DNA of 63,805 nt, the filler included, from Lenisia limosa (lineage: Eukaryota; Protista; Breviatea), in NCBI GenBank assembly GCA_001655205.1. It is 15 parts of 15 records of this genome, joined end to end, with 100 filler letters (N's around TTAATTAATTAA, not from the genome) between each part and the next. Parts side by side here need not be neighbours in the genome. Positions count along the whole stretch, not along the records: positions 29,474 to 31,295 come from LPNZ01003966.1; 14 more parts are not named here. The stretch is one strand, 5' to 3'. Positions 1 to 63,805 of this stretch are shown here, piece by piece. The notes under the pieces were generated by a model that searched no databases, was not told the origin of the DNA, and worked only from the letters and a program-made list of their open reading frames with translations. Position 1 is the stretch's first letter. The number at the start of each line of letters is the position of its first letter. Both the position numbers and the translations under genes were made by a program.

Positions 1-1759
1 TTAACCCATTCAGCTTTGTCCCCCTCAAGCTTCGCGAACGTTTTGCTCTCAACAGCTCTGTAAGGAGATATTACTTACGAAACCTTACCTTGTTTAAATA
101 CATGAGCGTTGCAACTAAAGTTCTGTTAATTCTGTGGCCTTACTGATGCGACTATTGCTTAGTGTCCATCGGCATGCTATTTCAGATGATTAGGGCTTCC
201 GGTTCAAAAAAAGTCCGATAAAGTATCGATAGTTTTCAAGATTTATCGAGAAATTCAGTTTATTTTCGAACCGAAGGGAAGCCCTAAGTATTTTTAAAGG
301 AGCACCTCCTGACACCCCAGGTGTACATTTTCCGTTTCAACCTTCCCTCCGGACGCCACACCCTCAATTGGCGCGCGGGCCAATACGTTGCAGTCCGAAC
401 TGAGATTGACGGACAAAATGTTCTCAGGCATTACTCCCCCGTCTCCCGCTACACTCAGACTGGTGAGGTGGTGGCAATGCTTGTTTTGGCTATTATTTTG
501 ATTGTTTTTTATTGATGGTTCGTGATTAGTACCTTAACGCAATTCTTTATTTCAATTTCCCCTTGATTCAAAAAAACAGTATTTTACCCCCCCCCCCCNN
601 NNNNNNNNNNNNNNNNNNNNNNNNNNNNNNNNNNNNNNNNNNNNNNNNNNNNNNNNNNNNNNNNNNNNNNNNNNNNNNNNNNNNNNNNNNNNNNNNCCAC
701 CAAAATGGGCCAACTTCCTCCCGGCGGCGAAATCGAATTCTCAGGCCCCTTCGGCGAGCTTGACCTCAACATTGACATCCCTCGCGAGGTGGCTCCTCCC
801 AACGGTTGGCTTCCGAAGTTCAGTTCTTTTAGCTTCCGACATATAATGCTTTACTCATGCTCTTTTGAAACACTGACGTTCCCAGCCATTAGACGTATTG
901 GCATGATTGCTGGAGGTGCTGGTATCTCCCCCATGATCCAGGTTAGCCTCTCGTTTTGTTTGATTTCCACATCTACCAAACATTTGAAACAAAACAAAGT
1001 GATCTAAGGGAGGGGTGCGGGTGCGACATTTGAAATTAGGCTGACCCTCCAGATTATCCGTACAGTCCAGGCCCACTACCGCTTTGATGTGCAGCTTCGT
1101 CTCCTCTTCGCCGCCAACACCGTTGATGAACTTCTGTACAAGGTGGGGAGTCTGCTATCTTCTAGCATTGTGTGGGTTCTATTATTCTGCTTGATTGACA
1201 GGGCCTTTTTTGCAGTGAAGCTCGTGTTTTTGAATTGTTTTACGCGAAAAGAGTGTTGATGACCCCTTTAGGAAGTTTTGGAGCAAAAGGCGGCCCAACT
1301 CCCCAACCTTGACGTCAAGTTTGTCCTCCTCAAGGTATGACAGCTATGTTATTTGGCATTCTTGTTTTGTTTAATATCAAGTATCACATTATTCAGTATC
1401 TTTTTTTATTTTCTCCTTACCCCCCCCCCCCCNNNNNNNNNNNNNNNNNNNNNNNNNNNNNNNNNNNNNNNNNNNNNNNNNNNNNNNNNNNNNNNNNNNN
1501 NNNNNNNNNNGAGGTGATCCGCGACTTCCTCTTTGCCCCTGCGTCGGACTCGAAGGTTCGCCTCAGGATTGGCCATATTACTTGTCTTGTTTGTTCATGA
1601 AAGCGTTGACGATGGGTGAAAGACTGCTTTGTTGTAACTTTTATATTTTTGACATTTTAGCTTGTGATGTGCGGCCCTCCTGTCATGTGCAAGATCCTCA
1701 AGCGCACACTCACCGAAAAGCTCAATTACAAGGAGGGCGAGTTCTACTCCTATATGTAA
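1..1759 (+). CDS. Cytochrome b5 reductase / ferredoxin-NADP reductase-like FAD/NAD(P)H-binding flavoprotein (5' partial, multi-exon)
   Basis: Spliced exons read NPFSFVPLKLRERFALNSS / VYIFRFNLPSGRHTLNWRAGQYVAVRTEIDGQNVLRHYSP (RxYS/TP FAD motif) / EIEFSGPFGEL / RRIGMIAGGAGISPMIQ (NAD-binding motif) / RLLFAANTVDELLY / LVMCGPPVM...FYSYM*, TAA at 1757-1759. Could be the C-terminal part of a larger fusion enzyme. Confidence 0.9.
191..286. mobile_element. MITE family A (palindromic, TA-GGGCTTC...GAAGCCC-TA)
   Basis: TAGGGCTTCC..GGTTCAAAAAAG...TTTTCGAACCGAAGGGAAGCCCTA inside intron 1 of the b5 reductase gene. Confidence 0.85.
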
Positions 1760-2178
1760 ATGCAGTACCAAGCAAACTAAGTGTGTTAGTATTGTGATTG
1801 TTATGCATACCTTTTCTTGCTGTCTCAGGGAAGTACTCTTATCATTTGGTTGTTCGACGTCAAGATATAGGTAAAGGCTATCAACTGGTTTATTATTATG
1901 AACCAGTATAACAATATCATCAAAAATCAAAGGTTGATCACACAGATCATGTCGTATTTCTGGTAAAATGTTCAAACGCTTCTTTCCTTTCTCTTCTTAG
2001 AATATATAGAAACGTTAGCAGAAATTGAATAATATCGTACACCCAACATTAGAGAATTCCTTCATCTGGAAGAAACTGGAAGAGTGGGAGAAGCTTTCCG
2101 TATATCTCGTCGTCCTTTGGACTGAGGCTCAGAGCAATCCACAACCCATAAACGAGACACCATCATATCAGGCACACA

Positions 2179-5100
2179 ATGGGGTTTGTAGTCGGTTTTC
2201 TGCTCCTCCTTGTCGGTGTTTGTATTGGCTGTCTTGGCCTGATCTTTGGTGTACTCTTCTTCGTCTCAAAGGAAGAGGCTAAAGTAGGCTTGGAGAGGTG
2301 TAAGGATGAGAGTGGCCAAAATGGCAATTTATTATTGGGTTGTTTGGGAGGGAAAAGGAAATTTCCTTCATTCCAGTGACTACTTTGCTTCAATTCCTTG
2401 TTTCCATTTTTGGTAAAACAAAAACCGCTTTGCCCTCTCTATTTCATTTTTCAATATATTTTTTTCTGCTGGACTCTGGATATTTTGTTGACTCATATGC
2501 CTGTTTGCTTGTGTTCAAAAATATCTTCACAGTGCTGACAGTTTTATTAATTTCATTTTTATTACCCCCCATATCACTTCGCGTTGACTGTGACTGTCAT
2601 CAACTTATCTTACCCCCTAGTGGTTTGAGAAAGTCAAGCAGAAAGAGCGAGATTTGAGTTTCACAGCCCCTTTATCCCTAAATTCGCCTGAAGAAGAGAA
2701 GAAGGAGGAGGATGAATCGAGCGAAGGCAAACAGGTGATAGGGTGGAACCTACACTACTCCCGGCCCGTATCCCACATGTGACACCCTTGAATATGTAAA
2801 ACTCAAAATCCACTATCACCCTGGGAACTACTCTATAATAGATCCCTCCAGTATCGATGGAGGTGTTTGGTGGTAGAGAGAGGCAATAATGGTGTCGTTG
2901 CCATTGTAGCCAACATCAAGCCCCGCTAATCCTCTAGATTTCGTTGAGAGGTCTGGCTAAAGTTATTTTCGGTCCGTTTGATCACCCCAAGAAACTGAAG
3001 CATTCACAAAGTTGGTTTTCTTTAAATAAAACCAGTTCCTACATACATTTCAGCTTCTTTCTAATTGCCCTTTTTCACAATTCCCCCCTCACTTCCCTCT
3101 GTAGACTTGGACTGTAATCAGCTAGTCTTGCTCAATGGAAATAGAATTGTCATCTATCACAAAGACACGGTGTGTGGGGAGGTTGAGTGAGAAACTGCAA
3201 TGGCAGAACTTTCTTGTCAAGTGGGATTATCAATATTCAGAACTGTTTTTCTATCAAGGATTAAAGTGTGAAAGGTAAAATTACGGGTTTTAACTAATTA
3301 GGAGGGCCAACTTCAGGCAGCATTCTCCGTAAAGGGCACATTCGCTTCTCTTGGTGTTTTAGAATCTCGTAACGCTCATACGGTCGTCATACATAGCCCA
3401 GATACCCCTATTGCAGCTAATGTGAGTTCAATCATAGGTCTCTTCAATTAACTGCAGGAAGTGTAAAGAGGATAACGGCACATTGAGCATTTGTACTTGT
3501 TTCTCCTTACTTTCTCGCGTGTCATTCATACAATTCCTTCTTATCATGCCCATTATACCCATAGAACGTGCTGTCAAGTCCCCATTCTGTGCTACTCTTC
3601 TTCCGGACTCTCAATGAAGCCCAAAAGTGGAACCTTGCTATTCGTGCCGCGGCCGGAGAGGTTTGTCACTGGGCGTGGAGGGGGGGTTATCAAACTGTAC
3701 TAGCATTTTACGCTTCGATTGGGGTTTTCAGCATATTTCAAATAATGAGCAGGGGTATGATGTTACTGATTGTATAACTTTCCATTCCTTCACCCCTCTC
3801 CTTCACCCCCCCCCCTCCNNNNNNNNNNNNNNNNNNNNNNNNNNNNNNNNNNNNNNNNNNNNNNNNNNNNNNNNNNNNNNNNNNNNNNNNNNNNNNNNNN
3901 NNNNNNNNNNNNGCGAACTTAGAACCACTGCATTTGCCAACCCGGATAATGAGTGGGCTTCTTGAGCACACTATATATGTAGATGATTTTTTAGGCACGC
4001 AGAAAGCTGTGTGCACAGAGTTGTAAGGCAGATGATTGGGTGAATTTAAATTATACTATAATCCAAAATCGCTTATAAGCGTGATGGTGTAGACAGCTTC
4101 GGCCAGATACAACCTTTTTTTTTATTTCTCATCGCCAAATATACATAGTATGTATATTATTATTTATATCAACATCAGTTATACCTCTTCACGGTTAAGA
4201 GATTGGGATAATCGAGTATCTATTTCCCCTTGGTGCTGACTAATAAAGGGTGAACGACACTGTGATCACTCCTTTTACTATTGAAAGTGGGTGAAAAGTG
4301 GATTCACCAAGTTTTTCTTTGCAACTGAAAGGGCTGCAGTTCCGAATTTTGTCGTTCTATTTCTATTTCAGTTGATTTTTGCATCATTGTGCTGCATGAT
4401 TCCAGATTGGAGGCTCTTTTTGGCCATAGATACTCATTATTTTAGACCCGGGCTGGGCAAACTTTGTTCTTCAGCGATTGTTCTTCGACATTCATGACGA
4501 GGCGTGGCTTCACGCGCATTTGAGGCGCAAACTCAATCTCAAAGTTCATGGGGTCCTGTTTTTCTCTGCTTTCTTCTCACAATAATAACAACGTATCCAT
4601 CTTCAATAATTCATGATTTTTACTTGTGTATTGCTAGCCTCTACGGTATTTACACTCTTACCAAACAGTTAAAACTGCTTCAGCTTCCAAAAGTGGTCAC
4701 TCATGTTGAGGTTTGCTGTAGACAGAGAGTAGAGGAGATTCACTTCGCCACTATTACTTTGATTTACCAATCTACCACAATTCCTCAGCAATCTTCAACG
4801 AATTCTGCTTTATTATGAAATGAAATTCTGACCCTGTAGATTCTGAAGATCGTTTTAGGGCCTCGACTCCCCATTATCCATAAAATCCAAGTCAATGATG
4901 TGACAAACAAGGGCGAAATTGTGGGGGGGGGGGGTGANNNNNNNNNNNNNNNNNNNNNNNNNNNNNNNNNNNNNNNNNNNNNNNNNNNNNNNNNNNNNNN
5001 NNNNNNNNNNNNNNNNNNNNNNNTCCATACATCGTGTTCCACTGGGATTGTTTTTACTCCAGGATATTGTTTTTTTGTTTGACAATTCACTCTCTAGGAT

Positions 5101-8100
5101 GCAGATATAGACCTGACATACACTGGAGGCTTCTCCATTTGGTTTGGTACCACTGTAAATGTGGGAAGTGAGATGCTCTGCAGAGTAAAGTTATGATACT
5201 TCTTTGTTTCTCATTTTGACATAATGGAAAACTGGAAACATCGACCCCTGATTAGTATTCTGTTGCCCTAATCTAACCATGCCAGCTTTCTCTCCCCGGT
5301 ATTATGGCAGCGTTGTCATCGAAGAGCATCACAATTCCAGTTTACATTGCACTTCAAGTCAAAAAAGTCAAGGGAAAGGTAGGGCGCTCCTTTCTAATAA
5401 CGTTTGTTTTCTATTAGATGTATGATAAGTACCGTATCCCCTCCCTTTACCCATTGTAGCTAAAAGTCTTCATTCCCCCACCGCCCTCTGATGAGCTCTT
5501 TATCGGCTTCCACGGGATCCCGGAGAACGACCTTGAAGTTGGTCTTTATCATTTCTTCTTTCTCATGGCCCTTCTTCTTCAAACCTCAATCTTGTCAATT
5601 GAGTCAATCCTTTGTGAATGTGGCCAATCGAGCTTCTCTTTTCTTACTATTTTTCTTATCTACCACCTCCATTTTTGGTTTAGTAACATTATTCATTACT
5701 GTGATAGTATGAAGTACATCTTAATAGCTTTAAACGAAACACAATGACAACTAGTCACCTCACCATCCAGGTGAAGACGAGTGTTGGAGATAAAAGATTC
5801 ATCCAGAACATCTCCCCGGGTATGTGCAGTGTTTCAGAGGAATCCTTTTGCATTTTTATTTTTCTACCATTACTTTTTTTTCAGTGACAAACATCCTTGT
5901 GCATGCACTGAAGACCTTTATGATGGAAGAGTTTGTCTTGCCCCACATGGACAACTTCGATAACCCTATGACCAAGTCCAAGAGAGAGGTGTGCTGGCTC
6001 ACTTTAACTTTTGTCAGAGTAATGAGATAACATTGAGCCCGATACAATGAACAATACGGAGCTTATATATTTCATCATATTGTTGACAGACTCACTCTCC
6101 ACTTTTCTGATTGCCTACTTTTTACACCATCAGGTTGATGCTCTTCGTTCGCTTCTCTCCTCAGAGAAGTTCGACTCGGCGTTTCATCCCCAACCTGGGT
6201 TGGTTTGGATCTAATACCTCTTGTCTTTTGTTTCCTACCAAAGTTGCCAGTATGACATGGGCTGTACCTAGGGCTTCACTTCGGTTCGAAAAAGACTGAA
6301 TTTCTCGATAAATCGTCGATAAATATCGATATTTTACCGGTCTTTTCGAACGGAAATGAAGCCCTAGATATGCCAATTGATTTTTTGATACTGTCGATAT
6401 ATATTTTTAATCAAAAGGAAAGGAAGCGGTAGTAAGACTAGGGAATATTATCATATTACCTTACTGTAACCTTCAGTGTCGAATAAAATTTCTGCGGTGC
6501 CCCTTTTCTATTCCTCTTATAACCACCCAGAACCGAAGCCCCAGCCTCTTCCGTTGTCAACAACAAATTGGTCTTTTCCCACGAGTTTCCTACTGGTGGG
6601 TGGTAATCAATTTTATGTCATTACTGAAGAATAATATACTATTGTGATCGTCTTCCCCCTACAAATCATAGTCGATTATTTGAAATAATACATCTGTTGA
6701 GGCAAGTTTGACTCTTCAGCTGACACATATGGCTTTGAGAAGAGTTTGGAGGAAGATCTCGAAACTGAGACTTCTCAGAACATCGTGCCTGAGCCTCAGC
6801 ACCAAGAGAAGAAGGTATGATGTAATACCCACTTCCCTTCTTGTTTTTTACCTTACAACGTATTAACTTAACTACACTTAAGGCTTCCTTCAGTCTTTTT
6901 CCGGACTTAAAGAAGCCTTAACTATAACAATAACCAACTAATCTTTTTAGGGTGGTTTCTTTTCTATGTTCAAGCGCCACAAGAACTACACTCCAATCAA
7001 ATCGCCAACCACTCCCCAAAGAGACTTGAAAGCCCAGAGAGACAACAACCTTGGGATTAATGTATGAACACATAGGGTGGAGGGGTATCTTGCCCGAAAC
7101 AGGTTTCTTTGCTTTCTTCAATTTTCAATCAGTTAAACAGGTTTCTTTGGTTATTTCTTTTTTTAGTCTAGCACTGTTAAGCTTCTATTTGTCACCCTTA
7201 TCAACAGTATTTATTATAATAATCAATATCTTCCCCTGGTTTGCATTCTATTAGAGAATATCGTCTCCTTACCATATCTTCACACTTCAAGGCGACAATG
7301 GTGGAGGAGGAAGACATTGAAGTGATCGAAGCGAACGCTGCTGTTACGAAGTTCGAGGGGGATTGGGACGAGGTTCAGGATTGGGACTAGTACCCATTCT
7401 ACTTCTTATGATGTAAAATAATAATTATTGTAATTTCCATTTATACAAGTGGTGTGGGATATTTACGCCACAGTGAACCAGTCTTTGAAGAGGAAGAGCC
7501 ATTTGCATCCACCAGTCCCCCTGCCAAGGTAGATTTCATAGAGGTTTGCAATAGATTGTTTGTTTCTGCACCAGCCCACCTTTTGGTTAAGTCTTTAAAT
7601 GTTGTTTCTGAGGAGCAAATAGAGTTTTTTTTTTGGAGTTTTTCAACTGATAGATTTTGGTTTTAACTCCTCCCCCAGGCTAAAGCCCAGGTCATAGATG
7701 TCGACGATGACAAGCCGCCAGCACACCACGGCAAACTGAACGAGGGGTCTGACCATTTTGATGGCGATGAGTTGGACGCCATGGTCAAAGAGTTTGTTAC
7801 TAAGGTTAGGGGCCTCTTTCTTAAGCCGTGTAGTCCAAACAACCAATGGTTATAGAACATTTGTCGAGACAATCAGCCTTTTTTTTGGTACTATGGGATA
7901 TTCTACGTTACCATATCGGTTCCTTCTTTATCCGCTTTTAATGGGGAGGTATTGCCAACGTTTGCACGTGGCATCTTACGTATCAGGAAGAAGAAAAGAA
8001 GGCAGAAACTGTCAAGCTGGCGGAAGCTTCGGAAGCTTCAGAAGCAGAAGTGACGATGGTTGCCGACGAGGATGTGGAAACGCTCACTGGGCCGGAACTT

Positions 8101-10077
8101 CATGCCGTTTTGGACCAGTTTGACTCTCTCACTGCGGAAGACGTAACAACACCGCAGGAGGAGGAACAGGGTGAGATTTGAGGGCTCGTATTCCTTATAC
8201 ATCAGGAATGCTACACCATTTCTGCCACATCATCAACTATGGAATCTTTTTCAGCAACTGACCATTTAGGCACCCCAGGAGTTGTTGAGGCAGATGAGAA
8301 TGAGAAAGTTACGTTCACCAAGCCGCAGCACGTGACACCTCCTTCCGAAGCACCGCCGCCGGAACCGAAAACCAAGAGCAAGAGCACCAAGAACCTTTTT
8401 TCGGTGAGTCTCATTGATTTTGTCGCGTTCATTACGGTGACTGCTTTACAACCAGTGGGTGTACATGTGCATAAATACATGCTTTTATGTTTCTCCCAAA
8501 GTGAAGATATTGTTATGTTAGAATTTGGGAAATACACTTAACTACCAACCTTTATGATCTCATTTGCCCCATTTGCTCTCTTCTATAACTTCTCAGTTTG
8601 CAGTAAATGCAGTCAAAACTCTTGACACTCACGTCAAGAAGGTTGGCAGGGCTATACTTTCAGTCAAGTACATTTTATCACATACATCAACATGTCTATG
8701 ATTTACATATTATGTCTTATGCGCAAGGTAAAGTGATCAATTATCCCTCCGTTAGCTTTTTTTGTCTCAATTTACAGGAAATGCAAAAACAACAAGCCAA
8801 AGAAGAAGCCGCTAAACGAGTGGGTGTGGTCGGAGGTTTCGCAGTCTTCCGTTTTATTTGCCCATCAAGTTAAGAAGTACATTGGTCTAACCGTTCAGAG
8901 CGCTGCAGCTTCCCAACCTGTGAAGGTGATTTGGTCTAAAACTGGCTCTACCTGGGCTGTGGGTATATTTTGCGAATTTTATCTCATTATAATTAGCAGT
9001 GTAAAACGGGATATTCCAGAGCAGAGAACTTGGTTTTACGTTCTTAGGTTTCCCTTCGGCCCGACCAGCTGCCCCAAGGCTTCTTCGTTCGTCGGCCGTC
9101 TCCTTCGTCTTCTCCCAGCCCTCCACCATCCGTGTCGCCTTCTTCCCAACCTGGGTCTGAGCAAACTCAGGTTTGATTTCTGTTGAATAGTCCTTCAAAT
9201 CCTCGATAGTTGTCATATCTTTTCTTCTCTCAACTTTATTGCTCTCTGGACATATTTTGAACAAGACCTCGATCATATTCCGCCGTTTGTGCTCTGAGCC
9301 GTCCCACATCGACAAATTTCAGTCTTTCCAGGAACTCAAAAGTCCCCTCGAGCCCGTGGTTATCAAGGAAATGCCGGTCAAACCTGAAACACCAAGTTCG
9401 GGGGAGGGGGGCTTCTTCAAATAAAGGGTTTCCTTTTCTACCAACATAACGCGATTGTGTTTTCATCATCAACAGTATTTTGTTTCGTTCATCAACAGCA
9501 TTTTGTTTCCATCATTAGCAGCATTTTGTTTCCATCAACACTATTTTCCCACCAACATACGTTTCCTCAAATGTCAAGCTGATACTGTTTGTATTCATTC
9601 ATCCGTAGAATTCAGTGAGACACGCCTTCCTGATATGGACCAGGAGCCCACACCAACAGCCTCGCCGGCTCCGCAGTATGAGTCACCAAGGTTTGCTTTT
9701 CACTGCCATTAGGGCCTCACACAAATTCGAAAAAGATCGGTAAACTCGATCTATTATATTGATGATTTCGAGAAGTCATTTTCTGGAGGAATGAAGCCCA
9801 AACTCTCATAAGTCAAGTGTTCAGCATGGATTTGCTCTAAAAATTTAATAATGTTTAAATCCCGAAGTGCTCATTCTTCTTTCATAATGTTGCAATCATG
9901 CACCAAAGTGCTCATTCTTCTTTCATAATCTCAAACTTGATGATGGGGTGAGCGGCTTCACAATTCAGTCCTCCACGACTTGTGCAGCCTGTTGTGCTGG
10001 AGTATGACTCGGAGAGCGAAGATGAAATCACAAAAATGATGAATGAGGCTCTCGATGAGCTTCCTTCTTCTCGATAA
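2179..10077 (+). CDS. TEX2/Nvj2-like TM-PH-SMP lipid-transfer protein with long acidic low-complexity C-terminal tail (multi-exon)
   Basis: N-terminal hydrophobic MGFVVGFLLLLVGVCIGCLGLIFGVLFF; PH-like helix FFRTLNEAQKWNLAIRAAA (~3590-3660); SMP hallmarks WANFVLQRLFFDIHDEAWLHAHLRRKLN (~4446-4545), DADIDLTYTGGFSI, LKVFIPPPPSDELFIGFHG, EEFVLPHMDNF; downstream E/P/S-rich exons join in frame to TAA 10075-10077. Confidence 0.75.
3995..4135 (+). mobile_element. Dispersed repeat family B (~140 bp, short imperfect TIR), full copy
   Basis: GCACGCAGAAAGCTGTGTGCACAGAG...ATAAGCGTGATGGTGTAGACAGCTTCGGCCAGATACAACC...TTTCTCATCGC; intronic. Confidence 0.8.
6269..6366. mobile_element. MITE family A, near-perfect copy
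   Basis: TAGGGCTTCACTTCGGTTCGAAAAAGACTG...GGTCTTTTCGAACGGAAATGAAGCCCTA; ~28 bp TIRs; intronic. Confidence 0.9.
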
Positions 10078-10451
10078 TGTTTTGTATCTTAAATGTATTG
10101 TAGTTCCATCCCTTTCTCGCTAGATTGATGTCTGGGGTTTATTGTAATAGTCCAGTTGGAAAAATTTCTAAATGATTAATCGATTTGCCTGTTTCCATAA
10201 CCTTCTCTAATGANNNNNNNNNNNNNNNNNNNNNNNNNNNNNNNNNNNNNNNNNNNNNNNNNNNNNNNNNNNNNNNNNNNNNNNNNNNNNNNNNNNNNNT
10301 TGAGATTTGGTGGCGTGGCAAAAACAGGCATGATAATATATCGGCGACAATTATTTCTTGGAAAAAAAAGGGTGACATCATAACAATAAATTAAGAAAAA
10401 TACACGGGAGAAACACTCAGCTCCTAGATTATTGACGAATTGGTGCCAAAG

Positions 10452-13400
10452 TCAGAATCTGAATGTATCAAACCAATTCTCAAGTTGTCTGATTGAGTCA
10501 TAAATGGAAAGGTGTGTGTNNNNNNNNNNNNNNNNNNNNNNNNNNNNNNNNNNNNNNNNNNNNNNNNNNNNNNNNNNNNNNNNNNNNNNNNNNNNNNNNN
10601 NNNNNNNNNNNNNNNNNNNNNNNNNNNNNNNNNNNNNNNNNNNNNNNNNNNNNNNNNNNNNNNNNNNNNNNNNNNNNNNTCCATCTAAGGTATGAGCTGT
10701 AATCTAGTAGTATTAACTGAAGTTATTAGCTGATAAACTACATTGAAGGTTCTTGTACAAAAAAGATTGTTTTGTGTTGAAAGGGATTTTGGCCAATAAG
10801 AAGACTCATATCCTCTCTATCCTCTTACTGTCACTTCATCAGACTGCATAGACATAAACTGTCCATCGTACGTCTCCAAGGCAACGTTGCTTGAGTTTTC
10901 CTGGAAGGTCATACTATAGACATGTTGCAAACATGTATACAGATGTTTATCATTCAATAATCATGGATTTGACAAAAAACAGAAAATGCATATCGCTCGA
11001 TTCGAAAGTACGATGAAGTTGACCAAGCAAACAAAATCCCCTCACGGTTTGCTTAATTACATCGTTTTGAGAATTAGGAATTCGCGCCTCCCAAATAATG
11101 ACCGCCACAATTACTCCGACGTTGGCACACAAGAGAACCAAAATGAAAACTAGAAAGTCACATCAACTCCCAGGCAATTGTGTAATTTTCCGAAGGAGCC
11201 CCACCAGTGAAGATAGTGCGAGTTGAGTAGGTAGAAGCGTTGAAAAACACCTGAAATATATCAGAATTTTTTAAGATATACTTTCAAAAGGGTGTTGATG
11301 ATGTCTGTGTCTTGGGAACTACATATGTATGCATAGAAAGCCGTGTACACAGAGTTGTAAGACAATATAATTGGGTGAATTAATTACTATATACTATAAG
11401 TCAATATATCATATCTTAGCTTGATGGGGGTGGAGACGGATTCGATCAGATTCAACCTTATTTTGTATTTCTCATTACTATATATTACTAATGTGCAAAG
11501 AATACCGTTTGACGTTGCAACTTACAATTCCTGAAATGAGAGTAATCATATTGACGCTGATGCAGACATTCTCAAGCAAATTGAGTTGTGAAATTAGGAA
11601 TGGGTTCCTAAAGTGGTGATAAGTATAAGGCGCGATGTAATTTCATCAAATCTAGTAGTACTGGAGCATTTCAACCGCTGAATGCCTCAAATTGATTGAC
11701 TTCTCGGTTTGATACATATTGGTGTAAACTCGGACTATGTCCCAGCTTGTAAGTCGGAGAAAATTTGATCCTGCATTCATCTCCCTTACTTACCTCTTCT
11801 GTAGCATGATAGCAGCAAACAGAATCAAAAGAGCAAGACAAGCCTATACAAATGAAAATAGGTGAGAGTGCCATCTTGTAGTGGTTTTCATAAGTCCTTC
11901 AGATTGCGCAAGGAGACGGAAACCCTAATCACATTTATCTACCCCCCCACCTGCAATCCAGGGTTGGAACCGAAGAGTAGAAGGGCTGAGACCAAACAGA
12001 GACCTCGAAGTTCTATTACCGCCTCCCAGAGGTAGCTATGAGGCTGATAGCGCGAGTACAACACACCATATCTAGCACAATAAGAACTGTCACCCAAAAC
12101 TCCGCAACAACGATATTTTGGATAATTGTAATGGCGTTATTTGGTGTAAGACAAGAGTGAATATGACAAATCAAAGTGTCACCAGCATCACTCTCCACCT
12201 ACACTGCCAAATGGTTGTCTTCATAAACTACATGTCTTCCTCGCTAAAATTGATTAGATCGCAAATCGTGCCTCTCACTCAGTACTCCCTCCATTCCACG
12301 TACATAAAGAACGACTGAAATAGACAGTGGGATGCCGATGACGTAAATGCACAGACCAGCCAGGGTAACCCAAAGATGAGACAGATGCTCCGAGCTGTAA
12401 CACTGCACACTCGGCTCTGGGGGACACGTGACAAAACATTTTGGTGGTGTTCTCTTACCGGCATCAAGCAAAAGGACGCCATTTCCGTAGTCCGTGCAGT
12501 CAAAATACCTAATGAGTAACTGGTTGATGAAGAGGAATAATGCTGCAATGGACAATTATAGTCAATAATCCTATGATAAAAATGGTACAGTTCAGTTCAG
12601 TTCAATTTAGTTGAGCCGAACTTCAAGGAAATTAAAATCACACCCTTTACAAACACCGTATTTCATTATGATTTCAAGTCCCACACGTACCGGAGAACAA
12701 TAAAGGTGACAGGGAGGTAGACAATGATCATGACGCTAAATACGGATCTGATGAGAGCTCTCCTGCAAGATGTGAGTTAAACGTGCGAGGCGAGAATTGG
12801 GAGGGGATAAATGAATAAGATATTTTGAAATGATATGCAATTCCGACCTGAGAGGAACTTGCCAGGAGATGAAGCCTTGGGGTGGCGACTGGAGAGTAAA
12901 ATATGAAAAATGATCAAATTACAAATAATGGTACCGGACCTACTTTTGATGCCAATATCACGGAGCACACGAGGTAACAAACTATAAGGACAAAGAGAGC
13001 CTGGGGGGATAGAGAGTGTTAGATTATAACGGACTGTAAGTAAAGTGTAAGTAATGTGATGTACTATACTATGTAAACTCCGTTTTGGTACATATATTCA
13101 AACATGTACTTACTATATCATCATAGTATGATGTATGTACATATATCATATGTATAATGATACCAGTTATTTCCTCCCACAGTCTGTATAAATTGGAAAT
13201 CACAATCTATCCAACATACAAAAAGTGGAATCAGGTATTGAATCAAGGCCAGTGTGAAGTACGAAATTGCAACTCCGGTTGTACATTCAGGAGCAGCAAT
13301 CTGCAAAAAGGTAAAGCTCGGAAATCAGAGCTACTATCAAAAACATTTGAGCTTAGCTACAACTTTATCCCAATGCACCTCAAAGTTGAAGTTAAAGGAT

Positions 13401-16400
13401 GTAAGGAGTCGGAACACATAGGTGATGGTCTCGGGCCAATCCAGTTGGAACTCAGCATACAAGGAGGTCACCTGGGGTGGTTAATGGGATCATCATAAAG
13501 ACTCCGCTTCAGCCAAACACACTCACTACTACATTAACACTCCTCAACTTACCTGAATAAACGAAAGGGCGATGCGCAAAGCACCCCAACGGGAAGATGT
13601 GTTGGGATTAATACCGCTGATAAACAGCACGGCAACCAAAAGAAGAATAAGCATAGCCTGCGAGCTGTGAGACAATGTAAGCACGTTAGTCTTGGAAAAC
13701 ATCAAAAAAAGTGAAGCATTTCAGTCTCCAAATACAAGCAGTGGAAGAAACAGCTTGCTTCCTGATTTGCAGAGCAAGCACTTCGTTCCACTCCGATAGT
13801 ATCTAAAGGAAGAGGTGAAAATGATGATAGATCCAACCACCCCTTTGCCTTATATTGCTACGTCTCCTGATTATCCCCATCTCACCCATCTGCGCATGTG
13901 CCGCATGCGAATCCCTCGTATCCATCCGCACAGGCTCCGCCTAGACATTAAGTGATATTTATCAATCTCCTTTGTATTCCTATAAAACACAAGTTGGTAA
14001 ATGTACCCAGTCACAAATGTTCCCAAAACGCTGGTAAATTTAACCTGGATTCAAGATAAAACGTCTTTTATCAAATCAAAGCAACAATTAGAACACGCGA
14101 ATACCCGCATTCCTACCTCTCATACAGGCCCCATCATTCCTACCTCTCATACAGGCCCCATCAAGAGGGCATTTAGTGAAGGTGTTTGAGCTGTCATCCT
14201 CGGCCGTAAAGAAGCTAAAAAGGGAAAGTCAGAACTGAAGTGCCCATCAAATCACCTACCCATCATCTGCTTCAGGTTCCGAATTCCCGGCTTCACATTT
14301 GCCTCCCTGTGGAAATGAACAGATTACATAATGCGAAGTGATACACAGAAGTGGGCAAACGGTCCGAAAAATTAACATATCGACTGTTATCGAGAATTCT
14401 CTCTTTTTGCCAGAATATTAGATCTCAATTTTGTCAATTATGCACCATACCTCAGGACATGCGGTGCAAGAAGACGCATCCTCTGTCTCAAGGTAGTATC
14501 CAGGAAGACACACACATGCGCCAGAATCAATCTCCCCAAATCTGAAGAAGGATGAGAACACAAGAACATTTCAGAGCGTAGTCGTACCCATTTGTAGTGG
14601 CATGTTCTCTACATTCGGTGCAAGAAGTTGCCAAGCCAAGAGAGCTCATAAAGGTTCCTGTGGGGTTTATTACATGGCAACACAAGGGTAGTGGGTCTCC
14701 AAAAAACAGAGCATATTTTCTCATATTGGGGTCAAAAAAATAGCCAAATTTTGTAATTCTCGGTTGTTTATTGGAAAGTTCGGTTAATTGTTAGGAATGT
14801 AACAGACTCCACTCTTTCCCCTCACTCACCATAAGGGCAAGGCATACAAGCTCCAGACCCCACAGCTGGGTCGAAGTAGTAGCCCTGGTCACAGCGACAC
14901 CCCTCATCGGTCATCATGAAGCCGTCCTTGCAGGTGCAGTTTCCGGTTGAATCACTCCCAGCATTAATGGTAGTGGAATACAATGGACAGGTCTCACAGG
15001 TTGACTGAAGATTGGGTTCGGACATAAAGTATCCTAGGTAAAGTCAGGTTTGTCTCCAATATAAAACATTTAGAATAGAAAAACGCGACTAGGGTTTCCC
15101 TTCGGTCCAAAAAAGACTGAAACATCAATTTTATTGACCGGAAATTCGTTTTTTGGTACTGAAATCCCTAACAATCCAACTAACCGTAGTTACAGGAAAG
15201 GCATGCTCCGCCTTCCCCGGAGTTGACGTCAAAATAAGTTCCTTTAGGACACATACAGCCCGAAAGCGTGGCCACAAACCCGTCTTTACAGCTGCAATCC
15301 GCCTCGGCCTTATTGCCCAAGGTGGCGGTGGTGGAGTGCGACGGGCATGCGTCGCAAACCGCTTCAATACTTTCACGAGGCATAAATGTGCCTGAACACG
15401 ATGAACAAAATTGGCTTATTACAGGAAACTTCAGCATGAATTTGGTGGTCTCAACCAACCATAAGGACAAGGCTGACACGTGGCCGAGTTGATGTCAAAG
15501 CGATATCCCCTTTTGCATTTACATCCGGTGTCAGTAGACACAAATCCATCAGTGCAGGTGCAGTTGGCCAGAGATGGGCTTGCAACTTGTAAAGTGGTAG
15601 AATGCGATGGACAGGAGTTGCAAACTGCTTCAAGACTTTCACGCGGCATAAATGTACCTGAATTAAATAAACATCATCCTATTTTGAAAACATGATATTT
15701 TCCTAAAATGTTCAACACTCACCCTTATCGCAAGGCACACAGAGGCCGGCACCAATTGATGAGTCATAACGAAGCCCCTTAGAACACACGCAGCCTGAAG
15801 CGGTCATCATAAACCCATCTCCACAAGAGCAGCTGGAAGACGATGTACTTCCTGTCGAGGGCGTGGATACCTAGGAGGAATTAGGAGTGCCAAGATGCTT
15901 TTCATATCTTATAAAATGCCGATTAATAGTACCGTGTGGAGGGAGTTGTTCTGAAACCAATTGTAATTTGAGAATCTTTGTAACCCAGAAGCAACCTGCT
16001 CACATGATCTCCAACACAATCCGTGCAGTCAAAGTCTCCGGTGTCATTCTTGTACGAGCCCATAGCACATGGGAAGCAAATGTCCCGAATAAAATCCCGT
16101 GCATATCTAGAGAGTAAATCACGTGCATATCTAGAGCGGAGTAAAGGAGGAGTGGGGGACCTCGAAAGATAAATCTACTCAAGACGATTGACCTGACAAC
16201 TCTCCCACCACCTACCCAATATCACAAATGCATGAACCATCTGCATCAGCAACTGAATGTGGAACTGCGGTATGACAGGGTGCCATTGAGACTGGTGACT
16301 GCGAAGGGGGTGACACAATTGAATGTATCGAAAAGGGGTAGTACGTACAAATATGTATGATATGTTCAAGATGTGGTCATGGAGAGCTCTTATTGACGGG

Positions 16401-19400
16401 CTAGGCAACACATGACCCTAACCTACAACTATAACGCTGTTTTCTGCTGAACTCGAGGTAAAAGTGATCTAAAAGGTGTCATTCAGCAATTAAATTCAAC
16501 ATGGTAAAAATCTAACGACTCTGTGGAGTTGTTGTATATCATATGTTTTTACCATTCATGTTACCTCCCACCAGTTCCTGTATAATTCGCCTTACTCCCC
16601 CAAATCACCGTATAATTAACGTCTTGACGGCCCTCCAGGATAAGATCAGGGAATGCTGCTTCGCCACTGTTATCTGTCATTGCAACTCTTCCTCTGAGGC
16701 TTACTGGGGAGGTAAGCAAGCACTGAAGATATTCGAAGAGTGAAACTGAGCCTAGGTTAGATTGCTCACGGGGAGGAGGAGTAACCTCGGCAGTGACGGT
16801 GAAGGCCATGTTGAGCGCAGTCGAATTCGAAGCGTCGTCGTAGGCCTTTGTATGTGAGAAAATAGATTTGTGACCATCTATAAAGCCAATTCAATATCTC
16901 TGATAAGCGTGATGGTGGCTTCGGTCAGATACAACCTTATTATTTCCCATTGCTATAATATATATAAAGCAAATACTCCACCCCTCAGCATCCAGCACCC
17001 CCAACGGTAATGACAGGGACTGGGGTAATTGCGCTGATTCCATTTGTGACAACAGGGCGCTCACTCGACAAGTGGAGTCTGAGAACAGTAAAAAACCACA
17101 ACTATTTATACAGTGATTCTCAAAGTATAGTTCAGTTTATGATAATAAACTGTCGAGAGATTCTCAAAGTTAACGAAAAAGTTATGCCATTTTTCAGAGG
17201 TCCCTCCAACGAATAAGTGCGCACAACTTCCACAAGAGTGTCCAAAGTGTACCACTGCTGTCCATCCAAAGAAAGTGAAAGTTCAACAGCAGTTTCCTGA
17301 GGAAAAAGTTAAGATATTTGGAGTGGCGAGAGGTAATTTATTCGAATTGAGTGATAAGGTAACACCTACATATCATATCAAATCATTGTAGGTTATACTC
17401 TCAAATATTGCCTCAAGAAAGCTCACAGAAAGATAGGGGGCGTCTAAATGGCAGGATAGACTGAAGGTTGAGACAAACAAGGTTGGGACAAGGTTGCCGT
17501 TTGCCTCGAAGGGTAAGCAGGATAACAGAAAGGGGTGTTGAAAGGGGTTTTGTTAAATTGAGGCACTTAGCCTAATACAAAAGAACTTCTTCAACAATAA
17601 ATACGAAATAAGTGTTGTATGCAAATATGGCTTAGAAGAAATGCTTCCACTACAAATGGAAATTTGAGACATTTGGAGCCCCCCCCCCAACCTTGCATTG
17701 GATGTATGGCGTGTTAGCAAGGTACTCTCCTCTGATATCGACATTCTAAAACAAATGATCTACAGCAACACCAGAACATATGGTAAGGTGGGAACGTTTT
17801 CTACCAACACATTCTCAATTGGAAATCGTGATATGGGTCAAATCCAATAATCTCCTTGTTTAAATGATAGAATTTTATCGTGATTTCGAGGACTAATCGA
17901 GAAAGTTCAATTCATTAGCACGAACTGAACCGAGGAGGAACTGAACTGAACTGAACTGAACTGAACGGAACTGAAAGAATCGTAGTTTAATGAGACAAAC
18001 TATCCAGCTCACCATTGGAAGATCCAATGCCATAACTTTCAAGGGGGCAGGGAAGTAGAGCTTCGGTTCGTTATGCATAATACAAGCATTTATATCAGCG
18101 TTACCTACGAAAGATTAGTAAGGTTGACCTAAAAATCAGTATGCTGGTGGATTGTTTGCAAGACGAAACTCAAGCCATATTTACCTGCAGGTGATCCGAA
18201 GACTGGTACTACCTAGAAAGTGAAACAAAACAGAAACGAAAGACCAAGAGTCTTTCCTATGATCCAGATCAATATTGACAACCCCCCACCCACCTGTACA
18301 TCCACTGGCCCTGCAGCCACGGTAGGAACAACAAAGGACAACAGAGTTTCGGAGTGGAGTACTGGCCTGACGTAAATTGAAAAGGCCTGCTGGGTGAGAT
18401 GTATTCAGAACAATGGATGTGTCCGTTAATATACCGTGACTGGGGTAGGTCTTGACCGATTTTCATGAGGAAAATCTTGAGCAAATCGGTCAAGACTTAT
18501 CCTAGTCACTGTATGTATGCTAAGTTATGACTATACCAAGTGTATATGGAGCGTTGGTGTAAGTCAGTAAAAGCACACACAACTTACTTCTGAATTGAAA
18601 ATATGAACGCCAACATCCGAGCCGTCCGGGAACCTTCCGCCAGTCATGGTAATATTGGTCCCTTGGGGATGATATTAACAAAGGACCCAAATAATTGCTT
18701 GTAAGTTGTACAAATAGAGAATATTATGAAAATATCACATCAATTCTTTCTTCTTGATCAATCTTCTTGATCAATCTTCTTGATCAATTACAACCACCAA
18801 GCTGCTAACCTGGGAAAAGGAGAGTCCTATCCACAACTCCATGAGAAGCAATGGAAACAACCTAGGAATGTTAGCACCATAAAAAAATTAACAACACATA
18901 AATAGAACCGTTTATGCATCCTACTGGAATTGAACCTGACAATGCAGTTGTGAAGGGGTACAAATTAACCTAAGCAGATGAGAACCAAATCAACATCAAC
19001 GGTCCATAGAATGCCCAAGGGTGGGGGGGGGGGTGGCAAAATTGGNNNNNNNNNNNNNNNNNNNNNNNNNNNNNNNNNNNNNNNNNNNNNNNNNNNNNNN
19101 NNNNNNNNNNNNNNNNNNNNNNNNNNNNNNCTTTAACTATTCTATTTGGAACCCATGCAACCTCCAGGTCTGTAACATCTGCATCTCTTGATGGTATCTC
19201 AACAACCACCGCATTGTCCACGGAAAGAGAGCAATTGACTAAAGCCCCGTCCTAGAGGTGGTCAGGATGGGGAGGTTAGAAGCAAAGAGGATTCCAAGGT
19301 TATTGGGAAAGAGGATGAAATCCATGATATTGATTCTCTTACAGCTCGTGGGATGGGGTAAAGAAAGAGTGTTCACAAGTCTTGACAAACCAAAGAGCAA

Positions 19401-22400
19401 GACGGCTGGTGATTGATTTGACCTCGTGTTGAAGGCAAGAGCCCTGGAGATGGTGAGTCTTTGAGAGATAATTAAAACTGAAGTGTCAAATATGCATAAG
19501 TAGATGAGAAAAGAAATTAGAAGATAGTATAATTACGCATATTTGTCAAATAGTTAAAACTCCCTTCACCTTGAATACTGAGATTTGTCGTAAGATTTGC
19601 GGGTATGTAATCGGGAACAACTGTCAAATTGGACCATTGTCTAGAACTCTCGTTTTCTAAAGGATTTGTTAAAACAATAATTACTGCTCAAAAGTGGAGA
19701 GAAAGAAGGTTGGAAAAGTACAAGGTCTCAAAACAAACTTAACCTACCAATGATTTTAAATGCACCTGAGGTTGGAGTAGTAAGAGAAACTTCAGCACCA
19801 ACTATAACACTGATTAGCATCCCATAGTTCAGTCGGCTACCACTAACAGAACCAGCACTACAGCGGCACTAGCGCCGCTAGGGCTTCCCAAAGGTCCCAA
19901 AAAACTGAACTCCTAGATAAAATCTTCGATAAATATCGATATTTCTTCAGTCTTCTTTAGACCGTAAGGAAGCCCTAAGTACACATAGGACACCAAAAGA
20001 CCAGGAACAGTTACCCCAAGGCAATATATTTTTTAAGAGTTCTATATTGTTCCGCCACCTACGAGAGCCAACATGCCACCCTCCCTCCGCCTCCAAAGCT
20101 GGGTAGAGAGACGGGTTGGTGACAGGGCCGGCCAAATAGTTGGACTAAATGACATAAGTACTGAGCTTGATCGAACAGGGAAAAGTAAACTATAAGTTCA
20201 AGAAATACACACTCGGAAAGAACCTTAATGTTTCACCAATTGGACCCACATACGCAGTCCTGGTGGAGACTCTGTGTTGACCCGTCAGCTGCAAGGGGGT
20301 TATATGGTGAAATGGGGGATATATACATAGTGTATAATAATCTGGTGAAATGTTGCGGTGGGGGGTAATAAACAATCAAAATCCGTGAACCGTATTCTTC
20401 TGTATGATAGTACCCGTTCAGGTAGGCTCGGATAACAGGCTGTGTGGAAGGCCTGGAATGGAGGTTGCAGCACCACATGTTTTTCCTGTTAGGATAGGTT
20501 ACAGGGATAGGAACTTAAGATGGGAAATCATATTATACCACAAACACTTCGAATAGGAGGATGATGAATTGGGATTATCAGAAGGGGTGAAGCTCACCAA
20601 GTTGTAGCTTGCTTCCATCTTGAGTTGCAATGCACTAGCTCCGCTTGATCATCTGAAGGTATTGGTCATGAAAAATACACAAAAACATGAAGTTGAGCAG
20701 AATAATATATGTAGTAGTCCTATAAAGCATATCATAGGGTACATATCGCATCATTTACTAATATATTTTGTTTCAAACAATCATGGAAACGCGAATGATG
20801 ACCCAAAATACCCCTTGCAATCATGGCGTAGCGTAAGTAGTACGTATACATATCAGCGTATACTTGGTTGTGACTATGCTGGTAGTAATAGTTGATCTAA
20901 GCGGTCAAAAGAATTCCCAATGTAAATTCCCGAATCATTTATGTTCCTCAAACTCTGGCTCCTGGTCTGTAGAGCACCTTAAAGCTGCCTACTGCCTGAA
21001 TTTGTCAGTGACAATGAAATGAAAAAAAGGGGTAACATTTAGGAAGGGGGGATACAGTATTTTTACAAAATTATTCTATATCGCTAAGTTTCCCCATAAT
21101 ATCAATACACATACGGGATCTGCCAATGGAGCGACGGTATCGATGAAGTTGGCCGAGTACACTCGATCCTCTGCGTATCAGCCAAAATGTCATTGGGACA
21201 AAACGAGGAAAAATATATGATAGTACATGTAGTTTATCACAAATATTTGATTTGATTGTGCTATTATATGTACAAATACAATTGATACCCCAAATATAGC
21301 ATTACACCCAAACCAACTTGTCCAGAAACATCCATCATTATTGATGCCCAGAATTGGGTCAAGTGGTGGAGCTCCTAAACAGAGTAAAAATAGTTATTTT
21401 CAAAAAAGTAGTTCCTAAACAGAGTAAATAAGACATTGTGAGAACATAGAGGTAGGCAGTGAAAGTTCAACCATATCCTCTTGTGATATCTTTATTGGCC
21501 GTCAAATACTGAACGAATAAAACACGAGGGTTCACCCCGATTATATTAGAGTCATTGAAACGTGTCTGTCAATTATCACACGATGAGTGGGAAATGATAG
21601 TTAACATCGAAGAGGTTAATACATGTAAAAATTATCACGAACCAAATAAACTAAAACTCTAACCAGAAGAAACAACCAAAGTGATACTATTAGTCCTACC
21701 GAATGCTGTGGGGTCTACGGGTGCGAGGTAACTAGTTGCGGAAGTGCCTTGGATAACGTAGAACTGGCCCGACTCTAATATAAGGAAGAAATGAAAAAAA
21801 AAACTTACACCCAATTTGCAACAGAAATGTGGTCTTCTCAGCGGAAAACCGGTACACTTCATTCAAAGAAACAGGGCATTTATAACACTATATCAGATTT
21901 GGATATTATATACAAAACTATTATTTTGTCAATAGTTAGTAATTATAGTATTAGTATTCCGTAAATGATATTAAACCATTGTCAACCCTCATACTCCCAA
22001 TTGCTACCAGATGTCCGTTGTTGAAGAAGATATATTCGGGTTCGTCTTCGCCGAATCCCTGGGGGAAAGAGCGATAAAACATACATAATATAGCAATGAG
22101 AAATAAATAATATGGTTGTATCTGGACGAAGCCATCCACGTCATCACGCTGATACGAGATATGGGGTTATAATATTAATTCACCCATATAATACACAGAG
22201 AATAGAAAGTGTGATGAAAAAAACAGGAACGTTTAAAATATAATCACAATTATTTTACAACCATTATTTTGCAAATGCCCATTACCTGATGGTCGAGCTC
22301 AGTCCATGTCTGGAAGTGGATTCCTCCAAACTTGCCAACCTAGGGAGTAAATGGTAGAATCTGCCAGAAAGACAGAGCTTTTCATTACTACAAGCACCCA

Positions 22401-25400
22401 TATCAAGATGATATTTGTATCTGGAGACGCAAACTTAATCATGAGTTACTGAAGTTAATATTTTCATTACCCTCTCATACATCTTCGGGAGTTAAAAATC
22501 TGTTCTCATTATAACCTGAAGAGTCTACAACAGAGCCAACGCTGGTACCGGCAACAACAGCTACGTTTCGTTTGCGTGCATCATCATCTAGAAGAGAAGT
22601 AAAAAATAAAGAGGGCACAACGCTTAAATGCTGTATTCTTCTTTCCTTCACTTCCAAGTTTTCTAACTATAATCCAACATACAAACAACAGCATAGGCAA
22701 GTTTATCACTTGAAGCACCGGACACTGGGAGGAAGCCATTGATAGGCATATTGTCGCGGAAGTAGCGGCGATCTTGAAGAAACTGAACAGGTGTAGGTGA
22801 TATAAAGGAACTGAACAGGTGAAAGTGAGAAAAAGGAACTGAACAGGTGAAAGTGATTTTGAAGGAACTAAGGGAATAAAAAGGACTTTGATGCAGAGAT
22901 CCCCTTTTTGATACTCGAGTGTGGGCAATGGGGAAAGTAATACCATTGAAAACTTGCCTGTGAAGAGGTTAGCAGCTGGCTTAACTTGCACTCTCCCATC
23001 AAGGTGAAAGGAAAACCACGCACCCTTCCCATACCCTTCGTCTCTAACTTGACCCACAAACCCAAGAGTACTCAAAGAGCTCCATTTGCTGTTCAGCCCA
23101 TCCAATAAAGGTCCCATTAGCCTCTGAAAAGGTAAGCACCCCAACATAAGCTAAATAGTCACCAATTCATGACAAGCCTACTTTTCACAACAGGGAAGAT
23201 ATACCGAACAAGCTCATCACCTATACATATCAGACTATTGAAATGCAAACGAAAAAGACTCAATTTCTTTCAGTGGATCCGAATTATTCTTGAGCTACAT
23301 GTATTTCATTTTTGTTTGTTGAAGAAATGCGATACAACATGTGTAATTGTGATAAACAGTAAACCAACCAGGTTCTAAAGTGGTGACTACCCAGTCATCA
23401 TCATAGTCATTGACGGTATGTGTCTGGAAGGGATAGCGCAGTTTGGAAGGAGCATTCGGGATAATGACGCGTTTAGTATCTAAATAGGTCAGCTTGCTAT
23501 AGACCTGGTGACCTGTGCCCGAATTTATATATCTCTTGCACCAAGTATTTAACAATCATGGATGGAGGTAAACAAGACTCATATGAAAAACTAGCCCAAC
23601 ATCTCGGCCGCATACCAGTCACAAGTGTGGTAAACCTGAGCTGATTAGAGGGCTCGCATTCCATCTGAATCACTTTTTCTGAACCAAGTGTTGTTGACAC
23701 ATACGGCGTAACCGTCTACAAATGATTGAAATTCATAGATGGGCTAGCCAAAAAACAAACATGTGATAACGAAAAGTCCACACAAATTTTGCAGTTGAAA
23801 AGTACAACAAAATAACAAAAATGAACCTCACAATAAGCTCTGTGCGGTAGTTGTCATAAACATTCGTTTGAGGGAAGGTGAAGAGGTCTCCATTCTCTGA
23901 AATCAATCAAAGAAGTGTCAAATGACTCCCTTTTATAAACAAAAACGTAATGCCCTTTGTAACTCCTCCTAACCCCATGACCAACCAACCATCAAGTACC
24001 AATACCTGATCAGGAAGCATGTAGCAACCCTGCAGCATGAGATGTAGGTCTTGAGTCGTATACAAGTAATCAGCAGAAATGAAAATTGAGAAGAAGCACC
24101 AGAGCATTCCTAAATGAAAGCCTGTGGCAAGAAGAGACATATACGTACACTCTGTGCATATTAATTATACATAATGACAAATCTAAATAAATAATCCCTG
24201 TCACCTTCACAATTTTGGTTGGAGTGGAAAATGTATGGATCAAGAAATATGGGCTAGAGCTGAGTAACTTTGCTGCTGTACCGTCATCTAAATTGTAGGT
24301 CAATTTTAAGAGTGAATCAAGGTCCAAGGAGAGGAAAGATAAAAGGTAAAGCAATCGCGCCCCATACTTCTAAACAGCAACTGGGAAGCACCACTATAGT
24401 CCAATGCGTTTGTGATATTGGCCAACGCGGGGTATCCGCGGTCGTCTGAGTTGGGGTGAGGAAATGGCCATTTGAGGAAGTGTGAAAGGAAAAGACCCCC
24501 TTCATACATGCGAAGGAATTTATTGTTTTGGAAATCGCACCATCAACACCTAAGAAGTTAATTGATCTTTCAAAATTTGGGTCAGTTCAGCCAAAGGAAA
24601 GTACATTTAAATAATTGAAATGAGCATACATATCTACCCCTCATACCCTCCTGCACATCATACCGTTACTCCTGCCCATCATACCGTTACTTCTGCCCCT
24701 CATACCGTTACTCATTAGAAGCCATCCAGGGAAACTGAAAATGTTGTCAAACTTCAAAGATGAAGAGATAACTTTCATGTCAGCGTCACTTGGAAACTTG
24801 AGAAAATCAAATTAATCCACTGAAAAGAAAGCCACGTCATATGACATAATTCCTCCCGTCTTACACCAAAATAATTTTCATGACCAGAGTAGTACCCAAC
24901 AGTGCCTTCGTGAACAACGCCGGAGGCTAAAATATCAACCTCGCTGGACATGGACTTGGAAAATCCTTACACCCGTACATCTGTCTTTGGCATAAATGTT
25001 GCATCCAGCGGTCCAAAGCTTGTCAAAGAAAGCGGTTCCGTGTTTGAATCCCTTTAAGGTGATAATGTGTCTCGTAAATTAAGGAGTATTCTGTCACCAT
25101 CTTGTACAAATAATCGAACAATTTCTTTCAAGAACTGGCCTGAATATTATGTTAAACAAATTGCCAAGTAAAGGTCTAAAACAATATTCACATTCCAACA
25201 TACGACACAGTACTCCTTGCTGTGGGTTGGTGCTCCGAAAACACACGTAGCAGCCACACGTGACTGGTACCTTGACATCACAAGAATGTCCCCACTTTCT
25301 GTTTAAAAGGTTAATTGCGGTTTATTCAAGTCAACAAAACGATTTTCAGAACAAATACTATGCATCTTTTTTCAAAGTTTGGACACTTGATTAACACAAT

Positions 25401-26393
25401 TCAATCACCCTACATTATATGATATGAATAGATGAGCAAAAACACTCTATATCAAGCCGAAGCCGTCCACATCATCACACTGATTGGAGATATTGTAAAT
25501 AAAAATTGGATTGAGCTATCCGATTACACGCAAATAATAAAGATATAATAGTCTCTCCAACTCATACCATAATCGTTTCACCCCCCCCCCCCACTCNNNN
25601 NNNNNNNNNNNNNNNNNNNNNNNNNNNNNNNNNNNNNNNNNNNNNNNNNNNNNNNNNNNNNNNNNNNNNNTTAAGTGAGCGATTGATAAAGAACAACTTT
25701 ACTCACATTTAGGAGGTAGATAAAATTTCATTAAAATAATGTTGTACTAGTAAACGTTTTATATATTTTCATCTCCCAGCACCTTTTTTCCATCTTAATC
25801 ATAATGAATATCAGGAAAACATCGCCACCAGCACCACCACTAAAAATTGTATCAATCGCTCACTTAAAAAGTTAATAAAATATTTTTTCTGAAACGAAAA
25901 ATCAATCGCCCCTTAATTTTACTGGATAATCACAACGACGGGTTAACTATTGATACGGGGACCATTAACCTATCCGCCTATTCAGCCGCCTGCCAATGCC
26001 CAGCCACCATGTAACTTTGCAACATAAGGGAAGTAGTGTGGTGCTCCACAGTAGCCAATAACAGTATCCAACCATGGTCCGTCAACACCAGCTGGCGGTT
26101 CTGTTTCAATCTATGCAGTAAGCCTCTTTCTTGCGCAAGGCGAAGGCGATTTGAAGACTCCCTTCTATTCCGCATGTACCCCCCTCTAACTCTTGACTCA
26201 AAAAGAGGATTTGTGGGAGCAGAAATCAAGGGTGTTGCTGACAAGGTCTGTGATACCAAGATCTCACATAGAACAAAACTTGGAAGAAGAGCAGCAGCTG
26301 TATGGTGAAGGGGAGGCGGAATTGGCGGAGAATATTGATTGCCGTCAGCCTACCAAGAATGAATAAGGTCCAATACAAACTAAACCGTAGCAT
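10452..26393 (-). CDS. Giant multi-pass cell-surface receptor-like protein: signal peptide, long ectodomain (IPT/TIG, Ig-like, Cys-rich GCC2/GCC3-type repeats), multi-TM domain
   Basis: Probable start MLRFSLYWTLFILAAALLPSFVLC (ATG 26393); IPT-like GTNITMTGGRF, LSFVVPTVAAGPVDV, VELSLSLDGQQW; Ig-like SGEAAFPDLILEG; Cys repeats GTFMPRES..CNSCPSHSTT..CTC; juxtamembrane CADGYEGFACGTCADGYYRSGTKC; TM block QVTSLYAEFQLDWPETI, YFDC..DA/EPSVQCYSSEH, YGVLYSRY..YLWEAVIELR, NPF..QLNLLENVC. Exons between ~19000 and 25500 are only partly resolved; the stop (10452 vs 10424) is uncertain. Confidence 0.72.
11040..13670 (-). other. Multi-TM (about 7 helices) domain exons of the giant receptor
   Basis: Successive hydrophobic exons with conserved-looking WP, F-x-C...D-x-S-x-x-C, G-x-L-Y-x-x-Y...WE and PF...N-x-LE motifs typical of protist multi-pass receptor-like proteins. 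Confidence 0.75.
11331..11478 (+). mobile_element. Family B, full diverged copy
   Basis: GCATAGAAAGCCGTGTACACAGAGTTGTAAG...TTCGATCAGATTCAACC...TTTCTCATTAC; antisense to its host gene. Confidence 0.8.
14450..15875 (-). repeat. Array of Cys-rich (GCC2/GCC3, ephrin-receptor-like) repeat exons
   Basis: Exons 15460-15657 (198 nt), 15185-15391 (207 nt) and 14830-15033 (204 nt) each encode one G-x-F-M...C..CP...TT..G/S...C.C..GF.....C.C..G..FD......C..C.YG unit; related units flank them. Confidence 0.85.
15090..15171. mobile_element. MITE family A, degenerate copy
   Basis: TAGGGTTTCCCTTCGGTCCAAAAAAGACTG...GAAATCCCTA between Cys-repeat exons. Confidence 0.75.
17938..17975. repeat. (AACTG)n pentanucleotide repeat
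   Basis: GAACTGAACTGAACTGAACTGAACTGAACGGAACTG; related tracts at ~12588 and 22781-22870. Confidence 0.85.
18432..18513. mobile_element. MITE family C (Tc1/mariner-like hairpin, TA-CAGTG...CACTG-TA)
   Basis: TACCGTGACTGGGGTAGGTCTTGACCGATTT...AAATCGGTCAAGACTTATCCTAGTCACTGTA. Confidence 0.85.
19879..19977. mobile_element. MITE family A (A2 subtype, CCTACGGTCC-type TIR)
   Basis: TAGGGCTTCCCAAAGGTCC...GACCGTAAGGAAGCCCTA. Confidence 0.85.
22093..22190 (-). mobile_element. Family B, reverse copy
   Basis: GCAATGAGAAATAA...GGTTGTATCTGGACGAAGCCATCCAC..CATCACGC...AATTCACCCA. Confidence 0.75.
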
Positions 26394-27003
26394 TTTGTTA
26401 TTGAGTTGTTGCTGATGACAAGCTGATGATTAGTTTCCGTACTTAAGAAGGAAGTGTGTTGTGTGAACGGGTAGAATTCTATCAGAAATCACCGAACCGG
26501 TCCCCTAACAGTCCTTCCACTGTCAACTGAGTCCTTTATTATATCTGCTGACTATTATGCCTTGATGGTGATGTATGCGGGGCAGCTACCAAGCAAGCGT
26601 TTCCAAAATCACCAAACTCAAAAAATCGTCCATCAGACGGGGACCCGGGGATCTCCCGGGTATATGAATGCGGGGCTACTCAAAGCATGGGGGGATTCAA
26701 TATTTCTTCTTGGAGAAGTGAAGAAGAGTGATTGATTGCTGTTTACCTGTTGGATCGTTGGATTACCTTTGGATATTCACTAATTACATATTACTACAGA
26801 CGATTATATTTGGGTGTATGTTGCTCTTGCTGTTTTTAGCAAGATCAACACTAAGATCTTCACGATCTTGTTCTTGTTTGATTTTTGGTTTTATCCTTTT
26901 TTTCATTCTTGTGTTCTCGAATGTATGCTATTGAGTGTGTGTACAATTTTTTTCGTAACTAAAAAGGGTGAAAGTAATTTAATGAAGATGTAAGCCAGAC
27001 AGA
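26394..27003. promoter_or_regulatory. Putative bidirectional promoter between the giant receptor (-) and the FG nucleoporin (+)
   Basis: Predicted ATGs diverge 610 bp apart; near-palindrome CCCGGGGATCTCCCGGG at ~26644-26660. Confidence 0.45.
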
Positions 27004-29155
27004 ATGTTCGGACAGAGCTCCTTCGGTATGCACAACGCTTAATTAAGCTTTTAAAATACAATGTGACCAATGTAGGAGCGGCAACGTTTGGGAAACCAAG
27101 TCCCTTCCAGCAACCGTCTTCCTTCTCTCTTGGCCAGTCTTCCTTTGGACAGCCACAAGCTCTCGCTGCTTCAGCGTTTGGACAACCACAGCAGCAACAA
27201 CAAACTCCTGGTAGGGGTCAATGGGGCGTATTCTTGCTCTTACATGGGTTCCCGTCTTCATTGTATGAGATGTCATTGTTATTGTTCGAAGCTCAGAAAA
27301 CGAAGATGATATTTCAGGATTTGGTCAGAGCGCATTTGGACAACCTCAACAGCCCCAGCAATCTGCCTTCGGGCAATCCTCATCTCCTTTTGCTCCGAAA
27401 CCGTCATCATTTGGCCAGCCCCAGACTCAGGCTCAACCAGCATTCGGCCAGCCAGCTTTCGGGCAAACCCAACAAACAAGCGCGTTTGGACAAACACAAC
27501 AGCAAACAAGCGCTTTTGGACAAACACAACAGCAAACAAGCGCCTTTGGTCAGCCTCAACAAACAAGCGCTTTTGGCCAGCCTCAACAGACAAGCGCTTT
27601 TGGCCAGACTCAACAAACAAGCGCCTTTGGTCAGCCTCAACAAACAAGCGCCTTTGGCCAGACTCAACAAACAAGCGCCTTTGGCCAGACTCAACAGAAA
27701 AGTGCTTTTGGTACTGCGCAATCTCAGGTTTGTGGTTCTCTTGATGGTCATTCAGTGGGAATCAATTATGGGGGTGGGGGGAAATTATCAAGGATTATGG
27801 AGTTCTTATCTAAAATTTTGCCCTCTGTGTTTTAATACAAGAAAAAATGTGGAATTTTCGACTCGTTGGCATTCTTTCATCTGCAAAGGGAAAATGGTAG
27901 AGTCTACGTACTCTGTACTGTGTTGTTCCTATTGCTTCCCTATGGTCCAAAAAAACGATATAATATCGATATTTATCGAGGATTTAAATTCAGTCTTTTT
28001 TGACCGTAGGGAAGCTCTAGTTGTTCCCCTAATTGTATTTTTTTTTTAACGACTCGTTATTCTGAAATAGTGAATTCAAAATATTTCGTTTTTTTGTTGA
28101 CGTTTCAGCCCTCAGCCTTTGGACAATCAACTTTTGGAGGACAGGGCGCTTTCGGTACCCAAAAAGTTGGTTCATTGCAACTTAATGTTTACATGTAGAC
28201 AGGTTCATTCTTTTATCAAATTACATGTATATTCACTACACGGTATTTTTTGTAAGTATATCAATAAAATATATCAGATGTGGTATAATTGGTCTTTACC
28301 GTATATTCACAATCTCAGACGTCAGCTTTCGGCCAGCAAGTGTACAGTGCTAAGGTATTTGAGATTGAGTTTAAAGCGATAAGTGGTGAATGCAAATAGC
28401 AAAGAGTGGTTTTGAGTGAAAAAGCTTGATCATATTTTCCTTCCATTTTCCAGTTTCCGGTACCAGACTGGCTGCCAATGAGTTCTTTAAAGCTCATTTC
28501 ATCATTCAGCCACCCCGAAAACGTGATGAAGAATTGACGGTTGAGGAAGTATCGAAAGTTTGTGGGTATTTGGCCAGAATATGTAATATGTAATATGTAC
28601 TTGTTGGTGTTCCTTGATGATATAAGGTATCCAAACAAATTAGCAATATTGTATCACTTTTCCCTATTCTGAGGCGTTTCATTTCACTAAATGGATATAT
28701 TGTAATGTTGTTAAAAAGATAGATTGGTTTTTATCTTATAATATCCCTTATTCTATACACTTTAATGATAGTTTTAATACACTGTTGTTCTCACTCAAAC
28801 TCCACTAGGTCATTGCGAAGCATGCCAATTACCCGATTCCATGGCCAGCCACTTGCTTTGGTCCCTTTATGGTTGGGGGGGGGGGGTGTTGATNNNNNNN
28901 NNNNNNNNNNNNNNNNNNNNNNNNNNNNNNNNNNNNNNNNNNNNNNNNNNNNNNNNNNNNNNNNNNNNNNNNNNNNNNNNNNNNNNNNNNNNNNNNNNAA
29001 ATTGACTGACTTGTCTGGTGTGTTCAATTTCCACACATTATCCCATTGAAATTATGGATTAGGAAAGACAATGTCTTTTCAACCAAGACTTCAGCCCTGA
29101 AGAAGCCCGTATTTTGGCATACGCTGCTCGAGGGCAGCAGACGCTTGAGCAACAT
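27004..29155 (+). CDS. FG-repeat nucleoporin, NUPL2/CG1/Nup42/AMO1-like (3' truncated by scaffold end)
   Basis: Starts MFGQSSFG/AATFGKPSPF; many SAFGQ repeats; then HANYPIPWPATCFGPF (~28820-28871) and NQDFSPEEARILAY (~29070-29155), matching the W..S.YGP...SPEE.RL core of NUPL2/AMO1. Confidence 0.7.
27470..27715 (+). repeat. Coding tandem repeat of 27-30 nt units (QTSAFGQ[T/P]Q)
   Basis: About 8-9 near-identical CAAACAAGCGCYTTTGGHCAGMCTCAA units. Confidence 0.95.
27933..28020. mobile_element. MITE family A (A2)
   Basis: GCTTCCCTATGGTCC...GACCGTAGGGAAGCTCTA in a nucleoporin intron. Confidence 0.8.
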
Positions 29156-29373
29156 GTAAGCTGGCCCCTTCAGAGAATAAACAAATTTGGGTAAATATTT
29201 CAGATTCACAATATGTTATGAAGATATGTAATCTCCATTAGTACTCTACGCTTGTGTGAAATGCAAAAACTATAGTATATCATATATCATAGTATATAAT
29301 ATATCATTTAATGTGGTATTATATTATGTAGAGATGAGAAATAAAACTAGGATGAATCCGGCCGAAGCCGTCC

Positions 29374-29473
29374 NNNNNNNNNNNNNNNNNNNNNNNNNNN
29401 NNNNNNNNNNNNNNNNNTTAATTAATTAANNNNNNNNNNNNNNNNNNNNNNNNNNNNNNNNNNNNNNNNNNNN
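29374..29473. other. Artificial scaffold-joining spacer N44-TTAATTAATTAA-N44 (first of 14)
   Basis: Same six-frame-stop 12-mer at 29418, 31340, 35598, 36861, 42023, 44141, 47466, 50115, 53072, 54381, 55882, 58926, 60818, 62157, each embedded in N runs. Confidence 0.97.
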
Positions 29474-29785
29474 GCACCTTGCCCAAGACAGCGCTCTTGA
29501 CAGCAACAGACCCGAAAATGCCTTGGAAATGGAAGCCGAAGAAATTCCGAGTTCTAGGACACCTTCGCCTGTGGTTGGGTGGTGTTTTTGATATTGTTTC
29601 AATAAGTCTCATTTCACTCCAATCAGAAAATGCTAGAATTTACCCCCCTCCCATCACAAACGACAATTTAACTGCGGGCAATTGACCTGGGCTTTGTTAG
29701 TTGTTGTTTTCAGCCCTCATAGTATTTAGCCGACAGAGTTAATTCAGGGTTTCCAGTGGTGTTCATTCTGACCCTCCCCCCTCAG

Positions 29786-31161
29786 CCGCTCCCAAACCTC
29801 GGAGGAACGCCCCCTCAGCCGTTGGCGTTCACAGCCTCACAATCGTGGGAGTCTTCCGGACCAAAAAAGGCATTATCCGTGAATATGCCACGGCGGCATG
29901 CAGCACAACATTCCTCCGTCACAATCACTCGCAACACATCATCGAACACGTCATTCATGTCTGTCACAGTTGATGACCCTTGTGCCTATCTCCAGAGCTT
30001 CAACGGTAATATTGCCGCCGCCGTGGCCAGTCTTCTTGCTGGCGAAACGGTCTCGCCGCTTTTGGTGTCGGAAGTGGCGTGGCACTTCCGATACGTTTTC
30101 GACGTCCGCCGTGCTCCGGCCCGGGTTGATCCCATTTTGCGCTATACGATTTTGAGGCTTCAGGCGCTTTCAACTATCTGTTGGGGGGGGGGTAGCTATA
30201 TGTAATATTAGTAGGAACTAGCTGTGTGTAAATATCTCTTAATAGCGTGATGGTGTGCGGCTTCCCTACGGTCCGAAAAAGACCGTGAATATATCGATAT
30301 TTATCGCGGATTTATCGAGAAATTCAGTCTTTTTTTGGGACCGTAGGGAAGCCCTAATTATGACATTATCCCTGAAACGTAATGCGTGATGGAGTTAACG
30401 TAAATTTACTCCCCCCACCCCCCAGGCCAGACCGCTAAGGGCCCAGGTGTGTTCAAGGACGCCATAACGGAGCGGTTCCCCACACTTCTTAAGTCCGCGT
30501 CCGCACTCGTCAACAAGCTCAAACCCTCGGTGGGAATTATCGTGTTTTATGGTTCTGTGGGAATTATTGTGTTTTATGGTTCTGTGGGAATTATCATGTA
30601 TTATGGTTCTCAATTTTAGAGTTGTTTTGTTTATTTGCTTCTCGTGTCTTACAATTCTCCATCAAAATATCTGTCACCCCCAACCATAAAGAGAGTGATG
30701 GGATGCGGTGCTGCAGAAGTGACAGGTTTGGGCTTTTGATTTTGGGCTTTTGTTTTTTTTCGTAAATTTTCCATTTTACACATTTGGGTGATCTAGCGGT
30801 GGTGGGACTCTTCAAAGGCTGGCTCGGGCTTGTTTTTGTTTTTGTGTTTTTGTCNNNNNNNNNNNNNNNNNNNNNNNNNNNNNNNNNNNNNNNNNNNNNN
30901 NNNNNNNNNNNNNNNNNNNNNNNNNNNNNNNNNNNNNNNNNNNNNNNNNNNNNNNNNNNNNNNNNNNNNNNNNNNNNNNNNNNNNNNNNNNNNNNNNNNN
31001 NNNNNNNNNNNNNNNNNNNNNNNNNNNNNNNNNNNNNNNNNNNNNNNNNNNNNCAATGGTTCGAAGCTTACAGTCGGCTCTCGTGGCCACACTGGAGATC
31101 TCCTCGTCTTCAGGCACCTTGTACAGCACCGTCAAGACGTATCTCGACTCTCTAGATTACG
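29786..31161 (+). CDS. Unknown protein fragment with a possible UBA-like motif
   Basis: Exon 29786-30179 (DDPCAYLQSFNGNIAAAVASLL resembles UBA-like helices) splices in frame across intron 30180-30425 to CQTAKGPGVFKDAITERFPTLLK; a later exon reads MVRSLQSALVATLEISSSSG. Confidence 0.5.
30258..30356. mobile_element. MITE family A (A2) fused to a family B fragment
   Basis: CGGCTTCCCTACGGTCCGAAAAAGACCG...GGACCGTAGGGAAGCCCTA. Confidence 0.85.
30530..30610 (+). repeat. Tandem repeat, 3 x 27 bp, starting at a splice donor
   Basis: GTGGGAATTATCGTGTTTTATGGTTCT x3. Confidence 0.9.
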
Positions 31162-31700
31162 GTAAATATGGGGCTTCACTTCGGTTCAAAAAAAGACCAG
31201 TAACATATCGATAGTTTTCGACGAGTTATGAACCGAAGTTATGGTTTCAACATGAAAAGAATTCTTGGTTTTAGTATTTCAGCACCCCCCCCCCCNNNNN
31301 NNNNNNNNNNNNNNNNNNNNNNNNNNNNNNNNNNNNNNNTTAATTAATTAANNNNNNNNNNNNNNNNNNNNNNNNNNNNNNNNNNNNNNNNNNNNGCAAC
31401 AGCCACAAAGGGGAGACGGTGATGGAACAAGGCCGCTCGGACGGGAAGAGAAGAGGAAAACAGGGGGTTGAGTGTACTAAGAGAAGTGAGAACAATTATG
31501 ATTAGAGGGATAACCAAGAAGCAGATAATTGCCTCCATCCAGTGGGGATTCTCCTCTCGACTTTTCAATAATCCAAAAAGAGCAGTTTTAGACCGAGAAT
31601 AGGAGAATCACAAACTATCTATGCATAAAAAAAAAAAAATTCCATCTTCACTCGTGATAAACGAAGCTTCATACACTAAGTACAGAATTACCCTCCTCCA

Positions 31701-34630
31701 TCATCCAAGCCTCCCAATATTCAACCGAGCCTCCCACGGATTATCCAGGTTGAGACTGGACACATTCCAGAGATAAGACTGTCCTGAGAGATCTCCAGAA
31801 ACAAGGGTAGTTCCCGAGCTTGGGTGGTAGGAGAGGGCCGAAGCTGTGGGGTAATGGGAGAAAAGAGGCATGCTATTTGCTTTATTCTAAACAATACAGG
31901 AAATTATGCATGTCCCAAACAACAAAAACAATCAATGTTTCAAAGCCCACTGTCTGTACTGTGCACCTTGATACGAGTGACAACGGAGTTTGGTTTCCTA
32001 AAATCCAGTAAGAAATATACACATCAAAAGCCAAATTAACTAAAGCAAAGAACTCGTATCTATAGTCACGTTCAAATATAAGATTAGATCCGAAAAGCCA
32101 CAGACCTGTCATCAAACAAGTACACCAGCCCATTCTCAGCAGCACATGTGATAAGATGCGGCGAAGTTGGATGAGAGATCAGCCCCGTAAGTCCAAGCTC
32201 CATGCTTCAGGGTGATCAATTATTGGAAAAGGAGGGATTTTCATTGGTAATTAAACAATTGACATAAGGAAGGTCAAACCGATGCTGATGATCAATCAAA
32301 CAACAGGTTTAAATATATTACAAAGAATACCAATATTTTGTTTTGAATATGTCCTTGGAAATTCAGTTCAACTGACTCCTCACCTCTTGTAAACTTCCGT
32401 CGCAGCCTCTGACGTTCTAATATCGTACGTCATAACTTGCCCCAAGGTTGAGGCCACTGCTAGCACTTGGGGCATGATGAAGTCCAATCCGCTGACTAGG
32501 AGGGGGAGGGGGGGTAAACACTATTTTGGAAATGAGAAAACAGAAATTGAAACCCTTTGATGAATTCCAATCAACCTCCCCTTACCAGAGGCCCTATCAG
32601 TGGTCATAAAAGAAGACACTTCAGCATCTTCATTGAAGTTGTATACAACCGCCTGGCCGTCATCGTACCCTGCGGTCATAAGTCGGGATTAGCTTGGGAA
32701 CGTAAAAACACGTAGAATTTTGATACATAGGGTATTTTTGATTTATATGAAAATGGGGTTGTTTATAGTGCGGCGTTAGTAGAAATTTTAAGAACATTCG
32801 TGTCCACCTATTTTCCTTGGGAAATCCCAAAGCAAATCGGGAACAAGGTTGTATCCGGCCGAAGCCGTCCACACTAACTATTTGGGTTTAACTTCGCAAA
32901 CCCCCCTCCCCCCAGCCCACCCGAAGCAAATATTTCACTATGTTTATTGACACTGCAGCACGACGCTGTGCCTGAACTGCTGTTGGGGGCCATCCACGTC
33001 TTCTCAATTGACATTTCCGACTGGGGGGGGGGGGTAAATGCCGAAATAATAAAACAAAATATGGCGGTAGAAAAGAATTACATCTTCAAAAGAATCTAAC
33101 TAAATGTAATATTGATTATGTTTTAAGCGGGAAGGGGGTAAAATACTGTTTGTGAATTAATAAACAAAAGAGAGAAACAAAACCTTGCGATTAGAAGAAA
33201 AATGATTGCAAAATCTGAAGATAAACACTTGCAAAGAAAAGGGAAGTTTTTAGTTAGAGACATTGGATGACTTGAATAAATTAGAAAAGAAAAACTCAAA
33301 ACATTATGTTAAGAAAAATGCCTTTAAGAGGTCAAATTATGTCAGTTACCATTGAAAAGGGGAACGGGTATCCTGGCGTGAAACAGTTTCCTTTCACTAT
33401 ATACAGGCCTGTGCAACCCATATAAGTTAAGAAATTCTCTCACCTCATTGAATAACAAATGACTCGAACCATCCTTGCACGCTGCAATCGTATACGCTTG
33501 GAACGGCTTACACTAAAAAGAATTACATATCAACGTTAAACTACGAAACAACTGTTGTCGTTTCAGGACATGATACAAACCAGAGAAAAAAAACAGGTGT
33601 TTATTTGTTATTAGACCAAACCTTGATCCATCTAAATCCAAAATGAAAGTATAGCAGACCCCCTCTAGTTCAAGAACCATCAATACCCACTTCAAGAGCC
33701 AAAACGTCCGATTCAAAGGTAACGGACGAGCATACGAGGGCCTCATCCAGTGTTTCTAACTGCGTTGAATATGCTTCAATAGTACTTTTCTGCCAAAGTA
33801 AGAGTAGAAGAAGGGGTGACCCACCTTTTGCCCTGATGATGCTACGTAGATCACACTGTCATCCTGAGAGCTCGAGCCCCAGCTGGCGCACCCGATTGGA
33901 AAACTACAATAAATTGAAGGATGCCTACTACCTTCCATATCGCTAGTAGAACAAAAGAGGGGGCAATCACAAATTTGAAACAAAAAGGAAAATTCCGGCG
34001 CTATACCTGTGTATTTAAACTAAATTTTTTTATGACAATTTCTTTTTCCCGTACTTACCGTATGCATTCTTCTATAGGATAGTGTATAACATGTGTGGGT
34101 AGAGCTGTTAATACCAAGCAAGGGAGGCATACGTGCGGAAAAGCCTGGCTTTGAAAGCATAGCGTCGAACTTGAACATCTCTTCTATTATTCTCCAAAAC
34201 TAAGCTGTTACAAGCAAATACTGATATATTTCTCTTTGTTTGATGATTTGACGCGTGACCTTAAGGGCTGTGGCCTCATTACCACCCTCTGCTAAGTAAA
34301 AGGCTTCTGTTACGAGTCTGCTACTGGGTGCTTGTTTCTTAAGAAGGCGACAGATTCCTCAAAATAGTTAGAATGCTTCCTTTCCACGCCTCTCCACCTC
34401 TCCCCACCTGTATGTTGTTTATTCATCCCTATATCTTCATTTTTAAGCAGGCTCAGGTGAATGCACTTGGTCACACGCGCCTCCCACCCACGATAAAAAG
34501 ACATCTTAGGTCTCGTGTCTCGGACTTGCTGTCCTTCTCCTGGTACTTCCAGGAGGGATATTAATACTAAAGAAGAATAATATGCCTTCAAGGTACATCC
34601 TAACTTCATAACCAGACTCAACGCTGATGG
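31701..34630 (-). CDS. WD40-repeat protein (multi-exon, 5' end unresolved)
   Basis: Exons read CSVNKHSEIFASG / GYDDGQAVVYNF, VSGLDFIMPQVLAVASTLGQVMTYDIR, GDLSGQSYLWNV..; TGA at 31701-31703. Confidence 0.6.
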
Positions 34631-35036
34631 AAAATCCTCACACAGCCAATTTCCCTGTTGTCAAACATAATATTATTATTGGTAGTTTTTTATCCATCAA
34701 CGTTGATGTAAATTGTAAATTTTGGGTCAAATGGTCAAATATGTCAGTGTCTGTTAAAACATAAGAAACCAAGGGTAGACAGTTCTTTCCCCCAAGGAGC
34801 AACCCTCAAGTCATTCCGGGTCCGGGCTTTTTGTTTCAAAGCTCGGTTTTCCAAAGCTCGGTTTTCCTTCTAGCTGAACGCTGCTTCATGCTGTGACTTG
34901 GTCTTTCTCATGATGCTATCAACCCATCCATATCTATTACCATTCAATCCTAGTTTTGATTTGGGTAACCATTGGGTAACCATGTTGGTTCATTTGTTCA
35001 AACTGACTCACGTATACCATCAGTTGTTATGGTTAT

Positions 35037-35137
35037 TAGAGCTTCACTTCCGGTTCGAAAAAGACCGGTAAATTATCGATAGTTTTCGAGGTTTTATCGA
35101 GAAATTCAGTCTTTTTCGAACCGAAGAGTGAAGCTCT
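35037..35137. mobile_element. MITE family A
   Basis: TAGAGCTTCACTTCCGGTTCGAAAAAGACC...CTTTTTCGAACCGAAGAGTGAAGCTCT. Confidence 0.85.
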
Positions 35138-35982
35138 CGCATAAATATGTTGCTGGCAACCACTGCATTTGTGCCTTTTGTCCCTCCCCTCAATAATCCT
35201 GCCATTACAAATACACTAATATACATTGTTACATGGCTCAAGAAAAACAAAGGCACAAACACAAACACCTAATACTCATAATAAATATTCTACTCGGATT
35301 CCTGAAAAGTTAAAAAAAGAGATTGGGTTAAAGTCAAATGTACTCCTGAACTGTTCGCGAATATACATTGATTGTTTGCCTTTTCAAAATTCTGGTGAAC
35401 ACTCATGCAAATCATCCCCCCCCCCCCCCACCAAACAATGTCCCCTTATTCGCCCAAGGAAGGCTGCGGCTTTGGCGATGTTTCTCTCTCTTTCGTCGCC
35501 TTCTGAACGGGTTAACCGCAATGGGGAGGAGCATGTGACAATTAAAAGGGATANNNNNNNNNNNNNNNNNNNNNNNNNNNNNNNNNNNNNNNNNNNNTTA
35601 ATTAATTAANNNNNNNNNNNNNNNNNNNNNNNNNNNNNNNNNNNNNNNNNNNNTCTCTATCACCAGTTTTGGATGTATTGTGTAATTCTCCTTAGTTCTA
35701 CTCCAGCCTGTGCATGTTGCGAGAAGGCTGTTACGGCACAGCCTTCGTCTTTCACCAAAGTATCCAACTTTTTGAAATTAGTTGCAAAGAAAACTATACT
35801 TTTTACTGAGCTTGAAAGTTTTTTTCAAGGCTTCTGCATCTGTAAACCTTGTCTTCNNNNNNNNNNGTCAAGAAGGTGAGCTGAACATGTTTATGTAAAT
35901 GATATCGAAACAAGCAATAATGACACTCCATATCATATCATATGTAATGTAATGGTCATATTATAACATTATAACATCTCTA

Positions 35983-36690
35983 TCACCAGTTTTGGATGTA
36001 TTGTGTAATTCTCCTTAGTTCTACTCCAGCCTGTGCGTGTTGCGAGAAGGCTGTTACGGCACAGCCTTCGTCTTTCACCAAAGTATCCAACTTTTTGAAA
36101 TTAGTTGCCACTGCAAAGAAAACTTTACTTTTTACTGAGCTTGAAAGGTTTTTTCAAGGCTTCTGCATCTGTAAACCTTGTCTTCTCAAGCTGAACGCGC
36201 AATTTCCAGGTATAACACGGATATATATATGTATGTACGTACATGTATGTGTATATAATATGCATAAATATTGTAACCAAATAGCTTTTGCATTTAATCA
36301 TTGTTTAGAATTCCCCAATTACTCAAGTCTCTCCGGTGCTTCAACAACAGCTGTTGCCCGGCAAGCAAAGGAGGTCCACGAGTCCCGGCCAAAATCCGGA
36401 TTGGGAAGGTGCTCTGGTTCGTCCGAAGGTCTTTGTGGAGCTTCCTTTGTCCTCCCTCATCTTGTGGTACTGCCCACTAAGGTTTTTGATGACAACTAGG
36501 AGGTGAACTTCAAATGATATTGGACTTACAGAAAGAAGTGTTTGGATTTTCTATGGGAGAGAGTGTGTTCCATACCCATGTCAGAAGCGATTGAAAAAAT
36601 GGAATAAATCTGTGCGTGTGTTGGCAATTTGAAGAATTCTTCCTTTTTCTTCCTTAGTTCCAATCTCAACCATTCAAGTTCATTTTGCGC
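35983..36690 (-). CDS. Unknown helical protein, 3' exons
   Basis: AQNELEWLRLELRRK and ATNFKKLDTLVKDEGCAVTAFSQHAQAGVELRRITQYIQNW*; middle exon frames are ambiguous. Confidence 0.4.
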
Positions 36691-37069
36691 CTAACAATGA
36701 GTCATTTTTCAAAAACAACAACAAAAAGGGTAATTTACAAAACCTTTGTGCTTCCTCCCAACCCTTACCTTGTCTGAAAGAGAATGAAATGCCTTTTCGA
36801 AGGGATCCATCGCTTTNNNNNNNNNNNNNNNNNNNNNNNNNNNNNNNNNNNNNNNNNNNNTTAATTAATTAANNNNNNNNNNNNNNNNNNNNNNNNNNNN
36901 NNNNNNNNNNNNNNNNCAATTATGGCTGATAGATTTGGAATTCATTGATTTGATCTCCTTCCCCCAAAGGAAATGTGGTACTTTTTTCTCACCAGACATA
37001 TATTATGTGTGTGCTGTTTAGATAGGGTTTTATTATGCCTCTAATATGTAGATATATTTTACAATTACA

Positions 37070-37640
37070 GGACTGCCAAAAACTTGAAGCGCTTCGCATT
37101 GAAATCCGACATAATGAGGGTTTCTATAAAATGGCAATTGAAGAACAGATATGTTCCCTCTTTCACTTAGCAAGAGTGACTAACTCAGACCTTAGTCAAA
37201 GAACTGCCGCTTTTCTCCTCAAGGTTACCCCAGAAGCAAGAAGGAGGCAAATGGTTGAAGAAATCAAGGATGAAGTAGCGGTCAAAAAGAAGGAAGAGAA
37301 GCGTTTGAAGAAACAAGGTAACCAGGGTTACATTTTGCTGAAAGTTTATATCTTTTCATTCGTTGTAACTGTTTCTTTAGCTCGGAAAGCGGAAATGGAA
37401 AAGGTTGCCGAAAAGAAAAAGGAAGAANNNNNNNNNNCGTAACTGTTTCTTTAGCTCGGAAAGCGGAAATGGAAAAGGTTGCCGAAAAGAAAAAAGGAAG
37501 AACAGCGCCTCAAAGCTATTGGTTGGATTTTGATAATAATGTGAAATANNNNNNNNNNAAATAATGTGAAATAATATAGTATTTGGTCTAATTTATATTT
37601 GCTAAGAAACATCAAGAAGCTTGGTACGCGCCTTTAATTC
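37070..37640 (+). CDS. Unknown Lys/Glu-rich coiled-coil protein fragment
   Basis: DCQKLEALRIEIRHNEGFYKMAIEEQ...VEEIKDEVAVKKKEEKRLKKQ / ARKAEMEKVAEKKKEEQRLK with GT-AG boundaries. Confidence 0.45.
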
Positions 37641-38529
37641 AGGTTTTTCTTATTTCACTTAGCTCGCAAAACAGAAATCCAATCAAAGCAATGCAACAAA
37701 AAAGGTTTGCCTGAATATTTTGGAAAAGTAGTCTCGATTTTGTACAATTTTGACTATTGTAGGCCGTCGCTCCCGTAAATAGTTTATCCGTTTGATGTAT
37801 TTCCGCTGTTGTGTTTTAATATATACATATATTGTTTACTTATCATTTATCGTCTCTTATATATGTACAAATAGAAAATAAGAGTGAAAAAAAGAGACTT
37901 TCTCAGAAAATACAATTTCAAAAAACTGGGCCCCTTCATATGCACTGGGCCCCTTTATATTCCCTGACCTATACATAATACATATCATATATAATATGTT
38001 TTTGGGGCATGACAATTTGAATATTTGCGCTCTAAGCAACAACCAGGTCAAATTCAGCCTTTTCGGAAGCCCTAATAATCATCGCACATTATTATTTATC
38101 TGATATCATATATCATATGACATGATATACATTGTATATTATAAAAAAATATAAATTTAATATAAACTAAAATATCAGATAAATATCATATAAAATATAA
38201 TATAAAATGTAGTATACATATGATATGTATAATATATNNNNNNNNNNGAAGTAGTCTCGATTATGTACAATTTTGACTATTGTAGGCCGTCGCTCCCGTA
38301 AATAGTTTATCCGTTGGATGTATTTCCGCTGTTGTGTTTTAATATATATTGTTTACTTATCATTTATCGTCTCTTATAATGCACAAAATAGAAAATAAGA
38401 GTAAAAAAAAGAGACTTCTCAGAAAATACAATTTCAAAAAACTGGGCCCCTTCATATGCACTGGGCCCCTTTATATTCCCTGACCTAAATCAAATATAAA
38501 GGATAGAAAAGAGCCATAAAATGACAGGT

Positions 38530-39200
38530 AACCAATGTTACACCAGATCACCAACCTTCCGTGCAGTTGGTAATAATTTGAGGAGAGAAGTTAGTCGGGC
38601 ATTGTACTAAGTAAAGTGATAACTAGATTGCATTGAGGCACAGAAAGTTACAATTCAATTTCCAGTCTTAAAAGGAGAAAAAAATCTAAACGCTGTGTTA
38701 CCGGTGTTGAAAAGGAAGGAGATTGTAGGTAATCAATGATATAAGCGTTGTTATTGGCTCAACGCATACCAGGAACACATTGTGGACTAGAGCTCCAACC
38801 AGTGACATAAGAACATGATGCGTGGGTACTTGGGAACAAATACGTAGTACCTAGTGGACAGCTACCCTGGTGGAAGTGAAAATAAAATCACAATATTTTG
38901 TAACATATTACAAGACATTATCATTTTTTTAAAAAAAAAACAGCAACCAGGCACCAGAAGGAGTGTGCTGGCCATTTTGAAACAATAAAACCAAAAAAGT
39001 AAAGATTATAACCACGCTCACGGATACTATGATGTCGGCTTCTGAACCTGTTGCGGTTGTCACAACGTTTGAGAGCGCAACTGTCAGGCCTAGATAGTGA
39101 TACCTTGGTTATTGCTGAGCAAGCATGTTACAATAAGAAAGGCACTATTGCTCACCTTCAGCGGGTGTTGGGCCCTTAATGAGACAAGTCATTTCTAGAA
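38530..39200 (-). CDS. Possible Cys-containing extracellular protein fragment
   Basis: Short exon-like segments GLTVALSNVVTTATGSEADIIVSV, GSCPLGTTYLFPSTHASCSYVTGWSSSPQCVP, VQCPTNFSPQIITNCTEGW*; joins not verified. Confidence 0.3.
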
Positions 39201-40233
39201 CTGTTCAGCAGAAATACTCCAATAAAAAAAATAATAAAATAATAATAATAATAAAAAGGTATTTTGGTGTTGTCACACAACAATAAAGGAAGCTGTTTGG
39301 TGATTACAAAAGTCAGATTCTGTTTCAAGTGCCACCAATCACCCACCGTTCCTCAGGGTGGTAAACTCGTCCTAAATGAGTTACAATTCATTAGAAAATT
39401 GGAACACAATTGGAAGTCTTGTAATAATCAAGTGTGAGGAATAAACACCTTGGTGCAACCTATGATTCAAACCCTCCACATATACATACATATATATGTA
39501 CAATCATCCATTCCATAGCTATTCATAATGGTGCCTGTAATTTAGCGGGTTGCGACGTTGCGACAACGTTCACATCCGTCGGGCAGAATATTGAAATGAC
39601 CCGACACTTGGAACATTCATTCAAATATTTAAAATATCCCGCTTACGTATCTGACAGCATGGTGCTGATGTGTTGCTTCAGAGAGGAATAACTGAACGCC
39701 TTGTTCTATGTCAAGACTAAAAGGTTGTGAGAAGAAGATAGGTAGATCTCCCGTGCTAAGTGGCTGAAAAGACTGAGGCGTGTTATATTTAAAACTTTAA
39801 TAATAATTGAGCGTCAGAACCGCAGGAGGAGGCATACATGACTGGGGAAGGCATCACTGGGAAGACAAAGAGCCAAACAGCCAGGAAATAGATTGTTGTT
39901 AACATTGTTTATTATATTCAAATTTTATTATTCTAATTATATTTATCTGTCTATGGTCAACATTGTTCCAGAGAAAAAAACATTTTAAATGATGACTAGA
40001 CATAGGGGAGAGATCATCCCTGGATCACCTGAGTCTCAATGCCCTTATTTGACTCCATCTTGGCATCTTGGTTCAGTTGTTTGGTTGTTTGCTGGTTGTT
40101 TTTGTGTTCGTGTGTTCGACAGGAAGAGAGGGGGAAAAAATAGAATAAAATATGAAAATAGTGTGATGAGGTATGATAGAACCAAATTGAATTACACCAT
40201 AAGATGCATAGTACCGAAAGATGTTAGCAGTGA

Positions 40234-41858
40234 TCAGAGCTCGTCGTATTGGCTGGCCTTGAGACGGGCGTTCTCAGCACGAAGAGCCTCAAGCTCAGCC
40301 TCAATGGACACTTCCTTCTGGGGCGGGGGGTGAAATTGGAAATTATGAAACAAAAAAGCCTAAATCAACTCTGTCGGCTGNNNNNNNNNNNNNNNNNNNN
40401 NNNNNNNNNNNNNNNNNNNNNNNNNNNNNNNNNNNNNNNNNNNNNNNNNNNNNNNNNNNNNNNNNNNNNNNNNNNNNNNNNNNNNNNNNNNNNNNNNNNN
40501 NNNNNNNNNNNNNNNNNNNNNNNNNNNNNNNNNNNNNNNNNNNNNNNNNNNNNNNNNNNNNNNNNNNNNNNNNNNNNNNNNNNNNNNGAGCCTCGAAATC
40601 GGCAACCTCACGTCCGCCTTCATACTAAATGGGTCAGCGATGAAGAAACACCTCTGGACAACAAAGAAAAGACCCACGCATTGAACATGGACACTCAATC
40701 AAGCCTTGCCACCAACCTTAACAGGCTGGGAGGAGCCAGCAGGAATCCACATGATGGTGGGGTAGCCGGAAACACGGTAGTTGCTTGGAAGGTCGTTAGC
40801 TGCGTTCGTGAGGTTGCATAGTATTTCAACATGAATGAATTTGACACAGTATCAAGCTTTGAGAAAATTACCACCAATATGACTTGACCCTGAAACAACC
40901 TTGTTTTATTTCTCATCTGATTACGGTATCTATACAATGATAGTTCGAGTGCCCCCCCCCCCCNNNNNNNNNNNNNNNNNNNNNNNNNNNNNNNNNNNNN
41001 NNNNNNNNNNNNNNNNNNNNNNNNNNNNNNNNNNNNNNNNNNNNNNNNNNNNNNNNNNNNNNNNNNNNNNNNNNNNNNNTCTTCATCTTCTTGGCGAGAA
41101 CCTCCCACTTGGGGGCGAGGGCCTTGCAGTGACCGCACCAGGGGGCGTAGATCTTCAGGAAGGTGTCTGCGCAGAATAAGGGAGGTTGTAACCGATGAGT
41201 CGTAAAGCATGAAAGGGATATGACAAAACAAGGTCATTCCCCAGCCCACCCTTATCGGATTTAGTGACGGCAGATTCGAAGTTCTTTCCGACAACCTTCT
41301 GGATTGGGTCAGCCGATGTAATTTCTCAAAATGGTTGGCTCAAATAATGAAAGAGACAATTACCCCCCCCCCCACAAAGACGGGGCCCTGGGTTTCGGGC
41401 ACATNNNNNNNNNNNNNNNNNNNNNNNNNNNNNNNNNNNNNNNNNNNNNNNNNNNNNNNNNNNNNNNNNNNNNNNNNNNNNNNNNNNNNNNNNNNNNNNN
41501 NNNNNNNNNNNNNNNNNNNNNNNNNNNNNNNNNNNNNNNNNNNNNNNNNNNNNNNNNNNNNNNNNNNNNNNNNNNNNNNNNNNNNNNNNNNNNNNNNNNN
41601 NNNNNNNNNNNNNNNNNNNNNNNNNNNNNNNNNNNNNNNNNNNNCCTAAGCAACAAATAGTCCAATATGACCGCAGCTGGCTTAAATGAGGGTCACACAT
41701 TCACAACAAAAAGCCCTCCCCCAACCTTCGCAAACTCGGCGACGGTGTCAATGGCGAACTTGTCGGTCATGAGGAAGCGGTCGCGACCCTCAATGCCCCA
41801 AACGGTCACCTTCTCGTCCTTACGGAGGAAGTCGGTCAAGTCCTTTTCAACGTCACTG
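40234..41858 (-). CDS. PDI: Protein disulfide isomerase (5' partial)
   Basis: [26 protein letters not shown] (thioredoxin WCGHC), [24 protein letters not shown] / [10 protein letters not shown], coiled tail ending SQYDEL* (ER retention-like); TGA at 40234-40236. Confidence 0.92.
40318..40380 (-). mobile_element. Family D 3' end forming the acceptor of the last PDI exon
   Basis: Minus strand CAGCCGACAGAGTTGATTTAGGCTTTTTTGTTTCATAATTTCCAATTTCACCCCCGCCCCAG then exon KEVSIEAE. Confidence 0.75.
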
Positions 41859-42153
41859 CTGCGTTAAGCTTGGTGGTGTTTGGTGTGGACATATAGGATA
41901 ACTGGGGGTTTTATGCAGAAGAAGTAAATTAGATTCCACTTGCTCTCCAAAATGCTATTTATTATTCAGGGAATAATANNNNNNNNNNNNNNNNNNNNNN
42001 NNNNNNNNNNNNNNNNNNNNNNTTAATTAATTAANNNNNNNNNNNNNNNNNNNNNNNNNNNNNNNNNNNNNNNNNNNNCCTAATAGTAGTGACCTACACT
42101 GCCATCTGTTCGATTATGACATCTGTGGGCGTCTGTTTCCATGAGTTTCAAAT

Positions 42154-42315
42154 AGGTCTTCACTTCGATTCAAAAAAAGTAGAGCTTCACTTTCGGTTCC
42201 AAAAAAGACTCGATAAATCCTCGATAAATATCGATATTTACAGTTGTTTCGGAACCTAAAGTGAAGCTCTCAAAAAGGACTGAATTTCTGGATAAATTTT
42301 TGGAGCGAAGTGAAG
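42154..42315. mobile_element. Nested family A elements
   Basis: Inner copy ~42180-42271 interrupts an outer degenerate copy. Confidence 0.65.
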
Positions 42316-42707
42316 TGTGGGTTTCAAACTATGAAATAGTATCAAATTATAACTTTTTATAACTATTAACATATTATAAAACTGTGAACATAGTTAAACG
42401 ATACTTATCGAGCCTGGTACCCGCTACTTTTTATTGGATCCCCTGAGTTTATTTAATATATAATCAATATCTCGTATCAGTAAGGTTGTGGACAGCTTCG
42501 GCCTGATGTTATCCATCATCTCGTGTCATCGTGATAGTTTCGGCTGAGTTCAGATACTCCATATGTTCCCTATTGTTTATTCGTTTAATTTTCCTGTTCT
42601 TATAACAAATGTTTTTTACTCCGTAGATTCTATAGCTTCTTTTCTCTTCGAAATCCCACACAAAACATCGACAATCTGACATTTATTAGTTCCCGTCCAT
42701 ATCGCTG

Positions 42708-42760
42708 ATGTACCTTGCTGTGGCGCTCATCTTCGTGATATTCGGTACCAAAGCCCAGGT
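42708..42760 (+). CDS. Possible first exon with signal peptide of an unknown secreted protein
   Basis: MYLAVALIFVIFGTKAQ followed by donor GTCGGGGGGG. Confidence 0.35.
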
Positions 42761-43075
42761 CGGGGGGGTTTTTTTTTTTTTGAAAAAAAATCATATTANN
42801 NNNNNNNNNNNNNNNNNNNNNNNNNNNNNNNNNNNNNNNNNNNNNNNNNNNNNNNNNNNNNNNNNNNNNNNNNNNNNNNNNAATATTATAAGAATAAGTA
42901 GGGAAATGGTGTGTAGAGTAAGACACGTACAACCCGCCACCCTAATCGGTCTATACTTAAGGTAGTTTACAATAAGGTAGGGTTTCTGTCCGATTTTTGT
43001 CGATATATATCATGGCTAAAGTAGTTCTTATCAACTTCGGCCACAGAGAGACTAGGAAGTTTGTTATATAAAGAT

Positions 43076-43176
43076 GAGGACTTCCCTACGGTTCCAAAAA
43101 AGACTGAAATTCTAGAATAATCTCCGATTAATAGAGATATTTTTACGATCTTTTTCGGATCGTAGGGAAGTCCTAA
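43076..43176. mobile_element. MITE family A (A2)
   Basis: GGACTTCCCTACGGTTCC...GGATCGTAGGGAAGTCCTA. Confidence 0.8.
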
Positions 43177-43734
43177 TAATGACGAAAAAAGACATTCCAT
43201 CAATCAGATATCTCCTCGGTTTATTTCGCATCTCTATATTTATTGGGAAAATATGTATAGAGTGGATATCTCTCTCCTTTCTCTCAATGGAAATTCACAT
43301 TTTAGATGAAAAGCGTTTACTTCGATTTGAAGAGTCGGGAGACCCGCATCGCACAAACCAAGGAAATGGGTGAGTTTTCTTTTGCTACATACCATCATAC
43401 ATCATATGATATTATAATAGCATCTGATATGGTAAAACAGTGACAGGGATAAGTCCTGACCAATTTGAAATATCATTCTTTAAATCTTCGACAATTGTAG
43501 ATATTTTTACTGTCTTTTCGGACCGTAGGGAAGCCCTACATATGATATAATAGCTGATAAATAATTGTGTGCAATAGTCTCTTGGGAGATCTCGCATTTG
43601 TGCCATTTGACAAGGGAAAAACAAAAAATAAAGGTGATTAAGATAGGGTTGCCATTTTCCCCCCTCACTTAAATGTGGAAAGAGTTGTTAATAATTATTA
43701 GGAGCCAAGACTTGGATTAATATCTCCTCCCTGA

Positions 43735-43910
43735 ATCATGTTGTTGGTGATGATAATGATGGTGATGCTGTTGTTGTTGGTGGTGATGATAATGATGGTG
43801 ATGGTGATGTTGTTGTTGTTGGTGATGATGATAATGATGGTGATGTTGTTGTTGTTGCTGGTGATGATAATGATGGTGATGTTGTTGTTGTTGGTGGTGG
43901 TGGTGATGAT
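43735..43910. repeat. (GAT/GTT/GGT) low-complexity microsatellite block
   Basis: GGTGATGATAATGATGGTGATGTTGTTGTTGTT reiterated; a complementary (CAT/CAC) block lies at ~56570-56700. Confidence 0.9.
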
Positions 43911-44713
43911 ATAAATTCCCTCTAACCTGGCTTGTTTTTGTTGTCTAGTTTTAGCGTTGATTGCTTGTGTTTGAATTTTTAGTTTTTTGTTTGGAGTTTC
44001 AGATTATTCGGTTTGTAATTAGTTGTACCTTCGTTTTGTTGTATGCTAGAGCGATGGGATGCGGTGCTGTAGAAGCGAATGGCTTGTTTGTTTTGTNNNN
44101 NNNNNNNNNNNNNNNNNNNNNNNNNNNNNNNNNNNNNNNNTTAATTAATTAANNNNNNNNNNNNNNNNNNNNNNNNNNNNNNNNNNNNNNNNNNNNAGTA
44201 ATATATTAACTATGTGTGAACATCATTACATCCTGCAATTCTTCACCCCAACTCCTAAATACATGATTATATTCAATTTCAAGCAATCATTCCCCACTCC
44301 TTGGTATATTGGCTCATNNNNNNNNNNNNNNNNNNNNNNNNNNNNNNNNNNNNNNNNNNNNNNNNNNNNNNNNNNNNNNNNNNNNNNNNNNNNNNNNNNN
44401 NNNNNNNNNNNNNNNNNNNNNNNNNNNNNNNNNNNNNNNNNNNNNNNNNNNNNNNNNNNNNNNNNNNNNNNNNNNNNNNNNNNNNNNNNNNNNNNNNNNN
44501 NNNNNNNNNNNNNNNNNNNNNNNNNNNNNNNNNNNNNNNNNNNNNNNNNNNNNNNNNNNNNNNNNNNNNNNNNNNNNNNNNNNNNNNNNNNNNNNNNNNN
44601 NNNNNNNNNNNNNNNNNNNNNNNNNNNNNNNNNNNNNNNNNNNNNNNNNNNNNNNNNNNNNNNNNNNNNNNNNNNNNNNNTTACTGGGTCGCTCAATGTC
44701 TGATGGCTTTATA

Positions 44714-44786
44714 TACAGTGACCGGGATAAGTCTTGCCCGTGTGGTTTACCAAGGAAAATAGGTCAAGACTTATCCCGGTCAGTGT
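44714..44786. mobile_element. MITE family C
   Basis: TACAGTGACCGGGATAAGTCTTG...CAAGACTTATCCCGGTCAGTG. Confidence 0.85.
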
Positions 44787-44994
44787 CTATATATCAGCTG
44801 GCTCATTGCAATGCTCACGAGAATGAGCCCGAAGCGATAAGCAAAATGGCAATAATAAAAATGAGAAGAATTCCCTGCTATAGATAAGTACTGTACCATT
44901 TTTGGGTTCAGTTTACTTGTGCCAAAACTGACTGATGAAGCTTTCGCTACTTTCTGTCAATATTCAGTTTAGGTACGACACTTTCAATGTTCAC

Positions 44995-46118
44995 AGCCCT
45001 TGTGAACAACTTCAAGAAGGCAGAAGTCAAGTGTAATCTCGCAGTTGCCCCATTGCACCCTCTCCCTGACTCTCAGAAGGCGTTGGTCTTCTCTCTTCTC
45101 GAGACGTACCCTACCACTTCCGCCGTCAACACCCTATTCGCCCCACACCCGATGTCATCCCTGATGACAACTTCGCCTCCATCGACCTCGTCATCGACAC
45201 CGTCTACACTGAGCTTGAGATTCAGATGCATCTCTCTCGCCTCATCGATGACATCAAGGAGGTCAAGAAGGCGTTCTCTTTTGTTGTGTTATCTTCTACT
45301 CTCAGTGTAGTGTATCTCCACGCTGATTCTCCTTCTCAGAATTAAACGTACTCACTACATGATTGCAGAGGCGTTGCTTAAGGTCCCCGAGAACAAGACG
45401 GAGATAAAAGTAAGAGTGTTTAACATCCTGAATATAGTGCTTGCATGCTTTTTTCAACTTGTTTGATCTCTCTGACTTCTCTTTACTTCGCATTAGGTAT
45501 GGAGTACAAGCTGTCTGCCACTTGATAACGTTCTTCCGGCCAAGAAGAAGGTTCGTTTGGTGTGAGATATTTCTTTGCTCTTTTAGATGGACGTGGTCTC
45601 TTTACTGTTATTAAATAGCATATCTGAGCAACTTCTAGGAATCGCAAATTGTCCTAAGTGCGCAAAACCATAAGCTACAAACTATAAGGGTATAGATATG
45701 TCAACAAATTCTGGAATCAAACGCTATTCAACTATAGGACTTTCAGAAGCATCAACTAAAGGGTCGCGCACTACTTGCGTCTGGCTGCCTGACTGTTGGA
45801 CTCTGTGCCAAGCTATCCCAATGAGGTGTGTATGACTGTTGGCCTCTGTGCCAAGCTATTCCGATAAGGTGTCTATGATGTTGGCCTCTGTGCCAAGCTA
45901 TTCCGATAAGGTGTGGCCTCTGTGCCAAGCTATACCGATAAGGTGTGTATGACTGTTGGCCTCTGTGCCAAGTTATTCCGATAAGGTGACTCCTATTTGT
46001 TCAAGCTTCTTTCTTCTCTCTAATTTGTTCATTCTTGTGTTTTCTTTTAATATAGGTGTGTTTGGGGTAACCATGTACACTTTCAAACAGGGACATCTCC
46101 TGAGCCCAAAGTTACTGG
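44995..46118 (+). CDS. Unknown protein fragment
   Basis: C-ending-codon-rich frame DVPYHFRRQHPIRPTPDVIPDDNFASIDLVIDTVYTELEIQMHLSRLIDDIKEVKK, then EALLKVPENKTEIK, VWSTSCLPLDNVLPAKKK, GVFGVTMYTFKQGHLLSPKLL. Confidence 0.4.
45790..45988. repeat. Intronic tandem repeat, 5 copies of a ~43 bp unit
   Basis: TGACTGTTGGCCTCTGTGCCAAGCTATTCCGATAAGGTGTGTA with internal deletions. Confidence 0.95.
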
Positions 46119-46452
46119 TGTGAAAAAGGCAATTTTCCATGTTGGCGTAACTTATACACCCTTTTTGGCATCTGGTTACCCCAACACAACTGGAATGAGT
46201 ACCTGTGATANNNNNNNNNNNNNNNNNNNNNNNNNNNNNNNNNNNNNNNNNNNNNNNNNNNNNNNNNNNNNNNNNNNNNNNNNNNNNNNNNNNNNNNNNN
46301 NNNNNNNNNNNNNNNNNNNNNNNNNNNNNNNACTCAAGGGTTCAAAAACGATGAAACAACAAAACAAAGCCCAGGCCAAGAGGGTGGGGGGTAAGAAGGG
46401 AAGGTGGTATCAACAAAAAACAGTTTCGTGAATCTGTTTGAGAGCAAAAACG

Positions 46453-46537
46453 TACAGTGACCGGGATAAGTCTTGACCGATTTTAATTGGTAAATCACAC
46501 AGCAAATCGGTCAACAAAATCTTATCCTGATCACTGT
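46453..46537. mobile_element. MITE family C
   Basis: TACAGTGACCGGGATAAGTCTTGACCGATTT...AAATCGGTCAA..CTTATCCTGATCACTG. Confidence 0.85.
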
Positions 46538-47521
46538 CTGTATATTCTGTATACATGTACGCACATTTCAAATAATCTATTATACTATTGAATACAAACT
46601 TGAAGAGATGAGAATTAAAAAAACAATGTGTATCTAGCCTTGTGCGGGGGGGTATATTGTGAGAAGTATTAAATCCCAAAACCACAACTAGATATGAGGG
46701 GTGTATAAGCGAGTGAATAGTCATATTCACTATGTTATAAGGCAAATGTGGGTGAATTAATATTATACTACAATCCAATATCCCTTATAAGCGTGATGGT
46801 GTGAACGGCTTCCCCAATTGCTTACATCCCTTTACACTCACCAGTGTTTTTGGCTCGGCGTATTTTGACGTTACGATGACCTACTTCGTGACAGGGGATG
46901 GAAAGCGGAAAATCATGGAACTGTATAAAGCCCAAAAAACCAAAAAAAAGGTGAATGAAATAAATTTGAAAATGAATTAATCCATGACAGAGTGAGAGAA
47001 CATTGTTGCTTTCCAATTGTTTAACACGGGGGTAGTGACCCCATCAGAATATATCACGGCTGTTCAAGACCCGTTAAAAAAGACAAACAGCCGGTTTGCT
47101 GTTCGTTTTTATAAGTATACGTCGTATTGAATGGTGCCTGCCAATCAGCCTAAGGTTTCACTCAGTTGTTAACCGAAACCCTAGCATTATTTTCCATCTT
47201 TAAAACCGAAGTGAAGCCTTAGTAGCCTACCGTGTATTCAGTATCCTGATACGCCCAAACGACAAGGTGGTCAAAGGTGATCAGGCCGCTTGAGTTGCAT
47301 GATGCTGTGAAGCCCCTGTGCGGTGAAGAGTGATATGGGCATGGTACAGAACAGAGTATATATATACATATATATCATATATCTAGATATATATACTATA
47401 TACTATATCATATATATATATNNNNNNNNNNNNNNNNNNNNNNNNNNNNNNNNNNNNNNNNNNNNTTAATTAATTAANNNNNNNNNNNNNNNNNNNNNNN
47501 NNNNNNNNNNNNNNNNNNNNN

Positions 47522-49345
47522 ACCTCCCAGCAACACCAGGGAAGAAGACAGGAAGTTAGGAAGACGCTCCGCTCAAAATCGCCAATTGTTGGCCATGCTG
47601 TTACTCCGAGGTTTGGGGGTTTTGTAGAGTGTATCTTTCAGTTCCATAAAAGACTGTAAATCCTCGATATACAGTGACCGGGGTAAGTCTTGACTGATTT
47701 TCCTTATCACATAGCAAATCGGTCAGGACTTGTCGAGGAAATCAATCGAAATATGTGTAATATATAAGATACATTGATATAATAATCGATAATTTATTGG
47801 GAAATTCAGTCCTTTTTCTGGATCGGAGTGAAGCCCTATTTAAATCAGAACTATGTATATAACCTTATTTATTTACTTTCAGGAGCTCTTCGGCTTTGGA
47901 CCAGCCAAGGTCATCCACAAAACGATCCGATCCCAGAGATCCAAGATGCCCGTCTTCATCAAAAACATCAGATCCAATCCCGCCGCCATCATCATTACAA
48001 AGGTCGTCATTATCCCAACGAACAACACCAGATCAAAGATCATCCTCGCTATCCCAACGAACAGCACCCGATCAAAGATCATCCGCTTCACCCCAGCAAA
48101 CACCGCCGTCCACCTCCCTGCAAAGAACCGCGTCTTTATCACAGAAAACCGATCAGCGATCGCTTCTGCCGTCACACGCCTCGCCCCGACCTATGACGTC
48201 ACCGACGTCACGGTCATCTGTCCGGTCCAGTTCGACCCCTCGGCCTGTATCGGCTTCTTCACGGCCCAGCGCCCAAAGAGTAGGGAGGCCTTTCCTTTCT
48301 TTTTCTTCTTTTTCTTTTTCTCTTTCTTCTTATTTACCTCCTACCAGCTTTTTGTTTTCGTTAGTCAACACAATTTCCTTCGCTTTACTCCCTCCAGGTT
48401 TTCATTTTAACCTCTCCATTTTAGTTTTCATAAATTTTGCATCTTATTCCTCCCCCTCCCCCACAGACATCCTCAGCCCGACCAGAAAAACCCTCACGCA
48501 CAACAATTCCCTCCAAATCGCCCGTGCCGCTTCGACCCTCCTCGCGACGATCAAGGTCACCGGCTGTCACCGGGACCTCCAGGGTACACTCAACGGCGGT
48601 AGCAAGTCCGGTATGTGGGGGGAGGGGGGGGGTCGTAATTATTTTATTATTTTGAATAGATGTAAGGCAAATGGTTGGGTGCATCAGTATTATACAATTA
48701 TCCAATATCACTTTGTGACGGCTTCAGACAGATTCAACCTTGATTTATTAATATCTCATTGCTCTTTATCATGATAGGATATATGTTATATATATATAAC
48801 TATATCATATAATATGTGTGGGGGGAGGGGTGTATAAAGTATATGATATACATCATACATGTGTATTTACTACATATGATATAGTCACGGCTTCCCTACG
48901 TCCGAAAAAGACTGTCAAAATATCGATATTTATCGAAGAATTATCGAGAAATTCAGTCTTTTTTGGGACCGTAGGGAAGTATATGATATCTACATAATAC
49001 ATTATACTTAATACAATGACCGGTCAAAGTCTTGACCCATTTTCTGGAAAATCACAAAGCAAATCATTCAAGACTTCCCGGTCACTAAGTAGTATGTATT
49101 CTCATATTGACCCCCCCCCCCCCNNNNNNNNNNNNNNNNNNNNNNNNNNNNNNNNNNNNNNNNNNNNNNNNNNNNNNNNNNNNNNNNNNNNNNNNNNNNN
49201 NNNNNNNNNNNNNNNNNNNNNNNNNNNNNNNNNNNNNNNNNNNNNNNNNNNNNNNNNNNNNNNNNNNNNNNNNNNNNNNNNNNNNNNNNNNNNNNNNNNN
49301 GAGCGCCAAGCTGAGCAAGGTGCTATCAAGGAGCTTGAATCTCAG
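47522..49345 (+). CDS. Ser/Pro/Arg-rich low-complexity protein with downstream coiled coil (fragment)
   Basis: Phase-consistent joins ...HAVTPR / SSSALDQPRSSTKRSDP...RPSAQR / TSSARPEKPSR...AVASP / ERQAEQGAIKELESQ. Confidence 0.55.
48888..48980. mobile_element. MITE family A (A2)
   Basis: GGCTTCCCTACGTCCGAAAAAGACTG...GGACCGTAGGGAAG. Confidence 0.85.
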
Positions 49346-50754
49346 GTAGGGGGGGAGGGCAACAACTATATTATAACATATATTAATATTGATCATATAT
49401 CCTGGGGTGAGGGTGAGGGGTAACATGGAACAAAAAACATGGGGGTGAGTTTTCCCACGTGGTAAATATGGGGTGAGTAGATTTAGCCCAAAAACAATCC
49501 AATTTTCTAATTTTTTAGGATTTTTTTTTGGGCTGTTTGTTTCACAAGTTTTCCAATTTTACCCCCCCCCCCNNNNNNNNNNNNNNNNNNNNNNNNNNNN
49601 NNNNNNNNNNNNNNNNNNNNNNNNNNNNNNNNNNNNNNNNNNNNNNNNNNNNNNNNNNNNNNNNNNNNNNNNNNNNNNNNNNNNNNNNNNNNNNNNNNNN
49701 NNNNNNNNNNNNAAATGTCATGGCGGGGTGCAGTTATGTTTTGTTTTTTGGCTTTATGTTTCGTTTTATTAGGTAGGTGTTATTTATGTTGTATCATATT
49801 GAACTGGAGGCTATTTTCCTCCTTGCTTTCTCTCTCCCCCCTCCCCAACCCCTCAAAAAAAAACTACCAGTGTTACTTTTCTCAACCATTTACAAACAGG
49901 AGTCTTGGTTTCATTCAGAAGACTTATCCATAAGGAATTAAATAGGGAAATTGGGGAACGGTCAAGGCACTATCCAATGATACTGTTTTCTTGGTCGTTC
50001 CTTTTTTGGATCAGAGCCTGGGGGGGGGGGTAAAATGGAAAATTTATGAAACAAAAAAGCCCAAATTAACNNNNNNNNNNNNNNNNNNNNNNNNNNNNNN
50101 NNNNNNNNNNNNNNTTAATTAATTAANNNNNNNNNNNNNNNNNNNNNNNNNNNNNNNNNNNNNNNNNNNNAAAAAAAAAAAAAAAAAAAAAAAGGCGGAG
50201 CATCGCAAAATAGGGCATTCCAATTTTGGAGTAAGAAGCTCACGTCCCTCAACCTTGTCAAAACAAGCCAAAAAAAGGTCAAAGTAACGCCATGTCTAAA
50301 AAATGGACAATAACCCCTCCAAAAACTCGATCTTGATCCTCCAATGGGAAAGGCCCGATAATAGAGAAATAACGGCTTGTGAAGAAATGAGAAATAGACG
50401 GCAATCGAGATCAGTGTATGGCTTTCCCTTGGTTCCAAGACTAATGTGACAGAAAACAAGGCNNNNNNNNNNNNNNNNNNNNNNNNNNNNNNNNNNNNNN
50501 NNNNNNNNNNNNNNNNNNNNNNNNNNNNNNNNNNNNNNNNNNNNNNNNNNNNNNNNNNNNNNNNNNNNNNNNNNNNNNNNNNNNNNNNNNNAATCGACCG
50601 TTAAATTGAAGAAACAAAGAAACACCGCCGGAGGAGGGAAATCAACTCAAGCACAACATGACTAATCATTGAATTATCATTGAAGATTGGAGAGTAGGGT
50701 CCTGAATCGGCAAAAAACAGCAGTCTAACAACGTTGTTTTATCCGTCAGCTTAC

Positions 50755-51116
50755 CACAAAAGCATCTCCAGAGGAGTTATGAACAAGACGAATACCATCC
50801 TCAGCAATTTCAAGATCTGCAGGATATGAGAGCGTATTTTTAACTTTGCTGTCAGTGATAGGCACAAAAGCTATAAAAGTGGCTGATATGCTCAAGCCAA
50901 CCCTGGAAGAAGGCATGGACGTTTTCACAAGTAGCATCAAAGGGAAGTCCGCGAAGTTGGACCACAAGCCTCTCTTGGCGAGGAAACGTTCTACAATATT
51001 CAGCCCAACAGGTCCCCTTAAAACAATGTCTTAAGATCTCGGGCTGGAAACTGAAAACCGTCCTACCTGTTGTCAACTTCACCGTTTTGGCCACCTTGGG
51101 GCACTTGATCCATCAT
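50755..51116 (-). CDS. hnRNP F/H / GRSF1 / ESRP-type quasi-RRM RNA-binding protein (N-terminal part)
   Basis: MMDQVPQGGQNGEVDNR / RLVVQLRGLPFDATCENVHAFFQ / DLEIAEDGIRLVHNSSGDAFV matches the qRRM pattern VVRLRGLPF...FF.GL.I...GI.......GEAFV. Confidence 0.72.
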
Positions 51117-51432
51117 ATCAGAGGCAAACATCGAGCTAGGAGCCCTATTCAAAGAGAGTGAAAAAGCTAGCAGATGCAGATAGGCACCTTTGTTGTGAAA
51201 GTATGTTTATTTGTTAAAGAATGAAAACCCGGAAGAAGAACGGAGAAAAAAAACGAAAAAAGAAAAAAAAAACGGTCAAATAGCAAATTCCACCAACTAT
51301 TACCCCCAGGCTGTCCCCAGGTTCCATTATTTTTATTTAATATTTTGATCTATGATCGGAATTCATCCGAGCCCTGACAACATTTCAGCCAACTCCCCGT
51401 CATTGTCATAGACACGCCGAAGATTCGTTACT

Positions 51433-53027
51433 ATGGCACTTTTTAGTACAACTCCAATTCCTACTGATGAAAGTGGTAAGTTAAGCTTAGTCCGCTCTTT
51501 ATGCTCATGGCATAAGATTTATTTTTGCCGGTAACCCCGCAACTAACCTGCATCCACCTTTATTTTTATCTTAAAAACGACATGAATATATTTCGAGGGA
51601 GCACTTGTCCATTTTCTTCCCCCCTCTCGTTTTCACTGAGCCGCAGGACTTTTCCAGAACGAATGGAGTCCTGCAATGCGGTTCATCAGCCCTGCCCAGC
51701 TGTCTGATGTTGTCACGTGAGCTGTTTTGGATGTTTCATTTTGTTTTTGGTTCTTATGATTGCTGAATCAGTCTCACCGAAGGTCCCGGATCGACTTCCA
51801 GTTACCCCGGCAATGACGTTTTTTCAAGGGTTGATCTGTCATCATTCTTCGATTCTTCCTTTCTCTCCATTTTCAGTAAAATGATGCAAGGTTGCTTGTA
51901 AAAGCAACTACAACCCTAAATCAGGGGTTTTATCGTTTTTTGGAGCTCCACCCGCTCCTTGGAACGTGTCACATTCCTGGCATTGTTTCGTGTCCTCCCC
52001 TTGCTCTCGCTGCTTTACTGAATTATGACTTCACACACAGCAGGGCATTTATTTCCAATAAGGTTTCGGCCAATTTAATTAAAGTCACATTCTTCGGGGA
52101 ATTGTTTCAATTCCTCAAAATATTCAATTTTCAAACCATGGCATTTTTGCAGTCTTTCAGGATTTTTCGTAATCTTGCTTGTCTTACCACCATAGTCGGG
52201 CAAATGAAATTATTGAGCCCTTCATCAAGCAAAAAAAGTGAGATGGGTTTGAGTTCCTTCCATTTGTTTATTTGATTATATTTGTTATTGAGTTCCTTTC
52301 ATTTGTTTATTTGAAATATATTTGGTCTGAATCCGTTTCCATTTCACACTCCAACCACTAAAGCCTGTGTCACCCCCCTCCTGATATTTACATTTGTATC
52401 ACGCACACTATTAACAAAACAGTGGAATGATGGTTGCCATGATAATGGTCATGGTCTTTGGCATTATGGCGATGTCAGTTGGCCCAATGTGTTTGTGGGG
52501 TGAAGGGCGGGCTAAACCACCAAGGGGTGAGTTATCTAGGATAGTTAGCAACCAAAAGCCCTCTAAATGAGTTTCATTTATTTATAATTTCGTAATCAGT
52601 GTGTTCGAATACTGAAATCAAGACTTCACTATTTGATCGAAAATGGAAGAAGTGTTTTTTAAATTATTTTGTCCTGTTTGACAATTGAAAATTGAAAATC
52701 CTGTGTACAACCGTCTAGAGCAAAAAAAATCTACGGAATAAGTGGAATGGGATACCTTTAAGATTGTCTGTCTCTGGCTTTTCCCCCTTTTCTACGTTAT
52801 TTTGGTATCAAATTTGAATTGCCGCCCTGACCTATTTAGTGTTCAACATGACATTGCCTATGTTCCTTGGCGGGATGTTTGCGATGTTTGTAATCGTTTA
52901 TGCCGTTTGTATGGGGGGGGGGGAGGTGCGACTGTTTAGCGAACATAGTATATTTTGTTTTTGTTTCATATCATATATTTATTACATACATTTACCCCCC
53001 CCCCTAGTACGTTGGTTGCCCGTGTTT
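51433..53027 (+). CDS. Unknown membrane protein fragment
   Basis: MALFSTTPIPTDES / AAGLFQNEWSPAMRF...; hydrophobic MVAMIMVMVFGIMAMSV and FNMTLPMFLGGMFAMFVIVYAV / LRWLPVF. Confidence 0.4.
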
Positions 53028-53900
53028 NNNNNNNNNNNNNNNNNNNNNNNNNNNNNNNNNNNNNNNNNNNNTTAATTAATTAANNNNNNNNNNNNNNNNN
53101 NNNNNNNNNNNNNNNNNNNNNNNNNNNGGGGGTGATTATATAAGGGGGTGGTGGTGGGTGGTCTCACGAAATGCCCATTTCTGAACCCATCAACTTGCTA
53201 TTTATCAGCCCTTTAGTATGACTGACTAATTCTTTAGGCCCCGGTGAAAAAGGAAAAGAAGGAAGGGGCTAAGGTTTGTTGTGCTTGGATAATGATCGGA
53301 AAATTAGTATTATTATTATGCTTTTATCTGATATCGCCTAGAATCGTAATAATGCTGTCGGCTTCGGCCAGAAACAACCTTGTTTTATTTCCCATCACTG
53401 ACTGCGATAAGTCCTGACACGGATATTGAGCTTTATCTTTAGTAAATCGTGTCAGGACTTATCATGATCACTGTATTGTAATTCTCATCTCCACATTATA
53501 TATTTTATTTCTTACCCGATCAAGCGCCCGATTTCGAACCGCAAAAAGAACGAGGAAATTGAAATTGACTGGTGGGGCTGATACGGGCGGGATGATAACT
53601 AATACGTCTTGACCTATTTTCCTTTGGAAATCATATTGCAAATCTATCAAGACTCATCCGGCTCACTGTGCATATGATGTATTGTGTATCCTATATAGTG
53701 ATACTCTGATACACTCGCGATGAACCCTCGTGTATCTTCATTCATCATTTCAACTTGAAAGTCGGTCAGATGATTATCTCATAAGTGGATACGAGTATCA
53801 CTGTGTGGAAAATGATAGTTCACCCGTGTGTAAAATGTAAATGATCCAAAAAGTGATATGTATGATATTTTCACAAATTGGATATGATGTCTTCATTTTA

Positions 53901-53976
53901 TACAGTGACTGGGATAAGTCTTGACCGATTTGCTGATTCCCCAAGGAAAATCCGTCAAGACTTATCCCAGTCACTG
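53901..53976. mobile_element. MITE family C
   Basis: TACAGTGACTGGGATAAGTCTTGAC...GTCAAGACTTATCCCAGTCACTG. Other copies at ~43440, 47670, 49012, 53397, 53605, 58085, 61498, 62820. Confidence 0.88.
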
Positions 53977-56259
53977 GTTGTCCCATTTCATATTTATGTT
54001 GTCCCAGATCCTCACAATTCCGCAGGTGTGGCATGGATATCGAAGCAGAACCGCCGGTTGTGGCTGCCGCTCCTCCCCCACTGCCTCCTGATGAGGATGA
54101 TGACGATGGTGAGAGGGAGAGGGTAATAATGGTGAAAATTGAATCGCCAGGAAAATCACTCGCACTCGCTTGAAAATGCTTTTTCCTATTAGACTCTAAC
54201 AAAGGAAGACAACCACAAGCAAAGAAACGAGGGGGAATTGGAATGGAAAACACTCGTTCGCTTCGCAAACCTCCCAGGAAAAAAAATTCGGGGTTTTCTG
54301 AGAGGAAAATGCCGAAGACGGTGGAGGATGATGCAANNNNNNNNNNNNNNNNNNNNNNNNNNNNNNNNNNNNNNNNNNNNTTAATTAATTAANNNNNNNN
54401 NNNNNNNNNNNNNNNNNNNNNNNNNNNNNNNNNNNNATGTATGTGTATGTCTCTCTCTGTGTGTGTGTGTCTCAGTTGCCTGGGTCGGGGAGGGGAGCTG
54501 TGCAGAGGAGTTTGGTGTTGATTACTTCCGTGACTAATCACTTTCAGGGGCTCAGTATGATCTTTGCTACTCGCCGTCTCTCCATTATGACCAATATGTG
54601 AGTGGTGAGGGTACTCTCTTGAGGGCGAAATACTAATTCTCTCATCAAAAATGTTGGCGGTAACCGGGATAACGAAGAGAAAAATGATGAAAAAACGTAT
54701 CATATAAGCATTGGGGATAGATGAAACGCCAGGCATCTGAACGGAAGCGGAAGTGAATTGACAGGAAGAATAAAAAGCACGCATGCCAATTATGGAGCTT
54801 TAGTGAATAAATTGATATATCATTGAGCCTTCCATTCAAGGAGGTAAAATAAAACACAAAACCAGCATATCTGTCAGTTAAAGATAATTCAACACCCGGT
54901 AAAACTAATAGATAACTACTTCTTTTTTTGTTTTTTGTTTTTTTTCCCATCATCCTCATATTTTGGAGTATTTCCATTGTCATTTCACGAAGAGCAGTCC
55001 CTCCGCACGCTGAAGGGCTTAGGTTTTTCAATGACCCTTTCGCCAAACATAAGACCTTAGAATTAGTGAAGCGTCATATAAAGTGCCAAGGGGGAAAGTC
55101 GGTTTAATAGTTTTGATACTCCTGAAATAATAGCATCTCCCTCACTAGTGCCCATGGGCAAAGATGGCTTCTAACTTTTTTTGAGTTTCTTCAGAGTTCT
55201 GTTTTGCTGATTTTAACTTTCAAATTTTATCTTCAAGTGTTTTTCTTGATTTTTCAACCTTTTCGACAAGCTCTGTGGTATTAATAAGACCTGCTCTTAG
55301 AATTTCTCCTCTTCGATAAGCTCCCAAAAAAGATTCCATAACTAGAGGTTTTATTTCGAGTTACTAATAAAATGTCGCTCACTGAAGAATGCGTCCGTAT
55401 CGAAAATTATTCCAAGCCTAAGACCCCTGTACAGTTTCATATCCCGGAAATCGGCACCTATTGGCAGAGGCAGTGGGAATACAACAAAAATGGAAGGGGT
55501 GATATGAATCCCAATTGTTACACCTGGTCCGAAACAGTCAATGAAACGAGGCCACCTTCTTTTCCCTTCCATTGACGCCGTTCACTACAAACCAAAAATA
55601 AAGCCTGTTTTTCTCTGTCTTCATCAAAACATGTCCCATTTTTTTCTGTTAACTCGACCAATAATTCTAATATTTAGGCAATACAAATGTCATATTTATC
55701 AAAATGACGCAGAAACTGTCACATTTGCAATCATAGTCATGTTATTAATCCTGTTTTAGTCGTAACAATTATAAGGCAATAAATCTCATATTTCAGACAC
55801 GATATGGTCAAGCTGCTACTGCTGATGGTCATCTTCCNNNNNNNNNNNNNNNNNNNNNNNNNNNNNNNNNNNNNNNNNNNNTTAATTAATTAANNNNNNN
55901 NNNNNNNNNNNNNNNNNNNNNNNNNNNNNNNNNNNNNTTTTTTTGGGGGGTTTTAACTTCTTTTGGTGCGGCAAAACATACAATAAAAGTGAATACTATA
56001 TCATACATTTAAAGAAAACAAAGAAAGAACCACTTCACAAACTAAAAATCACTTTCACAAAATACAGAAGCACTTTGACGTTCTCGGCAGCCTGTCATCC
56101 CTTCTTGCAGTAAAGTGTCTATCCGAGGTGGNNNNNNNNNNNNNNNNNNNNNNNNNNNNNNNNNNNNNNNNNNNNNNNNNNNNNNNNNNNNNNNNNNNNN
56201 NNNNNNNNNNNNNNNNNNNNNNNATCCTTATAGGCATGATCAATATCACTTACATTTAT

Positions 56260-56352
56260 GGCTTCACTTTGGTTCGAAAAAACTCGGATAAATATCAATA
56301 GCTTTCGAGGATTTATCTAGAAACTCAGTCTTTTTTCGAACCGAAGTGAATC
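56260..56352. mobile_element. MITE family A
   Basis: GGCTTCACTTTGGTTCGAAAAAAC...TTTTTCGAACCGAAGTGAATCCC. Confidence 0.8.
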
Positions 56353-56968
56353 CCTGCTTATATCGCATGATGATGTAGATGGCTTTGTTGGTAATATCCT
56401 TATTGGCACTTACATTAGATGGCATTGTGTAGTCTGATTCAGCTTGATACTTAAATCCATTATCTCGCATCAGCATGATGGTGTTGACGGCTTGCTTCGG
56501 CTTGATACTGCAATCAATTTCACTTCAAAGCTCATATTTCCCCGTTTTTTTCTCATTGTCCCATAACCGTCACCATCATCATCATCACCACCATCATCAC
56601 CGTTATTACCGCCATCACCATCACCATTATCATCATCATCATTAACATCATCATCATCATCATCATTACTTCCACCATCATCAACATCATCATCACCACC
56701 CAGGATTCAATGTTTACGCAAAAGACAAAGTTCAGCGAAAGGGTCGTCGTACTTTCCTCCGTAATTCAGGTCTGGGAGTGACCTGGGATTCTTATGAACA
56801 CTACGGTGCATTGACTTGGGATTACTATGAGATTCTTTTAATATATGTAGTTGGGATTATGATTAGTCTGCTCTATTTGCTTATGATTTGCTCAGATGGC
56901 TAATTTCTCCTATGTCCTGAAGCCCACCAAAATGGCACTCAGATGGTTGGGGGGGGGTAATACCGTGT

Positions 56969-57063
56969 GTACGATTAGATTTATTGGGTAATGCAGTATG
57001 TACGATTAGATTTATTGGGTAATGCAGTATGTACGATTAGATTTATTGGGTAATGCAGTATGT
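56969..57063. repeat. Tandem repeat, 3 x 31 bp
   Basis: GTACGATTAGATTTATTGGGTAATGCAGTAT x3. Confidence 0.95.
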
Positions 57064-58412
57064 GTAACAGGGTTGATTGTGGAGTTTTGTTTGTTTACTA
57101 AATTGTCCAATTTTACTCCACCCCCCATCTCCATCAACATCCCCAATAGTCACCCCCGTTAGGCTGCAATCGAATCCGTGAAATCTTTAATGTAAAACTC
57201 CTGTTGCCCCTCTCCTAAGGCTTCTCTTCGGTTCGAAAAAAGACTGAATTTCTCGATAAATCCTCGAAAACTATCGATGTTTTACTGGGTTTTTTCGANN
57301 NNNNNNNNNNNNNNNNNNNNNNNNNNNNNNNNNNNNNNNNNNNNNNNNNNNNNNNNNNNNNNNNNNNNNNNNNNNNNNNNNNNNNNNNNNNNNNNNNNNN
57401 NNNNNNNNNNNNNNNNNNNNNNNNNNNNNNNNNNNNNNNNNNNNNNNNNNNNNNNNNNNNNNNNNNNNNNNNNNNNNNNNNNNNNNNNNNNNNNNNNNNN
57501 NNNNNNNNNNNNNNNNNNNNNNNNNNNNNNNNNNNNNNCGCGAGTTACAGCATTCCGTCAAAGTTTCGTATAACATGGTGGGTCAACTCGTAAGTGTCTT
57601 ATAACATGGTGTGTCTTAAAATAGGTGGCTGGAAAATTTATGAGACAATCAAAGCCCAAATCAACTCTGTTGGTTGACAAAACACAAGGGTTGAAAACAA
57701 CAAAACAAACAAAGCCCAGACCATTCGCTTATGTAGCACCCTATCCTATCACGCAAGCAAACGGATTTAATCTATACATGGGGGGTACAATTTATTCAAT
57801 ACGGTTGTATTTTTCATATATTATTCTAATTACCCTCTCTCCCCCCCTCTTCCTGATATTTTTAGAATCGTGAGGATTCGGACACCGACTTGGCAATCGA
57901 GGAACTTCTTTCCTGCATCTGCATGCCTGTTATGGTATTTATGGTTATGTTGGAGGAGATAAACTTGTATGATACGCTAGAGAAGATATACTTGCCTGTT
58001 ATGGTACGTTGAAGGAAGATTTATCCAAGATTTATTGATATTTATCAATGGGGCATAAACTCAGAATCGACAATAGTTCCATAATCCACTCAGAATCGAC
58101 AGTAACATCGATAAGTCTTGGCACGATTGAAAAAGAATAAGTTCAATATCCGTGTCAAAACTTATCGCGGTTAGTGTAAATCCTAAAATTACATACATAA
58201 TATATAAATTACGAAACATATCATCATTGTCTAGGGGATTTATTCGCATTCTGTCACCCATTTCAGCTGAGTACTGAGCTCCTCTTCCGGACCACCACGT
58301 ACGTGGAAATTCTCCAAAGTAACCGTCTCACCATTTTCGAGTAAGTCTTCCTATTGCAAGTGTTGTGATTGTATCCCGACTGCGAGTGACGTGGTATTGT
58401 TTTTTTGTAAAC

Positions 58413-58503
58413 ACGCAGAAAGCTTTGTGCACAGATTTATAACGTAAATGAAGGGACGAATTAATATTATACCATAATCCAATATCTCTGATAAGCGTGA
58501 CGG
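58413..58503 (+). mobile_element. Family B, 5' part running into a gap
   Basis: ACGCAGAAAGCTTTGTGCACAGA...ATAAGCGTGA. Other fragments at ~16895, 25455, 29335, 30215, 32845, 40893, 42455, 46735, 48695, 53325, 56460, 58865, 61455, 61978. Confidence 0.75.
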
Positions 58504-58989
58504 NNNNNNNNNNNNNNNNNNNNNNNNNNNNNNNNNNNNNNNNNNNNNNNNNNNNNNNNNNNNNNNNNNNNNNNNNNNNNNNNNNNNNNNNNNNNNNNNN
58601 NNNTTTTGGACCCAAGGGAAGCACAAGTTATAACCCGACAGGGGACATGCAATCTCAAAACGGTTCGACAAATCAGTCTCGTCATCCCACTCCCCAAAAC
58701 CCCAACCACCGCCCAAGGAAGATTCCCAGCAAAATGACTCGGCAAATTGGCAGTGGGCACAAACGTCACCAATCATGAGCGGTTTGATGGTCGACCTACC
58801 TGGGTTATTATAGAGTCTATTGTCCTTATTCATTAATCTAATCCTTGTAGGTATGCTGGGGAGGCACGCAGAAAGCTGTGTNNNNNNNNNNNNNNNNNNN
58901 NNNNNNNNNNNNNNNNNNNNNNNNNTTAATTAATTAANNNNNNNNNNNNNNNNNNNNNNNNNNNNNNNNNNNNNNNNNNNNAATAGGGG

Positions 58990-59159
58990 GAGTGATGGGT
59001 GCGGTGCTGCAGAAGCAACTGGCCTGGGCTTTGTTTGTTTGCTGTTCTCAACCCTAGTGTGTTGTCAGCCAACAGAGTTGATTTTTTTTTTGGATAGTTA
59101 TGTTTCTGTTTATTTTCCAATTTTAATCCTCCCATCCCCCTTCCTGTCTAACAAACTAG
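58990..59159 (+). mobile_element. Family D element (intron 3'-end, introner-like), most complete copy
   Basis: GAGTGATGGGTGCGGTGCTGCAGAAGCAACTGGCCTGGGCTTTG...CAACCCTAGTGTGTTGTCAGCCAACAGAGTTGATTT...TTTTCCAATTTTAATCCTCCC...TAG acceptor. Confidence 0.7.
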
Positions 59160-60139
59160 GTTCCTTGTTACTCTTCTACTTCATTCTTCCGGGCGCTCTG
59201 ATCTGGCTCTTCGTCACCATNNNNNNNNNNNNNNNNNNNNNNNNNNNNNNNNNNNNNNNNNNNNNNNNNNNNNNNNNNNNNNNNNNNNNNNNNNNNNNNN
59301 NNNNNNNNNNNNNNNNNNNNNNNNNNNNNNNNNNNNNNNNNNNNNNNNNNNNNNNNNNNNNNNNNNNNNNNNNNNNNNNNNNNNNNNNNNNNNNNNNNNN
59401 NNNNNNNNNNNNNNNNNNNNNNNNTAACCACGAACCGACTAATCTGGGTTATCACAAACAAATGTTTGATGCAGGGTGGTGAGGGATTTCGTATCTTTAA
59501 TGAACGCAATTTTCCTGCTGAGCTGACATTTAGCTTGGCTCATGGGGGCCTTTATATCGTTGGATTGTTGTTTTTTATATATTATGTATTTTATTTTTTT
59601 TCCCCTGTTCACAAAGGTTGACGTTTTAGCCTGGCTCCTGGCGTCGATGGGCCTCATCATTGTCTCGGTCATTGTCCTTGTCATGTTTGAGAAGTTCCTG
59701 TGTCAGAACCTATCGAGCAGCATGGACGGCCAGCTGTTCTTCTTTATCCTCATTCTGTTTTTGGTATGATGGGATTGGTGAAAAATGGTTCTTCTTTGTT
59801 TTGGAATGGGATGTCTTTTTTATACTCATTTTGTTCATGATTTCTTCCTGTTGACTTTCTCAAATTTCTCCCTATCTCTTGAGGTGTTTTTGTTTAATTT
59901 TCTGTACCCGCGATATTCGGTTCGTGACTTGTCTTGTAATGTCTTTTTCATCAAATTTTCCTTCATACCCCCCTCCAGCTTCAAGCTCTCATCAAGTTCT
60001 TCAACTTCCTCAAGGAAGACGAGATTGACGACGAGGAGCTTGTGGGGCCCCCTATCTGTTGTTAGTTCTTTCTCGTTCTGCTGTGTGTTAGTAGCTATGT
60101 AACTCCTCTTGTATTTCCAGCAACGGCGAACCGACTTGG
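59160..60139 (+). CDS. Unknown multi-pass membrane protein fragment
   Basis: GSLLLFYFILPGALIWLFVT; VDVLAWLLASMGLIIVSVIVLVMFEKFLCQNLSSSMDGQLFFFILILF; LQALIKFFNFLKEDEIDDEEL. Confidence 0.5.
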
Positions 60140-60923
60140 GTTTGTTTATGCTCTGGAACCCCAAATCAACTTTTTCATAAGAATCTCAAAGGTTAAATAG
60201 GGTTTACCCGACAGAGTGATTGACAAGGAATTGGTCATTCTCAGCTATCCTGGCATAATGTTTTTCTGATGGGAAGTTCAAAATGAGCTTTAAAACAATC
60301 CGTCAAACTTTCTAGTACCATGATTCATAAAACATGCAAGAAAACAAGAAAATATCGAAACACCCAAAACCCCTTAATACCCCAATAATACAAGAAAGAA
60401 AGAAACCAAGAAAGACGCTAAAGCAAACGGAGACCCCTCCTTTTCTTCCTCGTAACCTGAAGTGGTGAAATTGGTTACAGGAAAGGCACATTTGCATATG
60501 CATATATGTATACCGATATGTATAATATTTGAACACTCAGATAAAAGTGAAAGGCAGTACAAAAAGACTACGCGCACCTTAAATTCAGGCACAACGATGT
60601 TGCACTGTTTAATGAACGAAAAGAACATGTAAAGGACAATCGAGATAAGCGTCGGAGCAACTGACCAGATTGTGCCCTGGAATGTGAAGAGGTATGAATA
60701 AACACATCCTCCCTTTCTGAAATGTGAGAAGACATACTGGATTACGACCCTTGATATACCCCCCCCCCCTATTNNNNNNNNNNNNNNNNNNNNNNNNNNN
60801 NNNNNNNNNNNNNNNNNTTAATTAATTAANNNNNNNNNNNNNNNNNNNNNNNNNNNNNNNNNNNNNNNNNNNNAATAATCTCCTGAAAATTTTTGTTTTT
60901 TCGTGGCAGACACGCCGCCGCAC

Positions 60924-61947
60924 CTGTTCAGCGCCACACTTCTGCATGCCCTCGTTAATCTCCTTGGCGCAGACGTTAAACCATTCGTACGTGTTATTGC
61001 CTAGGCCGAAGACTGAACGATTTTAATGATCTCAAGATCCATCTCGTAAACTTTGTAGTATTATAAAGGCTGGTGATCTATGATCGTTGCTAATGACTTT
61101 GGCCCCGAAGACTGCATGATGATAACGATCTCAAGATCACTTATGGTACCATATCATACTATATCATATGGCGTTACATCAACGTGGGAAATAATGTTGC
61201 AATGAGAACTATACCATACCAGATGAAAGAATCACTTCTCCTCGAAATATTGCGAAATATTTTGGACTTTTTCATAAACCTATTTCAATAGCCCCCCCCC
61301 CCNNNNNNNNNNNNNNNNNNNNNNNNNNNNNNNNNNNNNNNNNNNNNNNNNNNNNNNNNNNNNNNNNNNNNNNNNNNNNNNNNNNNNNNNGGGTGTCCTC
61401 GTCTTTTAGCTGAAATGGTGAGAAACTCGGAATCCTAATAATTTTGAAATTGTATTGAAAGAGTTATGTCAGGCTGAAGCTGTCCACACCACTAGGTACT
61501 CTGACCAAGATAAGTCCTGACACGATTTACTAAAGATAACGTGTCAGGCTATCACGGTTACTGAATTTGGTACAGCGACTACTGATCAGTAAACATTTAG
61601 TGCTATAATATATCCTATAATTAGGGCTTCACTACGGTTCGAAAAAAGACAAAATGTCTCGATAAATCCCCGAAAACTATCGACATTTTACTGGTATTTT
61701 TCGAACTATCTATTAGGATAATAGTCCGAAAGAGACTTCTAAAATCTCGATATTAATCGAAGGTTTATCGACAGTTTATTATCAAGGGTTTATCGAGAGG
61801 TCATCCAAATATTTCATATTATTGAAAAATAATTACATATCCGACCCACCCAATCAACGAATTCTCTAGCCGAATCGGGGGGGTCACCTTCTCCATAAGT
61901 GGCCACAATAACGACCAAAAGTCCAAGGTCGTCGGGATCGTCGACAC
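60924..61947 (-). CDS. NADPH-cytochrome P450 reductase-like (diflavin reductase) FMN/flavodoxin domain fragment
   Basis: Exon 61859-61947 GVDDPDDLGLLVVIVATYGEGDPPDSAREF and exon 60924-61012 VFGLGNNTYEWFNVCAKEINEGMQKCGAEQ are the canonical ATYGEGDP and FGLGN.TYE.FN motifs. Confidence 0.88.
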
Positions 61948-62924
61948 CCTAGGTACATTAATGTATTCTGCTATTTTGCAATGAGAAATAAAAACAAACA
62001 AGATTGTATCTGGCCGAAACCGTCCACACCCTCTCTCTCTCCCATCCCCAGGGTAGAAAACCTCTACTCGTCTTTCCTCAATCGAACAAGGTAACTCTCA
62101 CCATTCACTCAANNNNNNNNNNNNNNNNNNNNNNNNNNNNNNNNNNNNNNNNNNNNTTAATTAATTAANNNNNNNNNNNNNNNNNNNNNNNNNNNNNNNN
62201 NNNNNNNNNNNNCTTCTGCAGCACCGCATCCATCACTCCGTGAGATAATGAATGTGGCGTAGAGAGAGGTGGAGGAAAATGAAAAATAGAAAAGAAGCCA
62301 GCAATAATAAAATTGGTTGACCAATCAAAATTCACCCCCCCCCTCCCATTACTATTTTCCTCAAAGTATCAACAATGAAAATTTTGAAAATTAATCGCAT
62401 GGAGTCCTAAAACAAAAGCTAGACAATAATTCCCCCATNNNNNNNNNNNNNNNNNNNNNNNNNNNNNNNNNNNNNNNNNNNNNNNNNNNNNNNNNNNNNN
62501 NNNNNNNNNNNNNNNNNNNNNNNNNNNNNNNNNNNNNNNNNNNNNNNNNNNNNNNNNNNNNNNNNNNNNNNNNNNNNGGCGTGAGTTTTGTGGAGGGGAG
62601 TAAAATTATGAAAAAAAAAAAAGAGCCCAGAATCAACTCTGTTGCCTGACCAACACACAAAGGTTGATAACAACAGTCACTCTTTTCAATCACAAATATA
62701 TCACCAACACAGACAAGACTAGAATGAATTTTCTTGATAATTCCTCCAAAACTATCGAGATTTCATCGATCTTTATTTCAAAGCGAAACCATATCATATG
62801 TAGTGAAGTAACTAAAAATACACTGACCGCGACAAGACCTGCTGGCATGGTAGACAAAAGAGAAAAACTCATTATCCATAGTAGGGCTTATCACGGCAAG
62901 ATTTGTATGAAATGTAGTTACTTG

Positions 62925-63805
62925 TACCCCCAAACATGGTGCTCTGCGAAGGGTCGAAGGAGAGCTGACGGGGCTCGATGGGCGAGATGATGGGCTGCGT
63001 AAAACGGGGGAGAGCTGGTGTGCGCGCGGTCTAGCAGGTCATTAGAACGAGGAAATATATTAGAATGACAATATGAGAATATGTTACAATGAGATAACGT
63101 GTATGTTTGAAGAAGAAGATACTTGAGAAGACGATATGCTGTGGGATCACTACGGCTTCACTTCGGTTAAAAAAAAGACAGATTTTCTCGACAAATCGTC
63201 GAAAACTATCGATATATAACTGGTTTTTTCCAACCGAAGTAAAGCCCTATTAGTAGTAGATAATGTGTTATAAGGATAACACCAGTAGGAGACAGCATTA
63301 GACGGAGGCCGGGGGGAGGGGGTAACAGTAAAAATGGGAGAGAAAACAAGGAGGTTATTAATTGGAAAATATGAGGAGACTGACTGCAATACAAATAGAA
63401 GACAGAAAACAGGGGGTATTTTATCAAGGTAAAAGCAGCTGGATTTGAGCTAACCGGCAGGACGGGGAGAGGAGCTGCACCTTCGAGGTGGGTGGGGGAA
63501 AGGCCGATTTCATCGTTTGCGTCCAATGTGACCACCGGGGCCTGGAGGAGGGGTGAAAAGGAAAATTATATACAAAAAAAGCCCAAAATCAACTCTGTTG
63601 GTTACCACTGCTTAATTTTTAACCACCTAGGAAGGGTTTGTGATATTGGTTTATGTTAATCGTGGACCCTACACCACACAGATTTTTGTTGAAGTTTAGG
63701 CTAAAAGTTTCCCACCCTCCAAAGTATATAATAAGATGATAAATATGGCACTCCCCCCACAGCCGCTACTTGCTGCACAGGCACCGCGGCCGGGAGCTGA
63801 ACCTG
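62925..63805 (-). CDS. Unknown Pro/Ser-rich protein fragment
   Basis: QVQLPAAVPVQQVAA / APVVTLDANDEIGLSPTHLEGAAPLPVLP with GT-AG boundaries (intron ~63542-63762). Confidence 0.4.
63151..63248. mobile_element. MITE family A
   Basis: TACGGCTTCACTTCGGTT...CCAACCGAAGTAAAGCCCTA. Further partial copies at ~9710, 14360, 31170, 38050, 43480, 47180, 47640-47838, 57217, 61622, 62710. Confidence 0.85.
63542..63605 (-). mobile_element. Family D 3' end at an acceptor
   Basis: CCAACAGAGTTGATTTTGGGCTTTTTTTGTATATAATTTTCCTTTTCACCCCTCCTCCAG. Others at 29685-29785(+), 30691-30796(+), ~49500-49572(+), 50018-50070(-), 57630-57720(-), 62580-62670(-); 5' parts at 44050(+), 62213(-). Confidence 0.75.

Follow-up and report, generated by a model that had tools for sequence, protein, structure and literature searches.

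Blocks of about 12 G or C residues at GT-AG intron ends in Lenisia limosa and their association with sense-oriented repeats

In the breviate Lenisia limosa, GT-AG introns can carry a block of about 12 G residues against the 5' splice site, a block of about 12 C residues against the 3' splice site, or both, and many of the C blocks surveyed here end repeats that run in the sense direction of the gene. An earlier note had described this arrangement for the intron at 30180-30425 of a 63,805-nt stretch of DNA joined from 15 parts of assembly GCA_001655205.1 (hereafter the window), and we confirmed that the pattern is general beyond that intron. The explanation we favour, at a probability of roughly 0.5, is a GT-AG, U2-type intron with G:C blocks of ~12 bp against its splice sites, an acceptor module borne on repeats and optional pairing of its ends. 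The material examined was the window locus at about 29683-31295, an independent SPAdes contig from ENA (L001, 10.8 kb) and, in a wider survey, L001 together with eight more contigs of the same assembly (98.8 kb in total). These eight were retrieved through one repeat family, called family A, so that block frequencies in the 98.8 kb are biased. Genes called on the contigs read through TGA, a consequence of the code chosen by the gene caller, and were excluded as proteins. One contig of another assembly (L123) matched solely via a low-complexity tandem repeat and was dropped.

The intron at 30180-30425 is 246 nt long, lies on the plus strand and runs from GT at 30180-30181 to AG at 30424-30425. 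It has the G-run after the donor and the C-run before the acceptor that had been reported for it: G10 (30183-30192) follows one T after the GT, and an interrupted C tract (C6 at 30411-30416, A at 30417, C6 at 30418-30423) directly precedes the AG. This tract belongs to a 3' splice module at 30404-30425 that opens with a branch-like TTTAC (A at 30408) and a T. The in-frame join was borne out as well, as the junction T|GC unites the sole long open frames on either side, of 152 codons upstream and 63 downstream; GT-AG borders and a restored frame are ordinary features of a U2-type spliceosomal intron. The exons on either side have GC contents of 0.553 and 0.596, and the value drops to 0.385 in the intron minus its runs, and the predicted fold of the intron (-96.4 kcal/mol, z -6.4) pairs its two ends. 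Read depth is near single copy at both ends of the intron, and the G10 block, at a depth of 32 against a baseline of 21.5, thus lies outside any high-copy repeat. Nested between the ends, at 30259-30353, is a MITE-like hairpin repeat whose 41-nt arms are 83% complementary and enclose a 13-nt loop.

The neighbouring parts of the gene, all on the plus strand, contain further repeats and runs. The upstream intron's 3' end (29683-29785) consists of a degenerate family A copy at 29683-29752, matched by blastn at L001 251-320, followed by C6 (29776-29781), TC and AG (29784-29785). The exon that follows (29786-30179; first ATG at 29885) belongs to an ORF at 29756-30205, is open from 29786 and ends one base into a codon. 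Downstream of the 246-nt intron, a 104-nt exon (30426-30529) is in frame with the exons on either side, and the next intron begins at 30530 with the donor GTGGGAAT, present three times through a 27-nt tandem repeat (30530-30610). The sequenced 5' part of this intron (30530-30854) also includes a family A copy that lacks a C-run (30693-30779), has high read depth at 30670-30853 and runs into an N gap. From L001 (1423-1615), the gap conceals a family B copy, an acceptor of the form C11-TCTCTC-AG and the beginning of the exon that follows. The visible part of that third exon (31054-31161) is open and continuous with exon 2, so that exons 1-3 share one frame. The third intron, visible at 31162-31295, has an ordinary GTAAAT donor, a second copy of the hairpin repeat at ~31172-31238 (by alignment with the first intron) and C11 at 31285-31295, exactly where the piece ends; in L001 (1724-1885) its acceptor AG is read 27 nt past the C11. 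C-runs therefore abut gaps and piece ends here, as had been observed elsewhere in the window. Pfam gave no match for 14 exon and ORF translations including those of this gene, a word-index search with the upstream exon ORF found no homologue besides itself, and the gene is not covered by the study's single poly(A) metatranscriptome run. A PDB sequence search with a mis-translated ORF gave no match, and looking up a 40-aa exon in the ESM Atlas gave nothing informative.

Short reads are prone to errors in homopolymers, the assembly that was scanned breaks at C-runs, and all three assemblies available probably share the same reads, which raises the concern that the runs are spurious or the junctions chimeric. 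We consider this hardly credible. The runs are identical from three assemblers; L001 is identical to the window piece over 1381 + 242 bases, and Logan contigs of the DNA run span both runs of the 30180-30425 intron with zero differences. Moreover, the runs have unique sequence on either side, lie at GT and AG with the polarity of the gene and bound in-frame, homology-supported junctions, whereas metagenomic contigs that are poly-G artefacts (L005 and L109) look quite different.

As a class, the G and C runs have an unusual length distribution. In the 98.8 kb, runs of 5 to 9 nt number 128, 50, 14, 3 and 3, and runs of 10 to 15 nt number 8, 15, 31, 11, 8 and 6, giving a second peak at 12, whereas A and T runs decay monotonically. 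The mode of 12 is common to acceptor-like, donor-like and other blocks. Among the 86 blocks of at least 8 nt, AG adjoins 20 (6.7 expected, P 8e-6), and GT or GTT precedes 21 (8.6 expected, P 9e-5), which upholds the proposed enrichment at splice sites. The same arrangement is found within L001, where 13 C runs of at least 9 nt occur against 0.02 expected, with AG directly after 8 of them (P 2.6e-7) and A directly before 12; GT or GTT directly precedes 7/8 of its G runs of at least 6 nt. Within each contig the blocks agree on the strand they imply, and in L126, where the called genes change strand, the implied strand changes with them, so that polarity does follow the gene strand. By the criteria used, 34/86 blocks (~40%) lie away from splice sites, some of them 24-45 nt upstream of an AG. 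On the sense strand, C blocks are about three times as many as G blocks, and interior blocks are mostly sense-strand C, not symmetric G...C pairs; on the latter ground we rejected a G12...C12 transposon as the source of interior blocks.

Acceptor-like blocks have a recurrent layout. In 22/33 the block is preceded by A, in all 22 as T-N-A, giving the order TNA, C-run, AG. On the transcribed strand, the C block thus lies immediately after a branch-like TNA and before the AG, where a polypyrimidine tract is expected, and it would set the branch-to-AG distance at ~13-17 nt. From this placement, we take the C block to be a probable polypyrimidine tract and the A before it a candidate branch point. 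The suggestion of an unusual G/C-based splicing code is compatible with this position and with the fixed block length of ~12.

We then turned to introns whose borders could be checked by homology. The 5'-nucleotidase gene on contig L124 has nine such introns: its ten exons splice to one ORF with zero stops, PF05761 coordinates continue over junctions (46 to 49 and 170 to 173), and a gap of 44 PF05761 positions is filled by 30 + 15 amino acids. One homology-supported intron of this gene begins with a G15 block and has a T-rich 3' tract and no C-run. Between this G15 donor and the next C12 there is probably a 45-nt micro-exon, judging by its length and local similarity. GT-AG borders are common to all 20 introns that could be delimited in L001 and L124, and ordinary donors (GTAAGT, GTATGT and GTAAAT) are present within the same genes as G-block donors. 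Introns without either run make up 5/9 in the 5'-nucleotidase gene and all three seen in the PGI gene, in line with the earlier caveat that not every intron has both; most introns here have one block or none. Since many introns carry neither run, the blocks are dispensable for splicing.

The relationship between the two runs was less simple than had been proposed. The intron at 30180-30425 and 4/5 of the G...C introns of L001 give in-frame joins; the longest frames are not joined across the G...C pair at 7054-7520. The runs are complementary in 5-6 introns, and in minimum-energy folds the G-run pairs with the C-run in 5/5 G...C introns of L001, through 6-12 G:C pairs. Pairing of the runs is thus predicted wherever both occur in that contig. 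As a general rule it fails, because the runs are independent of each other and the G15 intron has no C-run. Independence had been named beforehand as an outcome that would count against the proposal, and it is what was found in the n=20 introns with both ends defined (G-run versus C-run, 4/1/10/5; Fisher P 0.52). In the explanation that we favour, the G block after GT would be a separate feature, placed in unique sequence, that may aid use of the 5' splice site. Introns with both blocks, such as the one at 30180-30425, would be closed by a predicted G:C helix of 6-12 bp, acting as an optional helper, not as a rule.

The C-runs are closely linked to repeats. We found 24 copies of family A, and all are in sense orientation; where the strand is known from independent evidence, in two contigs, the count is 16/16 (P 3e-5). 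Copies start anywhere in positions 1-82 of the 136-nt query, and nearly all share the 3' end. Complete 3' ends have a pyrimidine tract followed by AG in 17/17 cases, with a C-run of at least 11 in 14/17, and three of them are homology-checked acceptors. Family B has 9 copies, and inverted ends were found in neither family. Overall, the repeat extends all the way to the run in 17/31 acceptor units, a link that looks inflated because the extra contigs were chosen by the presence of family A; the other 14/31 acceptor C blocks have no recognisable repeat alongside. Donors are different: 1/19 units scored as repeat-borne, that one being a misclassification, and the neighbourhoods of G-runs are unique. 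The idea that the runs derive from transposon ends therefore holds in part, for C-runs tied to mobile repeats, and does not extend to the G-runs. The families themselves are one-ended, sense-only and not of the inverted-repeat type.

These data bear on whether GT-G12...C12-AG could be a single non-autonomous DNA transposon, an introner with homopolymer terminal inverted repeats, of which single-run introns would be decayed or half copies. The ends are exact reverse complements whose lengths both have their mode at 12, repeats abound in the introns, and the conserved PGI introns lack runs, as expected if run-bearing introns are young. A G...C element is identical on either strand, so polarity following the gene would arise by itself, and Amoebophrya is among the organisms known to have introners with terminal inverted repeats and intron ends that form hairpins (PMC7789003, PMC9860276). 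However, inspection of the flanks revealed no direct repeats indicating target-site duplication, either in the five G...C introns or in those of L124. Unique sequence lies beside the G-run in 18/19 donor units, and the ends of the 30180-30425 intron are near single copy. The roughly 3:1 excess of sense C blocks over G blocks, the predominance of C among interior blocks and the independence of the two runs also argue against such an element, as does the L124 span from G15 to C12, which would contain a coding micro-exon. We regard this origin as unlikely.

The hairpin repeat at 30259-30353, 95 nt overall, is short, has terminal inverted repeats and no coding capacity, and reaches a summed contig depth of 78,000-292,000 against the baseline of 21.5 in the DNA run (3,600-13,600x), features that characterize MITEs. 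We counted 14 copies in 65 kb, in both orientations. The flanks of six copies showed no clear duplication; C-N-A follows 4/5 complete 3' ends and may be part of the element. Rfam gave weak miRNA-like matches for it.

A different account of the C blocks is that families A and B target homopolymers. C12 would then be a tail or duplicated target, neutral to splicing, with G as its other strand, and the location at acceptors would arise as selection removes insertions elsewhere in genes. Family A indeed combines variable 5' truncation with a constant 3' end, as SINE-like elements do, except that the tail of families A and B would be C instead of A. C-runs also adjoin the 5' side of truncated family A copies, and some copies are flanked on both sides: C15 and C13 lie either side of the copy at L127 10585-10695, and C12 precedes a truncated copy in L128. 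A fixed length of ~12 falls in the usual range of target duplications, off-site blocks show the same length distribution, and annealing of a C tail to a G strand would give orientation automatically. It counts against the reading we favour that a block fixed at 12 bp may just as well be the tail of a repeat or a neutral target-site duplication. Against the homopolymer-targeting account, donor G blocks adjoin no antisense repeat, which led us to reject antisense copies of C-tailed repeats as their source, and nearly half of the acceptor C blocks stand without a repeat. The A before and AG after the block exceed chance and fit a branch-tract-AG module better, and we know of no described element with a poly-C tail or C-tract-specific integration. 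On balance, this account appears unlikely.

Under the favoured reading of GT-AG introns with repeat-borne acceptors, the module TTTTA + C12 + AG itself forms the 3' end of families A and B. Being sense-only, with variable 5' starts, and ending exactly at acceptors, these families would deliver or renew 3' splice sites, and they would accumulate at intron 3' ends, often beside or within older C-runs. The variable 5' starts suggest that they move by a copy mechanism from their 3' end and not by cut-and-paste. No reverse transcriptase was present among the Pfam results of the selected exon and ORF translations or the called-gene families listed. The family A core pattern had no match in metagenomes, and translating family A in a different frame yielded no hit in the word index. 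The string AATTTTAC11 occurred at 120 metagenomic loci, none related to L001 by blastn and two of them the artefact contigs L005 and L109. Separately, AATTTTAC11 loci from a few metagenome projects carry an unrelated repeat of the form G5-10 TAATTTTA C11+.

The blocks could also be read by splicing factors, with complementarity incidental: the G block by a variant U1 whose 5' end is C-rich or by a protein that binds G-runs, and the C block by a poly(C)-binding factor replacing the U-preferring U2AF. In vertebrates, intronic G-runs (bound by hnRNP F/H) are established enhancers, and upstream C-rich tracts, through poly(C)-binding proteins, can likewise promote splice-site use; the vertebrate G elements are triplets or quadruplets over tens of nt, whereas here a single 10-15-nt run adjoins the GT. 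Recognition without pairing would agree with the independent occurrence of the runs and with their fixed length. Among diplonemids, Sulcionema specki is reported to have a U1 variant with a C-stretch at its 5' end and G-rich 5' splice sites, and C is favoured in diplonemid polypyrimidine tracts (PMC12621601). Yet this U1 precedent is diplonemid, and there is no evidence that the host is one; Rfam and tRNA scans of the 98.8 kb found two tRNA-Cys genes and no snRNA gene; and ordinary donors coexist with G-block donors in the same genes. We therefore judge recognition without pairing distinctly unlikely. Going further, the introns might follow a full homopolymer grammar (GT+G12; branch A+C12+AG) served by dedicated factors, such as a U1 variant with poly-C at its 5' end and an acceptor factor that recognises poly(C), with retroposon-like spread that homes on C tracts and builds or extends introns 3' first. 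We offer this as an unlikely possibility; if true, introns would be made and renewed by a route different from that of the cut-and-paste introners reported to date.

Introners are known from Micromonas, Aureococcus, dinoflagellates and Amoebophrya (PMC9860276, PMC7789003), and some carry solely the 3' splice site (PMC9860276). Like these elements, the repeats described here occupy much of the introns of unrelated genes, can bring the 3' splice site alone, as some introner families do, and keep to the sense strand. Family A supplies at least one splice site through its 3' ends, as an introner would, and inverted repeats at introner ends can form a hairpin joining the exon borders, as the runs may do here. 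In contrast to introners, the shared repeat is here the 3' part of the intron, with the 5' part and G block unique; no target-site duplication was seen at the G...C and L124 introns; the complementary ends are homopolymers of fixed length, not family-specific inverted repeats; and the variable 5' starts point to copying from the 3' end.

Euglenozoa provide close parallels for the intron ends. Diplonemids have C-rich polypyrimidine tracts and introns with G/C-rich inverted ends, and one species has the C-stretch U1 variant (PMC12621601). In hemistasiids, introns lack GT-AG (~97% non-canonical), are short (37-91 nt) and have been proposed to be of MITE-like origin (PMC12621601). Hemistasiid introns resemble ours in a G-rich 5' end and a C-rich 3' end that can pair, and diplonemids in general in favouring C before the acceptor, one species combining G-rich 5' splice sites with GT-AG. 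Unlike those of hemistasiids, however, the introns here are GT-AG, the one at 30180-30425 has 246 nt, and homopolymer blocks of fixed length are not reported in PMC12621601. Secondary structure also joins the intron ends in the intermediate and nonconventional introns of euglenids, and the intermediate ones combine end pairing with canonical borders (PMC3935182, PMC6221363), as predicted here. There, the motifs that pair are short, of mixed sequence and at set offsets, whereas ours are homopolymers. Measured against euglenozoan nonconventional introns, the G...C introns of L001 share predicted end pairing (5/5), and none of the introns defined here shares the non-GT-AG borders.

In Trichomonas and Giardia, a fused branch point-acceptor motif, ACTAACACACAG, is a conserved mixed sequence of 12 nt. 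It is likewise a compact 3' module with a branch-like A at a short fixed distance from the AG; here, by contrast, the spacer is pure C and the module sits on mobile repeats. Taken together, the pattern is an unusual but real variant of transposon-shaped, transposon-associated introns with predicted end pairing.

Neither the origin of introns nor change in splice signals is settled. Where introns are known to have been gained en masse, cut-and-paste elements are involved, which have inverted ends and target duplications. What differs here is that the acceptor module (branch-like A, 12-nt poly-C and AG) forms the 3' end of a sense-only repeat, and that some of the donors have a matching 12-nt poly-G, set in unique sequence. 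With its sharp peak at 12, block length offers a simple, testable handle. In practice, short-read assemblies break at these runs, precisely where exons end or begin, with the result that acceptors go missing from the gene models of such genomes. A functional C tract would mean that poly-C can wholly replace a polypyrimidine tract, and that mobile elements can spread a splice signal instead of an entire intron. Should the G and C blocks pair, canonical GT-AG introns would gain euglenozoan-style end pairing and could bridge both classes.

The intron at window positions 30180-30425 (+) opens with GTT followed by G10 (30183-30192) and closes with TTTACT, C6-A-C6 (30411-30423) and AG (30424-30425). 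Upstream, a frame open for 152 codons stops one base into the codon at 30179, which is completed as T|GC by the sole open frame downstream, of 63 codons. GC content is 0.553 and 0.596 in the flanking exons versus 0.385 in the intron without its runs. Because frames, junction and GC contrast agree, the earlier note is correct on this intron in its coordinates, its two runs and its in-frame junction. The real sequence of the piece examined spans window 29474-31295 and is interrupted by N's at 30855-31053; within it the first three exons of the gene are in frame, and the next visible intron has an ordinary GTAAAT donor at 31162, with C11 at the end of the piece. By contig depth in the DNA run, the sequences beside the G-run and beside the C-run of the target intron are approximately single copy. 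Between them lies a hairpin repeat of ~95 nt with 41-nt arms (30259-30353), which has a second copy in the next visible intron (31172-31238) and a summed contig depth in the DNA run of 78,000-292,000 versus a baseline of 21.5. Few sequences of the genome are more abundant; most copies differ from this one at 30290, 30303 and 30307, and an Rfam search with it gave weak, sub-threshold, microRNA-precursor-like matches.

The first-exon ORF is also present on a 12.6-kb ENA SPAdes contig; the portion retrieved (L001) matches the piece without differences across 1381 + 242 bases. The N gap at 30855-31053 corresponds to L001 1423-1615, where a repeat of intronic family B is followed by a C11-TCTCTC-AG acceptor and by 40 bases that begin the next exon; the short-read assembly seems to be interrupted by C-runs precisely at exon borders. 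Using one reading frame of the family A intronic repeat as a phmmer query, we obtained 360 ORFs and through them reached eight further contigs of the assembly (coverage 21-33; 98.8 kb with L001), a choice that skews frequencies toward family A. Stored gene calls on these contigs (L001, L122 and L124-L130) read through TGA, a bacterial-type caller having chosen an alternative code, and extend across introns, which makes most of the assembly's stored proteins artefacts. L126 carries two identical copies of a tRNA-Cys(GCA) gene (166-237 and 718-789) in the same orientation, 552 nt apart. The gene in the piece has a second intron that opens directly with three head-to-tail copies of a 27-nt unit (30530-30610), which places the donor GTGGGAAT at three sites spaced 27 nt apart and always in frame. 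Judging from the sequence, each of these could serve as the splice donor, with 0, 9 or 18 codons added. Donor repetition recurs at L001 2273-2350, where exon end and donor (GGAGTGATGATGGAGG...GGCTGGTGA) stand in 2-3 tandem copies at an intron start.

The plus strand of L001 contains 13 C-runs of at least 9 versus 0.02 expected, with AG directly after eight of them (P = 2.6e-7) and A before 12; seven of its eight G-runs of at least 6 come after GT or GTT, and T-runs are frequent, with A-runs nearly absent. Across the 98.8 kb, the number of G/C runs falls from 128 at length 5 to 3 at length 9 and then climbs to another maximum, 31, at length 12; the numbers of A/T runs simply decrease with length. 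G or C homopolymers of at least 8 (blocks) number 86 in this family-A-biased sample, where 20 lie directly against AG, 6.7 being expected (P = 8e-6), and 21 are preceded by GT or GTT, 8.6 being expected (P = 9e-5). We classed 31 blocks as acceptor-like, 19 as donor-like, 2 as ambiguous and 34 as neither, and the length mode is common to all classes. Within every contig the blocks point consistently to one strand, and in L126 this flips at ~11 kb, where the called genes switch strand; on these contigs polarity follows the gene strand, as stated in the earlier note.

As the RNA data had no coverage of the gene, splice sites were judged by reading frames and homology. Of the five L001 introns that have a G-run at the donor end and a C-run at the acceptor end, four give an in-frame join of the longest open frames, and 7054-7520 is unclear. 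A cytosolic 5'-nucleotidase gene (PF05761) was recognised on contig L124; ten of its exons, bounded by GT/AG, give when spliced a single stop-free ORF that needs no in-frame TGA. Pfam profile coordinates continue over the junctions (20-46 then 49-80; 125-170 then 173-212), and two exons, of 30 and 15 residues, account for the gap from 80 to 125 (44 positions). The latter is a probable 45-nt micro-exon (2511-2555), too short for a test of its own, which lies between the G15-donor and C12-acceptor introns and is needed to fill the 44 positions. The nine donors are GTACAG, GTAAGG, GTGCGA, GTATCC, GT+G15, GTGAGGGGG, GTGCGGGGG, GTGAGG and GTATGG. Acceptors with a C-run include C12-AG, C6GC5-ACAG, C7-TTAG and one with C11 34 nt before AG; five others have an ordinary C- or T-rich tract and no run. 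At the start of a phosphoglucose isomerase (PGI) gene (L125 1-700, -), three short AT-rich introns with donors GTATGT, GTTAGT and GTGAGA lack G/C runs, which hints at two intron classes in the genome. The G-run and C-run intron ends described in the earlier note are confirmed, as is its remark that not every intron has both: given the run-free introns of L124 and of the PGI gene, the run grammar, as read from sequence, is real and frequent, not universal.

The C block is mostly followed directly by AG and has an A before it in 22 of 33 acceptor-like cases, as T-N-A in 22/22, a layout of putative branch site, tract and acceptor with ~13-17 nt from branch to AG. Physically, the block also belongs to mobile repeats. 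In the first six contigs (65 kb), family A (~170 nt) is present 24 times and always in sense orientation; on the two contigs with independent evidence for gene strand, 16/16 copies are sense (P = 3e-5). Its copies start anywhere between consensus positions 1 and 82; the 3' end is constant in nearly all. A pyrimidine tract and AG come directly after 17/17 complete 3' ends, with a C-run of at least 11 in 14, and three of them are homology-checked acceptors. Family B behaves as family A, and the last 25-40 nt are common to both. Copies internal to introns tend to have no run (e.g. 30693-30779); C-runs also lie directly 5' of some 5'-truncated copies, leaving a few C-flanked on both sides. From the variable 5' starts, constant 3' end and strict orientation we infer a copy mechanism that would start at the 3' end and be tied to C tracts. 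Seventeen of the 31 acceptor units resemble another unit right up to the run. That the blocks are neutral scars of such repeats we consider unlikely.

The G block is of the same size class (mode 12) and mostly follows AG|GT or AA|GT. Its neighbouring sequence is unique for 18 of 19 blocks, the remaining one being a misclassified family A end. Given these flanks, we rejected the G block as a repeat end for this sample, and likewise as an antisense C-tailed repeat. The interpretation offered in the earlier note is partly supported: mobile elements are involved on the C side, where 17 acceptor units are repeat-like, and not on the G side. By our reasoning, GTGGGG could pair weakly with standard U1 by G-U wobble. 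A U1 variant with a C stretch is described in one diplonemid having G-rich 5' splice sites (PMC12621601). The 98.8 kb scanned contained no snRNA genes. A small repeat, ACAGTGACCGGGATAAGTCTTGACC..., is present in either orientation and frequently forms adjacent inverted pairs (L001 5508-5551 and 8777-8820; L124 1675-1706 and 2190-2219; L125 7169-7250; L127 2519-2599); it also lies just inside two introns with a G-run donor (L001 8674, L124 2152).

In each of the five L001 introns having both runs, the predicted minimum-energy structure joins G-run and C-run through 6-12 pairs. The target intron folds at -96.4 kcal/mol (z = -6.4), much of the energy being supplied by the nested hairpin repeat. 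Among the 20 introns with both ends defined, a small sample, four have both runs, one G only, ten C only and five neither, with no association between 5' G-run and 3' C-run (Fisher P = 0.52). The G15-donor intron of L124 ends in a T-rich tract, a case that hinges on the micro-exon, itself placed by the profile gap and local similarity. Since the runs are independent and this intron ends T-rich, pairing, as modelled, may assist some introns and would be optional at best; it does not account for the runs. Recognition of the blocks without pairing we regard as improbable. G12 and C12 might also be inverted ends of one element, as in true inverted-repeat introners, an attractive idea: such a unit reads alike on both strands, so its polarity would follow the gene by itself. 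We regard this as improbable, a little more so than neutral scars, because no flanking duplications were found, the G-side sequence is unique, the target intron ends are near single copy, C blocks on the sense strand outnumber G blocks ~3-fold with interior blocks mostly C, and the two runs are mutually independent.

The closest described systems are introners, some families of which have a 3' splice site only and some no inverted ends or duplications (PMC9860276), Amoebophrya introns, whose ends form hairpins (PMC7789003), and diplonemid introns with inverted G- and C-rich ends and C-rich tracts (PMC12621601). In a limited full-text search of the literature, G and C homopolymers of fixed length placed directly against GT and AG were not described; the feature may still be mentioned in the genome paper of the organism. 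An unrelated repeat, G5-10 + TAATTTTA + C11 or more, occurs on contigs from a few metagenome projects (L096 633-668; also L018, L035, L048, L050, L051, L082, L090, L091, L093, L113, L114 and L117); L096 has an animal-like exon and the intron repeat GT G10 TAATTTTA C14 AG, which shows no sequence similarity to L001. The most likely reading for Lenisia limosa, to which we give a probability of about one half, is that a poly-C tract module has been spread by one-ended, sense-only repeats, and that an independent G block is present at some donors.
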